Shown one piece after another: positions 1-64,000 of a DNA stretch of 64,000 nt; positions within the stretch are counted from its first letter, which is position 1; the number at the start of each line of letters is the position of its first letter. This DNA comes from Candidatus Woesearchaeota archaeon. GTDB lineage: Archaea; Nanobdellota; Nanobdellia; Pacearchaeales; GW2011-AR1. The translations under genes were made by a program, and so were the position numbers. Under the pieces are notes generated by a model, which was given only the letters and a program-made list of their open reading frames with translations, had not been told where the DNA came from and searched no databases. Location: positions 20,880 through 84,879 of the forward strand of contig CAYPFA010000003.1 of the NCBI GenBank assembly GCA_964410025.1. Direction: 5' to 3'.

Positions 1-295
1 TAATTAAAATATTTTTAAACCACATTTTTGCATTTTCTCTTTTAACAACATCATAACCCGAAATCATAAAATTAAAGCCCGTATAAAGCAATAGCAATCC
101 ATAAAACATCGAGAGGATATACATAACTATCGCCCAAATAGAACCGAACGCAGAAAGATTAACTGGCTCAGTTATCAGCGATTTTGTTAAGTCTAATAAT
201 GGCTGAATTGGTGCATTAATTAAGTTTATAATAAAATCATAAAGCTTTTGTGGGATGCAGGTTGCTAAATTCAATAAACCGCAATCGTCAGTCAT
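1..295 (-). CDS. Membrane protein, partial (N-terminal ~98 aa; gene runs past window start). ATG at 295 overlaps the TGA of the upstream gene (ATGA).
   Basis: Manual minus-strand translation from ATG 295-293 gives MTDDCGLLNLATCIPQKLYDF...GSIWAIVMYILSMFYGLLLLYTGFNFMISGY with hydrophobic helices and no stop before position 1. Confidence 0.35.
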   Translation of the reverse strand, partial: MTDDCGLLNLATCIPQKLYDFIINLINAPIQPLLDLTKSLITEPVNLSAFGSIWAIVMYILSMFYGLLLLYTGFNFMISGYDVVKRENAKMWFKNILI

Positions 296-1671
296 TTTTT
301 ACCTCCAAAATACTTTTTCAAAACCACAAGTAGAACATAATTTAGAAACAGAAAAATGCCACAGTTATAAATAATCCAAAATCTATCTTGTTCTTGTACA
401 TAAATTATTCTTTCTGTCTTTGAACTTCCATTAAAAGCAACTATCTTATTTTCTAAGTTCTGAGAAATAAAACTCGTATTTCCGAAGATAATCTTGCTTT
501 GGTTTCCATAACTAATATTTACAGATAAATTTTGAGGATAAACATAAACTTTTATTGTTTCATTCGCAAGATAATTTAATTTATCTGTTTCAATTCTAAA
601 ATCAATAGGTTTTTGCTCAGCATAGCATGATTTGTTTATGTAATTAAATAAGTCAAATGCCTCGATTGAACAATTATTTGTATTTTTAACAATTAAACTC
701 GTTCCTTGCTTGAATAAATTCTTAATTTGCTCTTGTTTGTAGTCATTTGCTCTTAAAGTTAAAACATAGTAGGGAGACTTAGAATAATTAACAGAATAAA
801 TAAATTCGTCAAACTTATAATAAGAATCTTGAAAGTTTGCTTTAACAGAATTGCTATAACTTAAATTAAAATTAGTATTGCCTGAATAACTTGAAAGTGT
901 ATTAAGATTGGCTGTTAAAGAATTGTTATAATATTTTATTTGCAGATAATCTACTGCTTGTAAATTATCTTTCTGAACTTCATTATAATTATAAGAACAT
1001 CGGTAGCTATATGTTCTGCAAACGCCATTCTTTCGCTTAGAGCAATATCTTTCCCAATAATAATGATCAATTGAATAAGAAACATTAATGGTGAAAACAG
1101 ATTTAATTTGTGAATCGCCAAGTATATTGACATTTACTAATTTTCCACTTCCCTGATAAATATTATTTACAAAAACCTTATTTTCAGAGATATTTTTAGT
1201 CAGAGTATAGCTTCTTTTGCAGTCTCCGCTACTAGTTTGCGAATATCCTGGGCTATTATAATTAACAGGAGAGATGAAATTATAGTTATAACCAGTAAAT
1301 ACTTTTGTTTGATTCGAAACATATAAAGAATTATTGTACAAAACAGAAGGCATTGCTGTAAAAATACTCATCCAAAAATCTTTAATAAAAATACCTTGCT
1401 GTTTACTTACGCCATTTGGCGGATTAACAATTGCCAAGTTTGTATTCCTATCATAAATATATTTGTGGTCTGGAAAGAATTTATTAGAATAATCTAGGTT
1501 TGAAATAATTAGTTCTTTTTCTAAGTCAGTTAAATTCATATTTTTAATTTGGACGCAGGTATCATAATTAGGTGCAGAAATTTGAGAACACTCAATAGAA
1601 TAAATGAAAGGGATTTGCACAGCTACTAAAAGTAAAAGTGCAAAGAGCCCAATCAAATATTTTTTTATCAT
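292..1671 (-). CDS. Secreted or cell-surface protein with N-terminal signal/TM segment. Asn/Tyr/Ser-rich with many N-x-S/T sequons.
   Basis: 459-aa ORF with hydrophobic N-terminus (LIGLFALLLLVAVQIPF), then a low-complexity N/Y/S-rich body. Start follows the stop of the upstream gene by 1 nt. Confidence 0.5.
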   Translation of the reverse strand: MIKKYLIGLFALLLLVAVQIPFIYSIECSQISAPNYDTCVQIKNMNLTDLEKELIISNLDYSNKFFPDHKYIYDRNTNLAIVNPPNGVSKQQGIFIKDFWMSIFTAMPSVLYNNSLYVSNQTKVFTGYNYNFISPVNYNSPGYSQTSSGDCKRSYTLTKNISENKVFVNNIYQGSGKLVNVNILGDSQIKSVFTINVSYSIDHYYWERYCSKRKNGVCRTYSYRCSYNYNEVQKDNLQAVDYLQIKYYNNSLTANLNTLSSYSGNTNFNLSYSNSVKANFQDSYYKFDEFIYSVNYSKSPYYVLTLRANDYKQEQIKNLFKQGTSLIVKNTNNCSIEAFDLFNYINKSCYAEQKPIDFRIETDKLNYLANETIKVYVYPQNLSVNISYGNQSKIIFGNTSFISQNLENKIVAFNGSSKTERIIYVQEQDRFWIIYNCGIFLFLNYVLLVVLKKYFGGKK

Positions 1672-1672
1672 G

Positions 1673-2011
1673 CTAGCCTATGATAAAATTTACTATCAAA
1701 GGTGCTAGCCAAATGACAATTAAGCCGATAACGACATACATTGCCATATTCTTTGCCTGTTCTCGTTTTCCTGGATCGTCCCCAGACATAATATATGTAA
1801 TTCCAGCAAATAACAAAACTAAAACCGCTATGGCTGAAGCAAAGTATTTTACTAGATTATATATCTTCATCACTGGAGAGAGCATTGTGTCGAATGTCGC
1901 TTTATCTGCTGGAGAGATTGGCTGATTATAGTCCAAAGCTACAACAACCTGAAGAGCAAACATTATTCCGAGTAAAACAAGACCCATGATAGAATATATT
2001 TTCTTATCCAT
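1673..2011 (-). CDS. Small two-helix membrane protein with a topology reminiscent of VirB2/TrbC-type pilins
   Basis: 112 aa with N-terminal hydrophobic segment (MGLVLLGIMFALQVVVA), a polar middle and a second long hydrophobic segment (AIAVLVLLFAGITYI...VVIGLIVIWLAPLIV). Overlaps the upstream zinc-ribbon gene. Confidence 0.4.
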   Translation of the reverse strand: MDKKIYSIMGLVLLGIMFALQVVVALDYNQPISPADKATFDTMLSPVMKIYNLVKYFASAIAVLVLLFAGITYIMSGDDPGKREQAKNMAMYVVIGLIVIWLAPLIVNFIIG

Positions 2012-2192
2012 TTTTATACCTCCTGCAAAATTTAGTTGATTTTGAGGTACTTTCTAATAGAAGACTGATAAATTGCATTATATATTTAGGATAATCTTCT
2101 CCATATTTTCCTTTAAAAAAATCCTTGCAAGAATCACAAACATCGTCTTCATTGTCATCTATTTTCTTCTGGCAAACAAAACATCTTGTCAT
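2004..2192 (-). CDS. Small zinc-ribbon protein (CxxC...CxxC)
   Basis: 62 aa: MTRCFVCQKKIDDNEDDVCDSCKDFF. Two CxxC pairs. ATGA overlap with the methyltransferase gene stop. Confidence 0.45.
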   Translation of the reverse strand: MTRCFVCQKKIDDNEDDVCDSCKDFFKGKYGEDYPKYIMQFISLLLESTSKSTKFCRRYKNG

Positions 2193-3139
2193 GATTCACC
2201 ACCTATTTCTTTTAATCTTCTTTCAGCTGTTTTGAGATATTCTCTATTTATTTCTAAACCAATAAAATTTCTTTTCAATCTTTTGCAAACTAATGCAGTT
2301 GTCCCGCTACCCATAAAGGGATCTAAAACGATTCCGCCTTCTGGACAACCTGCAAGCATGCAAAATTCAGGTAGTTTGGAAGGAAACATGGCGAAATGTA
2401 ATTCTCTTGAAGGTTCGAATGGGAACATCAAACAATCAGAGGGATTTTTACCATTAGGATGACAGGATTTTTTCACTCCATGCACATTAAATTGTTTTGC
2501 ATAAGGACTTTCTGAATTTGTTTTATATAGTGTCTTTTCTCTTTTTAGAGAGCTCTCTTTATGAGGAATTCTTACCTTATTTAAATCAAAATAATATTTT
2601 TCATTTTTAACAAAGAAGAGGATAGATTCTGAAACTGTATTAAATCTGTCTTTCGCAGAAGAAGGTATCGCATTTCCCCAGCTTTCTTTTGTTTTCCAAT
2701 TGGTTAGTGTTTTTATCCATTTAATATCGTTTCTCAATATTAATCCCAGTTGACATTGTGCAGATATTGCGATTCTATATGGGATCAGAAGCTTTTGTTT
2801 TGGTCTAAGCCAATCACATTTATGACCTAATGCCCTATTGTAGTAAGAATCGCCTATATTGAGAAAAATAGTTCCTGTTGGTTTTATTATTCTCTTACAT
2901 TCTTTTAGAATTTCTAGAATATTATTAATATAGTCTACTGGACTTTTTTCTCTGCCTATCTGATTCTTAACTCCATAATCTCTTAATGCCCAATAGGGCG
3001 GGGAAGTTATAACACAATCCACATAATTATCGGGTATTCTCTTTAGTGATTTTAGGCAATCTCCGAGGTATATTTTATTTAGTCCTCTAATGTCCTGTTT
3101 GATTGAGTTTTTTATTTTCATGGAAACCAAACCCCTCAC
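2189..3139 (-). CDS. DNA methyltransferase, N4-cytosine/N6-adenine family (PF01555-like, beta-class motif order; SPPY suggests N4C)
   Basis: N-terminal catalytic motif IV VDCVITSPPYW preceded by IYLGDCLKSLKRIPDN. C-terminal AdoMet motif I VLDPFMGSGTTALVCKRLKRNFIGLEIN. First gene of a co-directional overlapping operon. Confidence 0.8.
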   Translation of the reverse strand: MRGLVSMKIKNSIKQDIRGLNKIYLGDCLKSLKRIPDNYVDCVITSPPYWALRDYGVKNQIGREKSPVDYINNILEILKECKRIIKPTGTIFLNIGDSYYNRALGHKCDWLRPKQKLLIPYRIAISAQCQLGLILRNDIKWIKTLTNWKTKESWGNAIPSSAKDRFNTVSESILFFVKNEKYYFDLNKVRIPHKESSLKREKTLYKTNSESPYAKQFNVHGVKKSCHPNGKNPSDCLMFPFEPSRELHFAMFPSKLPEFCMLAGCPEGGIVLDPFMGSGTTALVCKRLKRNFIGLEINREYLKTAERRLKEIGGES

Positions 3140-3336
3140 TTATTCTTATATTCCCTAACAGAAAAAACTTCGAAGTTTTATTCGAACTTTTTTTAGACAA
3201 AAAATCTGTTAGTTTCTATTTAAATCAAAGAACTATTTGTTTTGTATGGAAACAAAAAAGCCCCTGACGCCCGAAGAAGTTATTGCACAACTGAAGAAAC
3301 TCATAGAATCTAGAAATAAACTTAATTCTTTAAAAA

Positions 3337-3519
3337 ATGGGAATGAACTCAAAGCTCCACATACTGCTCAAAACTGAAGACTTCAATAAGCTAAAGAACG
3401 AGGCTTTTAATAAACAGGTTTCCCTGTCTGACCTATGCAGATTAAGACTTTTGCAGTATAACCAGCTTGAGAAAATTGAATTGATACTAGAGAATATAAA
3501 TCAAAAGATAAAACATTGA
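3337..3519 (+). CDS. Putative ribbon-helix-helix (CopG/Arc-like) DNA-binding protein, divergent from the methyltransferase operon
   Basis: 60 aa. KLHILLKTEDFNKLKNEAFNKQVSLSDLCRLRL fits a beta-strand plus two helices RHH pattern. A 197-bp divergent intergenic region is shared with the MTase gene. Confidence 0.4.
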   Translation: MGMNSKLHILLKTEDFNKLKNEAFNKQVSLSDLCRLRLLQYNQLEKIELILENINQKIKH

Positions 3520-3706
3520 ATAAACCTCTATTGCCGAGTATAAGGGTCTTTAAATATAGGTATTTCTAACAAGAATCAATAAAATAGAATACTTTAAATT
3601 TACATCCCTTTCGGATAAGATAATATGTTACATTGGGCTGGAGAGTAATGTGTTTGTGATTTCAGAGAGACGGAAATACATCTCCTCGCAATCACAAAAT
3701 ACTGTA

Positions 3707-3779
3707 CGCTCCCACCGGGATTCGAACCCGGGTTTCCACCGTGAAAGGGTGATGTCCTTGGCCTCTAGACTATAGGAGC
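3707..3779 (-). tRNA. tRNA-Glu (anticodon UUC), 73 nt, no encoded CCA
   Basis: Minus-strand sequence GCTCCTA-TA-GTCT-AGAGGCCAA-GGAC-A-TCACC-CTTTCAC-GGTGG-AAAC-CCGGG-TTCGAAT-CCCGG-TGGGAGC-G folds as a canonical cloverleaf. T-loop GTTCGAATC. Anticodon loop CU-UUC-AC. Confidence 0.85.
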
Positions 3780-3801
3780 TTTGATTTCTTCAACAAAGTT
3801 G

Positions 3802-3810
3802 AATTTATAT
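3802..3810 (-). promoter_or_regulatory. TATA-like box (AATATAAAT on minus strand) about 22-30 nt upstream of tRNA-Glu 5' end
   Basis: Minus-strand upstream region reads ...TTATAGAAGAGAATATAAATTCAACTTTGTTGAAGAAATCAAA|GCTCC. The spacing fits an archaeal TATA/BRE promoter. Confidence 0.35.
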
Positions 3811-3840
3811 TCTCTTCTATAAGATAACGCAGTGCGTGCA

Positions 3841-3856
3841 TTAGACTATAGGAGCT
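3841..3856. repeat. 16-bp exact direct repeat of the tRNA-Glu 5' end (tagactataggagctt, copy of 3765-3780)
   Basis: An identical 16-mer occurs at 3765-3780 (inside and just upstream of tRNA-Glu on the minus strand) and at 3841-3856. The sequence diverges immediately outside. Confidence 0.6.
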
Positions 3857-4007
3857 TAATTTACCGAGCAAAAATTCGTTTTTAAAACTTCCTAAAATAA
3901 AAGATATATAAAACCTTAAATATTTCGAGCTTAAAAGGCTTTATCTTCACTAGAGAATAATATAAATTAACACAAACAAATAAAAAGCCTCATTTCTCTA
4001 GAAAAAT

Positions 4008-4997
4008 ATGGTAAAGGCACAAAATCCAAACCAATCGATCTCGCAAATCAATGATTTAATTTTTAAAGAACTTATTAAGCGAGGCTATTCTCTTGAGGGC
4101 AACACTCGTGTTTGGAATATAGCTGATTCTAAATTATGGTATTTAACCCCAGAGCAAGCTCAAGGCTACTTGGATTTGGAAAATGACACTAGCTACCAAA
4201 AACAAACAGGTCAACCACAAGCTGAAGATTTAATAGAATCAAACATGAAAGAAATTGTTGAAGAGGTTGGAAATGAACCAATAAACATTGTTGATTTGGG
4301 GTGTGGAGATGGCTCCAAGGCAATAAAGATTATTGAGTTATTAAGAATGATTAATCAGAATATAAAAATAAGATATTGCCCTATTGACATTAGTGGATAT
4401 ATGGTACAGAAGGCAATTGAAACAGTACTTTCTAAGAAAAATGTTAATGAGATTATAGAATTTCAATATAATATTTCTGATTTTGAAAATTTGGAAAACG
4501 TTACTCCCTTGTTAAATACGGGCGAGTATAAGAAAAATGTTTTTCTTTTGCTTGGAAATACGTTGGGTAATTTCGATATACACGAATTACTTTATGAAAT
4601 AAGAAATGCTATGAAGCTAGATGATATATTTTTGGTCGATACTGCTGTCGATGATAATAAACAAGAAGAGAGGGCGGCTGCTTATAGAAAAAACAAGAGA
4701 TTTAATGACTTCTTGGTAAATGTACCATTACAGCTTGGCTTAGATAAAGACGAAGTTGAGTGGGGGACAAGATGGAGATCACAGAGGATTGAATATTATT
4801 ATACTGTTTTAAAACAAAAAATAATTAGATTTCAAGAAAAAGAAATTGCATTTAATAAAGGAGATCAGATTATAATTGCTTACTCATACAAGCATAAGAA
4901 GGATAATCTTTTGACTTACTTTAATATGCATTTCAAACAGGTCTCTCTGAATATCTCTAAAGACAAGTCCAAGGCATTAGTTATCTGTAAAAAATAA
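4008..4997 (+). CDS. Class I SAM-dependent methyltransferase (EgtD/Methyltransf_33-like motif I)
   Basis: 329 aa. Motif I NIVDLGCGDGSKAIKIIELL with downstream acidic residue pattern. No other recognisable domains. Confidence 0.55.
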   Translation: MVKAQNPNQSISQINDLIFKELIKRGYSLEGNTRVWNIADSKLWYLTPEQAQGYLDLENDTSYQKQTGQPQAEDLIESNMKEIVEEVGNEPINIVDLGCGDGSKAIKIIELLRMINQNIKIRYCPIDISGYMVQKAIETVLSKKNVNEIIEFQYNISDFENLENVTPLLNTGEYKKNVFLLLGNTLGNFDIHELLYEIRNAMKLDDIFLVDTAVDDNKQEERAAAYRKNKRFNDFLVNVPLQLGLDKDEVEWGTRWRSQRIEYYYTVLKQKIIRFQEKEIAFNKGDQIIIAYSYKHKKDNLLTYFNMHFKQVSLNISKDKSKALVICKK

Positions 4998-5023
4998 AAA
5001 ACTCACAAAAATAAATGAGTTAC

Positions 5024-5374
5024 TTAAAAATTAAATTTCTTTGCAATATTTCCTATAATTGGAGTTTCCTTTTCTTCTCCAGACAAAGCATAAACCCAGC
5101 TGAATATCCAAAGAACAGTAAAAAATAAACTAATTAATTTACTTATTATCCATCCGAATCCAGGAATCCAGAATATTATAGAGCTAATAATTGAACCAAC
5201 TATTGCAAATAAAAATATTACCAATGATTGTTTTGCATAAAACATTACATATTTATTTTCTTTTTTTGTTAGTAATGCAATAAGAAATCCAACAATACTA
5301 AAGAAAGCAGCAACGAATGCAAATGTCTTGCTATCATCAGTTTTTTTTGCAACAACTTTTTTTGATTTCACCAT
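5024..5374 (-). CDS. Small integral membrane protein (3 predicted TM helices), Lys-rich N-terminus
   Basis: 116 aa. MVKSKKVVAKKTDD then FAFVAAFFSIVGFLIALL, LVIFLFAIVGSIISSIIFWIPGFGWII and FFTVLWIFSWVYAL. Confidence 0.45.
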   Translation of the reverse strand: MVKSKKVVAKKTDDSKTFAFVAAFFSIVGFLIALLTKKENKYVMFYAKQSLVIFLFAIVGSIISSIIFWIPGFGWIISKLISLFFTVLWIFSWVYALSGEEKETPIIGNIAKKFNF

Positions 5375-5792
5375 AAAACCTCCCTTTTCCGATATAGAAT
5401 ACCTAAGTCGTCGTCGTTTATAAAACTAGTTATTTAAAAAATTTCACAAAAATAAATTCTGAGCCCAAAAAAATTTCGCTGTTGAGTTTATCATTGCGAA
5501 GCAACTATTGTTTAGTATTTCGCAACTGCAAAATTTTTTCACAAGATTTGACTTTTCCGCAGAATGATTCCCCCGGGACAAATATTGGTAACGAATAAAA
5601 TGAGCTCACCAAAATGTTGAACTTCAAGCAATTCGCTTTTGCCTTAATATTTCTAAATTTAAAATTGCAAATGCAAATTGCGAGTCAGGACCCCCCTGGA
5701 GTCACAAGTGCGTGCATAATTTTCACAAAGTGAAAACAAATATCCTTCTTTATTTCCAGGGAAACTTTCTTCGGTGAAGAAAGGAAGCCTAA

Positions 5793-5913
5793 TGAGCCCA
5801 CCAAGATTTGAACTTGGGACCCCCGCCTTTCTTAGCATTTCTGCTTGAAATAATGTTTCTAACGAAACACGTTCTTATAAGAGCGGTGCTCTACCAGGCT
5901 AAGCTATGGGCTC
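5793..5913 (-). tRNA. Intron-containing tRNA, anticodon UAU (tRNA-Ile-like), ~47-nt intron at canonical 37/38 position
   Basis: Minus strand: GAGCCCA-TA-GCTT-AGCCTGGTA-GAGC-A-CCGCT-CTTATA[47-nt intron AGAACGTGTTTCGTTAGAAAC...GCTAAGAA]A-GGCGG-GGGTC-CCAAG-TTCAAAT-CTTGG-TGGGCTC-A. All stems pair. Mature length is 74 nt. Confidence 0.6.
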
Positions 5914-6155
5914 ATCTTTATCTTTTATGTTCCCACAGCAAAGAGCAATTTTTATTCTTTCTCTTTCATAAGCTATGGGCTCATAACTTCCATGTTTAGA
6001 AGATATTGAGCTTTTTTAAAGATTTGTTAATTAGTTTTATTTTTGAATTCTTTTGTCTACTGGTAAAGTGCATCTTAAATCGATATTAACCATAGTATGT
6101 TTTTCAAAGCGTTTTTCTCACCATAACCTTTATAAACACATTTTTGTACTAAAAA

Positions 6156-6926
6156 TTGAACACAATGGAAGAACGAAAGATTGTTGTTCCTGGCGAAACG
6201 ATTATCCAAGGCGATGAATTCTTGCCGGGCGACGGAACACGAAGAGAAGAGAAAGATATTGTTGCTAGTAGATTTGGCTTAGCAGATATTTCTGATAGAC
6301 TTGTTAGAGTAATTCCTTTATCTGGAGTTTATGCTCCCCGAAGAGGAAATGTAATTATCGGACAAATTGTTGGAATAACTTTTAAGGGATGGAATGTTGA
6401 TTTCGGCAGTCACGCTAACGGATTTTTGAATGTTGCTGAGGTTCCAAGATATATTGGAAAAGGTGAACTTAGAGATTTCTTAGATTTTGGCGACGTTGTT
6501 TGTGCTAAAGTTTTCGGAACAGACGGAAATAGTGTTGACTTATCCATAAAATTCAGAGGATTCGGAAAAATCGACGGCGGACAATTAATTAATGTTAATC
6601 CAAATAAAGTTCCAAGAATTATCGGCAAAGAAGGAAGCATGGTTAACTTAATAAAGGAAGCAGCTGAATGTGATATTACCGTCGGACAAAACGGAATTAT
6701 TTGGGTTGCTGCAGACAAAATTGAAAACGAATTAAATGCAAAAAAAATTATAGAATTTATTTGTGAAAATTCCTATCTTGCTGGATTAACTGAAAAAGTT
6801 GAAGCTTTTGTAGAAAAAGAATTTGGTAAAAAAATTAAAGCAAAAGACATGAGTGCACAACAACCAATGGAAAATACTGAAAATCAAAATCAAGAAAATG
6901 AAGGAGAAGAAAATGTCGAAAACTGA
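6156..6926 (+). CDS. rrp4: Exosome complex RNA-binding subunit Rrp4 (S1 + KH domains)
   Basis: 256 aa with S1-like region (VVPGETI...GDEFLPG...YAPRRGNVIIGQIVG) and KH-like GKEGSMVNLIKE. First gene of an rrp4-rrp41-rrp42 operon. Confidence 0.8.
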   Translation: MNTMEERKIVVPGETIIQGDEFLPGDGTRREEKDIVASRFGLADISDRLVRVIPLSGVYAPRRGNVIIGQIVGITFKGWNVDFGSHANGFLNVAEVPRYIGKGELRDFLDFGDVVCAKVFGTDGNSVDLSIKFRGFGKIDGGQLINVNPNKVPRIIGKEGSMVNLIKEAAECDITVGQNGIIWVAADKIENELNAKKIIEFICENSYLAGLTEKVEAFVEKEFGKKIKAKDMSAQQPMENTENQNQENEGEENVEN

Positions 6927-7638
6927 AAGCGCTTATAAGAAAAGATATGATGGAAGAAAGAATGACGAACTTAGACCAATCTCTGCTAGGGTAGGAATTG
7001 TGCCTTCCGCTGATGGTTCTGCAATCTATCAATCTGGAAAAACAAGAGCTATTGCTGTTGTTCGAGGACCACGATTACTTCATCCAAAACATATGGAAAA
7101 TCCTAAAAAAGGAATCTTAAGAGTTAATTATCAAATGATGGCCTTCTCTGTATGGGACAGAATCAAGCCAGGAAACTCAAGAAGAGGACAAGAAATCGGA
7201 AAAGTTACAGAATGGGCTTTATCTGAAATTGTTGATTTAGAAGCTTTCCCTAATTCCGTAGTTGATGTTATTATTCAAATTCCACAAGCTGATGCTGGAA
7301 CAAGAGTAGCTGGAATCAATGCTGCTGCTATGGCTTTGGCTCAAGCTGGCGTACCAATGAAAGAAATGGTTTCTGCTGTTGCCGTTGGAAAAATGGATAG
7401 AACTTTAGTTGTTGATGTTGATAAAGAAGAAGAAGACTTTGAAGAAGGCGAAGGCGCAACAGATATTCCGATCTGTTTTACTTCAAGAACAAAAAAGATA
7501 AGTTTATTACAATTAGACGGTAAAATTTCAATACCAGAATTAAAAGAATCAATTGAAATGGCAAAGAAAGCTTCAGAAAAAATATATGATGTTCAAATGA
7601 GAGCACTTAAAGAACCAGGAAAAGAGGTAAAAGGATAA
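6913..7638 (+). CDS. rrp41: Exosome complex exonuclease Rrp41 (RNase PH fold). Start moved to ATG 6913 with upstream AAGGAG.
   Basis: RNase PH-like sequence (RKNDELRPISARVGIVPSADGSAIYQSGKTRAIAVVRGP...). The ORF caller start at 6853 lies inside rrp4. ATG 6913 is preceded by aaggagaag. Confidence 0.85.
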   Translation: MSKTESAYKKRYDGRKNDELRPISARVGIVPSADGSAIYQSGKTRAIAVVRGPRLLHPKHMENPKKGILRVNYQMMAFSVWDRIKPGNSRRGQEIGKVTEWALSEIVDLEAFPNSVVDVIIQIPQADAGTRVAGINAAAMALAQAGVPMKEMVSAVAVGKMDRTLVVDVDKEEEDFEEGEGATDIPICFTSRTKKISLLQLDGKISIPELKESIEMAKKASEKIYDVQMRALKEPGKEVKG

Positions 7639-8457
7639 ATGGAAACACCAAAATTACAAAAGAGAAGAATAATTGAATTTTTACGAGAAGGTAAAAGATT
7701 CGATGGAAGAAAGTTAGACGAAGTTAGAGATATAAAAGTTGAACTTGGAATAAGCGAAAATGCTGAAGGTTCATGTGCTGTAAAATTCGGAAATACAGAA
7801 GTTTATGCTGGAGTTAAAATGTCTATTATTGCACCTTATGCTGATGGTCCTGATGAAGGAACTTTATCTGTTGGACTTGAACTTGGTACAATGGCTGACG
7901 ATGATTTTGATTTAGGCGCTCCTGGAATTGAAGCTATTGAGATGGCAAGAGTTATCGACAGAGGAATTAGAGAATCTGGAATTATTGATTGGAAAAAACT
8001 TTGTATTGAAGAAGGTAAAAAAGTTTGGCAAGTTTCTATTGATATTTATGCTGTAAACAACGACGGTAATTTATTTGACGCTGCTGCCTTAGCTGGACTT
8101 ATTGCTTTGGCTAATGCTAAACTTCCAGTTTATGATGAAAAAGAAGGAAAAGTTAAGCATGAATTAAGTGATAAATCTATTCCATTAAATAAAGATAAAA
8201 TGTCTTTCAATCTAACTGTTTATAAAATCGGAGAAATCTTTGTTCTTGATCCGACAAGAGAAGAAGAAGAAATCACTGAATGTAGACTTGGAATGGCTTT
8301 AGCAGACAACGAAGGAAAACCAAGAATTACTGCAATGCAAAAAGGAAGAGAGGGTGGCCTGAGTTCTGAAGATATGGAAAAGATTTTAAAGTTAGTTGAT
8401 GATAAATTCCCAGAGCTAAACAAAAAAATAACTAAGCTTGTTTGGAATAATAAGTAA
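7639..8457 (+). CDS. rrp42: Exosome complex subunit Rrp42 (RNase PH-like, non-catalytic)
   Basis: 272 aa RNase PH-like protein (RFDGRKLDEVRDIKVELGISENAEGSCAVKFGNTEVYAGV...) immediately after rrp41. Confidence 0.8.
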   Translation: METPKLQKRRIIEFLREGKRFDGRKLDEVRDIKVELGISENAEGSCAVKFGNTEVYAGVKMSIIAPYADGPDEGTLSVGLELGTMADDDFDLGAPGIEAIEMARVIDRGIRESGIIDWKKLCIEEGKKVWQVSIDIYAVNNDGNLFDAAALAGLIALANAKLPVYDEKEGKVKHELSDKSIPLNKDKMSFNLTVYKIGEIFVLDPTREEEEITECRLGMALADNEGKPRITAMQKGREGGLSSEDMEKILKLVDDKFPELNKKITKLVWNNK

Positions 8458-8466
8458 ATATTAAAC

Positions 8467-8922
8467 ATGGTAAAAGAACAACAAGAATTTTCAAAATATG
8501 AACGAGCAAGAATTTTAGGAGCACGAGCTTTGCAAATTTCTATGGATGCTCCACTTTTAATGAAAGTTGATGATGCTGATTTGGAAAATTTAAACTTTGA
8601 TCCTTTGAAAATTGCTCAAAAAGAACTTGACTCTGGAGTTTTACCAATTACAATTAATAGACCAATGCCAGAAAAGAGAGACGAGAAACTTAAAGAAATA
8701 AAGATTGAAGAGCTTGAAAAAGAAGAAGAAGAAAAAGCAAAAGAAGCACCTAAAGAAGAAGATAAAGAAGAATCAGATGAAACCGCAACAGTAGTTACTG
8801 AAGAAAAGGCAACAGAAGTGGCTGATATGAAATCTGATGAAGAAGTAGAAGAAGAAGTTGAAAGCGAGGGAGCTGGAGAAGATCTTGGCGGCGGAGACGA
8901 AGGCGGATCATCAGAAGAATAA
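8467..8922 (+). CDS. rpoK: RNA polymerase subunit Rpo6/K (Rpb6 homolog) with an ~80-aa acidic C-terminal tail
   Basis: SKYERARILGARALQISMDAPLLMKV matches the Rpb6/RpoK signature. The C-terminal half is E/D/K-rich low complexity. Confidence 0.75.
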   Translation: MVKEQQEFSKYERARILGARALQISMDAPLLMKVDDADLENLNFDPLKIAQKELDSGVLPITINRPMPEKRDEKLKEIKIEELEKEEEEKAKEAPKEEDKEESDETATVVTEEKATEVADMKSDEEVEEEVESEGAGEDLGGGDEGGSSEE

Positions 8923-8972
8923 GAATATGAACAGAAAAATTAGATTTATATTAATTATAAGGGAGGATTTCT

Positions 8973-9311
8973 ATGGAAGGTTTTAATAGAGGCGGAGGAC
9001 GTGGCGGTTTCGGAGGCGGTCGAGGCGGTGGCTTTGGTGGCGGAAGAGGCGGCGGATTTCAAAGAAGAAGCTTTAACGACGGACCGAGAGAAATGCACAA
9101 GGCAACTTGCACAGAGTGTAAGAAAGAATGTGAAGTTCCATTCAAGCCAACAGAAGGCAAACCAGTTTTCTGTAAGGATTGTTACTTCAAAAAGAAAAAT
9201 GCTGAAGGCGGAAACGAAGGCTTTAGACCAAGACGACAAGAACAACCATCGCAAGATGCGGGTTCAAGTGGTAAGGACGATTTTGAATCATCTCAATCTG
9301 ACGGCGAATAA
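8973..9311 (+). CDS. RGG/GAR-repeat protein with C4 zinc ribbon (putative RNA-binding)
   Basis: GGGAGG Shine-Dalgarno 7 nt upstream of ATG 8973. N-terminus NRGGGRGGFGGGRGGGFGGGRGGGFQRR, then CTECKKEC-x17-FCKDCY. Forms a GC-rich island in AT-rich DNA. Alternative-frame ORF 9001..9321 rejected. Confidence 0.6.
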   Translation: MEGFNRGGGRGGFGGGRGGGFGGGRGGGFQRRSFNDGPREMHKATCTECKKECEVPFKPTEGKPVFCKDCYFKKKNAEGGNEGFRPRRQEQPSQDAGSSGKDDFESSQSDGE

Positions 9312-9544
9312 AGCGCTTTGAGCGAAAACAAAAGTAAAATAAAATTTACTTTTCGCGAGATGCATTTTATGAGCAGGATAAAAGACTTTAGTATCTTAAT
9401 TTAATTTTTATTTTATTCCTCTTTATTTTTTGAGAGATTTTTTATTTTTTAGAACTTTTATGCACAAGGTGTCATTTAGAAAGATTTTTGTTACTTATTT
9501 TTTTATTTCAAAACCTTTATTAACTAATTCTGAGTAATAAATTT

Positions 9545-10771
9545 ATGTTCATAAAAAGTGGTGGTGCGCGAACAATCAAAAATTCTCGAGGAGAAAAAAC
9601 GATTGAAGTTTTTCTTAAAACTTATACAGGTAATTTTATAGCCTCAGCGCCTTCTGGAAAATCAAAAGGAAAACATGAAGTTCAAGATTATAGCGATAGA
9701 GGAATTGATTGGAGCGTGAGACTCGTAGGATCATTTTTTGGAAAACTTGTTAATAGAAATTTAATGATTAAAGATTTGGACGACTTGGCAGAAGTTGAAA
9801 AACTAATAAATAATTTTGAATCAGTTCATGGAAAAATTGGCGGAAATGCAAAGTATGCCGTAGAATGTGTTTTTATTAAGGCTGCTGCAAAAGAAAATAA
9901 AAAAGAATTATGGAAATTTGTTTATGATTCTATGAATTTTAAGGACATAAAAATGCCAATGCCAGTTGGAAATTGCATCGGTGGTGGCCTACATTCAAAA
10001 GGAATTTATGGCAAAAAACCAGATTTTCAGGAATTTTTATTAATACCAAATGAAGAAACTTTTTCGCACGCTGTAACAAGAAATATTCATGCCTATCTTT
10101 ATGCTAAAAAACTTTTGAAAGCAAGACATCATGCCTGGATAATGCAGACAAATGATGAGCATGCATGGAATACAAATTTATCTAATGAAGAAGTTCTTGA
10201 TGTTCTTTCTACTGTTGCTGAAAAATATAATTTAAGAATTGGTTTAGATGTTGCATCTTCAAGTTTTGTTGATAAAAATGGTTATTATAATTATGAAAAC
10301 AAATCCTTAATGCGAGATAGAACTGAGCAAGTGGATTATATAAAAATTTTAACCAAAAAATATAATTTATTTTATATTGAAGATCCCCTAATGGAAGAAG
10401 ATTTTTCAGGATTTAAAGAATTGCTTGGAAAAGTCAACTCAAAAAATACAATGATTGTTGGAGACGATTTGACTACGACGAATGTTCAAAGAGTTGGAAG
10501 AGCGGTTCGGGCTGGTTCTATAAACGCGATGATTGTAAAGCCCAATCAAATAGGTTCTTTATTAGAAGTAAAAAAAGTTATAGAATTTTGTAAGAAAAAT
10601 AAAATAAAAATCATTTTCTCCCATCGTTCTGGAGAAACAATGGACAATGCTCTTGGAGATTTTGCAGTCGGATTTCAAGCTGATTTTGTTAAAACGGGAA
10701 TTTATGGCAAAGAAAGATTAATAAAATTAAAGAGAATAATTGAAATCGAAAAGAGTTTGAGGAAGATATGA
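9545..10771 (+). CDS. eno: Enolase (phosphopyruvate hydratase), divergent
   Basis: N-terminal ARTIKNSRGEKTIEVFL (cf. enolase A.EILDSRGNPTVEV) and C-terminal IVKPNQIGSLLE...SHRSGETMDNALGDFAVG (enolase signature SHRSGETED...ADLAV). Confidence 0.75.
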   Translation: MFIKSGGARTIKNSRGEKTIEVFLKTYTGNFIASAPSGKSKGKHEVQDYSDRGIDWSVRLVGSFFGKLVNRNLMIKDLDDLAEVEKLINNFESVHGKIGGNAKYAVECVFIKAAAKENKKELWKFVYDSMNFKDIKMPMPVGNCIGGGLHSKGIYGKKPDFQEFLLIPNEETFSHAVTRNIHAYLYAKKLLKARHHAWIMQTNDEHAWNTNLSNEEVLDVLSTVAEKYNLRIGLDVASSSFVDKNGYYNYENKSLMRDRTEQVDYIKILTKKYNLFYIEDPLMEEDFSGFKELLGKVNSKNTMIVGDDLTTTNVQRVGRAVRAGSINAMIVKPNQIGSLLEVKKVIEFCKKNKIKIIFSHRSGETMDNALGDFAVGFQADFVKTGIYGKERLIKLKRIIEIEKSLRKI

Positions 10772-11208
10772 TGGAGATTAGAAAAGCTAAGAAAGGCGAC
10801 TTAAAAGAAATTGCTGAGATATTCAGAGTTGAAACTGCCAAAGAGCCATACTTAATGAATTGGAATGAGAAAACCTCCTTAATGAAGATAAAAGAGCTAT
10901 TTGAAATTGGAGAAATTTTTATTCTAGAAGAAAAGAAAATAATTGGTTTTATTGCGATTCAAATAAGACTCGGCTCAAAAGGCAAAAAGGCAATTGTTGA
11001 TGAATTGTGGATTAAACAAGATTTTCAGGGGAAAGGATTCGGGAAAAGCCTAATTAATTTCCTCGAAAATTATTTGAAGAAAAAGAATATTTTTAGAATT
11101 GCCGTAATTTCAGATAAAAATTCTAAGGCATACGGATTTTATGAAAAATTAAACTTTAAGGCTTATCCAGAAGACATTTTAATGGCTAAAAAGATAGATG
11201 AAAATTGA
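10768..11208 (+). CDS. GNAT family N-acetyltransferase
   Basis: 146 aa. LWIKQDFQGKGFGKSLINFLE (acetyl-CoA binding Q/RxxGxG/A) and YGFYEKLNFK. ATGA overlap with eno. Confidence 0.6.
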   Translation: MMEIRKAKKGDLKEIAEIFRVETAKEPYLMNWNEKTSLMKIKELFEIGEIFILEEKKIIGFIAIQIRLGSKGKKAIVDELWIKQDFQGKGFGKSLINFLENYLKKKNIFRIAVISDKNSKAYGFYEKLNFKAYPEDILMAKKIDEN

Positions 11209-11740
11209 AATCATAAAAAATAAAAATATTACAAAAGAGATTGAGAATTTTATTAACGATTTAAGGCAGGCTGAGTGGCCAGAAGATCCAAGAAAAGATT
11301 TTGAAAAATCGTACGAGCCTGAAACTAGATGGTTATTTCTCAAAGATAAAACTAAAATCTTAGCAATGGGCGGATTAAGACCTATAAAAATTAATTATTT
11401 AGGAAAGAAATACGTAATAGAGGGCATATGTAGTATAATTTCTGTTAAAAAGGGCAAGGGGTGTGGTAAAAAAATTATGCAAAAAATAGTTAAAATTCTA
11501 AAAGATGAAAATAAGACTGGACTAGGATTCTGCGGCCCTAGCGTTACCCCATTTTATCAAAAATCTGGACTTAAAACCGAGAAAGATTTTGTAAAAAGAT
11601 TTATTTATAAAAACTCAGAAACTGGCGAAGAAATAATCGATAATCATGGAGATGGAATTTATTATGATGGCAAGGATAAATTTGTTTCTAAAGTTTTGAA
11701 AAGCCAAGAACCTGTTTATATTAATGTATTACACTGGTAA
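11198..11740 (+). CDS. Putative GNAT-like acetyltransferase
   Basis: 180 aa. ICSIISVKKGKGCGKKIMQKI resembles GNAT motif A. Weak. Confidence 0.3.
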   Translation: MKIEIIKNKNITKEIENFINDLRQAEWPEDPRKDFEKSYEPETRWLFLKDKTKILAMGGLRPIKINYLGKKYVIEGICSIISVKKGKGCGKKIMQKIVKILKDENKTGLGFCGPSVTPFYQKSGLKTEKDFVKRFIYKNSETGEEIIDNHGDGIYYDGKDKFVSKVLKSQEPVYINVLHW

Positions 11741-11848
11741 ATCTAAACCTTTAAAAACCCCCAATTAATGAATAGATTAGCACGTACTGGCTGAAACAAA
11801 CCCAGATCAACTCGTGCGCTTGTTATACTAAAATTACAAAAACGAAAA

Positions 11849-12676
11849 ATGCCTACAAAAAAGAAAAAAGCAGATATTGTTGAAGGAGAAAACTTAGTTG
11901 TTGAAGATAGCGTAGAGGCTAAAGAAGAAGCTGTAAAAGAAATTAAGGAAGCAACAAAGGAACAAACAATTCTTACAGACATCGAAGATTATATTAAAAC
12001 ATCGTCCTATTTAGGAACTAAAGTTATTACTCCGACAATGAGAAAGTATGTTTATAGAAGAAGAATGGACGGACTTGCAATTTTAAATACACTTTTAGTT
12101 GATAAAAAATTAAAAGACTCCGTAGATTTTATTTCCAAATTTAAACCAAATGAATGGACATTAGTTTGTAAGAGAGAAGCTGGCTGGAGAGCAGTAAAAA
12201 TGTTTTCTGAATTAACTGGCGTTAGAATTTTCACAAAGAAATATCCTGCTGGCATTGTTACAAATACATGCTTACCAGAATTTTTTGAAACAAAAATGAT
12301 AATGGTTTGTGATCCATGGTTAGACAAGAATGCATTAACTGATGCAAAAAATATTAGAGTTCCAGTTGTTGGAATTTGTAACACAAATAATAATACTTCA
12401 AATATTGACTTTGTAATAATTGGAAACAATCATAGCAACAAATCTTTAGGATTATTTTTCTGGCTTTTAGCAAGAGAATATATGAAAGCGCATGGAATAG
12501 ATAAGAAAGTACCTTCACTTGAAGACTTCGTCGGAGAAGCTCTTATTATGGAAGAACCAAAGAAGAAAAGAAAAGAAAAAGATGCTGCTGACAAATTGAA
12601 AGAAGCTGAAAACTCTATTGAAGCAAGGTTTAAGAAGATTACAGAGAAAGAAAGTGGCGCTGCTGAAGGCGTATAA
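11849..12676 (+). CDS. rps2: 30S ribosomal protein S2 (uS2) with K/E-rich N-terminal extension
   Basis: VCDPWLDKNALTDAKNIRVPVVGICNTNNNTSNIDFVIIGNNHSNKSLGLFFWLLAREY matches the uS2 C-terminal signature. Confidence 0.8.
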   Translation: MPTKKKKADIVEGENLVVEDSVEAKEEAVKEIKEATKEQTILTDIEDYIKTSSYLGTKVITPTMRKYVYRRRMDGLAILNTLLVDKKLKDSVDFISKFKPNEWTLVCKREAGWRAVKMFSELTGVRIFTKKYPAGIVTNTCLPEFFETKMIMVCDPWLDKNALTDAKNIRVPVVGICNTNNNTSNIDFVIIGNNHSNKSLGLFFWLLAREYMKAHGIDKKVPSLEDFVGEALIMEEPKKKRKEKDAADKLKEAENSIEARFKKITEKESGAAEGV

Positions 12677-12751
12677 TAACATAAATCTATCTTCCTAAAA
12701 TATATTTTTCACAACATATATCTTTAAAACCTAAGCCGGTATTTTTGTCCT

Positions 12752-13156
12752 ATGATAAAAAGAGCGGTGATTGTTGAGACTCCATTTATGGGCGATGTTC
12801 CAAAAAATGTTATGTATGCTCGAGCCTACTGTAGAGATTGCATAGTAAATCACAATGAAGCCCCATTTTTATCTCATATAATTTATACACAGAGAGGAAT
12901 TTTGAATGATAACAATCCTCCAGAAAGAAATCTCGGAATTGAGGTCGGGTTATATTTCGGACAGTTTATGAAAGCATCAGTTGTTTATACAAATCTTGGA
13001 ATCTCTGGCGGAATGCAAAGAGGAATGGAGAGGGCAGAGAAGGAGGGTAGGGAAATAGTCGTTAGAAAATTAGACGACGATTGGGAAAAAGTTCAGAAGG
13101 AATTAATAGAAGGCATGCCAAATCATCCATTTGCTCTTCATCAAGTTTTCATGTAG
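12752..13156 (+). CDS. Hypothetical protein
   Basis: 134-aa ORF with no recognisable motif. Confidence 0.3.
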   Translation: MIKRAVIVETPFMGDVPKNVMYARAYCRDCIVNHNEAPFLSHIIYTQRGILNDNNPPERNLGIEVGLYFGQFMKASVVYTNLGISGGMQRGMERAEKEGREIVVRKLDDDWEKVQKELIEGMPNHPFALHQVFM

Positions 13157-13278
13157 ATTGAGAAAAACCCAAACGTTTATAAATCGAAATTTCAAACTAA
13201 ATATACCAATGATCAGTTTAACTGAGAGGAAACTTTCTGTTATGTTATTATTGGGAATTAAATTACACAAAAACAAAA

Positions 13279-13575
13279 ATGATTTCAGTATACGATATTG
13301 TAGAAAAAGCAGCAAAGACTGGAAAGATTGATAGAGGGATAAACGAAGTTACCAAGGCTATCGAAAGAGGCGTTGCGTTACTTGTTGTTTATGCATCTGA
13401 TGTTAATCCAAAAGAATTGACTCAACATTTACCTATTCTTGCAAAAGAAAAAGGAATAAAATGTATTGAAGCAGATTCAAAACAAAAGTTAGGACTTGCT
13501 GCAGGAATTAGTGTTTCAACTGGCGCAGTAGCTATAATACAAGCTGGCGACGCGAAACTTGATTCTTTACAATAA
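13279..13575 (+). CDS. rpl7ae: 50S ribosomal protein L7Ae (kink-turn binding)
   Basis: VEKAAKTGKIDRGINEVTKAIERGVALLVVYASDVNPKELTQHLPILAKEKGIKCIEADSKQKLGLAAGI matches L7Ae/L30e. Head of a conserved L7Ae-S28e-L24e cluster. Confidence 0.85.
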   Translation: MISVYDIVEKAAKTGKIDRGINEVTKAIERGVALLVVYASDVNPKELTQHLPILAKEKGIKCIEADSKQKLGLAAGISVSTGAVAIIQAGDAKLDSLQ

Positions 13576-13624
13576 TTAAAATTATTATTTGTAGGTAAGA
13601 AACTAATTAATTTAAATTCATAAC

Positions 13625-13921
13625 ATGGCTAAAGATCAACGAACAAAGGATGTACAAGGAAGTGCTACTAAGGGTTCTGATAAAATTATGGAAGCAGGCG
13701 GAGCTGTTCCCGGTATCGTTGAAGCTGTTGTCGGAAGAACTGGTTCTAGAGGCGAATTAACACAGGTTAAGGTTAGAGTTTTGCAAGGAAAAAATGCTGG
13801 AAAACAAATCAGAAGAAATGTTAGAGGACCAATCAAACCAAGAGATGTTTTAATGATGAGAGAAACTGAAATTGAAGCAAGAAAATTAATGAAAAGAATA
13901 CAAAAGGGAGCGTTCAGCTAA
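13625..13921 (+). CDS. rps28e: 30S ribosomal protein S28e
   Basis: VVGRTGSRGELTQVKVRVLQGKNAGKQIRRNVRGPIKPRDVLMMRETEIEARKL matches the S28e family. Confidence 0.85.
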   Translation: MAKDQRTKDVQGSATKGSDKIMEAGGAVPGIVEAVVGRTGSRGELTQVKVRVLQGKNAGKQIRRNVRGPIKPRDVLMMRETEIEARKLMKRIQKGAFS

Positions 13922-13922
13922 A

Positions 13923-14126
13923 ATGCCAAGATGCTCATTCTGCAAATCAACCTATGAATTTCCACTAGGTGTTACTGTAGTTCAAAAAGATGGAACAGCT
14001 AGAACATATTGCTCTTCTAAATGTAGAAAGAATTCTGAGATGGGAAGAGACAATCGAAAAGTTAAGTGGGTTACGAAGAATAAGGAAGCTGTAGAAGCTG
14101 AAAGATTAGAAAGAAAGAACGCTTAA
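13923..14126 (+). CDS. rpl24e: 50S ribosomal protein L24e
   Basis: MPRCSFCKSTYEFPLGVTVVQKDGTARTYCSSKCRKNSEMGRDNRKVKW matches the L24e zinc-binding family. Confidence 0.85.
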   Translation: MPRCSFCKSTYEFPLGVTVVQKDGTARTYCSSKCRKNSEMGRDNRKVKWVTKNKEAVEAERLERKNA

Positions 14127-14402
14127 ATGGAACAAGAAAAATACCAACTTCAAGAAAGCATAAAATATTCTACTGATTCGGGTTCAAAATATTCTTTACA
14201 ACGACCAATTTATTCTCCATCGATGATGTATTCCAGATTTAACAATTTATATAACGGAAGATATTAAATTCTTAAAATTAGCGTGATTAAACAGACAACT
14301 AACTGACAAATTACTCAGCCTATTTCATTCTGCTTCAAATAAACACCCTATTAGTAAATTAAAATTAATAAACTAAGATCCAAATAAACATTAATCAACT
14401 AA

Positions 14403-14771
14403 TTACTGACAATGACGACAGTTGATACTTGGACTGCCAGCATTATTGCATGAACATGGATCATCATACCAACACGTAGGACTGTCAGAGCTGCATATGT
14501 TCTTATCGCAAGAGCATTCACTGTCACATGCACAATGCTTCTCACATTGACAGTAATCGTTACAACGACAGTGTCTGCACTCACTATCGCACCTACACTC
14601 TGTATTGCAGTCGCACTTATAATCATCGCAACTTGAGCTTTGTGCATCGCAACTGCAACCAAAAGTTTTTTCTGCGATTGTTCCCTTGCCGCTTCTCAGC
14701 AAGACTGCTCTTATTAACTTAGAATCTTCTGGTGTTGTGCTTAAGATGAACCTGTCGTTTGGTTTTTGCAT
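14403..14771 (-). CDS. Cys-rich precursor-like peptide 1 (conserved leader + 22-Cys core with CxC[D/N]xxC heptads)
   Basis: MQKPNDRFILSTTPEDSKLIRAVLLRSGKGTIAEKTFG then CSCDAQSSSCDDYKCDCNTECRCDSECRHCRCNDYCQCEKHCACDSECSCDKNIC.... It is a paralog of ORF 15472..15789 and co-directional with the rSAM and peptidase. Confidence 0.6.
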   Translation of the reverse strand: MQKPNDRFILSTTPEDSKLIRAVLLRSGKGTIAEKTFGCSCDAQSSSCDDYKCDCNTECRCDSECRHCRCNDYCQCEKHCACDSECSCDKNICSSDSPTCWYDDPCSCNNAGSPSINCRHCQ

Positions 14772-14806
14772 TATATTTTATACTTTTTAGATTTAAATAA
14801 ATTGTG

Positions 14807-15469
14807 CTAAATAATTACTACTCCCCAGTCCAAAGCTGAGATGTCTCTAATTCTGTTAAAATCTGAAAATAGCATGTGCTTATTCGCGCCCGCAAAACTT
14901 GGACCAGAATTGTGATAAATTATTCCAGTAGAGTCATACCCTACCAAGGGAATATAATGTCCTCCAAAACGATTTACTTTTAAGAAGGAATCGTAATTTA
15001 ATAAGACGATGGGGATTCGCCCGCTGTCTATTTTCTTTAATAAAAATTCTAGGGGTGGGCGTGATGGTTTCTTCTGCGATAACTCGTCTGCAAAAACTTC
15101 TTTATTTATTTCTGCAACTTTTTCTAAATTTATTGAGGATAAAAGATTTTCTGCGAATTCTCCATAGAACTTTTTACTAGCTTGTCTTAATTGCTCTATA
15201 TCTGTAGGATCGCATAACATTGGATCTTTTATGAAATATTCTACCGGGACTCCTAGTTTTCTACAGGCGAGAACAATCTGAGTAGGCAGTGTCAATTCTT
15301 TTTCCTCGTGCCTAGTTAATTCATTTAGTTCTTCAAAGGAAAATTCTCTTTCGGGCAATCTGACTTTCAACGCGGACATCATCGCTGCCTGGGCGCAATT
15401 TCTTTTCTGGCTTAAAAAAAATGGAACTTGCATTTTATCTAATAATTTATCCAAAATAATCTCCACCAT
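14807..15469 (-). CDS. Papain-like Cys peptidase, C39-like (putative leader peptidase)
   Basis: 220 aa. N-terminal Q-x3-NCAQAAMMSAL resembles the C39 catalytic Cys motif (Q...CG.A.L). Downstream GGHYIPLVGYDSTG supplies candidate His/Asp. Confidence 0.5.
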   Translation of the reverse strand: MVEIILDKLLDKMQVPFFLSQKRNCAQAAMMSALKVRLPEREFSFEELNELTRHEEKELTLPTQIVLACRKLGVPVEYFIKDPMLCDPTDIEQLRQASKKFYGEFAENLLSSINLEKVAEINKEVFADELSQKKPSRPPLEFLLKKIDSGRIPIVLLNYDSFLKVNRFGGHYIPLVGYDSTGIIYHNSGPSFAGANKHMLFSDFNRIRDISALDWGVVII

Positions 15470-15471
15470 TT

Positions 15472-15789
15472 TTACTTCACACGGAAATCAAAATCATCAT
15501 AAGGGCATGCACCGTGATGCTCATTACAGCTACAATAATTATCACATCTGCATGGCTCTTTATAATCTACGCAAATACAATGTTTACATTGTGAATCGCA
15601 CCTACATTGTACGTTGCAGTCACATTGAGGATCGCAGTGACTATCACAACTTGAGCTTTGTGTGTCGCAACTGCAACCAAAAGTTTTTTCTGCAATTGTT
15701 CCCTTGCCACTTCTCAGCAAGACTGCTTTTATTAACTTAGAATCTTTATGTGTTGTACTTAATATGAACCTATCTTTTGGTTTTTGCAT
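15472..15789 (-). CDS. Cys-rich precursor-like peptide 2 (same leader, 16-Cys core). Start moved to internal ATG 15789 preceded by GGAGG.
   Basis: MQKPKDRFILSTTHKDSKLIKAVLLRSGKGTIAEKTFG then CSCDTQSSSCDSHCDPQCDCNVQCRCDSQCKHCICVDYKEPCRCDNYCSCNEHHGAC.... GGAGG 9 nt upstream of the internal Met. Overlaps the 3' end of the rSAM gene. Confidence 0.6.
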   Translation of the reverse strand: MQKPKDRFILSTTHKDSKLIKAVLLRSGKGTIAEKTFGCSCDTQSSSCDSHCDPQCDCNVQCRCDSQCKHCICVDYKEPCRCDNYCSCNEHHGACPYDDFDFRVK

Positions 15790-17200
15790 TGTCAATTTCC
15801 TCCGAGGCATTTAATCTTTGAAGTATTTGGCTTTTTAAAAGTCCTCTGTTAATCACGCATCTAGCATTATTTGTTGAGTCTAGAATTTTTCCTGATTGCT
15901 CCAATACCTTGGCCGGGCAGTCGCCTGCACAGTTATATTTTGCAAAACAATCTTCACAAAATTCCATATTTGTTACTTTTCTGTTTCGGAGATTTTCTAT
16001 GTTTTCTAAGTTGAAATCTATTTTGCCGGTCGTCTCATTGTATTGCCCAATCTTAAATGAATTAAAAATTGGGCTCTCTTCCCTACAAGCCTCAAGACAA
16101 GTAGTTACAAATCCCGTCGGAGTAATGAAAAAATTTCCACCGCATGCACCGCAAAATGTTTCACTGATCTTGTCTATCGAACCGCCTGAATAATAAAATG
16201 AAACTCCTAAATCTTTTGCTCTTTTTTCAGCAATAAGCATTTGTTCTAGAAAAACACCTGGGTCCGGTGCTTTGGCTCCAGTTGTTTGACATCGTCCGCA
16301 TTCAAATAAAGGTTCTAGATGAAAACTTTTGTTCCGAGATATTGAAGAGAAAAATTCTAAAATTTCTGGAATTCTCTTTACGCTATAGTCCGTTATTGTT
16401 GCCCGCATCCCATAGTTATAACTTTTTCCATCTTTTGCTTTGGCTTGATCAAGGTATTTAATTGTCCTAACTACATCATTGAAAGAACCCTGTCCGCCTT
16501 TTTTCGGTCTTTGCCTATTTTGAATATCTTCCGGTCCGTCTATGGAAATATTAATCCTATCAAAATTTTCTACTGCCCACTGCATTGTTTCTAAAGAATG
16601 AACTCCATTTGTTACTACATCTGCACGACTTTTAAGTCCAGCAGCAGATGACGTTTCTTTTAAATACGCAAGCGCATAGTTAATGAGTGGCAAATTACTA
16701 GACAATAAAGGTTCGCCTCCGCCATGAAAACCCACGTTAACATTATCCGATTTTTTTTTAAGTGCATTTTCGACAATAAAATCTATAGATGCCTTTGCTA
16801 TCTCTGGTTTTATAACTTGAGACAGATCGCCTGCACAAGCATAGCAATACTCACAATTAAGATTGCATCCAAATGTCGGTAGAAGCGTAACAGATGTAGG
16901 ACTATAATGTGTCTCATGGCAAGATGAGCAGGAGGATGATTTATTTTGTCCTTCCGGAACTAAAATTCTTGTCTTGAATAAATGTTCTGCCAATACAGGA
17001 TCTATTTCATATGGATTTGCCCCTTGTTGTATCTTGAAAAAAAAGTTTTCAACTCCTGGCGTAACCTCTACGACCGAGCCAGCAAGAGGAGCATAAAGAA
17101 TAGTTCTGTTTTCAACCGGAATCTTAAATAATTCGGAAGTTATTCTAAGCTTATCTTGGTCTGTTGCCATGAGTCTGATACTACTTTGGAGTTTCGTCAC
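15770..17200 (-). CDS. Radical SAM enzyme with C-terminal SPASM-like Cys-rich domain and ~100-aa N-terminal extension (putative RiPP maturase)
   Basis: CxxxCxxC at ~residue 112 (TFGCNLNCEYCYA). GGGEPLL motif. C-terminal CGACGGNFFITPTGFVTTCLEAC...CEDCFAKYNCAGDCPA auxiliary-cluster cysteines. Confidence 0.8.
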   Translation of the reverse strand: MTKLQSSIRLMATDQDKLRITSELFKIPVENRTILYAPLAGSVVEVTPGVENFFFKIQQGANPYEIDPVLAEHLFKTRILVPEGQNKSSSCSSCHETHYSPTSVTLLPTFGCNLNCEYCYACAGDLSQVIKPEIAKASIDFIVENALKKKSDNVNVGFHGGGEPLLSSNLPLINYALAYLKETSSAAGLKSRADVVTNGVHSLETMQWAVENFDRINISIDGPEDIQNRQRPKKGGQGSFNDVVRTIKYLDQAKAKDGKSYNYGMRATITDYSVKRIPEILEFFSSISRNKSFHLEPLFECGRCQTTGAKAPDPGVFLEQMLIAEKRAKDLGVSFYYSGGSIDKISETFCGACGGNFFITPTGFVTTCLEACREESPIFNSFKIGQYNETTGKIDFNLENIENLRNRKVTNMEFCEDCFAKYNCAGDCPAKVLEQSGKILDSTNNARCVINRGLLKSQILQRLNASEEIDNAKTKR

Positions 17201-17304
17201 TATTTAAAGTTTTCTTTGCGTATTTTTGAAAAAGAAAAATTTATCTTAAAAACATCCAGATGTTCGTTAACAAACTTTAAAAACAACATTAACATTTAAT
17301 TTTT

Positions 17305-18876
17305 ATGGCAGATATAAGGGCGGTGATAGCGGCAGTCGTGCCAGATCGCTATTCTGCGATAGATCCAGATCAAATAAAGAAAATAATTCATTCAAATGGG
17401 ATTGCTAAGGCAATAGAGAAAATCGAGAATAAATCCGAGGGTAAACCCAAAATAAAACCCCTTTCTTCTTATAGTCTTATTTACGACTCTCCACAAAATC
17501 AGCTCGAACCAGTATACTATTGGATTTTAGATTTTATGGAAAATTTGCCCGGCGTTAAGGTAGATAAAGTTGCAGATAATTTTATGGCCTCTCCGGGAAG
17601 CGGACAATTTTCAGAAATGGGCGCGAAGGCAACAGCGATGCAGCAACAGGCAACAAAACTTCTTGCTGATACGAATACTTTAGTAAAGACAATTCTAAAT
17701 CTAGTTTATGATTTAAAAGAATTTGAAATGAGACTTGAGCAATATAAGAGAGCAAATTCCAAGGATAAAAAAGAACAAGAAGAAGGAATGCTTGCATTAA
17801 AAAATATTTGGTTGGATCAAGTAGATTTGAAGAGAGGAAGGGGAAGTATTCATCAAATGTCTGCAGAAATGGGATACACTACTTTACGAGAAGCATTTTT
17901 AGTTGCCAATGATGTTGAAAGTTTAAAGAAAATGGCCGGTCCGGATGGAGTCATAAATGATTCGGTGCTTAGAGTGTTAATTCCGAGAATGGGTGAATTT
18001 TTAATTTGGAAAGATATGTCAGAAAAAGAATTAACAAAAAGATTTGAAATAGAAAAATCTTATTTAAAGTCTGAAGTCGAAAATTTAAAAATGTATACAA
18101 AATGGGCTCGTCCATATTTAAAAGCTGCAGAAGAATTAAGAATGAAGGGTTTTGAAAACCACGCAGCATTAGTAAGTGCTTTTTCTACTTCAATGTTTGA
18201 GCTTACCCTAATGGGAACAAGCAAGGCAAAAATGCAGCCAGTTTATGAAAAGGCCGGTTATAAATTAAAAAGAGATTATTCTGCAGTTCTTATCGTTTCT
18301 CTTAAATATAGAGGGCATCTCGGACAAAAGGCGGGACAGGGAGGACAGAGTGGTTACACATACTCTTTTGGCGGAAGATTTGATATAACATTTGATTGCT
18401 ATGCATTAAATTCTGAAGAAATGGCTTTAGTAAAAAAAACCATGGAAGATGCTGATATTGGAGACGGCATTACTCTTGTTGAAAGAAATACGGGTGTTGC
18501 TTTAGAACAACTCAAGGAAGATATAGATCGTTTCACGGGCGATAAAGAAAAGAAAAAAGAAGAAGAAAAAGCGAAAAAAGAAGATGACATAAATCCGTTC
18601 AGCGCCATATTTAATCTTTCAACGTTTTCATTCGGAGGGAAAAAAGAAGACAAAAAAGAAATTAAGTCTCCCAAGGATATAGAAAAAGATAATTTTGTAG
18701 AAAAAATAGTTAGAAAAGATGCAGCAGATAAAGCCAATACTTTTTTGTATTTAGTATATGATATTTATAAGAAAGCTCATGCAATGGCTTCCTCTCCAGA
18801 GAATTTTGACAACGGTAAAGTTGAAAAATCTGAAAAGGATATGGCAGGATTATTTAAAGAAACATTTTTGAATTAG
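17305..18876 (+). CDS. Large hypothetical protein, K/E-rich C-terminal third
   Basis: 523-aa ORF. No recognisable catalytic motif. Divergent from the rSAM gene. Confidence 0.4.
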   Translation: MADIRAVIAAVVPDRYSAIDPDQIKKIIHSNGIAKAIEKIENKSEGKPKIKPLSSYSLIYDSPQNQLEPVYYWILDFMENLPGVKVDKVADNFMASPGSGQFSEMGAKATAMQQQATKLLADTNTLVKTILNLVYDLKEFEMRLEQYKRANSKDKKEQEEGMLALKNIWLDQVDLKRGRGSIHQMSAEMGYTTLREAFLVANDVESLKKMAGPDGVINDSVLRVLIPRMGEFLIWKDMSEKELTKRFEIEKSYLKSEVENLKMYTKWARPYLKAAEELRMKGFENHAALVSAFSTSMFELTLMGTSKAKMQPVYEKAGYKLKRDYSAVLIVSLKYRGHLGQKAGQGGQSGYTYSFGGRFDITFDCYALNSEEMALVKKTMEDADIGDGITLVERNTGVALEQLKEDIDRFTGDKEKKKEEEKAKKEDDINPFSAIFNLSTFSFGGKKEDKKEIKSPKDIEKDNFVEKIVRKDAADKANTFLYLVYDIYKKAHAMASSPENFDNGKVEKSEKDMAGLFKETFLN

Positions 18877-18916
18877 CAACCGCTAAATAATTAAACTCTT
18901 CTAAATTGATTTATTT

Positions 18917-19537
18917 ATGGTTGAAGTAAAAATAAAAAAAAATTTAGATGACGAAGTTAAAAGTCTTGAGAAAAAATTAAACGAGCTTATTAAAAAAAAT
19001 TCCCCACAAAAAGAAAAAGATAATTCTGAAAAAAAATTAGATAAAAAAGAAGATTTGAAAAAAGAAACTATAGAAAATGAGTTGCCAGTAGAAGAAAATA
19101 ATTCCAGAGATTTTACATCTTCTTCATTAATGACATCGCAAAACATTTCTTTAGGTCCGGAAGGTTTAGGTTTTGCAAATTCCAGAGCAGGTTTACAGAA
19201 TACTCAAAATCTTGAAAAGAATCTTCAGTTCGTGGAAACAGCATCGGGAGAAAAAAAGCAAGAGGCGCTTTACAGTGAGGCAAGAAATAGCTATGAATCA
19301 TCCGATAACAATAGAAAATTAGTGCAGAATGTGCCAGACAATAATCCTCTTACAAGATCAATAGTAACATCAAACTCTTCTGGTCAGATGCGAGGATCTC
19401 GTGTAGTCGAAAATTCTTCCGGAGATTCTGAAGATAATCTTGAAGGCACAACAAAATATGCACCAGTTCAAATCAGCACAACAAACACTCTGCCGTGGGA
19501 AAGGCCTTCGGATAGGTTCAAAAAATACACAGGATAA
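18917..19537 (+). CDS. Hypothetical low-complexity (K/E/S/N-rich) protein
   Basis: 206-aa ORF, predicted disordered and coiled-coil-like. Confidence 0.3.
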   Translation: MVEVKIKKNLDDEVKSLEKKLNELIKKNSPQKEKDNSEKKLDKKEDLKKETIENELPVEENNSRDFTSSSLMTSQNISLGPEGLGFANSRAGLQNTQNLEKNLQFVETASGEKKQEALYSEARNSYESSDNNRKLVQNVPDNNPLTRSIVTSNSSGQMRGSRVVENSSGDSEDNLEGTTKYAPVQISTTNTLPWERPSDRFKKYTG

Positions 19538-19567
19538 CTTTAAATATATCCTCGCCGTTAATTATTT

Positions 19568-21460
19568 ATGGGTGATACTAGTTACGAAAATTTTTATGGC
19601 GGAGGAATCTCTAGTTTTGATTCCAATTATTCTTCAGGTGGAGCTTTTCTGGGAAATCATGATTATAAAATGTCAAATAATCTAGGATTTCCAGGCTCTG
19701 CTCAAACAGCAAATCAGCTCAAGGAAACCGTTAATGCAATCAAGCAGGGTGTGAAAGCATTCGAGGTTACAATGGTTAGTCCAGAAACTGCCGATCAAAT
19801 TCCCATACAAAATTTTGATGAAATGCGTGCGTTAATGAAATTAACTGGAGTCAAGCCATCCGTTCACGCGCCAATTATAGATCCATCGGGTTTCGAACAA
19901 CGAGCAGGATATAGCGAGGAGCATAGAAAAGAGGCTGAAAGAAAATTATTTGACACGCTAAAAAAAGCAAGCATGTTAGATAGGGAAAATAATGTTCCAG
20001 TCGTAATTCACTCGACAGCCAATGTTCAGGGCGCAGAATATCGTCCAGGAGACGAGTCAAAAGGAGAATCGAGATGGAATAGAGTTTCACTAGGTGTATT
20101 TAATAAACAGAGTAAACAAATCGCCGGAGTAATTCCAGAAGAAAGAGAATACGCTTTAGATATGAGTGCAAAAGATTATGCTAATGGCGGTAAACTAACG
20201 AAAGCAGAAGACATGATTGCAAAAGAAAATAAAAGCAGTTGGATAAAAGAAAAAGAGCACATAAATTATTACACACGTATAATGGATCAAGAGGTTGAAA
20301 GTTTTAATAGACAAGGGCTGGATAAGACTGGAGATATAGAAGATAAAGAAATACAAAAAAGTTTTTTAAGCAATATTAATCGTGCTCAGGGTCTCGTTGA
20401 AACGAATCAAGAACAGGTTAATCAGCTCTGGAATAAGCTCGGAAAATTTGGTACAGATGAACAAAGAGGAGAGCTAAAGAAAATTTCAGAAAAGTATGCG
20501 GATGATGTAAAAAAGTTTGATGAGAAAAAGAAGGAAGCAATTGATGATGAAGCCAAAAAAAGATTGATTGTTGAAAAGGCTCAATTTATAAATAGCGTCT
20601 ATGAAGATCTAAACAACATAACTAGCGGCTACTCCCCTCATGATAAAAATAAACTAGAAACTAAAGAGTCTGAAGAAAAATGGGGAGCTCCCAAGATACT
20701 TGTAAACGCAGAAGAATTTGCAAAGGAAAAGGCAGCTGAGACTTTGGGCGCAGTTGCATGGAGAGGATATAAAGAACTTGGAGGAGAAAAGGCTCCGATG
20801 ATTGCGGTAGAAAATATGTATTCAGGCATGGCTTTCTCGAGGGCAGAAGACATGGAGGGATTGATAAAGAATTCAAGAAAAAAATTTGTTGAGAATGCGA
20901 AAAAAAATGGTATGGATGAAAGAGATGCTAGTGCAGCAGCAGAAAAATTAATAGGAGTTACTTGGGACGTTGGACATCTTAATTTATTTAAAAAATCTGG
21001 ATTTACGGATAAGGATGTAATTGGTGAAACGGCAAAAATTGCGCCTTTAGTTAAACATGTTCATCTAACTGATAATTTTGGCTATTCAGATTCTCATCTC
21101 GCTCCCGGAATGGGAAATGTGCCATTTAAAGAAATTCTTAAAGAACTCGAGAGAACTGGAAAACTAGGCGATATGAGAAAGATTGTTGAGGCACCAGGTT
21201 TCTTCCAACATTTTCAAAAATCTCCTCACTCATGGACCATGGCGGCGCTAGGAAGCCCAATCTACGGCGGAATGATGGGTCCCTATTGGAATCAGGCATC
21301 GGGAGTTTCAAGTGGCGGCGGATATATGGGCGGACCTATGGCTTATCTTCCAGAGAAACATTTTTCAACCTACGGAAGCGGATTTTCATCCTTGCCAGCA
21401 GAACTGGGCGGACAACTTCCAGGGACACAATCGAGATTTAGTGGGACGCCGAATACTTAG
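19568..21460 (+). CDS. Xylose-isomerase-like TIM-barrel (sugar phosphate isomerase/epimerase/AP-endonuclease-2 fold) protein with a long K/E-rich insertion
   Basis: C-terminal VKHVHLTDNFGYSDSHLAPGMGNVPFKEILKELERTGKLGDMRKIVEAPGF matches the PF01261-type H-x-H-l-D...H-l-G-G-idf...GY-G...E pattern. N-terminal barrel-like start (FEVTMVSP...PSVHAPIIDPS). The middle ~200 aa is charged. Confidence 0.45.
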   Translation: MGDTSYENFYGGGISSFDSNYSSGGAFLGNHDYKMSNNLGFPGSAQTANQLKETVNAIKQGVKAFEVTMVSPETADQIPIQNFDEMRALMKLTGVKPSVHAPIIDPSGFEQRAGYSEEHRKEAERKLFDTLKKASMLDRENNVPVVIHSTANVQGAEYRPGDESKGESRWNRVSLGVFNKQSKQIAGVIPEEREYALDMSAKDYANGGKLTKAEDMIAKENKSSWIKEKEHINYYTRIMDQEVESFNRQGLDKTGDIEDKEIQKSFLSNINRAQGLVETNQEQVNQLWNKLGKFGTDEQRGELKKISEKYADDVKKFDEKKKEAIDDEAKKRLIVEKAQFINSVYEDLNNITSGYSPHDKNKLETKESEEKWGAPKILVNAEEFAKEKAAETLGAVAWRGYKELGGEKAPMIAVENMYSGMAFSRAEDMEGLIKNSRKKFVENAKKNGMDERDASAAAEKLIGVTWDVGHLNLFKKSGFTDKDVIGETAKIAPLVKHVHLTDNFGYSDSHLAPGMGNVPFKEILKELERTGKLGDMRKIVEAPGFFQHFQKSPHSWTMAALGSPIYGGMMGPYWNQASGVSSGGGYMGGPMAYLPEKHFSTYGSGFSSLPAELGGQLPGTQSRFSGTPNT

Positions 21461-21615
21461 CTCGAACACAATATTTAATTTATTGGAGAGCTGAGGATGA
21501 GTAGAATAATTAGGTTTTGATAATCATAGTCGCTAAAATTTAAAAATCACAAAGACTGAGGATAAAATAAATCCTAACATTTATAAAACGCAAAAACATA
21601 GAATATAAAAGAGAG

Positions 21616-22479
21616 ATGGTTGATAAAAAAAAGAAATCTGTTCACGTAAAGAATGTAGATGAAATCCCAAAATCTAATTCTCAAAATGTTCCCACAATGC
21701 TTATCGCTACTGAAAGAGAAATTGCTTTAGATTTTGCAACAAAAGTTTACAATCAGTTTGAGCAAACGGTTAAGGCAATCGTTTATTTCGGAAGTTCAGC
21801 TAAAAATGAATCTAAAAAAGAATCAGATATTGATTTAATAATAATCATCGACGACGTAACAATTATTTGGGACGAAGAATTAATAGCAACCTACAGAGAA
21901 GAGTTGGGTAAAATAATTCAAAGAAATCCTTATATTAAATCTCTTCATATAAACACAGTCAAGCTTTCTACCTGGTGGCAAGATCTTATGCGTGGCGATC
22001 CAGTTGTTATAAATGTTTTACGATATGGCGAAGCATTAATAGATCACGGAGGTTTTTTTAATCCGCAAAAAGCATTATTGCAACAAGGGAAAATTCGTTC
22101 AACGCCAGAAGCAGTTTATAGTTTATTGCAAAGAGTTCCAAATCATTTAGCAAGAGCACGATCTTCAATACTCGGTGCCATCGACGGATTTTACTGGGCC
22201 TGTGTTGATTCCGCTCATGCTGCATTAATTTCAGCAAATATTTTACCGCCATCTCCAGAACATGTTGCTGAGATAATGGAAGAAAATTTTGTTAAAAAGA
22301 AATTAACTAATCAAAAATTTGTGGATTTTTATACTGAAGTTCATTCTCTTATGAAAGAAATTACGCACGGTAAAGTTACATCCATCTCGGGAAAAAAGTT
22401 AGATGAAATAAGAGATAACACAGATGCCTTCGTCGGAGAAATGTCAAAAATTTCAGAATTGCTAATTAAAAGTCAATAA
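21616..22479 (+). CDS. Pol-beta superfamily nucleotidyltransferase domain protein
   Basis: IVYFGSSAKNESKKESDIDLIIIIDD matches the GS-x9-13-D-x-D nucleotidyltransferase motif. Confidence 0.45.
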   Translation: MVDKKKKSVHVKNVDEIPKSNSQNVPTMLIATEREIALDFATKVYNQFEQTVKAIVYFGSSAKNESKKESDIDLIIIIDDVTIIWDEELIATYREELGKIIQRNPYIKSLHINTVKLSTWWQDLMRGDPVVINVLRYGEALIDHGGFFNPQKALLQQGKIRSTPEAVYSLLQRVPNHLARARSSILGAIDGFYWACVDSAHAALISANILPPSPEHVAEIMEENFVKKKLTNQKFVDFYTEVHSLMKEITHGKVTSISGKKLDEIRDNTDAFVGEMSKISELLIKSQ

Positions 22480-22486
22480 AATTTGT

Positions 22487-22837
22487 CTAGAATATAGCCA
22501 ATCTATTCGGAGTTTCTTGATGTTTATCATAAACAATTTGAGCATCGCCCCATCCGCAATTTCCACAGAAAGGCGTATTTTTATTAACACAACATGATTT
22601 TTTTATTCTTGGACTAAATCCTAAATATTTTGCATTTTTTTCAAAAGATCCATCACCAGTTCCTCTGGAATATGTAATATATGCTCGATCTCGTTCGTGA
22701 CCATCACAACTAAAAATAGTATCATATCCGTGATTCATTAATTGATTAACAATATATCTCATACCTAAATCAATCTTTTTGTCATCAAAAAATTCTAAAG
22801 GAATTTTACCAGGAATTATAATTAAAGGTTCTTTCAT
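22487..22837 (-). CDS. Hypothetical Cys-containing protein (start moved to MKEPLIIIPG)
   Basis: The ORF caller start lies inside the upstream gene. An ATG right after the upstream stop gives a ~116-aa product. Confidence 0.3.
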   Translation of the reverse strand: MKEPLIIIPGKIPLEFFDDKKIDLGMRYIVNQLMNHGYDTIFSCDGHERDRAYITYSRGTGDGSFEKNAKYLGFSPRIKKSCCVNKNTPFCGNCGWGDAQIVYDKHQETPNRLAIF

Positions 22838-22838
22838 T

Positions 22839-23810
22839 TTAAGCAGCTTTCTTTTCTTTAGCCTTTTCTTCAGCTGCCTTTTTAGCCTTCTCTTCTTCAA
22901 TTGCTTGAGCGGCTCCCTGCATTATTCCAAAAGTTAGTTGCTTAACAGCTTCTCTTGCAGATATATTATCTTTATATTTTTCATTAAGCTCTTTTTCTGC
23001 TTTTTCAAATGTCTTCATTGCTTCTACCTTTGCCTTTGCATTATCCCCCATTTCAATTTCAAGCTCAAGATCATTAACTTTTTTTTCTGCTGCCTTTTCT
23101 TCATCAGATATTTTCTCAAGTCCTTTTGCTATTGCGAAATTTTGATTCAAATAATTTTTATATCCATATTTGTCAATAGTCTTTTGTGCAATGATTTGAG
23201 AAATATGACTATCAGCTTTAAGTAATTCTTCTTTACCTTGTAATAAGAATTTGTAATACGCACTCTTTTTATCAACCTTTAATTTTTCTATTCTTTCATT
23301 AAAATATTTCTCAGGATCTTCCTTAATTCTTCTTGCTGTTTCCTGATATTTTGAAATTTTCTCTACAACTTTATTGTATTTGTCTTCCTTTTCTTTTCTT
23401 TTTGCTTCTTCGTCTGGATTATCGCTTGCCTTTCCCTTTTGTTTTAATGCGGGAGTACTAATTGCAGCCACAATTCCATCTTTCTCAGAAAGAAGGGAAC
23501 TTAAATCTTTAAAATTTTTTTGCGTAAATTCGCCAAGACGTCCAGCTTCATTTCCAACCATTCTCTCTAAGTTTTGACGAGCATAATCTCTATCTAATGA
23601 TGCCGCAGAAGGATCTATATTTAAATATGATTGAAGGGAGTCAGAACTTTCCAATTTTGATTCTCTTAATTTTTGCAATTCAGAAAAATATCCAACTCTT
23701 CCAGAGAAATAATCTTTGCTAAATTTCTCACTAGCATTAGTTTCAGAATATGTGATGGGTTTAGCTTTTTCGTCTGCCATATTAGCTCCTTTTGATAAAT
23801 ATACAAGCAC
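22839..23810 (-). CDS. Hypothetical K/E-rich coiled-coil protein
   Basis: 323-aa ORF with long charged heptad-like stretches. Confidence 0.4.
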   Translation of the reverse strand: MLVYLSKGANMADEKAKPITYSETNASEKFSKDYFSGRVGYFSELQKLRESKLESSDSLQSYLNIDPSAASLDRDYARQNLERMVGNEAGRLGEFTQKNFKDLSSLLSEKDGIVAAISTPALKQKGKASDNPDEEAKRKEKEDKYNKVVEKISKYQETARRIKEDPEKYFNERIEKLKVDKKSAYYKFLLQGKEELLKADSHISQIIAQKTIDKYGYKNYLNQNFAIAKGLEKISDEEKAAEKKVNDLELEIEMGDNAKAKVEAMKTFEKAEKELNEKYKDNISAREAVKQLTFGIMQGAAQAIEEEKAKKAAEEKAKEKKAA

Positions 23811-23909
23811 TAAATACTTTATAAATCTTTCGGTTGTTGTATCTTAGTAGGAGTAACAATAATAATCAGACATAAATCATATAATATAGTCAATTAAACA
23901 ATTATAATT

Positions 23910-24476
23910 TTATCTTTGAAGAACTTGTCTGAACGGAGTTGTATTTTTCTCGTGTTTTACCTGTTGAGTTTGTTTCTTAGCTTTTGCTTCTGTTTTATTT
24001 TCTGCAAATCCAGCTTCAGCAGTTGCTTCTTGCTTTTCTTTGTTTTCAATTTTGTCTTCTGCAGTTTCTTTCTTTTCAGATTCTTCAGTATGATCATTTG
24101 CTTTATCATGCTTAATATTTGTTTTTTGAACCGGAGCATTTCTTTTTGCATCTCTAGCCATCTTGAATTTTACAACTGCTGCAGGTTCTGCAAGAGTAAC
24201 ATAGACAATTCCGCCTTTTTTAACAGCTTTAACTTTTACCTTATGTATTGGATTTTTAATACCTCTATACCAAAGCTCTTCGTTAAGATACATATCAATC
24301 TTAACTTTTTTTAAGTCTCTTTCTTCAACATGCATATGTTTAGCAATAAATTGTTTTAATGCGATAACCGCTCTTCTTGCTTTCTTGTAACTTTTAGCCT
24401 TGTGAAATTCACTTCTAAGTGGAACGATATATTCTCTCTCAAGTTCAATTTTATCTTCGATTTTTGTTTCTACCAT
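23910..24476 (-). CDS. rpl31e: 50S ribosomal protein L31e with K/E-rich C-terminal extension
   Basis: EREYIVPLRSEFHKAKSYKKARRAVIALKQFIAKHM...KVKIDMYLNEELWYRGIKNPIHKVKVKA matches L31e. Confidence 0.8.
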   Translation of the reverse strand: MVETKIEDKIELEREYIVPLRSEFHKAKSYKKARRAVIALKQFIAKHMHVEERDLKKVKIDMYLNEELWYRGIKNPIHKVKVKAVKKGGIVYVTLAEPAAVVKFKMARDAKRNAPVQKTNIKHDKANDHTEESEKKETAEDKIENKEKQEATAEAGFAENKTEAKAKKQTQQVKHEKNTTPFRQVLQR

Positions 24477-24685
24477 TAGCCTAAAAAGCTCTTCTGCATT
24501 CTTCTTGGTTTAATTTTTAATTTTCTATGTCTCCAATTTCTTTTGACATGAGTTATAGCTGAAGGATGCGCTTTCTTACCCTTTCCTTTTGCCTTTAATA
24601 CAGCCCAAAACGGAGCCCACTTAGTTCTTTTGCCCCATACTTCTAAATGAAGCTTCTTACTCTTCTGATTGTGTTTCAATACCAT
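24476..24685 (-). CDS. rpl39e: 50S ribosomal protein L39e
   Basis: KKLHLEVWGKRTKWAPFWAVLK...HVKRNWRHRKLKI matches L39e. TAATG stop/start overlap with rpl31e. Confidence 0.7.
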   Translation of the reverse strand: MVLKHNQKSKKLHLEVWGKRTKWAPFWAVLKAKGKGKKAHPSAITHVKRNWRHRKLKIKPRRMQKSFLG

Positions 24686-25184
24686 TTTCTGTTATGTTCT
24701 CATTTAATTCTTGTTCGACAATAACTCTGTCTTTTCCAATATAATCTTCTAATTCTCTGATTGTTACGTCTGCAACCTTTATAGAATCCAAATAATCTCT
24801 TCCTTTTTGTGTTAATCTTCTACCAAATTGCTTGTCTTTGATTGTTTCCACTAAACCAGCTTTTTCACATTGCTGTAAAATTAATCTAATCATTTTTCCA
24901 GATGATTTCTTGAATCTTGCCGGTCTTACTCCTCTGTTTTTTCTTCCACCATATCTTGTTCTTAATCTTTCAACACCAACAACTCCGTTGATATATAATT
25001 GTCTAAGAATAGAAGCTGATCTTGTTTGCCAGAATGTAAAACTTTCAGGAACTCTTTGTTTTGAAACTCCAGTTTTTACATAAAATGCCCATTCGGGTGC
25101 TTTAATTTCTGGAATATTTTGTAATGCTTCAGCTAGTGCGACATTAAATGCTTGAGGATCTTTTGTAAATATTGTTCTTGCCAT
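24657..25184 (-). CDS. rps19e: 30S ribosomal protein S19e
   Basis: FWQTRSASILRQLYINGVVGVERLRTRYGGRKNRGVRPARFKKSSGKMIR matches S19e. Confidence 0.85.
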   Translation of the reverse strand: MARTIFTKDPQAFNVALAEALQNIPEIKAPEWAFYVKTGVSKQRVPESFTFWQTRSASILRQLYINGVVGVERLRTRYGGRKNRGVRPARFKKSSGKMIRLILQQCEKAGLVETIKDKQFGRRLTQKGRDYLDSIKVADVTIRELEDYIGKDRVIVEQELNENITENGIETQSEE

Positions 25185-25284
25185 GTTTTGTAATTGTGCC
25201 CTTCTTTCGAAGATAAATTGTCAACGTTCTTTCGAACGGAACTTTAACACATAATATTCTTAGTTTTTGGGTTTATAAAGGTTA

Positions 25285-25545
25285 TTAATCTCTAACTTCT
25301 CGTCTAAACTTATTGATAGTTACTACATAACCAACCAATCTTGCTGTATAATTTTTCCCAAGCGTCTCAACAATTTTGTTTGCGATTTCTTGTGCTTCCG
25401 CCTTATCTCTGCAGGCCGATTTTAAAATAGAAATTTTCATTATCTCTTCATCTACAAATAACTTTTTAATTTGATCAATAACTCCCTGAGTAAGTCCATT
25501 TTTCCCAATTTGAATTTGCATTATCTGATTTCGTCTGTTTGGCAT
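25285..25545 (-). CDS. CRM-domain (YhbY-like) RNA-binding protein
   Basis: QIGKNGLTQGVIDQIKKLFVDEEIMKISILKSACRDKAEAQEIANKIVE matches the YhbY/CRS1 pattern (IGK.GLT...ELIKVK). Confidence 0.55.
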   Translation of the reverse strand: MPNRRNQIMQIQIGKNGLTQGVIDQIKKLFVDEEIMKISILKSACRDKAEAQEIANKIVETLGKNYTARLVGYVVTINKFRREVRD

Positions 25546-25575
25546 ATTTTAGAAAAAGATTTATTGTTTATAAGC

Positions 25576-25965
25576 CTACTTATTTTGGGTTTTCTCAAAC
25601 TCTAAAATCGTTTGTTTTTTTACTAGAATTTCCTTGCACTTACCTACGCCAAATGTTCCTGTTTTCATATCTTTTGATTTAGAAACATCGTTTGCTAAAA
25701 AATAATGAACTAAAATATCTTTTTTATTGTCTCTCCAATCTTGAGAATGTTTTGCACACATGACTGCGGCTTCTTCTAGGTCTTTTTTTGTGACTTCAGA
25801 TGAAGGAGATTTAGTGTTTGTAAACGGACTTCCTGGTGCTTTTGTGTGCAAGAGAAATTCGTTTTTTTCAGCTTGTGCGATTAGCCCTTCATTTGTTTCT
25901 GCTGACTTTCCCATGAGAACTATTTTACCTGATGAAGTTTTGTATTCACGAAATTTGTTTGGCAT
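25576..25965 (-). CDS. Standalone NFACT-R (DUF814)-like domain protein
   Basis: SGKIVLMGKSAETNEGL...LLHTKAPGSPFT...DILVHYFLANDVSKSKDMKTGTFGVGKCKEILV resembles the DUF814 pattern (vGrnA.eNd.L...H....SaHV). Confidence 0.45.
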   Translation of the reverse strand: MPNKFREYKTSSGKIVLMGKSAETNEGLIAQAEKNEFLLHTKAPGSPFTNTKSPSSEVTKKDLEEAAVMCAKHSQDWRDNKKDILVHYFLANDVSKSKDMKTGTFGVGKCKEILVKKQTILEFEKTQNK

Positions 25966-26003
25966 GAAATAATTAGGAGAATTGGGTTTTTAGAGATTTG
26001 GGA

Positions 26004-26474
26004 TTATCTCTTATTCAGCTTCCACAAAGAAAAATTCAACACAGAAGCAAATGTTACCCACATCAAATAAGGTATTTGAATTAGTCCTGCAATGTTAGAA
26101 ATTTGATAAAATACGAACATCATTGAAATTATAGAAATCCATAAAAGAATTATTTCTGCGAATGCATAGCCGGGTTTTTTAATTCCAAAAAATAAAAATG
26201 ACCATACCATATTCAAAATTAGTTGAATACTAAAAATTATTATTACTAACGTAGTTATTTTTCCAGAATTCCATACGAGATAAAGAGAAATTCCCATTAA
26301 TAAATATAAAATTGTCCAAACCGGACCGAAAATCCAACTCGGAGGATTGAAGCTTGGTTTCTTTATTTTAGAATACCATTTAGGAATTGATTTTATATTA
26401 AAAATAGAACCAATAATTCCTGCAAATTCACATATAAAAATACAAATTAAAAGTTTAATAATATTTAGTGGCAT
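26004..26474 (-). CDS. tspO: TspO/MBR family tryptophan-rich membrane protein
   Basis: WYSKIKKPSFNPPSWIFGPVWTILYLLMGISLYLVW and multiple TM helices. Confidence 0.6.
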   Translation of the reverse strand: MPLNIIKLLICIFICEFAGIIGSIFNIKSIPKWYSKIKKPSFNPPSWIFGPVWTILYLLMGISLYLVWNSGKITTLVIIIFSIQLILNMVWSFLFFGIKKPGYAFAEIILLWISIISMMFVFYQISNIAGLIQIPYLMWVTFASVLNFSLWKLNKR

Positions 26475-26483
26475 GAATATAAA

Positions 26484-27080
26484 TTAAAATTCTTCTTCTT
26501 TTGCTTGGCTTTCGTTTTCCTTTAATCTCTTTAAAGCTGCTCTAACGTTTTTATTCAATTGCTTCATAGATTCTTCCAATTGATCTTTATTTTTTGTTCC
26601 AGTGCAAACTAATTTACCGTTGCTGAATAGTAAGAAAGTTGCTGTTGGGTCAACCAATTTGTAAACCAATCCTGGAAATTGTTCTGGCTCATATTCTGTA
26701 TTTTCTAACTCTAATGAAAGAGTGTTTAAATTCAAATCAAGATTTATACTTCCAGATGCTACAATGTTTTGAACATTTATTTTTGGTTTTACCGTAACAT
26801 GAACACCGATTTTTTTCAATTGTTTTATAACTTGTTCAACTACTTCCTTAACTTGAGCAATAGATTTTACACCAGTGCAAACTAAATTTCCTGATGAGAA
26901 AACAAGAACTGCTGATTTTGGTTTTTTAACTCTTAAAACTAATCCCGGAAATGTTTCTGGATTATATTCTGTGTTTGGTTGTGTTCGAGCTAATTTGGAT
27001 AAAGAAATTTCTTTTTCGAGAGAAGTTGTAGCAACAATATTTTGAACTTTTAAAGAATCTTCTGGTTTTTCCTTTGCCAT
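26484..27080 (-). CDS. tbp: TATA-box binding protein with acidic C-terminal tail
   Basis: Two direct repeats, each with NIVATTSL/NIVASGSI, EYNPE/EYEPEQFPGLV and LVFSSGNLVCTGVKS / LFSNGKLVCTGTKN. Confidence 0.9.
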   Translation of the reverse strand: MAKEKPEDSLKVQNIVATTSLEKEISLSKLARTQPNTEYNPETFPGLVLRVKKPKSAVLVFSSGNLVCTGVKSIAQVKEVVEQVIKQLKKIGVHVTVKPKINVQNIVASGSINLDLNLNTLSLELENTEYEPEQFPGLVYKLVDPTATFLLFSNGKLVCTGTKNKDQLEESMKQLNKNVRAALKRLKENESQAKEEEF

Positions 27081-27139
27081 CTTATTTATAAAGGGCGCGA
27101 GGGGTTTATAAAGGTTATGATTTGAGTACGACGAGGCTT

Positions 27140-28837
27140 TTAATTTCCTTTCTTGGCTTCGTTTTTAACGTCTTCCAAAGTTGCAATATCTTTCAAGCTT
27201 TTATCTGGTCTGAGAACAATCATTCGCGGAAATCTCATTGCATAGCCTGAAGTATACGTTGGAGAGGCTTGGATATTTTGATAGCCAATTGTTGCAATTA
27301 TTTCTGGTTTAACTTGAATATGTTTTCCGTCTTCGCTAATAATAATTTTTTTTAGCTCTCTTGTTAATTCAAGAAAACTCAAACCTTCCTCTTCTTTTTC
27401 TTTTAATCCCGTTGAAACTTTTCCAATCTCTAGTAATTCTCCATTTTCATCTTTACATGAAACATCAAAACTTGTAAGCCAACCAGCTCGTTTTCCCGTT
27501 CCATATTCTGCACCTGTAATTATTAAATCGAATTCGTTTGGATCTGGTTTTAGTTTTACAGCATAACCAATTCTTGCGCCCGGTTTGTAAATTGATTCTA
27601 GATTTTTTGCCATTAAGCCTTCCTGGTTTTCTTCAAGAGCCTTATTGTAAAACTTTTCAGCTTCATCTTCCGAATCAGTTATAATTTGTTCTGCTAGTTT
27701 TATTTTGAAAGGAACTTGTTTTATAATTTTTTCAATAATTTTTCTTCTTTCTTTAAATGGTTCTTCAATTAAAGATTTCCCATCGTAATAAATTATGTCA
27801 AAAACATTCAGCTCTACAGGAAGCTCTTTTTCTAATTTTTCAATGTCATATTTTCTTCTTATTCTCTGAGAAATGTCTTGGAATGGTTTATATTTTTTTA
27901 ATTTCGGATCATAGCCCACCGCTTCGCAGTCAATAATAAAAGTTTTAGCATCGACATTTTTTACTGATTCAACAGCATCGGGAAATTGTTTGGTTACATT
28001 ATCTAGTCTTCTTGTGAAAATCTTTATTTCTCCATGTTCATCTTTATTTATCATCATTCTAAATCCATCATATTTGAATTCAAACGCTGCAGGTTTTCCA
28101 ACAATTTCAAACGCGTCCTTGATATCTTTTGCTTTTGGATAAAGCATGACCTTTACTGGTTTTCCAGGGGAAAGTGAAATCTTTGCCAATTCTTTTTCTC
28201 CTTTGGCTGATTTTTCAAAAACTTCCGCAAAATCTGTTGCCTTATCTAAAGCATTTTGTACAATCTCAATTTTTTGCTTTTTCTCTTCAATATCTTTCGG
28301 ATGAAATGCAAACTCAACAATAGAATCTCTTAGTAAACCGCTTCCAATTCCAACCTTTAAATCACCTAAAATTGTTCTGATAATATACTTAGCTTCTTTT
28401 GCCGAAGCAGAATTCATCATTTCTGAAATAATTCCAAATTTTCTATCGACTGCACCCTTGCCCTCTGTTTCCGGAAGTTTTCTTAAATTTTCTAAAACTT
28501 TTTTTGTTGTTAGTTTTTGCGCAAATAAACTTTGTTGCTTTCCCGAACTCATTAAAGATTCTGCGGTTTTACCCAAATCCCCTACTTTCTTAAATTCCTT
28601 AACAACTTTTTCTTCAGCAACACCTGAAGATTTTGAAATTGATTTTATTGCCAGCTGTTCTGAAATTCCAGTCTCTTTCTCGTCATAATCTGCGAAAAAT
28701 CTTCCCTGCAATAAATAAATTGTCTCTGGCTCCGAAACTATTTCTTTTAGAAATTCAGCTAAAATTGAAGTTTTTTCAAGTCCCTTTTTTGTTGCTTCAA
28801 GTTTTTCATAAACTTCGCAAAGTTTTGAGTATAGCAT
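27140..28837 (-). CDS. lig: ATP-dependent DNA ligase (archaeal/eukaryotic type)
   Basis: Adenylation motif I EFKYDGFRMMI (KxDGxR), with downstream OB-fold region. 565 aa. Confidence 0.9.
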   Translation of the reverse strand: MLYSKLCEVYEKLEATKKGLEKTSILAEFLKEIVSEPETIYLLQGRFFADYDEKETGISEQLAIKSISKSSGVAEEKVVKEFKKVGDLGKTAESLMSSGKQQSLFAQKLTTKKVLENLRKLPETEGKGAVDRKFGIISEMMNSASAKEAKYIIRTILGDLKVGIGSGLLRDSIVEFAFHPKDIEEKKQKIEIVQNALDKATDFAEVFEKSAKGEKELAKISLSPGKPVKVMLYPKAKDIKDAFEIVGKPAAFEFKYDGFRMMINKDEHGEIKIFTRRLDNVTKQFPDAVESVKNVDAKTFIIDCEAVGYDPKLKKYKPFQDISQRIRRKYDIEKLEKELPVELNVFDIIYYDGKSLIEEPFKERRKIIEKIIKQVPFKIKLAEQIITDSEDEAEKFYNKALEENQEGLMAKNLESIYKPGARIGYAVKLKPDPNEFDLIITGAEYGTGKRAGWLTSFDVSCKDENGELLEIGKVSTGLKEKEEEGLSFLELTRELKKIIISEDGKHIQVKPEIIATIGYQNIQASPTYTSGYAMRFPRMIVLRPDKSLKDIATLEDVKNEAKKGN

Positions 28838-29008
28838 AAAACAAATAGAGAAAATAAGTTAATAAAAGTTAGTATTTACAAATAAGAAAATAAGAAAAAT
28901 TTATAAACTGCCCTTTGCCCTTAACAGAATGAGTTTTGATTGCCTCTGGTGTTCATAAGAAAATTGTAAGTTTTCCTATTTGCGATTCTAAATTTAACTC
29001 TTCAAAAA

Positions 29009-29719
29009 ATGGATAAAATTGGCGTTGTTGTGTGTTTGCATGGAGACGAACCTGTCGGTCTAGAGGTGAAGAAAATGTTATCCATCAACGCACAAACTTT
29101 TATTGCAAATCCAAAGGCATTGACGAAAAACGTGAGGTTTTTAGAAACAGATATGAACCGTTGTTTCCCGGGAAAAGAAAATGGATTACATGAAGAAAAA
29201 TGTGCCTATAATCTTTTGAGAGATATAAAAAAATTCAAATATATCGTTGATGTACATTCTTCGTCAGGCGGGATTGAGCTTTTTGGTATAATTACAAAAC
29301 CAAATGAAGAAAAATTTAATCTTGCAAAAAAAATGGGTCTAAAGAAAGTTATTGTTATGACAGAAAAATTTGCAAAAGGAGCTTCTTTGATAGATAATGT
29401 TAACTGTGCAATTAGTTTAGAAGTCGGCCCGCACGATAGAAAAGAGAATGCCTTAGAAATCGCACATTTAATCAAAAACCTAGAAAGGAATTTTGATAAA
29501 GATTGTTCATGCGTTAAATTAGATGTGTTCGAAATATTTGATATTATTTATGGAGATAAAACTGCAAAAAGTTATCTTTCAAATTTTAAAGCCGTAAAAA
29601 AAGGAGACATAATCAAAGAGGACATGGAAAAACAATTTGCCCCATTTGATTTTGTTCCAGTTTTTGTTGGAGAAGATTCTTACAAGGGAATAATTTGCAT
29701 GGCTGCAAAGAAAATTTAA
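29009..29719 (+). CDS. Succinylglutamate desuccinylase/aspartoacylase (AstE/AspA) family zinc hydrolase
   Basis: VVVCLHGDEPVG...DMNRCFPGKENG...YIVDVHSS fits the H-G-x-E / DLNR / DxH zinc-ligand pattern. Confidence 0.5.
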   Translation: MDKIGVVVCLHGDEPVGLEVKKMLSINAQTFIANPKALTKNVRFLETDMNRCFPGKENGLHEEKCAYNLLRDIKKFKYIVDVHSSSGGIELFGIITKPNEEKFNLAKKMGLKKVIVMTEKFAKGASLIDNVNCAISLEVGPHDRKENALEIAHLIKNLERNFDKDCSCVKLDVFEIFDIIYGDKTAKSYLSNFKAVKKGDIIKEDMEKQFAPFDFVPVFVGEDSYKGIICMAAKKI

Positions 29720-29728
29720 ATTTTAAAA

Positions 29729-30367
29729 TTACTTAGTTCCTAGGCACAGAACGGAATCACCATTTTTGTAATCAACTTTCAAGATATCGTCAAATAAGCG
29801 GCTAGCGGTTTGATGATTCAATGCGAGGGGATATAATGAAGTTCCATAGAAACCCCTTGCTACCATTAAGGAATCAACTTTTAAGTGTAGATTATCTGCC
29901 AAGTCTTTCATTACAGTTGATATTCTTTCTGGAAAAATTAGAGAATCATTTGGGAAAATTTTATGAGAAAACTTTTCAAGCGCACGATACATCCTCGGAT
30001 TTTGGGTTTTTAATGCAACAAATTTTTCGTCTTCTTTAGCTATCAGAGTAACTTCTCCGAAAACACCACGTCCTTGTGCGTTGGGATTAATTGCAATCCC
30101 ATCAACAAATAAAACCCTTGTTCCGTTTAGTATTTTTGGAGAATAAGAACACATTCCGAAAACTTTTCCGCTATCTTTCAATAGATATACTTTAGATGGC
30201 ATAGTTAGGTGTTGATAAATATCTTCCTCTGTCATTGGTGTGCCGAAAGCATCACGAACAACTTGCACAATATTCATAAAATCTTCTTTGTTTTCTCTAA
30301 AAAAAACTTGAGGATTGGTTATTCTTTCTAAATCGCTACCAGATGGTAGTCTAATAATACCAGTCAC
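29729..30367 (-). CDS. Hypothetical, possible GNAT-like fold
   Basis: VDGIAINPNAQGRGVFGE weakly resembles GNAT motif A. 1-nt gap to the upstream chorismate mutase gene. Confidence 0.3.
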   Translation of the reverse strand: MTGIIRLPSGSDLERITNPQVFFRENKEDFMNIVQVVRDAFGTPMTEEDIYQHLTMPSKVYLLKDSGKVFGMCSYSPKILNGTRVLFVDGIAINPNAQGRGVFGEVTLIAKEDEKFVALKTQNPRMYRALEKFSHKIFPNDSLIFPERISTVMKDLADNLHLKVDSLMVARGFYGTSLYPLALNHQTASRLFDDILKVDYKNGDSVLCLGTK

Positions 30368-30368
30368 T

Positions 30369-31118
30369 TTAATCCGCGCCTCTTTTTATCAGATATTCGA
30401 CTTCAACTTGTTTAGTCATGGGAATTATTCTCTCTTTAAAAAAATCCTCAATAATCATTGAATTTAATTTATATCTTGCACCCTTCTCCCTAACTCGTGC
30501 TAAAACATCATACTCAACCCTTGTATCAGTAAGTGCAGCAAGAATTGCTCGTCTGTCGTTTGTCTTAATCATCGGTTCATAAACACCAGGGCTTTGTTGA
30601 AATTTACTTTCGGCAACATAAGTCCCAAAATGTATTCTCTGAGACAAATCCTTCAGACATTTAATATCACAAGTCGCACTTGAACCATAGTGGCCATCGT
30701 CACCAATTTCACAAATGAAAGGAATAATATCTTTGTACATTTCCGCTATAGCTGAATTTAAATTTATTCCAGTTCTTTTTACAGGAACAGGCTGATACTT
30801 TTGATCAACAATAGGCCGAGTATTATTTGGGAAAAATGGTCGTTCATCTGGGTGAGTAAATCTTCCGGCTCGTGCCTCAAGATTTTCAGTTTCTTTAATC
30901 ATAAATTCCAAAAAGGAAGAAGGAATATCCGGAGGCAACATCATTCCAAAATAATCTGCTTGATTTTCTAAAGTCGGAACGATAACAACTCCCCCAGGTT
31001 GATAAATTCTATCGTTAGATTTTAATTCTGATCTAGAAAACAAGTCGAAAATAAGAACATCCTCCATCCTAGCAAGTTTTGGCCTAATTATGTTATCCAA
31101 ATCTAACCCGGAATCCAT
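30369..31118 (-). CDS. Chorismate mutase, eukaryotic/yeast ARO7-like AroQ type
   Basis: RFTHPDERPFFP, GSSATCDIKCLKDLSQRIHFGTYVAESKFQ and RIIPMTKQVEVEYLIKR closely parallel my recollection of yeast ARO7 ([59 protein letters not shown]). At 249 aa the length matches. Confidence 0.65.
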   Translation of the reverse strand: MDSGLDLDNIIRPKLARMEDVLIFDLFSRSELKSNDRIYQPGGVVIVPTLENQADYFGMMLPPDIPSSFLEFMIKETENLEARAGRFTHPDERPFFPNNTRPIVDQKYQPVPVKRTGINLNSAIAEMYKDIIPFICEIGDDGHYGSSATCDIKCLKDLSQRIHFGTYVAESKFQQSPGVYEPMIKTNDRRAILAALTDTRVEYDVLARVREKGARYKLNSMIIEDFFKERIIPMTKQVEVEYLIKRGAD

Positions 31119-31227
31119 ATATCTTTATATTTTAGCTATTTTTAAATCTTGTTGTGATAGACCATATATTTGTAACTTGGTGCAATATATAGAAACTAGT
31201 AAATCAATTATATTTAAATTATTGTAA

Positions 31228-31908
31228 TTATATCCTACTCAAGCTCTTTTCTGCCTCGTTTGCTATTTTTCTCATTGTTGAAACACACAGAACTGGATGT
31301 TTACCAATAGCTGTTTCTTCACTCAACATAATTCCATGAGAACCTAAAAATATTGCCGTTGCAACATCGCTTACCTCTGCACGAGTTGGAGAAGTTGATT
31401 TAGTCATAGAAAGTAACATTTCGGTTGCAGTTATTGCGAATTTTTTTGAGGCTCTACATTTCTTCAGAATTTCTCTTTGAAGAACAGGAACATTTTCAAA
31501 CGGTACATTTTTTGCCAAATCTCCCCTTGCAACCATTATTCCCCAGCTTGCTTTTATTATTCCATCTATATTTTTTATTCCCGATTGTGTTTCAATTTTT
31601 GCAATAACTTTTATTTTTTTATCAACTTTCTTTTTTATGTTGTTTATCATTGAGGAATTATTAGCAAAACTCACCGCAAGATAATCGAACTTCTGTGTAA
31701 TCGCCCAATCTATCGCACTCAAGCCCTTTATATCAATCATTATTTCAACTCCTATATTTTTTATACTGTCCATTATTTTTTCCCATTGTTCTGGGTTTCC
31801 ATACTTGGTATTAATTCTTGCAATATTCATACCAGCAACTTTCATTTTTTTTAGAATTCCGAAATTTATACTCGCCGGGCCGATTGTACAAATTATTTTT
31901 GTCTTCAT
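31228..31908 (-). CDS. Pyruvate kinase-like barrel lacking domain B and the C-terminal domain (mini-PK)
   Basis: KIICTIGPAS...GMNIARINTKYG (PK: CTIGPAS...GMNVARLNFSHG), IKVIAKIETQ, MVARGDLAKNVP, PTRAEVSDVATAI and MLSEETAIGKHP all match PK motifs. Only 226 aa. IDIKGLSAI is followed directly by DYLAVSF. Confidence 0.65.
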   Translation of the reverse strand: MKTKIICTIGPASINFGILKKMKVAGMNIARINTKYGNPEQWEKIMDSIKNIGVEIMIDIKGLSAIDWAITQKFDYLAVSFANNSSMINNIKKKVDKKIKVIAKIETQSGIKNIDGIIKASWGIMVARGDLAKNVPFENVPVLQREILKKCRASKKFAITATEMLLSMTKSTSPTRAEVSDVATAIFLGSHGIMLSEETAIGKHPVLCVSTMRKIANEAEKSLSRI

Positions 31909-31993
31909 AATATTATTAATAAATACTGGTTAATAAATCTTTTAGTCATCACCCTTTCCAAATCTTTATAAACAAAAATAATTAGAGATTATT

Positions 31994-32314
31994 ATGACAG
32001 AAATTACAGACGCAAATTTTGAAAAAGAAGTTCTTGAGGCAAGCGAGAAAATGCCTGTTGTTGTAGATTTTTGGGCATCCTGGTGCGGACCATGTATGAT
32101 ATTAAAACCAATTATTGAAAAGCTGGAAAAAGAATTCAAGGGCAAAGTTATAATTGGAAAATATAATGTTGAGGAAAACCAAGTTCAAGCTGGAAATTAT
32201 GATATAATGTCAATTCCTGCTGTAAAAATGTTCAAAGGTGGCGAAGTTATCGACGAATTTGTCGGAGTTCGACCCGAAGATTCTATTAGAGAATGGATTA
32301 AGGGAAATTTGTAG
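31994..32314 (+). CDS. trx: Thioredoxin
   Basis: 106 aa with WASWCGPCM active site. Confidence 0.85.
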   Translation: MTEITDANFEKEVLEASEKMPVVVDFWASWCGPCMILKPIIEKLEKEFKGKVIIGKYNVEENQVQAGNYDIMSIPAVKMFKGGEVIDEFVGVRPEDSIREWIKGNL

Positions 32315-32446
32315 GAATATAAATTTTAATAGTAATTTTTCAGAGTGTTCTATTTGTGCCGTACTTTCTTTTAGTCTATTTTTGCCACTTTGATATTTTT
32401 AATGTTACCATTATATAGTTACATTTATAAATAGAAAGCCCATGTT

Positions 32447-33628
32447 ATGCATATGGAAATATCTTCAATACCAGAATTTGAGGGATTAAAGCCTAGAATA
32501 CAATCTGAATTAGAAACAACATTAAAGGAAAGAGCAGAATTGGGACTTTCTAGTCCTAGCGATGTTAAAATTATTACGTCATTTTATAATACACAGGGAG
32601 CATTGGCAACTGCCAGGCGAACACAGGATGGTTCTGAAATTCATATCAATGTTGGCATGTCTGTCATGGAAAGACTTGGAGGATCAGATCGTGAAAAGAT
32701 GTTTGGGATACAGGAATATTTTGATAAAACAAGAGATTTTTTATCGGCAACAAATGAAAAGGAAATTTTTGAAATTATTGAAGATCCTGAAAAATATATT
32801 AAAAAATTCGAGCAACGCTTTCCCGAAAAAGGACTATCGGCACGTCAGAATTTTTTAAAGGAACTGGGTGAAGATTATGAAACGCGTAGGAAATATGTAA
32901 TAAATAATGCTCCATGTGTGAAACATGAATTAAGTAACTTGTTCCCAAAAATTTCCAAAGAGTTTGAGATGACTGATCTTTGTTCTCTAAGACATGAGAT
33001 GGATCATGTAGATTTTTTTAATTGCCCATTCATTAAGTATGAGCATTCATTATATGAAGACGTGGCAAAACTTTATGCAAATTTTGATTTTAAAGGCGGG
33101 GATAAAAATCAGTCATTAGCTATTGCCAGGGCGAATATGGATATTCTACAGGCAAGGTCGCAATCTTCGCCACTATTAGAAGCTCGTGCTTTCTTTTTTA
33201 CTTTTGTAAAACCCGGACAGTGGGCCAATGTAGATTTTAGTGCTATTGGGAAAAGTGTCTACGAATATTATTCTAGAAATTATATTGAGGCTGGAATGTC
33301 CGAGGAAATTATTGATAAGTTAATCTCCGTTGCTTGGTCCGAAGGTAAAATGGATAGACAAACATCAAATTTTTTATTTCACACAGTGAATAAGGAAAGA
33401 GGAAGTGTTAATGCCGACAGGTATGTTGTTAATCCAGGACAGGTTAATTATGCTGTTGCAGATAATATTTTATATAAAGAATTTCCAGAATGGCAAAATA
33501 TATTTGCTACAAATGCAAAGAAATCAGTTGATGTTATTAGTAATGCTTATGCAAGCAATCCTTCCAGATTAAGAGAGGCTAATCGCGCTAGAACCTTCGA
33601 AGAATATTTAGAGTTATGTAAGCAATAG
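32447..33628 (+). CDS. Hypothetical protein with HExxH motif (putative zinc metallopeptidase)
   Basis: 393 aa. LRHEMDHVDFF contains HEMDH. No other recognisable domain. Confidence 0.35.
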   Translation: MHMEISSIPEFEGLKPRIQSELETTLKERAELGLSSPSDVKIITSFYNTQGALATARRTQDGSEIHINVGMSVMERLGGSDREKMFGIQEYFDKTRDFLSATNEKEIFEIIEDPEKYIKKFEQRFPEKGLSARQNFLKELGEDYETRRKYVINNAPCVKHELSNLFPKISKEFEMTDLCSLRHEMDHVDFFNCPFIKYEHSLYEDVAKLYANFDFKGGDKNQSLAIARANMDILQARSQSSPLLEARAFFFTFVKPGQWANVDFSAIGKSVYEYYSRNYIEAGMSEEIIDKLISVAWSEGKMDRQTSNFLFHTVNKERGSVNADRYVVNPGQVNYAVADNILYKEFPEWQNIFATNAKKSVDVISNAYASNPSRLREANRARTFEEYLELCKQ

Positions 33629-33669
33629 AATGCCCAAACAAATAAAAACCCTCTTAAGTTCTGTAAACT

Positions 33670-36003
33670 ATGCCGAAAAAGAAAATATCTACAAAAAAAG
33701 AAATTTCTAACGAACCAAAAGTTGCACCTACTAGTGTCAATCCTACAGAACAGAAAGAAATCACAGCTCCTGCTCCAAAAAAGAAAGTTTCCGCCAAGCC
33801 AAAAGTTATTGCAAATGGAAATACTGTTTTAATTGTAACTGAAAAACCTCAGGCTGCTGAAAAAATTGCTGCTGCGCTTTCAGATGGAACCGATGAAAAA
33901 AGCAAAGACAAAAACGGGGTTGCCTATTATCAATTTAACAAAGACGGAAAAAATGTTTTAGTTGGTTGTGCAGTTGGTCATTTATTTGGAATAAAGCAGA
34001 ATGAGTTAAGAGGCGAATTTCCAAATTTTGATGTTTCCTGGATGCCAAACTATCAATCTAAAAAAGCAGATTTTACGAAAAAATATTATGATACACTGAA
34101 AAGACTCGCAAGCGAAGCAACGGAAGTAGTGGTAGCAACGGACTACGACATTGAAGGAGAGGTTATCGGTTGGAATGTTGTGCGATTTATCTGCAAAAGA
34201 AATGACGCTAAAAGAATGAAATTTTCTTCTCTAACGAAAGATGAGCTTCAAGAATCTTGGAATAATTTACAACCGACAATTAATTGGGGCGAAGCTTATG
34301 CTGGTGAAACTCGGCATCATTTGGATTGGTTTTATGGAATTAATCTTTCTCGTGGTCTAATGAAAGCGCTTTCTTCTACGGGAAAATTCAGAATTCTTTC
34401 AATCGGTAGAGTCCAGGGACCTTCACTAAAAATTATTTATGATAAGGAAATGACCATTCGAGCATTTAAATCCGAACCCTACTGGCAAGTTTTTCTAAGA
34501 GTTAGAGATTTAAACCGGCAAAAAATTGAAGTTAAATTTCCAAAAGATTTATTTGATGAAAAGGAACTTGCACGATTTAAGTATCTGAAAGATCAGAAAG
34601 GAACCGCAAAAACAGAGCTAGAAGAAGAGAAGGTTCTTGCGCCATTTCCCTTTGATTTAACGACACTTCAGACAGAATCCTATAGAATGACAGGATTAAC
34701 TCCATCGCAAACCCTAAGTGTCGCACAAGAGTTATATCTCGGCGGAATTATATCTTACCCAAGAACCTCTTCTCAAAAATATCCAATTGGAATTGGCTAT
34801 GATAAAATTATGAAAAAACTTCAGAAGTATACCCAACTTACAAAATATGCTGTTAATCCTAATCCAACTGAAGGACCAAAATCCGACCCTGCGCACCCAG
34901 CAATTTATCCAACTGGAGACTTTAAAGAATTGAATGAGATGGAAAAGAAACTATATGATCTAATTGTAAAAAGATTTATAGCTTGCTTTTGTGCGCCTGC
35001 AATTGTTGAAAACAAAAAAGTAACCGTTGATGTAAACGGACTTTTATTTAATACTCGTGGATTAAAAATCGTTGAAAAAAATTGGATGAATGTTTATCCG
35101 AACTCAACTAAAGACGAAGATATTCCAACAATTATTGGCGAAGTTAGTGTAGAAGAAATTAGGACCGAGGAAAAACAAACAAAACCGCCACAAAGATATT
35201 CGGCAGCTTCACTTGTTAAAGAACTTGAAAAAAGAGATTTAGGAACAAAGGCAACTCGTGCAAATATTATTGAAACACTTTACGACAGAGGTTATGTTAA
35301 AGAAAAAAGTGTTGAACTTTCTCCACTTGGCGAAAAAATAATTGACACACTTTTAAAATATGCACCAGCAATTGTCGACGAAGAATTGACTAGAGAAATT
35401 GAAAAAGAAATGGAAGATATTTCTGCATCTAAGTCTGGTTGGCAGGAAAAGGAAAATAAAGTTATGGAAGAAGCAAAAGTTTCCATTAGAAAAATAGCTA
35501 AAGATATTACAAAGAATTTAGATAAGATTGGCAAGTCTTTAGCTGAAGCAAACGAGGCTGTTTATGAACAAGAAAGAGAAGACAGTACTTTAAATCAATG
35601 TCCGAATTGCAAAGAAGGAAGATTGAGAATCATGTTTGGTAAAAAATACAGAAGATATTTTATTGGTTGTGACAAATATCCTGCCTGTAAAACTATTTTC
35701 TCTTTGCCGCCAACCGGAATGATGAAACCCGCAAGAATCAAAGATGAGAAAGGCGAAGAAGTTAGTGAGCTTTGTAAAGAATGTCAATTCCCGATGGTTA
35801 TGGCTCTTAAAAAAGGAAGACGACCGTGGAAATTCTGTTTTAATCCGAAATGCCCTAGTAATGCAGAATGGCAAAAGAAGAAAGAAGAATATGCAAAACA
35901 AAAAGAATTAGAAGGTGCTGAGGCAGAAGAAGGAAGCGCTGAGAAAAAAGAATCTGCGAATAAGAAAGAAGAAATTAAAGAAGAAGTTAATGAGGAAAAC
36001 TAA
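33670..36003 (+). CDS. topA: DNA topoisomerase type IA (Topo III/TopA-like) with Lys-rich N-terminal extension and C-terminal zinc ribbons
   Basis: TOPRIM start VLIVTEKPQAAEKIAAAL. Central topo IA core (ISYPRTSSQKYP with catalytic Tyr region). C-terminal CPNCKEGRL...CDKYPACK and CKECQF...CFNPKC zinc ribbons. Confidence 0.85.
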   Translation: MPKKKISTKKEISNEPKVAPTSVNPTEQKEITAPAPKKKVSAKPKVIANGNTVLIVTEKPQAAEKIAAALSDGTDEKSKDKNGVAYYQFNKDGKNVLVGCAVGHLFGIKQNELRGEFPNFDVSWMPNYQSKKADFTKKYYDTLKRLASEATEVVVATDYDIEGEVIGWNVVRFICKRNDAKRMKFSSLTKDELQESWNNLQPTINWGEAYAGETRHHLDWFYGINLSRGLMKALSSTGKFRILSIGRVQGPSLKIIYDKEMTIRAFKSEPYWQVFLRVRDLNRQKIEVKFPKDLFDEKELARFKYLKDQKGTAKTELEEEKVLAPFPFDLTTLQTESYRMTGLTPSQTLSVAQELYLGGIISYPRTSSQKYPIGIGYDKIMKKLQKYTQLTKYAVNPNPTEGPKSDPAHPAIYPTGDFKELNEMEKKLYDLIVKRFIACFCAPAIVENKKVTVDVNGLLFNTRGLKIVEKNWMNVYPNSTKDEDIPTIIGEVSVEEIRTEEKQTKPPQRYSAASLVKELEKRDLGTKATRANIIETLYDRGYVKEKSVELSPLGEKIIDTLLKYAPAIVDEELTREIEKEMEDISASKSGWQEKENKVMEEAKVSIRKIAKDITKNLDKIGKSLAEANEAVYEQEREDSTLNQCPNCKEGRLRIMFGKKYRRYFIGCDKYPACKTIFSLPPTGMMKPARIKDEKGEEVSELCKECQFPMVMALKKGRRPWKFCFNPKCPSNAEWQKKKEEYAKQKELEGAEAEEGSAEKKESANKKEEIKEEVNEEN

Positions 36004-36004
36004 A

Positions 36005-36208
36005 ATGAGATTGAGAGACCCTAAAGATGTTGTGAATATGGATTGGCCAGATATGCCGATTACCGATAGAGCAGTTGAAGCAATGAGGCAATATGGAAGA
36101 ACTGGAAAATATTCTTCTGGAGATATGCGAGTAAATACGGGTAGAGTTTATACGGATGCTGAATACGAGTCTTTGCGAACAAGAGTTCAAAATACACCTC
36201 TTCCTTAG
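36005..36208 (+). CDS. Small hypothetical protein (start moved to ATG 36005)
   Basis: The ORF caller extended into topA. An ATG at 36005 right after the topA stop gives a ~67-aa product MRLRDPKDVVNMDWPDMPITDRAVEAM.... Confidence 0.3.
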   Translation: MRLRDPKDVVNMDWPDMPITDRAVEAMRQYGRTGKYSSGDMRVNTGRVYTDAEYESLRTRVQNTPLP

Positions 36209-37147
36209 TTACTTTTTATTTTGACTTATGAATTTGTATACTTCGTCAAAAACAATTTCCTTATCATAATCCATAGTTATAACGTGCCCAGAATTATTTA
36301 AATAAACCAATTTTTTATTTTCAGAATTTACATTATCAAAAATGTATTGTGCTGAAGCTGGAGCAGCACGATTATCAAAAGAAGATTGTAATATAATAAT
36401 TGGAGAATTTATTTTTTTAATATTATCTCTTGTTTCAATTCTAAGTTTTTCACCCTCGAGCAAAACACTTAACGGAAGTCTATCAAACGAGGGAAGTTTT
36501 TCCGCAACACTAGGATCTTTCGCAAGGCCATACTCTATTCTTCTCACGCTAGGTGAAATAAACTTAACGGTCTTAAAAAAATAAAACGTAAAGTCTCCCA
36601 GAAAATTTGACCCATAAATAATTGGAGTTGCCAAGGAAATAATTCCGCTCAAATTATATTTTTCTCCAAGTTTCAAAGAAAGTGATCCGCCAGTAGATAA
36701 TCCTCCGATAAAAACATTCTCATAACTTTTATTCAATTCTTTATGAATTTCTTCAACTTGCAGATATTCTTCATATCCATCCAGTTTTTTTATAGAATCA
36801 TAATCTCTGCCCTGATTGAGCATTAACGGAACAACTACTGAAATGTTTTTATCTCCCAAAAAATGTGCCATCTCTTCAAGCTCAATCGGAGTTCCACCCA
36901 TTCCATGCAAAAGCAAAACGACGGTATCTTGACTTCTATTTAAAAAAATCGGCTCCGTTCCATTAAATATTTCATAGCCATAGTTAATAAAAGAACCATT
37001 TCCAAAATTAAATTTTTCATAATAAACCATTTCTCTTTGCTTGGAAAGATCTATATTCGAATACAAAAAAAATATAATGTAAATTATAATTAACAAAGCA
37101 AAAATCCATAATATTTTTCTTGATTTTTTATTCTTTACCATCGCCAA
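36209..37147 (-). CDS. Alpha/beta hydrolase (esterase/lipase-like) with N-terminal TM anchor
   Basis: HGMGGTPIE and nucleophile elbow FIGGLSTGGSLSL (GxSxG). N-terminal hydrophobic helix. Confidence 0.6.
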   Translation of the reverse strand: MAMVKNKKSRKILWIFALLIIIYIIFFLYSNIDLSKQREMVYYEKFNFGNGSFINYGYEIFNGTEPIFLNRSQDTVVLLLHGMGGTPIELEEMAHFLGDKNISVVVPLMLNQGRDYDSIKKLDGYEEYLQVEEIHKELNKSYENVFIGGLSTGGSLSLKLGEKYNLSGIISLATPIIYGSNFLGDFTFYFFKTVKFISPSVRRIEYGLAKDPSVAEKLPSFDRLPLSVLLEGEKLRIETRDNIKKINSPIIILQSSFDNRAAPASAQYIFDNVNSENKKLVYLNNSGHVITMDYDKEIVFDEVYKFISQNKK

Positions 37148-37928
37148 ACCTCTCGCATCCTTCTTTTATTGTAATAACACTAATGTTATTTTCTTTTACA
37201 TATTGAACAACTTCTTTGAAAAATTCAAAACTTACCGCATTCTGCCTAGCAACTCCGCCATATAATCCTTCTATTTTAACATCAGAAAGATTTCCTATAT
37301 CATGAAAGGTTATAATATTCCACTTGCCAGGTTTTATGGCTCGTTTTATAGTACCCAAATCATTAGACGCTCTAAATGTAAAATCCTTTAGCAAATGTGT
37401 TCTTAATGGAATAGAATTTGTGCCAACATCTTGTGTCGAAGCACATTTGTAATTTTCTTCAACTTTCTTTATAGTTTGAGTATTATAATTTCCGCCAGGA
37501 TAAACAAATGTAGACGCGTTAATTCCCTTTTCTGCCAAATCTTTTTTGCTGCCATTTATCTCATTTTCCAAATCTCTAGAATATATAAGATTTGTATGAT
37601 TTCTCGTATGACTTCCCATTTCCATAAACGAACTAACGTTTACAATTTTATCCCACCCAAGATAATATTTTTTCTCCCATTCTATATTTGAATCCGGTTT
37701 AGAAGTTATCACATAAATTGAGCCCGTCATATTATTTTCTTTTAATAGCGAATATGCCTGCGCCTGAGACGACAGAGCATCATCAAATCTAAATGAAATA
37801 TATGTTTGATTTAATTCCGGAGTTGAAAAAATAAAATATCCTTTTGCTTGATTCATATAAATCACCGAAGAGAAAAAAGTTACAAAAAATATTACGATAA
37901 GCCAGAATATAATTGTTTTTCTTGCCAT
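37128..37928 (-). CDS. Putative polysaccharide deacetylase (NodB/CE4-like) with N-terminal TM anchor
   Basis: ISFRFDDALSSQ resembles the NodB TFDDG motif. Downstream His-containing motifs (HTRNH, HD). Weak. Confidence 0.35.
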   Translation of the reverse strand: MARKTIIFWLIVIFFVTFFSSVIYMNQAKGYFIFSTPELNQTYISFRFDDALSSQAQAYSLLKENNMTGSIYVITSKPDSNIEWEKKYYLGWDKIVNVSSFMEMGSHTRNHTNLIYSRDLENEINGSKKDLAEKGINASTFVYPGGNYNTQTIKKVEENYKCASTQDVGTNSIPLRTHLLKDFTFRASNDLGTIKRAIKPGKWNIITFHDIGNLSDVKIEGLYGGVARQNAVSFEFFKEVVQYVKENNISVITIKEGCERFGDGKE

Positions 37929-37929
37929 T

Positions 37930-38397
37930 TTACTGAACTCTTTTTATTTCTCCCCTTAAAAGAAGAATTATATAACTTAGTTGTGCGATAAATAAATATG
38001 GTAAAATTACACCATAAATCATAAGTTGAAGTATAAAACTCACAACATTCAAAACGATGTTTCCATAAGGGAAAAGCGTAATATAATAATTAACTCCAAA
38101 AATTGTTACAAGCATTATTAATGAGATTAAATATCCTCTGACTGGGAAAGTATTACCGAATCCTCTTTTTTTAATATCAGTTATTAAAAAAATTGTAGTA
38201 ATAATTCCGAGAGCTGAAAAAATAATAGAAGTTACGGCAGTCGGTATAAGTAAATTAGAGAAGAAATTATAGTTTATTGTGAAACCGGTCAAAGATATTT
38301 TAGAAAATAAAGAAAAAAAATCCCTAGCTAGGTAAATGCAAGCAAAAAGTCCAACAACAATAAGACCAAGCAATTTATTTTTTGATAATTTATACAT
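37930..38397 (-). CDS. Polytopic membrane protein, hypothetical
   Basis: 155 aa, 4-5 hydrophobic helices. Confidence 0.4.
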   Translation of the reverse strand: MYKLSKNKLLGLIVVGLFACIYLARDFFSLFSKISLTGFTINYNFFSNLLIPTAVTSIIFSALGIITTIFLITDIKKRGFGNTFPVRGYLISLIMLVTIFGVNYYITLFPYGNIVLNVVSFILQLMIYGVILPYLFIAQLSYIILLLRGEIKRVQ

Positions 38398-38435
38398 ATA
38401 ATAATTAGCGAAATATCATTTAAAAACTTGTCTAG

Positions 38436-39185
38436 TTAGAATATTCCTCGTCTTCTAATTCCACTATTTACAATTTCAAATTCCAATTCTTTTTCTGGCA
38501 AACTTCTGTGTTTTCTTAAAATTAAACTTCTTCTTCCGTGATTGTTTCTTACTTCCATTATGCATTTAGACCAATATTTCAGCAAATCTCCGCCAACCAT
38601 TGACACCTGTCTTTCTTTCTGCTCATTTTCGTTTTGAATAAATTGTGAATAAACCTGATTAGTTACTACGACTGGAATATTTTCTTTTCTAGAAATTTCC
38701 GTCAAAACCCTAAGCTGATTTGCCAAGGCTCGGTTAACCGATTGAATATTCTGAGTATCCTCCGATTTAATTGCATCTCCAAGTTCCAAACGATAAAGCA
38801 TTGCAATACTGTCAATAATTATTAGAGAAATGCCCCCCTTTTTTACAAATTTTAAAAGCTGATCAAACGATTCTTCCTGTTCTTCAAACGAGGTTGGTTT
38901 TAGTATCATGATATTTTTAAGTGTCTGTTCTAAGAGCGTTTTGTCCTTATCCAAAAGTTGAGCAACTCTTTCGGAAGAAAATCCGCCTTCAGTATCAACA
39001 TAAATAACCTTGTTGCCCTTTTTTGCTTGCGAAACAGCAACTATTAAGCAAAGATTTGTTTTTCCGCTTCCGCCTGCCCCATAGATTGTTGTAATAATAT
39101 CGTTTTCATAACCGCCAAAAAGAAATTTATTTAGATCATAACTTCCTGCTGAAATTCTATTTCTAGAATCCTGTGACTCTTCCAT
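38436..39185 (-). CDS. radB: RadB-like recombinase paralog (RecA/RadA family ATPase)
   Basis: Walker A YGAGGSGKTNLCL, then VIYVDTEGGFSSERVAQL (RadB: YIDTEGGFSPERL), Walker B LIIIDS. Confidence 0.75.
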   Translation of the reverse strand: MEESQDSRNRISAGSYDLNKFLFGGYENDIITTIYGAGGSGKTNLCLIVAVSQAKKGNKVIYVDTEGGFSSERVAQLLDKDKTLLEQTLKNIMILKPTSFEEQEESFDQLLKFVKKGGISLIIIDSIAMLYRLELGDAIKSEDTQNIQSVNRALANQLRVLTEISRKENIPVVVTNQVYSQFIQNENEQKERQVSMVGGDLLKYWSKCIMEVRNNHGRRSLILRKHRSLPEKELEFEIVNSGIRRRGIF

Positions 39186-39262
39186 GAAATTAAATAAATT
39201 TTGCAGTTTTAAGTATTTAGGTTGTTAATTATGTTTAAAAACTCCACAATCATAGATATTTC

Positions 39263-39466
39263 ATGGTGAAAAAAGTAAACTGGGTTTTGGCATTGATAAT
39301 GTCTATAATATTCGGTCAGCTTGGAGTTGACAGATTTATTATGGGCCAAGTCGGTCTCGGAATCTTGAAACTTATTACCCTCGGCGGTTGCGGTATTTGG
39401 TGGCTTATTGATGTGATTCTTATAGCTACAAAACACGACTTTGAGGGAATACAGTGGGCAGACTAG
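39263..39466 (+). CDS. TM2-domain small membrane protein
   Basis: GQLGVDRFIMGQVGLGILKLITLGGCGIWWLIDVILI matches the TM2 pattern (G..G.hRFYlG....G...L.T.Gg.GIW...D.i.i). Confidence 0.55.
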   Translation: MVKKVNWVLALIMSIIFGQLGVDRFIMGQVGLGILKLITLGGCGIWWLIDVILIATKHDFEGIQWAD

Positions 39467-39792
39467 ATTTTAAAAAAATTCTCAAAGAATTTGGAAAAAT
39501 CATTAGTTTTAACTCTGAATATCGTCCGTATGTTTTTATAATTGTTTTAAGTCTTCTTATGATAATACCATTATCAGTTTTGGAGATCACGCCCAAATTT
39601 TCAATCTGTCAAAGAATTTTAGGAGACAGCTGCCCATCAGCAGGAATTACTAGAGGTGTATCTTGTTTATTGAAAGGAAATTTTGAGCTTGCCATGCAAT
39701 ATAATAAAATTTCAATTCTTGTCCTAATCGTTATGATTGTAATAATTTTAAACGATTTCTATAATAAATTTAATACCAAAAGGATTAAATAG
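39454..39792 (+). CDS. Hypothetical membrane protein
   Basis: 112-aa ORF with hydrophobic segments and a Cys cluster (CQRILGDSCPSAGITRGVSC). Confidence 0.3.
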   Translation: MGRLDFKKILKEFGKIISFNSEYRPYVFIIVLSLLMIIPLSVLEITPKFSICQRILGDSCPSAGITRGVSCLLKGNFELAMQYNKISILVLIVMIVIILNDFYNKFNTKRIK

Positions 39793-39822
39793 TCAGAAAA
39801 TTCTATAGAAGGGAACAAGATA

Positions 39823-41466
39823 ATGAAGAATAATAAATTTGATTATAAAAAGAAAAATTCTAAACCAAATTTCGGATTTGATACGAAAGAATTTTCTAGA
39901 GAAGTTAAAGAAGCTAGTCGCATCGACGTAGGAGAAATCACCGTTAAAAATAAAGGTGAATCTTTCAGCGTTTATGGGATGATTGATCGAGTTGTACAAA
40001 CTGGCGGACCAACAATTTTCTATATTTCTGACGGAACTGGAATTTTAGCACTTAAGGCCTTTGAGGGCGCAGGTGTTCGTTCTTATCCTCATATAGATGT
40101 AGGAGATGTTGTCAAGGCTGTTCTAACAGTTGAAGAGTATAATGGTGAACTTGAAGGAGAGACTAACAATATTTGGAAACTAACTGAGAATGAGAAAAAA
40201 GAGTTAGTCGAAAAAATCATCAGAATAGAAAAGGAAAGAGCTAGAGTTACACCAATTCCATTTCTAGTGCATAGCCCAATTCTAGAAAAATTAAAAGAAA
40301 GATTTACAAAAGCTGCTACAGAAATTAGACTTGCGATAATACAAAGTAGGCCAATAATCATAAGACATCATAATGATACCGATGGCTATTCCGCTGGTTT
40401 TGCACTTGAGAGATCAATTTTACCTTTAGTTGAAAAACAACATTTAGGAAATCCAAAAGCAGCATGGGAATATTTTTCAAGAGCTCCTTGCGCAGCACCA
40501 TATTATGAACTTGAAGATTCAATCAAAGACACTTCTTTAAGTCTGAGAAATGCAGCAAAGTTTTCTAACAAAATGCCACTAATTGTAATTGTAGATAATG
40601 GTTCCACGCAAGAAGATTTGATGGGAATTTTACAAGGAAAGGTTCACGGATCAGATTTTATCGTCGTAGATCATCATAAATTTGACAAGGACGTAATTAC
40701 AGATAAAGTACTAGTTCATGTAAATCCATTCCTAGAAGGCGAAAGCGGAGCATCCATATCTGCAGGAATGTTGTGCGCAGAACTAGCTCGTTTTGTAAAC
40801 CCAGAAACAAAAAACATTTCTCAAATTCCAGCTCTTGCAGGATTAGCAGATAGAATTGATTTGGAAAATGAAAATCTTGTTAATGAATATTTAAAAGTAG
40901 CCGAGAAAGAAGGATATTCAAAGGAGTTATTAAAAGATCTTTCACTTGTTATAGATTATGTTTCAACTAGAATTAGATTTCTTGAAGCAAGAGAATATTT
41001 CGAAGTTGTTTTTGGAGAGCCAAGATCTCAACAGAAAAAACTTGTTGAATTGCTAGCTCCGCATATTAAAGAATTAGATGCAAAGGGTTTAGCTATCGCT
41101 ATAGAAAATGCAATTTTAGAAGAGATAAACGGAATTTGTTTACAAAAGATAATGGTTGAAGAAACATTCCCAGGATTCGGATTTTTTCCTAAGCCAGGAA
41201 GAAGCGTTGGGCTTGTACACGATTCTCTTAAAAATAGAGGCAAGGAAAAACTTATTTCCGTAGGTATAATGAATACGGCAATGACCATAAGAGCTACAGA
41301 CAAGGCAAATTTTTCCGTTCACGATTTTATTGCGCACATAAATAAAAAACTTCCTAATGCATTTGCAGAAGGTGGTGGACATAAGAATGCAGGAACAGTA
41401 AGTTATTTGCCTAAATATAAACAAAAGGTCGTTGAATTACTAGAAGAGTTTATTAAAACAAGATAA
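39823..41466 (+). CDS. DHH-family phosphoesterase, RecJ/GAN (Cdc45-like) nuclease
   Basis: DHH motifs IIIRHHNDTDGYSAG and FIVVDHHKF. N-terminal OB-like region. C-terminal DHHA1-like GGGHKNAG. Confidence 0.75.
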   Translation: MKNNKFDYKKKNSKPNFGFDTKEFSREVKEASRIDVGEITVKNKGESFSVYGMIDRVVQTGGPTIFYISDGTGILALKAFEGAGVRSYPHIDVGDVVKAVLTVEEYNGELEGETNNIWKLTENEKKELVEKIIRIEKERARVTPIPFLVHSPILEKLKERFTKAATEIRLAIIQSRPIIIRHHNDTDGYSAGFALERSILPLVEKQHLGNPKAAWEYFSRAPCAAPYYELEDSIKDTSLSLRNAAKFSNKMPLIVIVDNGSTQEDLMGILQGKVHGSDFIVVDHHKFDKDVITDKVLVHVNPFLEGESGASISAGMLCAELARFVNPETKNISQIPALAGLADRIDLENENLVNEYLKVAEKEGYSKELLKDLSLVIDYVSTRIRFLEAREYFEVVFGEPRSQQKKLVELLAPHIKELDAKGLAIAIENAILEEINGICLQKIMVEETFPGFGFFPKPGRSVGLVHDSLKNRGKEKLISVGIMNTAMTIRATDKANFSVHDFIAHINKKLPNAFAEGGGHKNAGTVSYLPKYKQKVVELLEEFIKTR

Positions 41467-41520
41467 TTTTTATAAATCTGTTAAATTTTTCTTAAAAGAA
41501 AAAATAATTATTTAGAATTT

Positions 41521-42090
41521 TTATTCTCTGCATTTTAACTTATCAAACAAACGAATTTTAAAAAAAACAAAGTAGTTAATAAACACTATAGTTCCTAAAT
41601 TTACAATTGCCAAAAAAAGATCTTTTTGAGCCAATTTTATAAATACAACCCCGCATATTCCTAGAACTAGTCCGACTATATCCACATATGTTTTTGTTTT
41701 GCAAAATTCTTTTATATGTTCTTGTTTGCTAGCATATTTTGTATATAGGTTAAATACTATTCCAATCACGAGTACGGCAATTAATATAAAAAACCACTTA
41801 GTTATATTTTCCCAATTTGAAAAGAAAATTAGCATCACAATCCAAATGGATCCTAAAAGAGAGTATTGTAAGAAATTCATTTTCTCCTGTTGTTTAAGCA
41901 TGATATAGCCAGCATACATTGCATGGGCTAGGGTTAGCTCAGTTGCCACAACCAAAAGAAGATTTATTAAAGTCCACTCCAGACCGACAAGAAAAGCCAC
42001 AGCCGGGATTAAAAAAAGTATGATAAATAGTATTTTTGAATTAGTTAGTTTTTTAAAAAACATATTATTAGCCTCGATTAATACTGTCAA
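41521..42090 (-). CDS. Polytopic membrane protein, hypothetical
   Basis: 189 aa, about 5 hydrophobic helices. Confidence 0.4.
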   Translation of the reverse strand: MTVLIEANNMFFKKLTNSKILFIILFLIPAVAFLVGLEWTLINLLLVVATELTLAHAMYAGYIMLKQQEKMNFLQYSLLGSIWIVMLIFFSNWENITKWFFILIAVLVIGIVFNLYTKYASKQEHIKEFCKTKTYVDIVGLVLGICGVVFIKLAQKDLFLAIVNLGTIVFINYFVFFKIRLFDKLKCRE

Positions 42091-42160
42091 ATCATATTTA
42101 TAAAGATGATGCTAAGCCTTTTCAACAAAGATTTAAAAGCAAAGTTCACCAAGATTATTC

Positions 42161-42769
42161 ATGGATTTACTGAGCCTTTCTATGGGTACAATACAGGATT
42201 ATAGCTACTTTTTTCTATTTGTATTAATGTTGGTTGAGGGTCCTGTGGTTACATTGTTTGCCTCGTTTGCAGCTTCATTCGAGGTATTTAACATTTATAC
42301 AATAATAATTCTTTCATTTTTGGGCAACATACTTCCAGACCTAATCTTTTTTCATATAGGAAAATATTCAAGAAAGAGCGTGGTTGAAAAATTAATTCAG
42401 AAAATAGGACTTACTAAACAAAGAATTTTAAGACTTGAGGCCAATCTTAAGGAACATACAAAAAAAGCGATTATATTCATAAAAGTTACGCCAATGATAC
42501 CCATTCCAGGAATTATGTTGGCTGGTTTTCTAAAGATACCCTTTAAGAGATTTTTTTCAATTTCAATTGTTGTAGATTTTTTTGCAGTTTTGATTTTTTC
42601 AGCGGTAGGATATTATTCGGGAGTTGCGGGTTTAGGCATTGTTAAGTATTTCAGATTAGAAAAATTTATTATTCCAATAATATTTCTGTTAATAGTCTTT
42701 ATCTATTGGTTGTCGAAGAAAATATATCGTTTTGTTATTAAAAATATAAAAAATAATGAAATGCCATGA
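42161..42769 (+). CDS. Membrane protein (possible DedA/VTT-like)
   Basis: 202 aa. Hydrophobic helices with the IKVTPMIPIPGIMLAGFL region. Weak family call. Confidence 0.35.
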   Translation: MDLLSLSMGTIQDYSYFFLFVLMLVEGPVVTLFASFAASFEVFNIYTIIILSFLGNILPDLIFFHIGKYSRKSVVEKLIQKIGLTKQRILRLEANLKEHTKKAIIFIKVTPMIPIPGIMLAGFLKIPFKRFFSISIVVDFFAVLIFSAVGYYSGVAGLGIVKYFRLEKFIIPIIFLLIVFIYWLSKKIYRFVIKNIKNNEMP

Positions 42770-43620
42770 AACCATTTCTAATAATTACATCATCAGATTT
42801 AAAATATGGAGATTTTCTTTTTAGCCACTGGCTAAAATCTTTAAAGGACAATATTGATTCAAAGAAAGTAGACATTGTGGTATTAGACTATGGATTGTCG
42901 GTAAGTCAAAAAAACAATCTACAATCCGAGAATGTCAAGGTGGTGAAATGTGTTCGTGATGGCCATGTGGTTAATATACGTTATAGAGATATGCTGTCTT
43001 TTCTTAAATCTAAAAAATATAAGCAAGTTTTATCTTGCGATAGCGGAGATATAATATTCCAAGCCAATCTTATGCCAGTTTTTTATGATTTTCCAAATAA
43101 ATTTAGAGCGATTCAGGAAAAGTTAAAAGATCCATTTTTTATCAAGATGCAACTCGAGAAAGGCTCCCTAAGTAAATTAATACATGATAAAGTTATCTTA
43201 AAATTAAGAAATTCGCCTAGTATAAATGGAGGATTTATTATTGCGCCTCAAAAAAAATTTATGAATCTATGCGATTTTGTTTATAAAAACACAGAAGACG
43301 TTTCGAGGTTTGGATCGGATCAGTTTATAGCAGATTATTATTTGTCTCAACAGAATTATGGGTGTTTGGATGAGACCTTTAATTTTATACCAATGATGTC
43401 AGGGCAAAAAACCAATGTAAAAAATGGCGTTTTCGTTGATAAGAATAATGCACCATTCGTAGTGGTTCATAATACTGGTGGGAAAGATTTATTGCGAGTT
43501 ATAGATAATTTCGGATATGGTAAAGAATTCAATAATGTGAATAAATTAAAATATTTTATAAGAAGAGTTTATATAAAAATTGTGAATTCTAAAATTATAG
43601 CCTTTTTACTAAATCTTTAG
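42766..43620 (+). CDS. Hypothetical protein
   Basis: 284-aa ORF overlapping the previous stop (ATGA). No motif recognised. Confidence 0.35.
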   Translation: MKPFLIITSSDLKYGDFLFSHWLKSLKDNIDSKKVDIVVLDYGLSVSQKNNLQSENVKVVKCVRDGHVVNIRYRDMLSFLKSKKYKQVLSCDSGDIIFQANLMPVFYDFPNKFRAIQEKLKDPFFIKMQLEKGSLSKLIHDKVILKLRNSPSINGGFIIAPQKKFMNLCDFVYKNTEDVSRFGSDQFIADYYLSQQNYGCLDETFNFIPMMSGQKTNVKNGVFVDKNNAPFVVVHNTGGKDLLRVIDNFGYGKEFNNVNKLKYFIRRVYIKIVNSKIIAFLLNL

Positions 43621-43630
43621 AAAATAATTT

Positions 43631-44689
43631 TTATTTGAAAACTGTTTTAATAAATTTCTTTACAGATTCTGTAGTTTTCCATGGAGCCTTAAAGCCATTA
43701 AAGTTGTTTGTTTTATTTAGGTCTTCTTTTAAATTAAGCTGATCCTGATGCATATGATGAAAAAGGCCTCTTTCTTCGTATAGGTCGGCAAGATACTCTT
43801 GTTCTGGTTGGCCAGGAGTCGGAATAATTAAAGCTTTTTTTACACCAAGTTCACAGAATTCCATCATCGTTGTATATCCAGGTCGGCTTATGATAAACTT
43901 AGCCCTATTCATCATTTCTTCTTGTTTTTTTTGATTAAGAAAGCTATAGAATTGTATTTTTTCCGTAGATTTATGTGAGTCTGATTCGGGTTTGCCAAGT
44001 GCAACAACTATTTTGCCATCGAGATTTTTTAATTGAGGGATTACTTTTTTTTCAAATTCAGTTCTTTGTGGTTCCGGTCCCGAGATGCTAATAAAATAGT
44101 CTATATCTTTTTTGATATTAAGTTTCTTTAATTGAGAAATTATACCAATGTAAACTACTCTAGACTTTGGTACATTTTTCAAATTATGGCTCAGGTCGCC
44201 GCTAATATCATTTTTATCAAAATCAGGAATTAATAAATATCCATATTTGTTTATTACGCTAAAGAGAAAATATTCATAAAAATATTGAAAAAGCGGAAAC
44301 ATTTTCAGACTTATGTGATGATGTATAAAATATGAGTTTTCTTTTTTGTCATAAACATCGTATCTGCAATCGGATATTATTTTATCGTAGTTCCCAGACT
44401 CTATTATTTTTTCAGTTTTATTTCTGGAGACTTTAAGGTCGTAAAGTATTCGTGGAATAGCAAGTATGAACTTCGGGAAAAAAAATTTTGTAGCACTAAA
44501 TGGAATGTATAAACTAGATACATCAAAGTAAGTACATTTTTCACCGAAACGATTTTTTAATAGACTTAGCGCTCTCCCGGTTGAAATAATATCCACGCTA
44601 TTTTTTCTTTTTAATAATTCCTCAATTAGCGAGATGTCTCTTGTTGCATGCCCAAGACCCCAATCAAAAACTCCGAATAATATATTCAT
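43631..44689 (-). CDS. UDP-glycosyltransferase (GT1/GT28 MGT-like)
   Basis: N-terminal ILFGVFDWGLGHATRDISLIEEL and C-terminal nucleotide-sugar binding region (ISRPGYTTMMEFCELGVKKALIIPTPGQPEQEYLA). Confidence 0.5.
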   Translation of the reverse strand: MNILFGVFDWGLGHATRDISLIEELLKRKNSVDIISTGRALSLLKNRFGEKCTYFDVSSLYIPFSATKFFFPKFILAIPRILYDLKVSRNKTEKIIESGNYDKIISDCRYDVYDKKENSYFIHHHISLKMFPLFQYFYEYFLFSVINKYGYLLIPDFDKNDISGDLSHNLKNVPKSRVVYIGIISQLKKLNIKKDIDYFISISGPEPQRTEFEKKVIPQLKNLDGKIVVALGKPESDSHKSTEKIQFYSFLNQKKQEEMMNRAKFIISRPGYTTMMEFCELGVKKALIIPTPGQPEQEYLADLYEERGLFHHMHQDQLNLKEDLNKTNNFNGFKAPWKTTESVKKFIKTVFK

Positions 44690-44737
44690 AGAATAATATG
44701 CAAATTAATGTTTAAAAAGATTATGTACTAAAAACTC

Positions 44738-44992
44738 TTACTTCATTTTTTTAAATTCTTCAGAATATTTGTCTAGGTCTTTTTGTGCAGCTGCGATTGC
44801 TTTTTGGACAATCTTGGATGCATTTTCGCCTTCGACATGTAACATTGGATTCTTTGTTGGATGTTCTCTTTTCCAAGCTGCGATTTTAGCGCCTTCCTTA
44901 TTACAATAAACTCTAAGAAGTTCAACTATAGTTAGATTATCCATCTCGATATCAACTTCGTTCTTTTCGTCTTTTAGAATTTTGATGTTCAT
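44738..44992 (-). CDS. rpoL: RNA polymerase subunit Rpo11/L
   Basis: 84 aa. MNIKILKDEKNEVDIEMDNLTIVELLRVYCNKEGAKIAAWKREHP matches the RpoL/Rpb11 pattern. Confidence 0.7.
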   Translation of the reverse strand: MNIKILKDEKNEVDIEMDNLTIVELLRVYCNKEGAKIAAWKREHPTKNPMLHVEGENASKIVQKAIAAAQKDLDKYSEEFKKMK

Positions 44993-45028
44993 AGAAATAG
45001 GTAATATTTTGGGTTTTTAAGGCTTTTG

Positions 45029-47083
45029 TTATCCCTTCACGCTCTCTATTTTACTCGTCCCTTCTTTTTTTATTCTAATAATATTGTCTACGAAACCTTC
45101 GATCTTTTGCTCGTGGCTAACCAGAATGATTTGTTTTGCTTCAAGTTGTTCAAAGATATCTCGCATCTTGTCCAGCTGAGCTTCTGAAAATCCATCTGTT
45201 GGCTCGTCTAGGATAAGCAAATCTTTTGTTTTTAGTTTCGAAATCAAGGAGTTTGTAATTTGATTTAAAGCCAGACGATAAGCCAAAGCCACCGCAGTTC
45301 TTTCTCCCCCGGATAAAAATTCATAATCAATTTCATAATCTTGATTTAAAATAATTGGAGTAAAATCCTCATCTATTCTTACGGAAAGCGCATCAGAAAC
45401 TAGCATGGTAAACCATTCATTAAAAGTTCTAGAAAAATCCCGTCTAAGTGTAAGCATAACATTATTCTCAGTCATACTAACAAGTGTGATAAATTTTTCC
45501 TCAAGCCAGTCTTGAAAACTTCTAATTAAAATCATCTGAGCCCTTATTTTTTCCTTTTCCGCAATTTCTTTCCCGAGTTCTTCAGAACGATTAATTAGCA
45601 TCTCAAATTCTTTTCTTTTTTCCGCTAAACTGATTTCAGTTCTTCTGGACTCAAAATCCATATTGTCAAATTTCTTTTTTTCAGAGTCAAATATTTCTTT
45701 AGTTTGCTTAAAGGACTCAATTTTATTCCTAAGTTCAAAAATTTGCTTATCTGAAGATTCAATTTCGCAGATAGTTCTATCTAAAATCATATAATCACTT
45801 TTTATTTTAGTTTCAGCAATTCTTTGGTGTTCAAATCTTATTTTATTTTTTTCAAGAAGTGTTTTATCTTGTTCATATCCATTGATAAGTATTTTTTCCT
45901 TTTCCATATCTCTTAAAATTTGCGTTTTCTCAACGATCTTTTGCTCTAAATCTCTTTCAATATCTTCAATTTCAAATTGAGTTTTTTTACTAATCTTGTC
46001 CTTGTGTCCTTCTAATACCGACTGGAAGCATGTTGGGCAATTTTCCATAGAAACAACTTTCTCCTTCATTTTTAGCGCAGTTTCTTTTTGGGAATTATAT
46101 GAATAAACTCTTGAATTAACTTCCATAAATCTAGAATTAAATTCATCAAGTAATTTTTTATGTTTAATCAGGAGCGCAGTAACATTTTCCAATTCTTCTT
46201 GCCTGAAATCAATCTTGTCAGAAAGTTGTATTTTCTCAGTAGATATATCTCTTTCAAGCCTTATTTTAATTGATTTTTTCCCCTGCAGCTCACCCTCAAT
46301 TTTTGAAAGTTGCACATCCAACCTTGCCTTTTCATCCAAAATATTTCTTAATTCATCAAGCTTTGTAGTGAAAGATTTTTTTTCAAAATTAACTCTCTCT
46401 AGACTAAAAACCAATTCTGATACCTCTTTAGAAATTCTAATTCTATCTTCGTCTGTTTTTGCAAGTTTTTCTCTAATATTATTTATCTCCCTTATTTGCG
46501 ATTCTTTTATTTTTACACTTTCTTTTATTTTTTGTAAAAGTATTTGCGCATTTTCTTTTATTCTTCTATATCTATCAATACCAAATATATGCCTAAGAAT
46601 ATCGAGTCTTGTTTCTGGCCTTTCATTTATAATTTCTTTCATGCCTTCTTGCGGAGTATAAACTGTAAACTTATATAGCAAATCGGATTTTTTAGCAAAC
46701 TCCTTAGGGTATCCTAAAAAAGAAATTACCCTGTTTTTCATTTCAGAAGTGGAGAGTTCATATTTTTCCTTACCGATATAAAGAACACTAGATTCTTGGG
46801 CAATGCTCCCGTTTTTACTTTTTTTTATGCTTCGTTCTATAAAATAAACTTCATTATCTATCTCAAATTCCAGAGAGACTTCAGCCAATTCTTCACCCTG
46901 TCTCAAGATTGAACTTCCCTTTTGTCCAGGCTGCAAACCAAAAATTGCAAATTGAAGCGCTAGAAGCACTGAAGTCTTTCCGGCTCCAATATCTCCAGAA
47001 AGAAGAATTGAACCAGTGGGAAATTCTATTTCTAGTTCTTTATAACTTCTAATATTTTTTAATTTTAATTTTTTAAGTATCAT
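45029..47083 (-). CDS. rad50: Rad50 DNA double-strand break repair ATPase (short form) with CxxC zinc hook
   Basis: Walker A SGDIGAGKTSVLLAL. Central coiled coil with zinc hook ENCPTCFQS. Signature LSGGERTAVALAYRLAL and Walker B LLILDEPTDGFS. Confidence 0.9.
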   Translation of the reverse strand: MILKKLKLKNIRSYKELEIEFPTGSILLSGDIGAGKTSVLLALQFAIFGLQPGQKGSSILRQGEELAEVSLEFEIDNEVYFIERSIKKSKNGSIAQESSVLYIGKEKYELSTSEMKNRVISFLGYPKEFAKKSDLLYKFTVYTPQEGMKEIINERPETRLDILRHIFGIDRYRRIKENAQILLQKIKESVKIKESQIREINNIREKLAKTDEDRIRISKEVSELVFSLERVNFEKKSFTTKLDELRNILDEKARLDVQLSKIEGELQGKKSIKIRLERDISTEKIQLSDKIDFRQEELENVTALLIKHKKLLDEFNSRFMEVNSRVYSYNSQKETALKMKEKVVSMENCPTCFQSVLEGHKDKISKKTQFEIEDIERDLEQKIVEKTQILRDMEKEKILINGYEQDKTLLEKNKIRFEHQRIAETKIKSDYMILDRTICEIESSDKQIFELRNKIESFKQTKEIFDSEKKKFDNMDFESRRTEISLAEKRKEFEMLINRSEELGKEIAEKEKIRAQMILIRSFQDWLEEKFITLVSMTENNVMLTLRRDFSRTFNEWFTMLVSDALSVRIDEDFTPIILNQDYEIDYEFLSGGERTAVALAYRLALNQITNSLISKLKTKDLLILDEPTDGFSEAQLDKMRDIFEQLEAKQIILVSHEQKIEGFVDNIIRIKKEGTSKIESVKG

Positions 47084-48276
47084 TGCAACACTTCCTCGAA
47101 TTTTAATAATTTCTTCAAATCATCCATTAACCTTTTTTCATAAATTGATTCTTTTTCATCTTCATTTTTTTCTATTGCCAAAGAATTCATTAGTTGCGGT
47201 AAGACATCCATGAACTCTTTTATATCATTGGGATTTTTTTGCCGGTAGTCCGAAAAAACTTTTTCTTCAATATTTTCCACATGTTCAACTTCTACATGCA
47301 TCTCCATTTCTTGAGCCTGTATAGACGAAATATTTCTTAAAAAAGAATAAGCGCCCTTTTTTATTATAAACTCTTCAATTTCATTAAATCTTATGTCTCC
47401 CGTTTTTCCCTGCTGCAAAACGCCCTTTAGTTTTAATAAAAATACCTTATTTACAAGAAATAATTTGTCAATTTCCGAAATAATTTTTTCAGTTGCCGTA
47501 AGCGCATCATTAATTTCTACCTCAATACTCACAACCTCTTTTATTGGAAGCAGAATCTGTCTAGTTTTTATTTTTGGACCATCAGTATCTACCATATAAA
47601 AACCTCCACATTTCAGATCAACAAGTTCTTGAAAATTGTTTGGAAAAATTGGACCGGGGTAAACAAAAACAGAGTTTGCTTGTTTGGTTTCGAATCTCTG
47701 ATGAATATGACCGAGAGCATAATAATTTGCAATAGGTAGACGTTCTTTCTCAACCGAATCCATAGGAATATTCCCAACAACATCTTTAATTGTCGAGTGG
47801 ATCATGAAAATAGAAAATGGATAAAATGATTCAAAATAAACTTTTTTTAAGTCTTCAATTTCCATTCCAGATTTTTTACCAGAATAGCCAAGAATAGCCA
47901 CCTCATTAAAAAATGTTGGAGAAAGTTTTATTCTTCCGTCTGTTTGAACTTCGGATTTATCAACACTTCTAACAAAACCCGCTTTTTCTAAAACGTCCAA
48001 AAAAGTTTTTCCAGAGGCAGAAAAATCATGACTTCCGGCAATCATAAAAACCGGAATTTGTGCCTCTTTTATTTTTTTAAATTCAGAAAAAGTTTCCTTC
48101 AAAATTTCAATTGGGGGATAGGCAGAATCAAACAAATCTCCAGCTAATAAAAGAAAATCTGGTTTTTCCTGAATTACAATTTCCACCGCTTTTTGAAAAG
48201 ACTGAAAGTTCAACGATTGTAATTCCTCCTGTCTCCATCCTCCCAAGTGGCAATCTGCAAAGTGTGCGAATTTCAT
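47080..48276 (-). CDS. mre11: Mre11 nuclease (calcineurin-like phosphoesterase)
   Basis: MKFAHFADCHLG, LLAGDLFD, IAGSHDF and GHIHQ phosphoesterase motifs. ATGA overlap with rad50. Confidence 0.9.
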   Translation of the reverse strand: MKFAHFADCHLGGWRQEELQSLNFQSFQKAVEIVIQEKPDFLLLAGDLFDSAYPPIEILKETFSEFKKIKEAQIPVFMIAGSHDFSASGKTFLDVLEKAGFVRSVDKSEVQTDGRIKLSPTFFNEVAILGYSGKKSGMEIEDLKKVYFESFYPFSIFMIHSTIKDVVGNIPMDSVEKERLPIANYYALGHIHQRFETKQANSVFVYPGPIFPNNFQELVDLKCGGFYMVDTDGPKIKTRQILLPIKEVVSIEVEINDALTATEKIISEIDKLFLVNKVFLLKLKGVLQQGKTGDIRFNEIEEFIIKKGAYSFLRNISSIQAQEMEMHVEVEHVENIEEKVFSDYRQKNPNDIKEFMDVLPQLMNSLAIEKNEDEKESIYEKRLMDDLKKLLKFEEVLQ

Positions 48277-48785
48277 CGTTTTATCTCCTTACCATCGATA
48301 ATTAATGTAGATTGATTTCCATTAAGTTCTCCAGCATCAATTACCCTATCAACTTTTTTTATAATTTCTTGTGAAATTTCCTTAACAGATTTTGCAAACG
48401 GCTCCCCTGATAAATTTACAGATGTGGTAACAAATGGTTTTCCAGATTTTTGGATTTCAAAGCACGTATCGTTTTTTGGGATTCTTATTCCAATCCTATC
48501 ATTCGCAGAAATATGACTTAAAAAATTAAAATCTTTTTTCTTCAAAAGAAGTGTGTATGGTCCAGGCAAATAACTTTTCAGATCCACGTCCACAATAAAA
48601 TTATTTAGTATCCAGCTAAAAGATGGCGCAATTACAGAAAGCGGCTTGTCTTTATCTCTCAATTTTATTTCCTTTATCTTTTCTACAGATTTTTCATTCG
48701 TCGCATCGCAGCCAATTCCATAAATAGTATCCGTAGGATAAATAAATATTTTTCCAGCCAATATCTCTTCTTTTAAATTTTCCAT
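48273..48785 (-). CDS. tsaC: Sua5/YrdC/TsaC L-threonylcarbamoyladenylate synthase (YrdC domain only)
   Basis: IFIYPTDTIYGIGCDATNEKSVEKIKEIKLRDKDKPLSVI matches the YrdC signature. ATGA overlap with mre11. Confidence 0.8.
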   Translation of the reverse strand: MENLKEEILAGKIFIYPTDTIYGIGCDATNEKSVEKIKEIKLRDKDKPLSVIAPSFSWILNNFIVDVDLKSYLPGPYTLLLKKKDFNFLSHISANDRIGIRIPKNDTCFEIQKSGKPFVTTSVNLSGEPFAKSVKEISQEIIKKVDRVIDAGELNGNQSTLIIDGKEIKR

Positions 48786-48837
48786 TTGTCTTCCTCTTTC
48801 TTGAAGATATTGTGGTGTTTATAAGAATTATTGTTGT

Positions 48838-49839
48838 TTATTTCCACGTCACTTCAATATCATCAGTTCGTTCTCTTGGGTCAATATCTAATTTGTCTAA
48901 ATCTTCTGGTTTGACAAAAATTCTTGCGTTGAACATCTTTATTCCAAGGTAAGCTAACATCGCAGCATTATCTACGAGTAATGGTCTTTCCGGACAGAAA
49001 AATTTAGCGCCTCTTTCTTCACACATTATTTTACACATTTCCTGCAAACGAGAATTGCATGCAACTCCGCCACCTAATAATAATTCTTTTTTGCCCGTAT
49101 GAGCCAACGCCCTTTCAGCTGCCTCGACCAGCATCGCAAAAACGGTTTCTTGTAACGAGAAAGATAAGTCTTCCAGTGTTTCCTCTTTTTTGTCTAGCAT
49201 ATTTTTGAGCTTTGTTAGAATCCCGGAAAAAGCAACATCCATTCCCTTTATAGAATAGTTTAGCTCAACGAATTTCTTTCCATTTTTAGCGAATTCCTGA
49301 ATTTTTGGTCCGCCCGGGAAACCCAAACCAGCATATCTCGCAAAAGTATCAATAAAATTTCCAACTCCAACGTCAAGCGTTTCACCGAATATCCTATATT
49401 TTCCTGATTCATAAGCAATTATCTGCGTGTTAGCGCCTGAAGCGTAAAGTAGAACCGGATCTTTCGCGCCAGTTATCTCTCCAATTTCTAAATGAGCAAT
49501 GCAATGGTTTACAGGAACTATCGGAATTTCAAGCTCTTTGGCTATTTTTTTAGCAAATCTCATTCCTTCAAGCAAGCTCGGAGCCAAACCAGGAGCATTT
49601 GAAAGCGCAATGAATTTAATTTGTTCTTTTGTTATCTTTGCATCCGCAAGTGCCTTTTCAAATAGCTGTGGAGCTAATTCTTTATGATGTTTTGCAACTT
49701 CGTTTGGAATTAAACCACCCTTTTCTGTTGTAAAAATATCTTTTATGTTAATGAGAATCATCTTTGTGGAATATTCTAGCACTGCGAAACCTAATGTGTG
49801 CGCTGTGCATTCAATACCTAAGACGAATGATTTTTCCAT
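48838..49839 (-). CDS. kae1: Kae1/TsaD tRNA threonylcarbamoyladenosine transferase (KEOPS catalytic subunit)
   Basis: VLGIECTAHTLGFAVL N-terminal ASKHA fold. HCIAHLEIG metal-binding His. C-terminal LLGGGVACNSRL. Confidence 0.85.
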   Translation of the reverse strand: MEKSFVLGIECTAHTLGFAVLEYSTKMILINIKDIFTTEKGGLIPNEVAKHHKELAPQLFEKALADAKITKEQIKFIALSNAPGLAPSLLEGMRFAKKIAKELEIPIVPVNHCIAHLEIGEITGAKDPVLLYASGANTQIIAYESGKYRIFGETLDVGVGNFIDTFARYAGLGFPGGPKIQEFAKNGKKFVELNYSIKGMDVAFSGILTKLKNMLDKKEETLEDLSFSLQETVFAMLVEAAERALAHTGKKELLLGGGVACNSRLQEMCKIMCEERGAKFFCPERPLLVDNAAMLAYLGIKMFNARIFVKPEDLDKLDIDPRERTDDIEVTWK

Positions 49840-49964
49840 GAATAAACATGAAAATTATAGTATAAAAATGTTGAGAAAAATTTGAATGAGCCGGAACTCC
49901 CTATAGCCCGGCCCATTGAATATGATATTTAAATAAAAAAATAATAATTATTTAAAAAGAAAAA

Positions 49965-50090
49965 TTACTTTTTCTTTTTCTTTTTACCGCCTCTAGCCAT
50001 CTTAGCTTCACATACGTTTCCTTTTCCGTCTACATAGTAAAGATATCCTGGCTTTCTTGTGATAGCGTTTTTTACAAGTATTGATCCCAT
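49965..50090 (-). CDS. Small basic protein, 41 aa, poly-Lys C-terminus (not in ORF track)
   Basis: Manual translation gives MGSILVKNAITRKPGYLYYVDGKGNVCEAKMARGGKKKKKK. AGGAGG Shine-Dalgarno 5 nt upstream of ATG 50090. Confidence 0.35.
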   Translation of the reverse strand: MGSILVKNAITRKPGYLYYVDGKGNVCEAKMARGGKKKKKK

Positions 50091-50141
50091 ATTTACCTCC
50101 TTTTTCCTCTTAAATATAATCAATTTATATTTAGTTTGTAT

Positions 50142-50504
50142 TTAAATGTTTCGTTTATTTGTCGACGAAGATTTTATCATTCTCGAGTGAACATTTCCAT
50201 CGTCGGCAATCGGAATTTCTAGAAGATATTTTCCATATCCAGAAATATATGGCTTCCAATTTTTTACAATTTTTTGTTTAGTGGTTCTCATTTTATCGTC
50301 GAGCCAAATAGCTTTAAAGGGTTTACAAAAAAAAGAATGAATTGCTAAATTTTTATTTTTATTAAAGACAAATAATAATGGTGGAGAACTTTTTCTAAAC
50401 ATTAATCCAGAAAATTTTGACCAAACAGTATCACAAGCCTTAACGTTTATCGTGAACTTATTTTGACTAAGATAATAAGAAATTTTTTTTAGAACCATCT
50501 CCAT
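50142..50504 (-). CDS. DUF192 (COG1430) family protein
   Basis: SGLMFRKSSPPLLFVF...AIWLDDKMR...YLLEIP matches the DUF192 pattern. Confidence 0.5.
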   Translation of the reverse strand: MEMVLKKISYYLSQNKFTINVKACDTVWSKFSGLMFRKSSPPLLFVFNKNKNLAIHSFFCKPFKAIWLDDKMRTTKQKIVKNWKPYISGYGKYLLEIPIADDGNVHSRMIKSSSTNKRNI

Positions 50505-51052
50505 TTCCCTTCTTTTTTTGCAATCATTTCTTTAAACGCCATATTAATCTGAAGCGGCGCTGGCTGAATTGGTTTTTTCTGTTCCTTCTGATCATCACTG
50601 ACTCCGACAATATGTGCCTGAGTTTTTGTCTGTCCCCAATTTTCTATTGATACGAAAGTTGTTGATTCTTTATTTTTTTTCAAATTTACATAATGACTAT
50701 AAACATCTCGGACACTTCCTTCGTGAACCATGTTATGATGAATAAACCCTCCACCGAAAGTTTTTGGAATGTGCATTAGTTCGTGAATTATTGTTTTTGT
50801 TTTTTCAGATTCTGGAAGTCTGTCAAATTTCTCAGAAATAACTTCAATTAAATAAAATCCAGTGTTTCTTCCCATGGCTATTTGCATTGCCTTTCCGAGT
50901 GCATGACATCTCGCAATTGTTCTCGGAGCCATGGAGCCTGTGCTTCTTAGAAAACCCAAATTAGAAAGATCAACATGATCCCAATTTAAAGTCTTGCAAA
51001 TTTCTTCTGCTTCTTTTTTTATATCATCTGCTTGAAAATATTTTATTCCCAC
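50489..51052 (-). CDS. Putative zinc metallopeptidase (HExxH; SprT/DUF45-like)
   Basis: TIIHELMHIPKTFGGGFIHH contains HELMH plus downstream His. Confidence 0.4.
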   Translation of the reverse strand: MGIKYFQADDIKKEAEEICKTLNWDHVDLSNLGFLRSTGSMAPRTIARCHALGKAMQIAMGRNTGFYLIEVISEKFDRLPESEKTKTIIHELMHIPKTFGGGFIHHNMVHEGSVRDVYSHYVNLKKNKESTTFVSIENWGQTKTQAHIVGVSDDQKEQKKPIQPAPLQINMAFKEMIAKKEGKWRWF

Positions 51053-51270
51053 TATAAAACCTCAATCAACTTATGCTTACTTGTCATTCCAGACTTTATC
51101 TTAATATTCTTCCAAGGAACGCCGTAATGTTTTGCCAACATTCCAATAAGTTCTATATTCGCCTCGTTATTTTCTGCTTCTCCAGATACGTAAACTAATA
51201 AATTATTTCCACCAAAATCTTCTATTTTTGGATTTGGAGAACGCGCTTTCACCATTACTCTTACTATCAT
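51052..51270 (-). CDS. Small hypothetical protein
   Basis: 72-aa ORF abutting the flanking genes. Confidence 0.25.
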   Translation of the reverse strand: MIVRVMVKARSPNPKIEDFGGNNLLVYVSGEAENNEANIELIGMLAKHYGVPWKNIKIKSGMTSKHKLIEVL

Positions 51271-51312
51271 AAAAAATTAAGAATTTGTTAGATTAAAAAG
51301 ATTTAGGTACTA

Positions 51313-51894
51313 CTAAAAATCCCATCCGAGATGTTCGGTAGATTTGTAACAACAACCATGCTTTAATTCTCCATTTACTCCATAATTTTTAAGATTTCTA
51401 AATGCTCCGCCCAAGCAACCATAAAGAGTATCTGGATTTATTATGTTTCCATAAATCTCTCCACCCGCGAATTCAAATTTCGGCGAAACTTCTAATATTT
51501 TCTTAGCCATATTCTCCCACTGGCTAAGAAGTCCTGCATTAGTTGGTGTCGAATTATCAGGTTCTGTTTCTATTAAATACACACCGTCTAATCCCCGAGC
51601 CTTTCTAATTATATTAAGGGTATTTTCTTTACTATTAGTTGTTTCAAATAAAATAATATTTCTATCCGGCAACCAAATTTCTTTAATATTTGATATATAG
51701 TCTGTAGAAGATTTTAATTGCTCATGTTGATAATATCTCCAAATATTTTTTCCTAATCCAAAATAAAAAGGATGCACAACAACTAATGCTGGTGCTTGTG
51801 AATTAATAGGATTTCCCTGTGGAAAAAAATTATTAATTCTATTTGTTCTAAACAAATGGCTTCCAATTCCTTCTAGAGTCTGACTTAATACCAT
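51313..51894 (-). CDS. Hypothetical protein
   Basis: 193-aa ORF with no recognised motif. Confidence 0.3.
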   Translation of the reverse strand: MVLSQTLEGIGSHLFRTNRINNFFPQGNPINSQAPALVVVHPFYFGLGKNIWRYYQHEQLKSSTDYISNIKEIWLPDRNIILFETTNSKENTLNIIRKARGLDGVYLIETEPDNSTPTNAGLLSQWENMAKKILEVSPKFEFAGGEIYGNIINPDTLYGCLGGAFRNLKNYGVNGELKHGCCYKSTEHLGWDF

Positions 51895-51933
51895 ATAAAA
51901 TTAGAAAATTTAAAGATTAAAAAGATTTAGGTA

Positions 51934-53130
51934 CTACCTAGTTATAATCTCTATTCCGTCTCTATGATTCAGTGGATGGTCTTTTCCAACAGCTTGCTTT
52001 GTCCGAGCGTTAATTGCTTTAACGAAATTGTTTCCCAAATCTGTGTGAAGTTTAAATGCGAATTGTAAAGCCGTTGTGCCGCCAGGAACTAAAAAGCAAT
52101 CTGGCAAAATATTTCCCTTCGAGTCTGCAAGTTTATGTGCACCTGCCGGAAAGACTGCAATGTATTTTAACAAAGAAAAAACCGTTGCATCTAAAAGAGC
52201 TTGAACCCCAGTACCTTCTAAAAATTTATCCAAAATATTTTCTTTAATTGTTTTCAAAGCTTGTTTTTGTTTATCGTTCAATTTTTCTTCATGTATTTTA
52301 AAATCCTTATTTCCTGGCACATAATCAATCATTCCTGCCTTCGCTGCTTGTCTTAGAGAAAGTTCAGAATCTGCTGAGCAAGGAATAATTCTTAGCATTG
52401 GAAAATCTTCTCTAATCTTTTTATACCATTCCATTCCACTGGGCTTATCAATTTTATTTGCAGCAATAATCATTGGCTTTGTCATGTGTCGTATTTCATG
52501 AGCGAATCTTCTCAAATCTTGAGCTGTCCATGTTCCCGCCTTTTCTGCATCGAGGTTTAATCTCCTATTCGCTGCTTTTACATCGTCTTCTGTAACATTT
52601 AACCCAGAAAATTGTTTTGCGATTGCTTTAACCAAATCGGTTTTTTCTATAACCATTTTTCTCACCAGCGGTCCCCATGCTTTATTTAAAATTCCAAGAT
52701 ACCATAAATCTAATTCATTTTCCAACATCGCAATATCTTTTATAGGGTTTCCTTTATCTGGAGAACATTCCTTGCCTTCTGCATCTGTTGTTGCCGAAAC
52801 ATCTACTATATGAATAAAAGCATCCGCTCTAGATAAGTCTGTTAAAAATTGATTTCCCAAACCCTTTCCCTCGGAAGCTCCTTCAATTAAACCAGCCACA
52901 TCCATTAATTCAACCGGAACAAATCTCGTTTCTCCATTGCAGCTTCCCGTTCGCGGATTGCATTTTGTGTTAAATTCTTTACAAATACACGGAACTCGTA
53001 CATATCCGACGCCGGTATTTGGTTTTATCGTTGCGAAAGGATAGGCTGCAATTAAAACATCCATAAGCGTTGCTGCCTTAAAAAAAGTTGATTTCCCGCA
53101 TGACGGCTTTCCTACTAATCCAATTAACAT
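51934..53130 (-). CDS. ychF: Obg/YchF-family GTPase (OLA1/YchF-like)
   Basis: G1 GLVGKPSCGKSTFF. G3 DVAGLIEGASEGKGLGNQFL (YchF: DIAGLVKGASKGEGLGNKFL). Confidence 0.75.
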   Translation of the reverse strand: MLIGLVGKPSCGKSTFFKAATLMDVLIAAYPFATIKPNTGVGYVRVPCICKEFNTKCNPRTGSCNGETRFVPVELMDVAGLIEGASEGKGLGNQFLTDLSRADAFIHIVDVSATTDAEGKECSPDKGNPIKDIAMLENELDLWYLGILNKAWGPLVRKMVIEKTDLVKAIAKQFSGLNVTEDDVKAANRRLNLDAEKAGTWTAQDLRRFAHEIRHMTKPMIIAANKIDKPSGMEWYKKIREDFPMLRIIPCSADSELSLRQAAKAGMIDYVPGNKDFKIHEEKLNDKQKQALKTIKENILDKFLEGTGVQALLDATVFSLLKYIAVFPAGAHKLADSKGNILPDCFLVPGGTTALQFAFKLHTDLGNNFVKAINARTKQAVGKDHPLNHRDGIEIITR

Positions 53131-53161
53131 AATTTATCGAGAAAATGGCGGTTTAAATAAA

Positions 53162-53668
53162 TTGGGGTTTGATAAAATATATGACGAAATAAAAGTTGCA
53201 GCTCTCCAAAATCTTTATAAACAGAAAGATACTCATTTAAGAATGGTTAAAGAGGCGAAGAATTCATCTAATACTGTTAAAACTCCAAGGAAAAAAAGGA
53301 TGTCCGTATCTGAAAGAGAAGAACTTTTAATAGAAAATTTTATAGGTCTGCAAAAAGCAATGATTCATCTTTCTATGAAATTTGAAAATCTCTCAGATAA
53401 TATTTCAAAACTTTTAAATGTATTCGAGCTATCAGCAAAAGATTATTTAATGACGAAAAAACCAGGTACAGAATCTGATAAGGATTTGTTAAATAAAATT
53501 AATTCTCTTTTAGAACAAAACAAAACAATTGCAAAAGGACTTGTAACAATTGAAGAAAAGGTTAGAAATAAAACAGGAGATTTTGTTCCGGAGCAGGTTC
53601 AGAGACAGCCACTTCCACAGCTTCCCCAATTTCCCCCATCCAAACCAAGGATAGTAGATCAAATATGA
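53162..53668 (+). CDS. Hypothetical protein
   Basis: 168-aa ORF, first of three overlapping or abutting plus-strand ORFs. Confidence 0.3.
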   Translation: MGFDKIYDEIKVAALQNLYKQKDTHLRMVKEAKNSSNTVKTPRKKRMSVSEREELLIENFIGLQKAMIHLSMKFENLSDNISKLLNVFELSAKDYLMTKKPGTESDKDLLNKINSLLEQNKTIAKGLVTIEEKVRNKTGDFVPEQVQRQPLPQLPQFPPSKPRIVDQI

Positions 53669-54237
53669 ATGAGTCAGCACAATTCTCACCAATTGCTAGG
53701 GCGATAGTTTTAAGGGCTATAAGTTCTTTGCAAGTTAAAAATTTCAAAATAGCTGAAAGACATGTGATAAATACCGATATGGTTCCTAGAATGTCTGAAA
53801 AAATTCTTCCGCATAAATCTCTAACTGAAAGCCCCGTTCATGCTCATATTTTAGCAGCGCAAGTGTCAAAACCACTACCAACATTTTCGGATAAAAATAC
53901 ATCTGCGCCAATGCAGGTTATTCCACAACAGTCTTCAGGAAGCTATGGAAAAATTGCAAATTTAGTTCAAGATATAAATGTAACTCACATAGAATGTTTC
54001 GGACCGCATATTCCAGTAACCGTTATAAAATTCGGTCAAAAACAAATAACAAACATAATTCTTTCAGAAGATGAGATAAAATTATTTTTAGCATTTGTTT
54101 CCGAGAAATCAAAAATTCCACTTACTAGCGGAGTTTTCAAGGTTGTTGTAGACGGAATGCTAGTAAATGCGATTGTATCAGAAGAAATTGGCACAAAGTT
54201 TATGATTAAGAAAAATTATCAAATTAATTCTGCATAA
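53665..54237 (+). CDS. Hypothetical protein
   Basis: 190-aa ORF. ATGA overlap with the previous gene. Confidence 0.3.
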   Translation: MNESAQFSPIARAIVLRAISSLQVKNFKIAERHVINTDMVPRMSEKILPHKSLTESPVHAHILAAQVSKPLPTFSDKNTSAPMQVIPQQSSGSYGKIANLVQDINVTHIECFGPHIPVTVIKFGQKQITNIILSEDEIKLFLAFVSEKSKIPLTSGVFKVVVDGMLVNAIVSEEIGTKFMIKKNYQINSA

Positions 54238-54238
54238 A

Positions 54239-54520
54239 ATGGCAAAAGACAAAATTACAAAAGAAATAATAGAAAAATATCGAGCATTATCCGAGAAAGC
54301 TTTAGCGGAAGTTAAAAAAAATATTGTCAAAGATAAAAAAGATCAAGCAGAAAAAATCATCGAAATGGTCGAATGTTATTTATCTGACTCAAAACATTTT
54401 GAAAAACAAGGAGATTTAATCAATTCTTTTGGCGCTATTTATTATGCACATGGTTGGCTTGACTGTGGCGCAAGACTGAAAATATTCGACGTAAAAGACG
54501 ATAAATTATTCACAATATAA
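54239..54520 (+). CDS. Hypothetical protein
   Basis: 93-aa ORF. 1-nt gap after the previous stop. Confidence 0.3.
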   Translation: MAKDKITKEIIEKYRALSEKALAEVKKNIVKDKKDQAEKIIEMVECYLSDSKHFEKQGDLINSFGAIYYAHGWLDCGARLKIFDVKDDKLFTI

Positions 54521-54521
54521 A

Positions 54522-55418
54522 ATGGCTAAAGAAAGACTTGTATTTTTAGATATTCTAAAAATAATTTCCATAGTACTTGTTATTTCATTTCACTTTCTAT
54601 ATCAACTAACGCTAGATAATTCATTGAGATCAGTAGGATTTGTGGGAGTTTCTCTATTCTTTATAATAAGCGGTTTTTCTCTAGCAAAAAACTATTCACA
54701 TCACACGAACTTTTCTTTTAAATGGTTTCTAAAGAGATATTTGAAAATAGCCTCGGCATATTATGTTGCACTAATTTTAATTATAATTTTATTTGCCAAA
54801 CAATGTTATTCTGGAAATTTATTTTTAAACCTCCTAGCTCATTTCACCTTTACAGATTCGTTTTTTCCGCAATTTAGTTATGGTATAATAAGTCCAGCCT
54901 GGTTTCTAGCGCCCCTAATTGTTTATTATTTTCTTTTTCCATTTTTGAATAAAATAATAAAAAACAACTGGAAACTAATATTTATTCCGTTCATTTTTTC
55001 AGTTGCCATTCGTCTTTTGTATTCTGAAAGCTATGTTTCAACAAACTTTTTATTTTTCCTTGGAGAATTTTGTTTCGGCATAGCATTTGCATATAGCAGA
55101 AAAATTTGGCTAATGATTATTCCATTGATTATAATTTTAGTACAGCCACTAATGTATATTCCATTCATGATTTTCTTTTTATTTTCATTCGTAGAAAACA
55201 AGCATCTATCTTCAAAAACAATAACATGGATTTCTGGAAATATAATTTTCTTATTTTTATTTCATGAGGCCTTAATTAATCTTATATTTAACAAATGGCA
55301 AATTTATAATCTATCTGGATCAATATCGATAATTGTTTATATAACTTTAGTCGCATCTTCCATATATTTATCTAATATTATACAAAAAGCTTTGATTAAT
55401 AATAACAAACTTTTTTAA
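54522..55418 (+). CDS. Membrane acyltransferase (Acyltransferase_3/OafA-like)
   Basis: N-terminal RLVFLDILKIISIVLVISFHF and about 9 hydrophobic helices. Confidence 0.45.
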   Translation: MAKERLVFLDILKIISIVLVISFHFLYQLTLDNSLRSVGFVGVSLFFIISGFSLAKNYSHHTNFSFKWFLKRYLKIASAYYVALILIIILFAKQCYSGNLFLNLLAHFTFTDSFFPQFSYGIISPAWFLAPLIVYYFLFPFLNKIIKNNWKLIFIPFIFSVAIRLLYSESYVSTNFLFFLGEFCFGIAFAYSRKIWLMIIPLIIILVQPLMYIPFMIFFLFSFVENKHLSSKTITWISGNIIFLFLFHEALINLIFNKWQIYNLSGSISIIVYITLVASSIYLSNIIQKALINNNKLF

Positions 55419-55440
55419 ACAGCCGTATCTTTATTATTTC

Positions 55441-56142
55441 ATGCAACCAAATAGGTCAAAAAAGGTGGTAGTTTTAAGTCTTGGCGGAAGTCTTATCGTT
55501 CCCTATGAAATAGATTTGGAATTTTTGGGAAAATTTAGAGAAGTAATTCAGAAAAATTCTGATAAATATAAATTTGTCGTCGTATGCGGTGGCGGAAGTG
55601 TTGCGAGGAAATATATCTCAGCTTTAAAACAAGATAAGAAAAGTGATTATTTACAAAGCATGATTGGAATTTCCATAACCAGAACCAATGCCAGATTTAT
55701 GACATATTTCTTCGGCAAAGATGCAAACGAAGGGATTCCCCACGATATGAAGCATCTTGAAAATTTATTAAAGAAAAACGACATAGTTTTTTGCGGAGCT
55801 CTACGATACGCGCCCGACCAAACTTCAGACACCAATGCAGTTAAACTAGCAAATTACTTTCAAACAGATTTTGTGAATCTGACAAACGTAAAAGGACTTT
55901 ATAATAAAAATCCGCATGAAGACAAATCCGCAAAATTTATTCCTCGTGCAACAATTAATGAATTTAATAAAATTGTAATGGCGATTCCTCAGAAACCAGG
56001 AATGCACGCACCCGTAGATCATTCGGCAATGAAGTTAATTAAGAAGCATGAGATTAGAACTGTAATTATTGGCAAAGACATGAGGCAATTTGATAATTTT
56101 TTGAACGGAAAGCCTTTTGAAGGCACGATTATTGAGGATTAA
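55441..56142 (+). CDS. pyrH: Archaeal-type uridylate (UMP) kinase, amino-acid-kinase family
   Basis: VVLSLGGSLIVP, VVVCGGGSVARKYI, IGISITRTNA and TSDTNAVKLANYFQTDFVNLTNVKGLY align with archaeal PyrH. Confidence 0.75.
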   Translation: MQPNRSKKVVVLSLGGSLIVPYEIDLEFLGKFREVIQKNSDKYKFVVVCGGGSVARKYISALKQDKKSDYLQSMIGISITRTNARFMTYFFGKDANEGIPHDMKHLENLLKKNDIVFCGALRYAPDQTSDTNAVKLANYFQTDFVNLTNVKGLYNKNPHEDKSAKFIPRATINEFNKIVMAIPQKPGMHAPVDHSAMKLIKKHEIRTVIIGKDMRQFDNFLNGKPFEGTIIED

Positions 56143-56724
56143 ATGCCACAAGATATGACATTGTTCAAGCAGGAAGGAAGTCTTTATTTTAAAAGAATTA
56201 AAAGAAGATTGTATCTAGATAAATATGAAGATTATGAGGGAATAGACGGACTTTTAATTGATGCTGAAGAAGATGAAGCAAGAAAGATTATGCAATTTGT
56301 TAAAGCTAAAAATCTAAAGTTAAAAATTGCAGTTGTGGCCAGAGATGACACATACAATAGAAGAATTTTAGATACAATAAAGATTGATTATCTTGTTTCT
56401 CCAGAGCTAAGCCCCAGAATTGATACCTTAAAACAACGATCTTCTGGTCTAAATCATGTTCTTGCGACAATCGCCAGGGATAAAGATGTTACAATCGTAA
56501 TAAATTTATCAAATTTTATTTCAACGCAGGATCCAAAAATAAAATCAATCCTAATTTCAAGAACCATTCAAAACATAGTTGTTTGTAGAAAGGCTAATTG
56601 TAAGATAAAATTCGCCACCTTCGCACAATTTGAAAGTGATCTTTTAGACGAAAAACAAATATTTTCAATCGGCTCGTCATTGGGAATGTCAAGTCAACAG
56701 GCAAAAGATGCCTTTGAGTTTTAG
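56143..56724 (+). CDS. Possible RNase P protein component 3 (Rpp30-like TIM barrel)
   Basis: IDYLVSPE...GLNHVLATIARDKDVTIVINLSNFIS...IVVCRKANCKIKFATFAQFESDL loosely fits the Rpp30 pattern. Confidence 0.35.
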   Translation: MPQDMTLFKQEGSLYFKRIKRRLYLDKYEDYEGIDGLLIDAEEDEARKIMQFVKAKNLKLKIAVVARDDTYNRRILDTIKIDYLVSPELSPRIDTLKQRSSGLNHVLATIARDKDVTIVINLSNFISTQDPKIKSILISRTIQNIVVCRKANCKIKFATFAQFESDLLDEKQIFSIGSSLGMSSQQAKDAFEF

Positions 56725-56733
56725 AAAAACGAA

Positions 56734-56759
56734 ATTGACATGGCTTGTCCATGGCCTTT
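56734..56759 (+). repeat. Hairpin motif copy A: ATTGA-CATGG-CTTGT-CCATG-GCCTTT, followed by a T-tract
   Basis: Shares flanks ATTGA and GCCTT with copies B and C. The stem is different but still complementary (CATGG/CCATG). Confidence 0.5.
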
Positions 56760-56792
56760 ACTTTTTAACAAATTATTTCTAATTAAAAAGTA

Positions 56793-56818
56793 ATTGACAC
56801 AACTTAATTGTGGCCTTT
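56793..56818 (+). repeat. Hairpin motif copy B: ATTGA-CACAA-CTTAA-TTGTG-GCCTTT, followed by GAGTTTTA
   Basis: 26/28 identity to copy C. Stem CACAA/TTGTG. Confidence 0.5.
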
Positions 56819-56823
56819 GAGTT

Positions 56824-57066
56824 TTAATTATATCTTCCAGAATATCTTGCAAAAACTTCAATATTAATGTTGTTTCTTAAATCATAAACTTTTATCTCGG
56901 GCCCAAATCTTCTAATTTTATCTTCGAAAATCTTTAGTCTGCCTTCAGCTTCCCTGTGCTCTGCTAATTCATCTTTTTTCAAAACATAAGGTTTGCATGG
57001 CTTGTATATTATTTGTCTAACTGGCCCATTATTCATACTTTTGAAAATTGCCATTTGTGTATCCAT
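56824..57066 (-). CDS. Hypothetical 80-aa protein, last gene of rpoE-spt4-rps24e-rps27ae operon
   Basis: 80-aa ORF co-directional and closely spaced after rps27ae. Confidence 0.35.
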   Translation of the reverse strand: MDTQMAIFKSMNNGPVRQIIYKPCKPYVLKKDELAEHREAEGRLKIFEDKIRRFGPEIKVYDLRNNINIEVFARYSGRYN

Positions 57067-57087
57067 TTTTAAAATCTTAAAGAATTC

Positions 57088-57297
57088 TTACTTTTTCTTT
57101 GCTGTGAATTCAGTATAATGGCATTTGCCACAATACATTCTATTATCTGCCTTCATTAAGAAAGAAGCAGGTCCACATCTTGGACAATACGGTGCTCTAA
57201 CTATTTTTCCGCCTTCGATTTTATACATTGCGGATTTTTTAGAAGTAGGTTTGTTTTGATGTTTCTTCTTTCCTTTAATCTTTGATTTTACTGCCAT
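57088..57297 (-). CDS. rps27ae: 30S ribosomal protein S27ae
   Basis: Zinc ribbon CPRCGPASFLMKADNRMYCGKCHYTEF with basic N-terminus. Confidence 0.85.
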   Translation of the reverse strand: MAVKSKIKGKKKHQNKPTSKKSAMYKIEGGKIVRAPYCPRCGPASFLMKADNRMYCGKCHYTEFTAKKK

Positions 57298-57298
57298 T

Positions 57299-57613
57299 TT
57301 ATTTTGCTACCTCTGCTCTCTTTTTTTCTTCTTCAGCTTTTTTAGCATCAGCTTCTAATTTTTTTCTAATTTTTCTTCCAACTACTTCAATTTCATTCTT
57401 TGCCTTTTCATTATCATAAACCACAATGTCAACACTAAATTCTTCCTTTCCGAAGCTTCCTCTGATTTGTTTTACAACACAAAGAGCTTCATCTTGTTTG
57501 ATTAAATCAATAACTTCTTTTTTAGAAGGACTTTTTTCTGCAGTTACTTTTAAGAAGAATTCTTCTCTACATAACGAAGGATTTTTAATTTGTTTTATAA
57601 TATCGAATTTCAT
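57299..57613 (-). CDS. rps24e: 30S ribosomal protein S24e
   Basis: MKFDIIKQIKNPSLCREEFFLKVTAEKSPSKKEVIDLIKQ matches the S24e N-terminal pattern. Confidence 0.85.
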   Translation of the reverse strand: MKFDIIKQIKNPSLCREEFFLKVTAEKSPSKKEVIDLIKQDEALCVVKQIRGSFGKEEFSVDIVVYDNEKAKNEIEVVGRKIRKKLEADAKKAEEEKKRAEVAK

Positions 57614-57798
57614 TTTGTTTTTATAGCAAATCTGCCTTTTGAATTTATTTTTAAATTATGAGCAATAATTGATTTTTCTGGATTAAATATAACTGTTTCG
57701 CCTTTGAAACCATCTGAAAAAGCAGTTTCTCCACAGTTAGGGCACTTAGCTCCTTCAACCATCATTTTACATTTCAAACATGCTTTTTCTTTTACCAT
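57610..57798 (-). CDS. spt4: Transcription elongation factor Spt4 / RNA polymerase subunit E''
   Basis: KACLKCKMMVEGAKCPNCGETAFSD C4 zinc ribbon, 62 aa, immediately downstream of rpoE. Confidence 0.75.
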   Translation of the reverse strand: MVKEKACLKCKMMVEGAKCPNCGETAFSDGFKGETVIFNPEKSIIAHNLKINSKGRFAIKTK

Positions 57799-58406
57799 TA
57801 TTTCTTTTTCTCCTTTTTAGCTTTAGGTTTTTCTACACTCTCTTCTTTAGTTGCAGTTTTTGCCTTTTTAGACCTTTCCTTATCAGCACTTATCCATTCA
57901 AGTTTTCCAAGTCCAGGTTGTCTCATTGTTAAACCAATTTTTGGTTCTTCGCCTTTATATGAAATAGCAACGATTCTTGCCAAGCAATTGTCTCCAACAT
58001 TCAAAGATTTCTTTCCATCTTTTCCAGTTAAATTTCCAGTTTTAGAAAAAGAAACAAAATCATCCATTGTTTGTGAAATATGAATCATTCCTCTAACTAC
58101 GCCCATATCAATAAACGCACCGAAGTTTGTAATTTCTTGAATTTTTCCGTAAACAAGTTCTTGTAATTCTGGTTTAAAAACAACAAGTTTAAATTTTGAT
58201 TTATAATAAGCAGCACCATCACCAGGAATAATAATTCCATCAGCAACACTATTTACTTCTAAAACATCAACAACAGTTCCAAGTTCTCTATCTTGAAAAT
58301 TTTCATAACTTTTATGCAACTGTTCCTTTACAGCCTCAGCTGTTTTTAAACCAAACAATTTTGGCTCTACTCTTACATAATCCTCAACTTCGACTAAATA
58401 GAACAT
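57798..58406 (-). CDS. rpoE: RNA polymerase subunit Rpo7/E' (S1 domain)
   Basis: Rpb7-like N-domain (MFYLVEVEDYVRVEPKLFG...GIIIPGDGAAYYKSKF) and S1 domain (GKIQEITNFGAFIDMGVVRGMIHISQTMDDFVSF...ARIVAISYKG). Confidence 0.85.
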   Translation of the reverse strand: MFYLVEVEDYVRVEPKLFGLKTAEAVKEQLHKSYENFQDRELGTVVDVLEVNSVADGIIIPGDGAAYYKSKFKLVVFKPELQELVYGKIQEITNFGAFIDMGVVRGMIHISQTMDDFVSFSKTGNLTGKDGKKSLNVGDNCLARIVAISYKGEEPKIGLTMRQPGLGKLEWISADKERSKKAKTATKEESVEKPKAKKEKKK

Positions 58407-58439
58407 GATTTTATTAGAAAAAGTTCGTTTTTAAAGCTT

Positions 58440-58491
58440 TCGTCAATCGCCGAGTTATTTTTCACAAGCTAACTTGAAATGCGATTGACGA
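58440..58491. repeat. 11-bp perfect inverted repeat TCGTCAATCGC ... GCGATTGACGA (30-nt loop) followed by 15-mer GAAAAAGAATATTTT
   Basis: Arms at 58440-58450 and 58481-58491 are exact reverse complements. The 15-mer at 58494-58508 recurs at 58624-58638. Confidence 0.5.
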
Positions 58492-58555
58492 CCGAAAAAG
58501 AATATTTTCGGCTAAGTCGTTGAAAAATAATCTTTTTTAGGACAATTTTGAAACG

Positions 58556-58581
58556 ATTGACACAACTTGATTGTGGCCTTC
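58556..58581 (+). repeat. Hairpin motif copy C: ATTGA-CACAA-CTTGA-TTGTG-GCCTTC
   Basis: Near-identical to copy B at 56793-56818, located upstream of rpoE. Confidence 0.5.
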
Positions 58582-58620
58582 GAAGTTCGATTATTGTTTT
58601 TATCGACAATACGAACTTCG
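58581..58620. repeat. Nested inverted repeat CGAAGTTCG-AT-T-ATTGT-ttttatcg-ACAAT-A-CGAACTTCG, followed by second copy of GAAAAAGAATATTTT
   Basis: 9-bp outer arms at 58581-58589 and 58612-58620. 5-bp inner arms at 58593-58597 and 58606-58610. Confidence 0.5.
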
Positions 58621-58667
58621 ATAGAAAAAGAATATTTTTGACTATTATGTTTTTATTTTTAAACTAA

Positions 58668-58979
58668 TTAATGCCGTAACTGTTCCACAAGTGCAGATTC
58701 AACAAAAATTCTTCCGTCGTCAGCAATCATATATGGAACCGAAGTTTGTGTAAGATTTTTTACTTCTTTAGTAAAATCAATTCTTCCAGAACCAGAAATC
58801 ATAGTGTCAACAAAAACCTTTGTTGGCCCATTTTCATCGCCAGAAATTAAAGAAATTCTTTTTGCTTCCAATAATGCTCTCTGGACTGCATAAGAAAGCT
58901 CTCCGTGAAAAGGTCTACTAAGATTAGAATTTCCATTAGTATTTTCTATTGTATAAATTACTCTATATTCTTTTATCAT
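58668..58979 (-). CDS. Hypothetical protein
   Basis: 103-aa ORF with no recognised motif. Confidence 0.3.
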   Translation of the reverse strand: MIKEYRVIYTIENTNGNSNLSRPFHGELSYAVQRALLEAKRISLISGDENGPTKVFVDTMISGSGRIDFTKEVKNLTQTSVPYMIADDGRIFVESALVEQLRH

Positions 58980-59013
58980 AAAATTCCCTATAAAACTCCA
59001 CTTAAAAACGTTC

Positions 59014-59391
59014 CTATATTAACTCTAAATCCTTGAAATCTTTAATCACAAGAATCCTATTCCCAATTCTACTTTTCAACTTTTTATCCAGAGTTGCAAG
59101 TGCAATATCTTTTCCTTTAATGAATTGAAAAATTCCTTCGTCAACATGTTTATTTTTTATGGAAATATATTCTGGTTTAGCCATGTCTAAAAGCATAAGT
59201 GCAAGTTTCGCAGCATCCTTATCTTTTCCTTTTAATCCAGCCCTAGAACCAAGATCTTTCAATTCTGAAATAACTTCATTTGGCACAATCCACTTTATTT
59301 CTTCGCCAATCTTTTCATTTGCCACGCTAACAAAATCAATTTTTTGCTTCGCGCACGCCAATAAAAAATTTGTGTCTAATACAATTTTCAT
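59014..59391 (-). CDS. PIN-domain protein (putative ribonuclease)
   Basis: MKIVLDTNFLLACAKQKIDF N-terminal PIN signature with conserved Asp. C-terminal acidic residues. Confidence 0.55.
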   Translation of the reverse strand: MKIVLDTNFLLACAKQKIDFVSVANEKIGEEIKWIVPNEVISELKDLGSRAGLKGKDKDAAKLALMLLDMAKPEYISIKNKHVDEGIFQFIKGKDIALATLDKKLKSRIGNRILVIKDFKDLELI

Positions 59392-59448
59392 AATTTATAC
59401 AAAGAAATGAGGTTTATATTATTTGTCTAATTCAATTTTTAGTCCAAA

Positions 59449-60003
59449 TTATTTGGAGAAGTATCTTCTTATAATCGTTAAATCAGCTTCTTTATACATT
59501 TTAAATTCATGAGAACTTATTCTATCAGCCAACTTACCGTGGCCCAAATCAACCAAACATGCATCCTCTCCATCGGGTGAAATAACAATATTTGAAGTTC
59601 TACACAAATCCAACCTGGAGATTCCTAGTGAGTGCAGTTCATAAATAGTGTCTTCTAATTTTTTTTGAGAACGAGTGTTTGTAATTAATTTTTCAGTCTC
59701 TTCAAGAGTTTTGCCGTCGTAAAATTCTTTAAGTATAGCTCGGTTGTGTTTTTCTGTTTCCCTATATGCAGCCACCAAATGAGTTATTCCCGGAACTCCT
59801 CTAGCCAAATTTAAAAGTTCTTCCTCTGCCCTTAAATGTTCAACCACTTCTTCATAGCCTGGTTCGTTTTCATAGCCCATTTCAGTTGTTTTTAAAACAT
59901 AAAGCTTGCCTTCTCTTTCTACTTGGCATACTAGTAATGACGACGGCCTAAGTCTTCTCTTGTAGTGCAATGAGGGATCAATTGCTCTTACTATTTTTTT
60001 CAT
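59449..60003 (-). CDS. Bud32-like small atypical kinase (KEOPS) with divergent catalytic loop
   Basis: 184 aa. Catalytic-loop region ISRLDLCRTSNIVISPDGEDACLVDLGHGKL parallels Bud32 HGDLTTSNMLL...IDFGL, but HGD is replaced by RLD. Confidence 0.55.
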   Translation of the reverse strand: MKKIVRAIDPSLHYKRRLRPSSLLVCQVEREGKLYVLKTTEMGYENEPGYEEVVEHLRAEEELLNLARGVPGITHLVAAYRETEKHNRAILKEFYDGKTLEETEKLITNTRSQKKLEDTIYELHSLGISRLDLCRTSNIVISPDGEDACLVDLGHGKLADRISSHEFKMYKEADLTIIRRYFSK

Positions 60004-60126
60004 AACATCTAATGGGTAAAATCCTTTATAAATCTTCTTAATTGTAACTACTATTAAGATACATATATAATCAACTGCCCATCATTATTTTTAAAAAATA
60101 AAAAAATAAAAAATTTGTACGAGATA

Positions 60127-61506
60127 TTAAATATCCGGTAACTTTTTTAGCGAGTCTTCAAGTTCTTTTGAATCAAGAGCTACGTCTTTCAGCTTGCCTT
60201 CCATATAGTTTTCATAGGAAGACAAATCTAGAAACCCATGTCCACTTAAGTTAAAGACAATTGTTTTTCCATCATTTTTATTTGCTTCATCTATTGCTGC
60301 TTTAATTGCATGAGAAGATTCCACCGCCGGAATAATCCCCTCAGCTCTAGCAAAAACTATTGCCGCTTCAAAAACTTCCGACTGCTTATAGGCACGAGCT
60401 TCAATATATCCTTTTTCATAAAGCTGTGAAATCAACGGAGACATTCCATGATATCGTAATCCAGCCGCATGAATTGTTTCAGGAATAAATCCCGAACCAA
60501 GACTATACATTTTAAGTAAAGGAGTCAGTCCAGTAGTATCTCCGAAATCATATCCATATTTACCCTTTGTAAGCGACGGACATGCTTCGGGCTCAACGGC
60601 AATTGCTTTAACGTCTTTATATTTTCCGCTACCAGATAACTTATCCTTTAAAAATGGGAAACATAATCCGCCAAAATTACTTCCGCCCCCAACGCAACCA
60701 ATCACGGTGTCCGCTTTTTCGTCGATGCTATTAAGCTGTTCGATTGCCTCTTGACCAATTATAGTTTGGTGCATCAATACATGATTTAAAACAGAACCGA
60801 GTGCATATTTTACATCATTATTTTTCGCAGCTTCTTCAACAGCTTCGCTAATTGCGATTCCCAAACTTCCAGAACAATTCGGATTTTCTTTTAAAATTTT
60901 ACGTCCTGATTCTGTTTGGTTACTCGGTGATGCAATTACCTGCCCATTAAATAATTTCATTACAACTTTTCTAAAGGGTTTCTGTTCGTAACTACATTTT
61001 ACCATATAGACTTTACAGCCCAGTCCAAATAGATTACATGCAAAAGAAAGTGCAGATCCCCATTGTCCCGCTCCAGTTTCTGTAGTCAAAGATTTCACTC
61101 CTTCCATTTTATTATAGTAGGCTTGAGCCAAAGCAGTGTTTAATTTGTGTGAACCAGCAGGACTAACAGATTCATTTTTAAAATAAATCTTGCAGTTAGT
61201 TCCAATTGCTTTTTCCAATCTTTCTGCCCTAGTTAGTGGAGTTGGACGATATATTCTATATGCGTCTCTAACTTCCTCCGGAATTTTAATATATCTTTCT
61301 CGACTAACTTCCTGTTTGATTATTTCCATCGGAAAAATAACCGATAGTTCCTCTACACCAATAGGTTTTTTCGTTTGAGGATTTAATGGAGGAGCTAGCT
61401 CAAAAGGCATATCGGCCTGTATGTTATAATAAAATTCAGAGATTTCATTCTCTGAAAGAATAATCTTTTTATCAATATTTTTCATATTGTAAATACCTCC
61501 TTTCAA
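60127..61506 (-). CDS. trpB: Tryptophan synthase beta chain, TrpB2-type (standalone)
   Basis: 459 aa. PLP-lysine motif [11 protein letters not shown]. Glycine-rich loop [11 protein letters not shown]. Length and insertions typical of TrpB2. Confidence 0.85.
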
Positions 61507-61797
61507 CTTTTGACACTTTTGCCAATCGGTAAAAACCGAAATAACAAAAGGTAAATGTAATTGACTTAATGCATTTAAAAAAACAAATATAAGGTAAACT
61601 AAAAGAAATTAAATTAAAGTAAAAAATGCCACCGATAATTGACAACTAGGGATCTATCTAAGAATAATTTTCTAAATCCACCGATACACCATTTGTGTTG
61701 TCATGATCTTAAAAGTTATAACTTATATTTAAACCTTTGTAATTTAATTTTTTTACTTTCCACAATCCTTAAATAATACGATATTCTTAATAGAAAT

Positions 61798-62358
61798 ATG
61801 GAAGAGAGTGATAATATACTTAGAATTTTAAAAGAGGCGAGAGAAGCAATCGAGCTAAATGATTCCTATAAATTAAAAATTCTTTCAGACCAAACCATTC
61901 ATGCAGCAACTATTTATCAAGACGCCGATAATATTTTAGTATCCGTAGTTATTTATTCTATGTCAAAAATAATTGAGCGAGAAAATTATAGAAAGATGCC
62001 TGGCTGGAATGAATTTTTCGCAATATTGATAAAAAATTTAGATCTAGCAATAAGTGCAATCGAGAAAAAACAATTAGAAAAATTTGTTCTAGCAATGGGA
62101 ACCATAAGAAATTCTATAAATGAAATAGAGGGAGATTTGCCAGTTTACATAAAAGACATTTTCTACAAAGCCGGAATAAATAAGGCTTTCAAACTTTACG
62201 AGCACGGTTTATCCGCAGAAAAAACAGCAGCATTATTGGGAATTTCTCTTTGGGATTTAGCATCTTACATCGGACAATCAACTGTTTCTGAATCGCATTA
62301 CAATGAATCAATTCCTGCAAAAGATCGAATTAAATTAGCAACAGATTTTTTCAAATGA
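61798..62358 (+). CDS. Hypothetical protein
   Basis: 186-aa ORF. Confidence 0.3.
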   Translation: MEESDNILRILKEAREAIELNDSYKLKILSDQTIHAATIYQDADNILVSVVIYSMSKIIERENYRKMPGWNEFFAILIKNLDLAISAIEKKQLEKFVLAMGTIRNSINEIEGDLPVYIKDIFYKAGINKAFKLYEHGLSAEKTAALLGISLWDLASYIGQSTVSESHYNESIPAKDRIKLATDFFK

Positions 62359-63026
62359 AATTCGTAATTCTAGATTCGGGCCCAATGATTTCCCTAACTC
62401 TAAATGGATTACTAAGCACATTAAGAAGATTAAAGGAAAAATTCCCACAGATTAATTTTATAATAACTCCTGAGGTATATAGAGAAGTCGTCGAGAAACC
62501 AATCAAAGTTAAAAAATATGAGCTAGAAGCAATTAGGGTACAAACGTTAATTGATGAAAAAGTTATTTCTCTTTCTTCTGAGTTTGTAAAAAATAATCTG
62601 CTTCAAAAAGAAACCGCAAGAATTTTGGAAATGTCTAATTCAATTATGAGAGCAGATAGGCAAAATCTTCAAATTATTCAATCTGGCGAAGCTTCTTGCG
62701 TGGCTTTTGCAAACCTATGTAATTGCGAAAACCTAATAGCTGTGGACGAAAGAGCAATCCGTCTTTTAACAGAATCTCCAGAAAATCTTAAGGCAGTTAT
62801 GGAAAGAAAACTACATATGTCTGTTTCTGTAAATCCAAAAAATTTAAGGGAATTTAAGAAATTCAGATTTATCCGTTCCGCAGAATTGGCATATGTCGCA
62901 TTAAAAAATAAACTCTATGATTTTAAACCAGATAAACAAACTTTAGACGCTATTTTGTACGGACTAAAATACGCCGGCACATCTATTTCTAGCAAAGAAA
63001 TTGAAGAGATAAAGCAATTAGTTTAA
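62355..63026 (+). CDS. Hypothetical protein
   Basis: 223-aa ORF. ATGA overlap with the previous gene. Confidence 0.3.
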   Translation: MKFVILDSGPMISLTLNGLLSTLRRLKEKFPQINFIITPEVYREVVEKPIKVKKYELEAIRVQTLIDEKVISLSSEFVKNNLLQKETARILEMSNSIMRADRQNLQIIQSGEASCVAFANLCNCENLIAVDERAIRLLTESPENLKAVMERKLHMSVSVNPKNLREFKKFRFIRSAELAYVALKNKLYDFKPDKQTLDAILYGLKYAGTSISSKEIEEIKQLV

Positions 63027-63034
63027 TTAGATTG

Positions 63035-63946
63035 TTAAAGTGGTTTTGTATTTTTTCCGAGATAAGTGTTCTTTACTAATTCATCAAATCTTCCAGAACG
63101 TATATAATTACCAACTATCAATGATGAAACCCTCAACCTTTCCCAGCTAAAGGTGCCAATTATATATGCGTCAGAAGCAATATTGATGGCATCCACGTGG
63201 AAAAAATCTCCGCCGTCAAGTTTAGAGCTTACTGCCTTAAAGACATTTTCCATGCCAAACTTTTTTACTATATATCGTGGTTCAAATTGTACAGCCGCAA
63301 AATCATCGTATGTTATCATCGTATTATTTAACAATCCCAATATTTGTTTGGAATTACATATTGTTTGAAAACCAGGAGATACTGTTCTTTGTAATAAGGC
63401 AGAAAAATAATCTTTCTGAGTAATTCTTTGACAAGAAAAGTTAGGTGTTATTAATCTTCCTCGTTCTTGTCCGCCTTGTTTGTAAATTTTAAGAAACCCT
63501 TTGAATCTATCTTCGTCAAAAGTTACGCCTTCGAACTGAAGGTATTTATCGCTTGGTTCTTCATCAGTTAAAGAATAAAGTTTCCAGTTCTCCCTTTCGC
63601 TAAGGGTGGTTCTTGTTGTTTTATTCCCAAATTTTTCTTTAAACTGTTCTGGGCTGATGACTATTTCCTCAAGCTCACCTCTTTCTATTCCGGAGTTAGG
63701 ATCATCAAATTTGAATTTCATAAATCTACTTTTACCCAGTGAACCATTAAACGTTAGTCCGTACGGCTCATTTGTTCCAATCCCAATATATACCGGTATT
63801 GCTTGCACATTACCATTTTTGTTTTTACCAGCTGCGAATTGAATGTGAATTTTTTCAGTTTCCCTGTAAAGAGGTGAATTTCCTTTCTTAAATTGGCTTG
63901 CAATTTCTTTTCCATTTATATTTAAATTTCTACACAACTCACGCAC
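63035..63946 (-). CDS. Hypothetical protein
   Basis: 303-aa ORF. Confidence 0.3.
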   Translation of the reverse strand: MRELCRNLNINGKEIASQFKKGNSPLYRETEKIHIQFAAGKNKNGNVQAIPVYIGIGTNEPYGLTFNGSLGKSRFMKFKFDDPNSGIERGELEEIVISPEQFKEKFGNKTTRTTLSERENWKLYSLTDEEPSDKYLQFEGVTFDEDRFKGFLKIYKQGGQERGRLITPNFSCQRITQKDYFSALLQRTVSPGFQTICNSKQILGLLNNTMITYDDFAAVQFEPRYIVKKFGMENVFKAVSSKLDGGDFFHVDAINIASDAYIIGTFSWERLRVSSLIVGNYIRSGRFDELVKNTYLGKNTKPL

Positions 63947-64000
63947 TTCAGTAGAGCATTTTTGTCCGTAATAAGATTCATTTAAAAAATGTGGAAATTC

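What the first reader, a model, noticed from the sequence alone, without database searches (positions are those of the whole stretch)
56700..58620. Family of hairpin motifs with compensatory stem changes (ATTGA-stem-CTTNN-stem-GCCTT) flanking both ends of the rpoE-spt4-rps24e-rps27ae operon
Three same-orientation copies show conserved flanks and loop start. Copies B and C are 26/28 identical. Copy A has a different stem that still pairs (CATGG/CCATG versus CACAA/TTGTG), the signature of selection on structure rather than sequence. Copies A and B are each followed by GCCTTT(N)2-3TTTT(T)A tracts, and the 14-mer GCCTTTGAGTTTTA also occurs at the very end of the upstream CDS (56710-56723), giving a tandem unit arrangement. 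On the plus strand these look like hairpin plus U-tract terminators for the Rpp30-like gene. Copy C sits where no plus-strand gene ends, in the promoter region of rpoE. So it is either a small dispersed repeat/MITE-like element, a regulatory RNA/DNA motif shared by this locus, or a protein-binding site.
Basis: seen in the sequence. Interest (0 to 1): 0.55.

Follow-up and report, generated by a model that had tools for sequence, protein, structure and literature searches.

The report
Local stem-loop repeats bordering rpoE operon
Three copies of a 25-base stem-loop with fixed flanks sit at the two borders of the rpoE–spt4–S24e–S27ae operon of an uncultured DPANN archaeon; they are real and look selected, but are confined to this lineage and most likely act as transcript-end (terminator/insulator) hairpins, so the finding is a modest curiosity.

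Summary
ATTGA-[5 bp stem]-CTTNN-[stem]-GCCTT occurs exactly three times in the window (56734-58, 56793-817, 58556-80, all + strand). Chance expectation is 0.17. All three stems are fully Watson-Crick, against 2 of 165 chance matches elsewhere. Copy A differs from B/C by three compensated pairs, all transitions, while 13 of 15 unpaired positions are unchanged.

The family is tiny and local. I found no further copy in about 78 kb of this organism, none in 644 kb of relatives' rpoE loci, and no Rfam match. In the closest relatives with DNA (Rpp30 87% identical), both sites are empty: Rpp30 abuts the convergent gene, and the upstream gene ends 9 nt before the conserved rpoE TATA box.

A and B lie in an 89-bp insert bracketed by a perfect 14-bp duplication of the Rpp30 3' end. 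The insert has no terminal inverted repeats, and no transposase is present in the window. Copy C is one of five hairpins in a lineage-specific 261-bp spacer, about 125 nt upstream of the rpoE TATA box and not in the core promoter.

Best reading (confidence about 0.4): locally duplicated hairpin plus T-tract modules that act as back-to-back transcript-end elements. The conserved flanks leave room for a specific binding or mobilising factor.

The parts
56734..56758 (+). Copy A core: ATTGA | stem 56739-43 CATGG | loop 56744-48 CTTGT | stem 56749-53 CCATG | GCCTT
   Evidence: 43.3 bits; -5.0 kcal/mol on +, -5.9 on -
56793..56817 (+). Copy B core: ATTGA | stem 56798-802 CACAA | loop CTTAA | stem 56808-12 TTGTG | GCCTT
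   Evidence: 45 bits; -3.3 on +, -4.5 on -
58556..58580 (+). Copy C core: ATTGA | stem 58561-65 CACAA | loop CTTGA | stem 58571-75 TTGTG | GCCTT
   Evidence: (42.8 bits)
56710..56723 (+). 14-mer GCCTTTGAGTTTTA, copy 1. It is the last codons of Rpp30 (A F E F, then TA of the stop codon).
56813..56826 (+). 14-mer GCCTTTGAGTTTTA, copy 2. It supplies the GCCTT flank of copy B, and its last 3 nt are the ORF80 stop codon on the minus strand. Deleting 56724-56826 restores an intact Rpp30 end (…DAFEF*, TAA) overlapping the ORF80 stop.
56724..56812 (.). 89-bp insert carrying A and B. It is absent in the closest relatives, where Rpp30 and the convergent ORF abut. No terminal inverted repeats in any register.
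56754..56767 (+). Diverged box GCCTTTACTTTTTA after hairpin A (11/14 identical to the 14-mer when aligned with one gap). Contains T5 at 56762-66, a candidate plus-strand termination tract for Rpp30.
56758..56793 (.). Perfect 11-bp inverted repeat TTACTTTTTAA / TTAAAAAGTAA (56758-68 and 56783-93). It joins the T-run after A to the A-run before B. On the minus strand the A-run reads as T5 (56785-89), 8 nt after hairpin B.
58407..58667 (.). Lineage-specific 261-bp spacer between ORF103 and rpoE, holding five consecutive hairpins: H1 arms 58440-50/58481-91; H2 58492-58511; H3 about 58515-57; copy C; H5 arms 58580-89/58612-21. It also holds an internal 37-nt direct repeat (58478-514 / 58608-44).
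   Evidence: (z -5.64 on both strands)
58427..58441 (-). Conserved rpoE BRE/TATA box (GAAAGCTTTAAAAAC). It matches the genome's promoter consensus and the orthologous promoters of relatives. It marks where the ancestral sequence resumes.
56824..57066 (-). ORF80, a lineage-specific small ORF between S27ae and the hairpins. The only hit is a 76-aa version of itself. It is not homologous to the ORF85 that occupies this slot in L256/L257.
58668..58979 (-). ORF103, a small ORF between the PIN gene and the structured spacer. One full-length homolog (P0004, 47% identical) sits after PIN in a relative. It is absent from L003/L004/L006, where PIN is followed directly by rpoE, and from L257.

Best explanation
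This is a small, lineage-specific family of stem-loop modules. They arose by local insertion and duplication at the two variable slots that border the conserved rpoE-spt4-S24e-S27ae operon. They most likely work at the RNA level as transcript-end or insulator elements.

Shown:
- Each module is a 5-bp hairpin with fixed flanks (ATTGA … GCCTT). In A and B the hairpin has an A-run before it and a T-run after it.
- As a result, each convergent gene meets a hairpin 11-14 nt after its stop codon and a T5 tract 8 nt further on. For Rpp30 on the plus strand this is hairpin A, then GCCTTTAC, then TTTTT. For ORF80, the last gene of the rpoE operon on the minus strand, it is hairpin B, then TCAATTAC, then TTTTT. 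A second hairpin plus T-tract follows as a back-up in each direction.

Inferred:
- Archaeal RNA polymerase, together with aCPSF1, ends transcripts at the U-tracts.
- The hairpin just upstream blocks 3'-to-5' trimming by the exosome, whose genes are in the window. It may also slow the polymerase.
- Copy C, with four neighbouring hairpins, separates the PIN-ORF103 unit from the rpoE promoter.
- The conserved unpaired flanks suggest that some factor also reads the sequence. That factor is unknown.
For: Reality and selection:
- 3 matches against 0.17 expected.
- 3 of 3 fully paired, against 2 of 165 chance matches.
- 3 of 5 pairs are compensated, and all six changes are transitions, the route through G-U intermediates.
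- 13 of 15 unpaired core positions are identical between A and B, although sequence outside the core is unalignable.

Position:
- All three copies sit at boundaries of transcription units.
- A and B lie between convergent stop codons, with T5 or T4 tracts on both strands.
- The scan flags hairpin A and the Rpp30-end hairpin as terminator-like.
- The two other convergent pairs with 26- and 54-nt gaps also carry a palindrome with T-runs, at 4998-5023 and 41467-41520. The pair with a 205-nt gap shows none near its stop codons, the pair with a 481-nt gap only a weak fold at one end, and the remaining pairs abut.
- Exosome genes Rrp4, Rrp41 and Rrp42 are present at 6156-8457.

Minus-strand hint: on that strand the fixed flanks add GGC/GUC pairs, giving a slightly more stable fold (-4.5 to -5.9 versus -3.3 to -5.0 kcal/mol). 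All three copies have the same orientation relative to the minus-strand genes.

Local origin:
- Both sites are empty in L256/L257.
- A 14-bp perfect duplication brackets the A-B insert.

Background: archaeal termination relies on U-tracts bound by aCPSF1, and two U4 tracts are stronger than one (PMC8716108).
Against: - Term-seq in four archaea found U-tracts without preceding hairpins (PMC8716108), so a hairpin is not needed for termination.
- Terminator-like hairpins are not enriched in 45-64 kb of the window (9 found, 9.3 expected). Most of 51 gene ends show no stable fold.
- The hairpins are weak and not more stable than shuffles (z -0.5 to -1.8).
- A plain terminator does not explain the invariant ATTGA and GCCTT flanks or the CTT loop start.
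- Copy C fits poorly. On the minus strand only TTT follows it. On the plus strand T5 is 19 nt away, and no plus-strand gene ends there.
- Close relatives do without the elements.
- No transcript data are available.
Confidence: 0.4

Rival explanations
1. The copies are footprints of a mobile or recombinational process acting on single-stranded DNA hairpins, similar to REP/RAYT elements or the ends of IS200/IS605. An enzyme encoded elsewhere would recognise the hairpin plus its fixed 5' and 3' flanks. The copies mark insertion and rearrangement events at the variable slots, and any effect on transcription is secondary.
For: - A hairpin with covarying stem and invariant single-stranded flanks is how HUH and Y1 enzymes read their sites (PMC6006769, PMC3479197, abstracts).
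- Both loci are lineage-specific insertions at hot spots of gene turnover.
- A 14-bp perfect direct repeat brackets the A-B insert, and removing it restores the gene end.
- All copies have the same orientation.
- The left end of the window runs into a conjugative-element-like island.
Against: - Only 3 copies in about 78 kb, all within 1.85 kb.
- None in 644 kb of relatives.
- No Y1/HUH enzyme, transposase, integrase or Cas1 in the window.
- From my own knowledge, IS200/IS605 and REP elements do not make target duplications.
- No terminal inverted repeats.
- The compensatory transitions argue for long maintenance of the fold, not a recent footprint.
Confidence: 0.2
2. The motif is a sequence-specific binding site on RNA, most likely the minus-strand transcript. 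It would be read by a protein that processes or regulates the rpoE-spt4-S24e-S27ae operon, for example a product of the operon, the adjacent PIN-domain nuclease, or an RNase P/Rpp30-linked activity. One site would lie in a long leader (C) and two in the 3' UTR (B, A).
For: - Invariant unpaired positions with a covarying stem.
- The copies bracket exactly this operon and occur nowhere else in the window.
- A TATA-like box (GTTTAAAAAT, 58655-64 on the minus strand) could start a transcript that carries C ahead of rpoE.
- A PIN_9 gene and Rpp30 are immediate neighbours.
Against: - The motif is absent in all relatives that keep the same operon and promoter, so it is not part of conserved regulation.
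- No match to any known RNA motif.
- No tandem G·A signature of a K-turn (read from the sequence).
- Neither the leader transcript nor the binder is demonstrated.
Confidence: 0.15
3. Copy C, and possibly A and B, are parts of unannotated small non-coding RNA genes. One candidate is a plus-strand RNA transcribed divergently from the rpoE TATA region through H1, H2, H3 and C, ending at TTTTT 58599-603.
For: - The spacer is the most structured intergenic region in the window (z -4.3 to -5.6).
- The plus-strand fold is 10 kcal/mol more stable than the minus-strand fold.
- A palindromic TATA box and a T5 tract 19 nt after C exist.
Against: - The z-scores are equal on both strands, which is typical of DNA palindromes.
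- No Rfam family matches, even at E up to 10.
- The region is absent in relatives, so there is no covariation support.
- It contains an internal duplication rather than a compact fold.
Confidence: 0.1
4. The copies are neutral leftovers of local duplication with no function, or a chance resemblance.
For: - The family is tiny, local and absent in relatives.
- The hairpins are weak.
- There is only one independent covariation comparison.
Against: - Chance is excluded.
- Neutral drift to 32% core divergence should not leave 13 of 15 unpaired positions intact, all three changed pairs compensated, and saturated flanks outside the core.
Confidence: 0.1

Closest known systems
Archaeal U-tract terminators acting with aCPSF1/FttA
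   Same: T4-T5 tracts, often two in a row, lie shortly after stop codons at the boundaries of transcription units, on both strands for A and B (PMC8716108).
   Different: The known archaeal signals need no upstream hairpin and have no fixed flanking sequence. Here a covarying stem and the invariant ATTGA/GCCTT flanks are the conserved part. Copy C lacks a nearby T5 on the minus strand.
Bacterial intrinsic (rho-independent) and bidirectional terminators
   Same: A stem-loop is followed by a T-run. An A-run upstream makes the A-B unit work in both directions between convergent genes.
   Different: The stems have only 5 bp and -3.3 to -5.9 kcal/mol. The T-run is separated from the stem by GCC or TCAAT and is interrupted. 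The organism is an archaeon.
REP / BIME elements mobilised by RAYT
   Same: Short extragenic palindromes with a conserved tag next to the stem, found at gene 3' ends and between convergent genes. They are credited with termination and mRNA stabilisation (PMC2817692, PMC3733652).
   Different: REPs occur in high copy, usually more than 100 per genome (PMC2817692). They carry GTAG or CGTC tags (PMC3733652), and in BIMEs they alternate in orientation (PMC2817692). From my own knowledge, they go with a RAYT gene. Here there are 3 direct copies, a different tag and no RAYT in 64 kb.
IS200/IS605 subterminal hairpins and derived miniature elements
   Same: Direct-orientation hairpins with adjacent short conserved sequences that are read on one DNA strand.
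   Different: No TnpA or TnpB is present. The segment between B and C is a conserved essential operon. From my own knowledge, that family makes no target duplication, whereas a 14-bp direct repeat is present here.
Casposon / Cas1-type integration
   Same: Insertion at the 3' end of a gene with a 13-15-bp target duplication (PMC5137440). Here there is a 14-bp duplication of the Rpp30 3' end.
   Different: The insert is 89 bp with no terminal inverted repeats. No Cas1 is present in the window. This is a lead from size alone.

Membership tests
Any Rfam RNA family | Covariance-model score at or above the gathering threshold | tested here: not met
   Only two tRNAs pass in the whole window. Over 56600-58800 at E up to 10, only sub-threshold noise appears, and none of it lies on the motif.
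Bacterial-type intrinsic terminator | G+C-rich stem of at least 5 pairs followed within 0-2 nt by a T-rich tail | tested here: inconclusive
   The scan accepts hairpin A and the Rpp30-end hairpin, but not B or C. The overall count equals the shuffled expectation (9 versus 9.3). Stability is only -3.3 to -5.9 kcal/mol.
Archaeal U-tract terminator | Run of at least 4-5 T shortly downstream of the stop codon on the coding strand | tested here: met
   A and B: T5 at 56762-66 (+), T4 at 56822-25 (+), T5 at 56785-89 (-) and 56725-29 (-). C: only TTT on the minus strand, and T5 19 nt away on the plus strand.
Archaeal U-tract terminator | RNA 3' ends map to the tract | not testable with these tools
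   No transcript data are available.
MITE | Terminal inverted repeats | tested here: not met
   All 15 registers of the 103-bp unit were tested. The longest matching terminal run is 2 nt.
MITE | Target-site duplication | tested here: met
   A perfect 14-bp direct repeat is present, and excision restores the Rpp30 end.
MITE / dispersed repeat | Multiple dispersed copies in the genome | tested here: not met
   Only 3 copies, within 1.85 kb, in 64 kb plus about 14 kb of flanks. The rest of the genome could not be reached.
REP/RAYT | High copy number; GTAG or CGTC tag; RAYT (Y1 transposase) gene | tested here: not met
   There are 3 copies, and the tag is ATTGA. No Y1_Tnp hit in the window. The whole genome was not searched.
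IS200/IS605-derived element | TnpA or TnpB nearby; hairpin-bearing ends bounding a mobile segment; no target duplication | tested here: not met
   No such genes are present. The B-C interval is the ancestral operon, syntenic in 80 relatives. A 14-bp direct repeat is present.
Integron attC / gene cassette | R'' (RYYYAAC) and R' (GTTRRRY) cores forming an imperfect palindrome after each cassette ORF; IntI | tested here: not met
   The sequence was read directly. No such cores are present, the outer boxes are direct rather than inverted, and no integrase is found.
K-turn / K-loop (L7Ae site) | Tandem sheared G·A pairs next to a 3-nt bulge | tested here: not met
   The flanks ATTGA/GCCTT (plus strand) and AAGGC/TCAAT (minus strand) give no consistent GA/GA arrangement in the three copies (read).
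Conserved cis-regulatory element of the rpoE operon | Presence at orthologous loci | tested here: not met
   No motif in L003-L082 or L253-L258. The only other hits are weak: 22 bits at L006 6523-53, and 18.5 bits inside the Rpp30 gene of relatives.

The most novel reading that the evidence does not exclude
The invariant ATTGA…CTT…GCCTT frame around a freely covarying stem is the recognition site of an unknown sequence- and structure-specific factor in this DPANN lineage. One possibility is a nuclease or RNA-binding protein that defines both ends of the rpoE-spt4-S24e-S27ae transcript. Another is a single-strand DNA enzyme that inserts small hairpin modules at gene 3' ends with a 14-bp target duplication, which would be a new kind of miniature archaeal insertion element without inverted terminal repeats.
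Probability: 0.12. Interest if true: 0.6.

Novelty: new member of a known kind. Interest (0 to 1): 0.28.

Why it matters
If the hairpins do define transcript ends, they would be an example of structure-assisted 3'-end formation in an archaeon. Known archaeal terminators are plain U-tracts. The example would come from the little-studied, uncultured DPANN group.

The clean 14-bp duplication around an insert that is absent from near relatives also shows how tightly abutting convergent genes in a streamlined genome can acquire a spacer.

The element is restricted to one clonal population and to one 2-kb neighbourhood, and it has no detectable relatives. Its general significance is therefore limited unless a dedicated binding or mobilising factor turns up.

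Tried and rejected
1. Metagenome-wide pattern scan.
2. Viral-contig scan. It returned 45 chance matches, none fully paired.
3. Strain variation. Contigs of this organism from six samples are 100% identical, so there is no within-population covariation.
4. An outer helix between the flanks. It is not supported (33% of cells paired).
5. Extended homology of the B and C flanks, to test whether C was copied from B together with the ORF80 end. It is not significant.
6. Regular tandem array. Tandem Repeats Finder finds none.
7. MITE. No terminal inverted repeats.
8. Integron attC, K-turn, C/D or H/ACA box RNAs, tRNA fragments, RNase P or SRP RNA. No defining boxes are visible by eye, and there is no Rfam hit.
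9. Replication origin. GC skew simply follows gene orientation.
10. ORF80 and ORF103 as carriers of the motif. In the word-indexed searches each finds only itself or a shorter version of itself. ORF103's one full-length homolog (P0004) lies after PIN in a relative whose DNA could not be fetched.
11. The exact 15-mer GAAAAAGAATATTTT at 11079 lies inside a GNAT acetyltransferase gene, so it is a chance match.
12. The resemblance of AAACTCAAAGG to the universal 16S rRNA region near position 907 (the 16S sequence is recalled from my own knowledge, not tested). I judged it coincidental, because that sequence is the coding end of Rpp30.
13. The weak covariance-model hits in L006 (22 bits) and inside Rpp30 of L256-L258 (18.5 bits) were not accepted as family members.

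Full report
**1. What is there**

The window comes from an uncultured DPANN archaeon of the Pacearchaeota/Woesearchaeota/Nanoarchaeota group, judged from the relatives found. On the minus strand lie, in order:
- a PIN_9 gene (59014-59391);
- ORF103 (58668-58979);
- a 261-bp spacer;
- rpoE' (57798-58406), spt4, S24e and S27ae;
- ORF80 (56824-57066).

Converging on this block from the plus strand are an amino-acid kinase gene and Rpp30 (56143-56724).

- A, 56734-58;
- B, 56793-817;
- C, 58556-80.

**2. Is it more than chance?**

Yes.
- The pattern with its 16 fixed bases, allowing two mismatches, finds only these three sites in 64 kb. The expectation is 0.17, and 0 of 100 shuffles reach three.
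- The same pattern picked up 45 chance matches in viral contigs and 120 in metagenome contigs. None of the 45 and 2 of the 120 had all five stem pairs formed, even with G-U allowed. In the window all three copies are fully Watson-Crick.
- A differs from B/C at three of the five pairs, each time on both sides. All six substitutions are transitions (T-A to C-G, and G-C to A-T twice). That is the path expected when a stem evolves through G-U intermediates.
- 13 of the 15 unpaired core positions are identical: ATTGA, the first three loop bases CTT, and GCCTT. Sequence beyond the 25-28-nt core is no more similar than shuffled sequence (p 0.13-0.67).

This pattern argues for selection on both the fold and the flanks. 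It rests on one independent comparison, because B and C are near-duplicates (26/28).

**3. How far does the family extend?**

Not far.
- A relaxed search (TTGAC, 5-bp stem, 5-nt loop, stem, GCC, at least 4 pairs) over the window plus about 14 kb of extra flank from the same organism finds only A, B and C.
- A covariance model built from the three copies (R1) scores them at 43-45 bits. It finds nothing convincing in 644 kb of rpoE loci from 80 related species. The best hit is 22 bits (E about 0.01) in L006, in a divergent promoter region.
- In closer relatives the best hits are 18.5 bits, inside the Rpp30 coding sequence.
- Rfam has no match.
- Contigs of this organism from six samples are 100% identical, so there is no population variation to use.
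The rest of the genome therefore remains unsearched.

**4. Both sites are lineage-specific insertions**

In the closest relatives whose DNA I could fetch (L256, L257; Rpp30 87% identical):
- Rpp30 and a convergent small ORF abut with no spacer (…GAGTACTGA|TTATC…).
- The gene upstream of rpoE ends 9 nt before the promoter AAGCTTTAAAAATGAACTTTTTCTATTAAAATCATG.

That promoter is also conserved in L003, L004 and L006, and in L005 with a variant TATA context. In L003, L004 and L006 the PIN gene lies only about 80 nt upstream of rpoE. It matches the genome's own promoter consensus, CTTTAWAAAC at about -35 to -26 from the start codon.

The slots on both sides of the operon are variable among relatives and hold non-homologous small ORFs.

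In the window, A and B lie in an 89-bp insert (56724-56812). It is bracketed by a perfect 14-bp direct repeat, GCCTTTGAGTTTTA.
- The first copy is the coding end of Rpp30 (A-F-E-F-stop). Its relatives have GCGTTYGAGTACTGA at the same place.
- Removing the insert plus one repeat restores …DAFEF* with a TAA stop that overlaps the ORF80 stop. That is the abutting arrangement seen in the relatives.

This is the signature of an insertion with a target duplication. However, the insert has no terminal inverted repeats in any register. No transposase, integrase, Cas1 or HUH/Y1 enzyme is detectable anywhere in the window.

**5. Anatomy of the A-B unit**

- Plus strand: Rpp30 stop, 14 nt, hairpin A, GCCTTTAC, TTTTT. 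Further on: hairpin B, GCCTTTGAG, TTTT.
- Minus strand: ORF80 stop, 11 nt, hairpin B, TCAATTAC, TTTTT. Further on: hairpin A, TCAATTTCG, TTTTT.
- The T-run after A and the A-run before B form a perfect 11-bp inverted repeat (56758-68 / 56783-93).

Each convergent gene therefore meets a hairpin and then a T5 tract, followed by a second hairpin and T-tract. In the same window, the two other convergent pairs with 26- and 54-nt gaps also carry a palindrome with T-runs (4998-5023; 41467-41520). The pair with a 205-nt gap shows none near its stop codons, the pair with a 481-nt gap only a weak fold at one end, and the remaining pairs abut with 7-10 nt.

**6. Anatomy of the C site**

C is one of five consecutive hairpins in the 261-bp spacer.
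- This is the most structured intergenic region in the window (z -5.64 on both strands).
- The spacer contains a 37-nt internal direct repeat with the exact 15-mer GAAAAAGAATATTTT twice.
- It contains the octamer CGATTGAC three times: before C, and in both arms of hairpin H1.
- H1 ends at the BRE of the rpoE promoter.
- C is about 125 nt upstream of the TATA box and 93 nt downstream of the ORF103 stop.

No T5 follows C closely on the minus strand. On the plus strand a T5 lies 19 nt downstream, inside the loop of H5. The strand and extent of transcription here cannot be decided from sequence. Both a minus-strand TATA-like box (58655-64) and the palindromic rpoE TATA box could drive transcripts through C.

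**7. Mechanism**

I commit to transcript-end or insulator modules as the most likely function (confidence 0.4).

- *Shown:* position at the boundaries of transcription units; the geometry of hairpin plus T-tract on both strands for A and B; conservation of the fold; presence of exosome genes.
- *Inferred:* termination at the U-tracts, which in archaea is driven by U-tracts and aCPSF1 and is stronger with two tracts (PMC8716108); protection of the new 3' end from exosome trimming by the hairpin.

Arguments against:
- The same paper reports that archaeal terminators lack preceding hairpins.
- Terminator-like hairpins are not enriched here (9 versus 9.3).
- The stems are weak (-3.3 to -5.9 kcal/mol).
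- The invariant flanks are unexplained.
- C fits poorly.
- Near relatives do without the modules.

The invariant flanks are better explained by a sequence-specific reader. That keeps two rivals alive: a single-strand-DNA recombination or mobilisation site (0.2) and an operon-specific RNA-protein site (0.15). An unannotated small RNA (0.1) and non-functional duplication (0.1) follow.

On the minus strand the flanks add GGC/GUC pairs, one of them a G-U pair, which would be an A-C mismatch on the plus strand. All copies are in the sense orientation downstream of minus-strand genes. This is a weak hint that the minus-strand RNA is the functional form.

**8. Comparison with known systems**

The element works most like a bidirectional terminator or a REP-type extragenic palindrome. 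It is a member of none of the defined families.
- It has no Rfam family.
- It fails the copy-number, tag and enzyme criteria of REP/RAYT elements.
- It lacks the inverted repeats of MITEs.
- It lacks the core sites of attC.
- It lacks the G·A pairs of K-turns.
- The 14-bp duplication is the size made by casposases (13-15 bp at a gene's 3' end; PMC5137440), but nothing else fits a casposon.

**9. Verdict**

The element is a new but very small and local member of a known kind, namely short intergenic stem-loop repeats at gene ends.

Interest is modest (0.28). It would rise if the whole genome revealed more copies with further compensated stems, or a dedicated enzyme.

Noticed in passing
window 58407-58667: This 261-bp spacer holds five back-to-back hairpins (z -5.6 on both strands). 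It has an internal 37-nt direct repeat (58478-514 / 58608-44), the exact 15-mer GAAAAAGAATATTTT twice, and CGATTGAC three times. It is absent from relatives and has no Rfam match. It could be an unannotated RNA gene or a remnant of rearrangement.
   Followed up: partly
window 5793-5913 (-): Rfam calls a 121-nt tRNA (53 bits) that ARAGORN does not report. It is presumably an intron-containing archaeal tRNA.
   Followed up: no
window 1-3831 and L248 (about 9.7 kb of flank beyond the left end of the window): The left end of the window runs into genes like those of a conjugative element: TrbC/T4SS pilin, a TraC/VirB4-like ATPase of 987 aa, an N6_N4 methyltransferase, and type I restriction-modification subunits. 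This is unusual cargo for a DPANN genome.
   Followed up: no
window 58668-58979 (-), ORF103: In the word-indexed search this ORF finds only itself. Full HMMER finds one 130-aa homolog (P0004, 47% identical), located after PIN in a relative. It also finds weak matches to a domain repeated 10-19 times in giant proteins (2312-5622 aa). ORF103 looks like a free-standing copy of a surface-protein repeat domain.
   Followed up: partly
window 56724-57088 and 58407-59013; loci L004, L005, L006, L253, L256, L257: The two slots flanking the rpoE-spt4-S24e-S27ae operon are hot spots of gene turnover. Different relatives carry non-homologous small ORFs, NUDIX/NDK genes or a DUF2238 gene there. In L253 Rpp30 is followed by exosome genes instead of converging on the operon.
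   Followed up: partly
window 4998-5023 and 41467-41520: Two other convergent gene pairs with short gaps carry a palindrome with T-runs between their stop codons (AACTCA…TGAGTT; TTTTTCTTAAAAGAAAAA). The pair with a 205-nt gap shows no such palindrome near its stop codons, the pair with a 481-nt gap only a weak fold at one end, and the remaining pairs abut with 7-10 nt.
   Followed up: partly
window 49840-50141 (-): This 302-bp intergenic region folds better than shuffles on the minus strand only (z -3.2). It may hold a small RNA.
   Followed up: no
L001, L002, L248-L252 versus the window: Contigs of this organism from six different samples (three JGI metagenomes and three SRA runs) are 100% identical to the window over 2-16 kb. 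The population appears clonal, or the samples share a common source.
   Followed up: partly
L006 6523-6553 (-): A weak covariance-model hit (22 bits, E about 0.01): ATGATTGA-ATTGA-CTTGC-TCAAT-ACTTTCAA, followed by T7. It lies in the divergent spacer upstream of Rpp30 in a relative. It shares the ATTGA flank, a 5-bp stem and the CTTG loop, but not GCCTT. It may be a distant relative of the motif or a chance match.
   Followed up: partly
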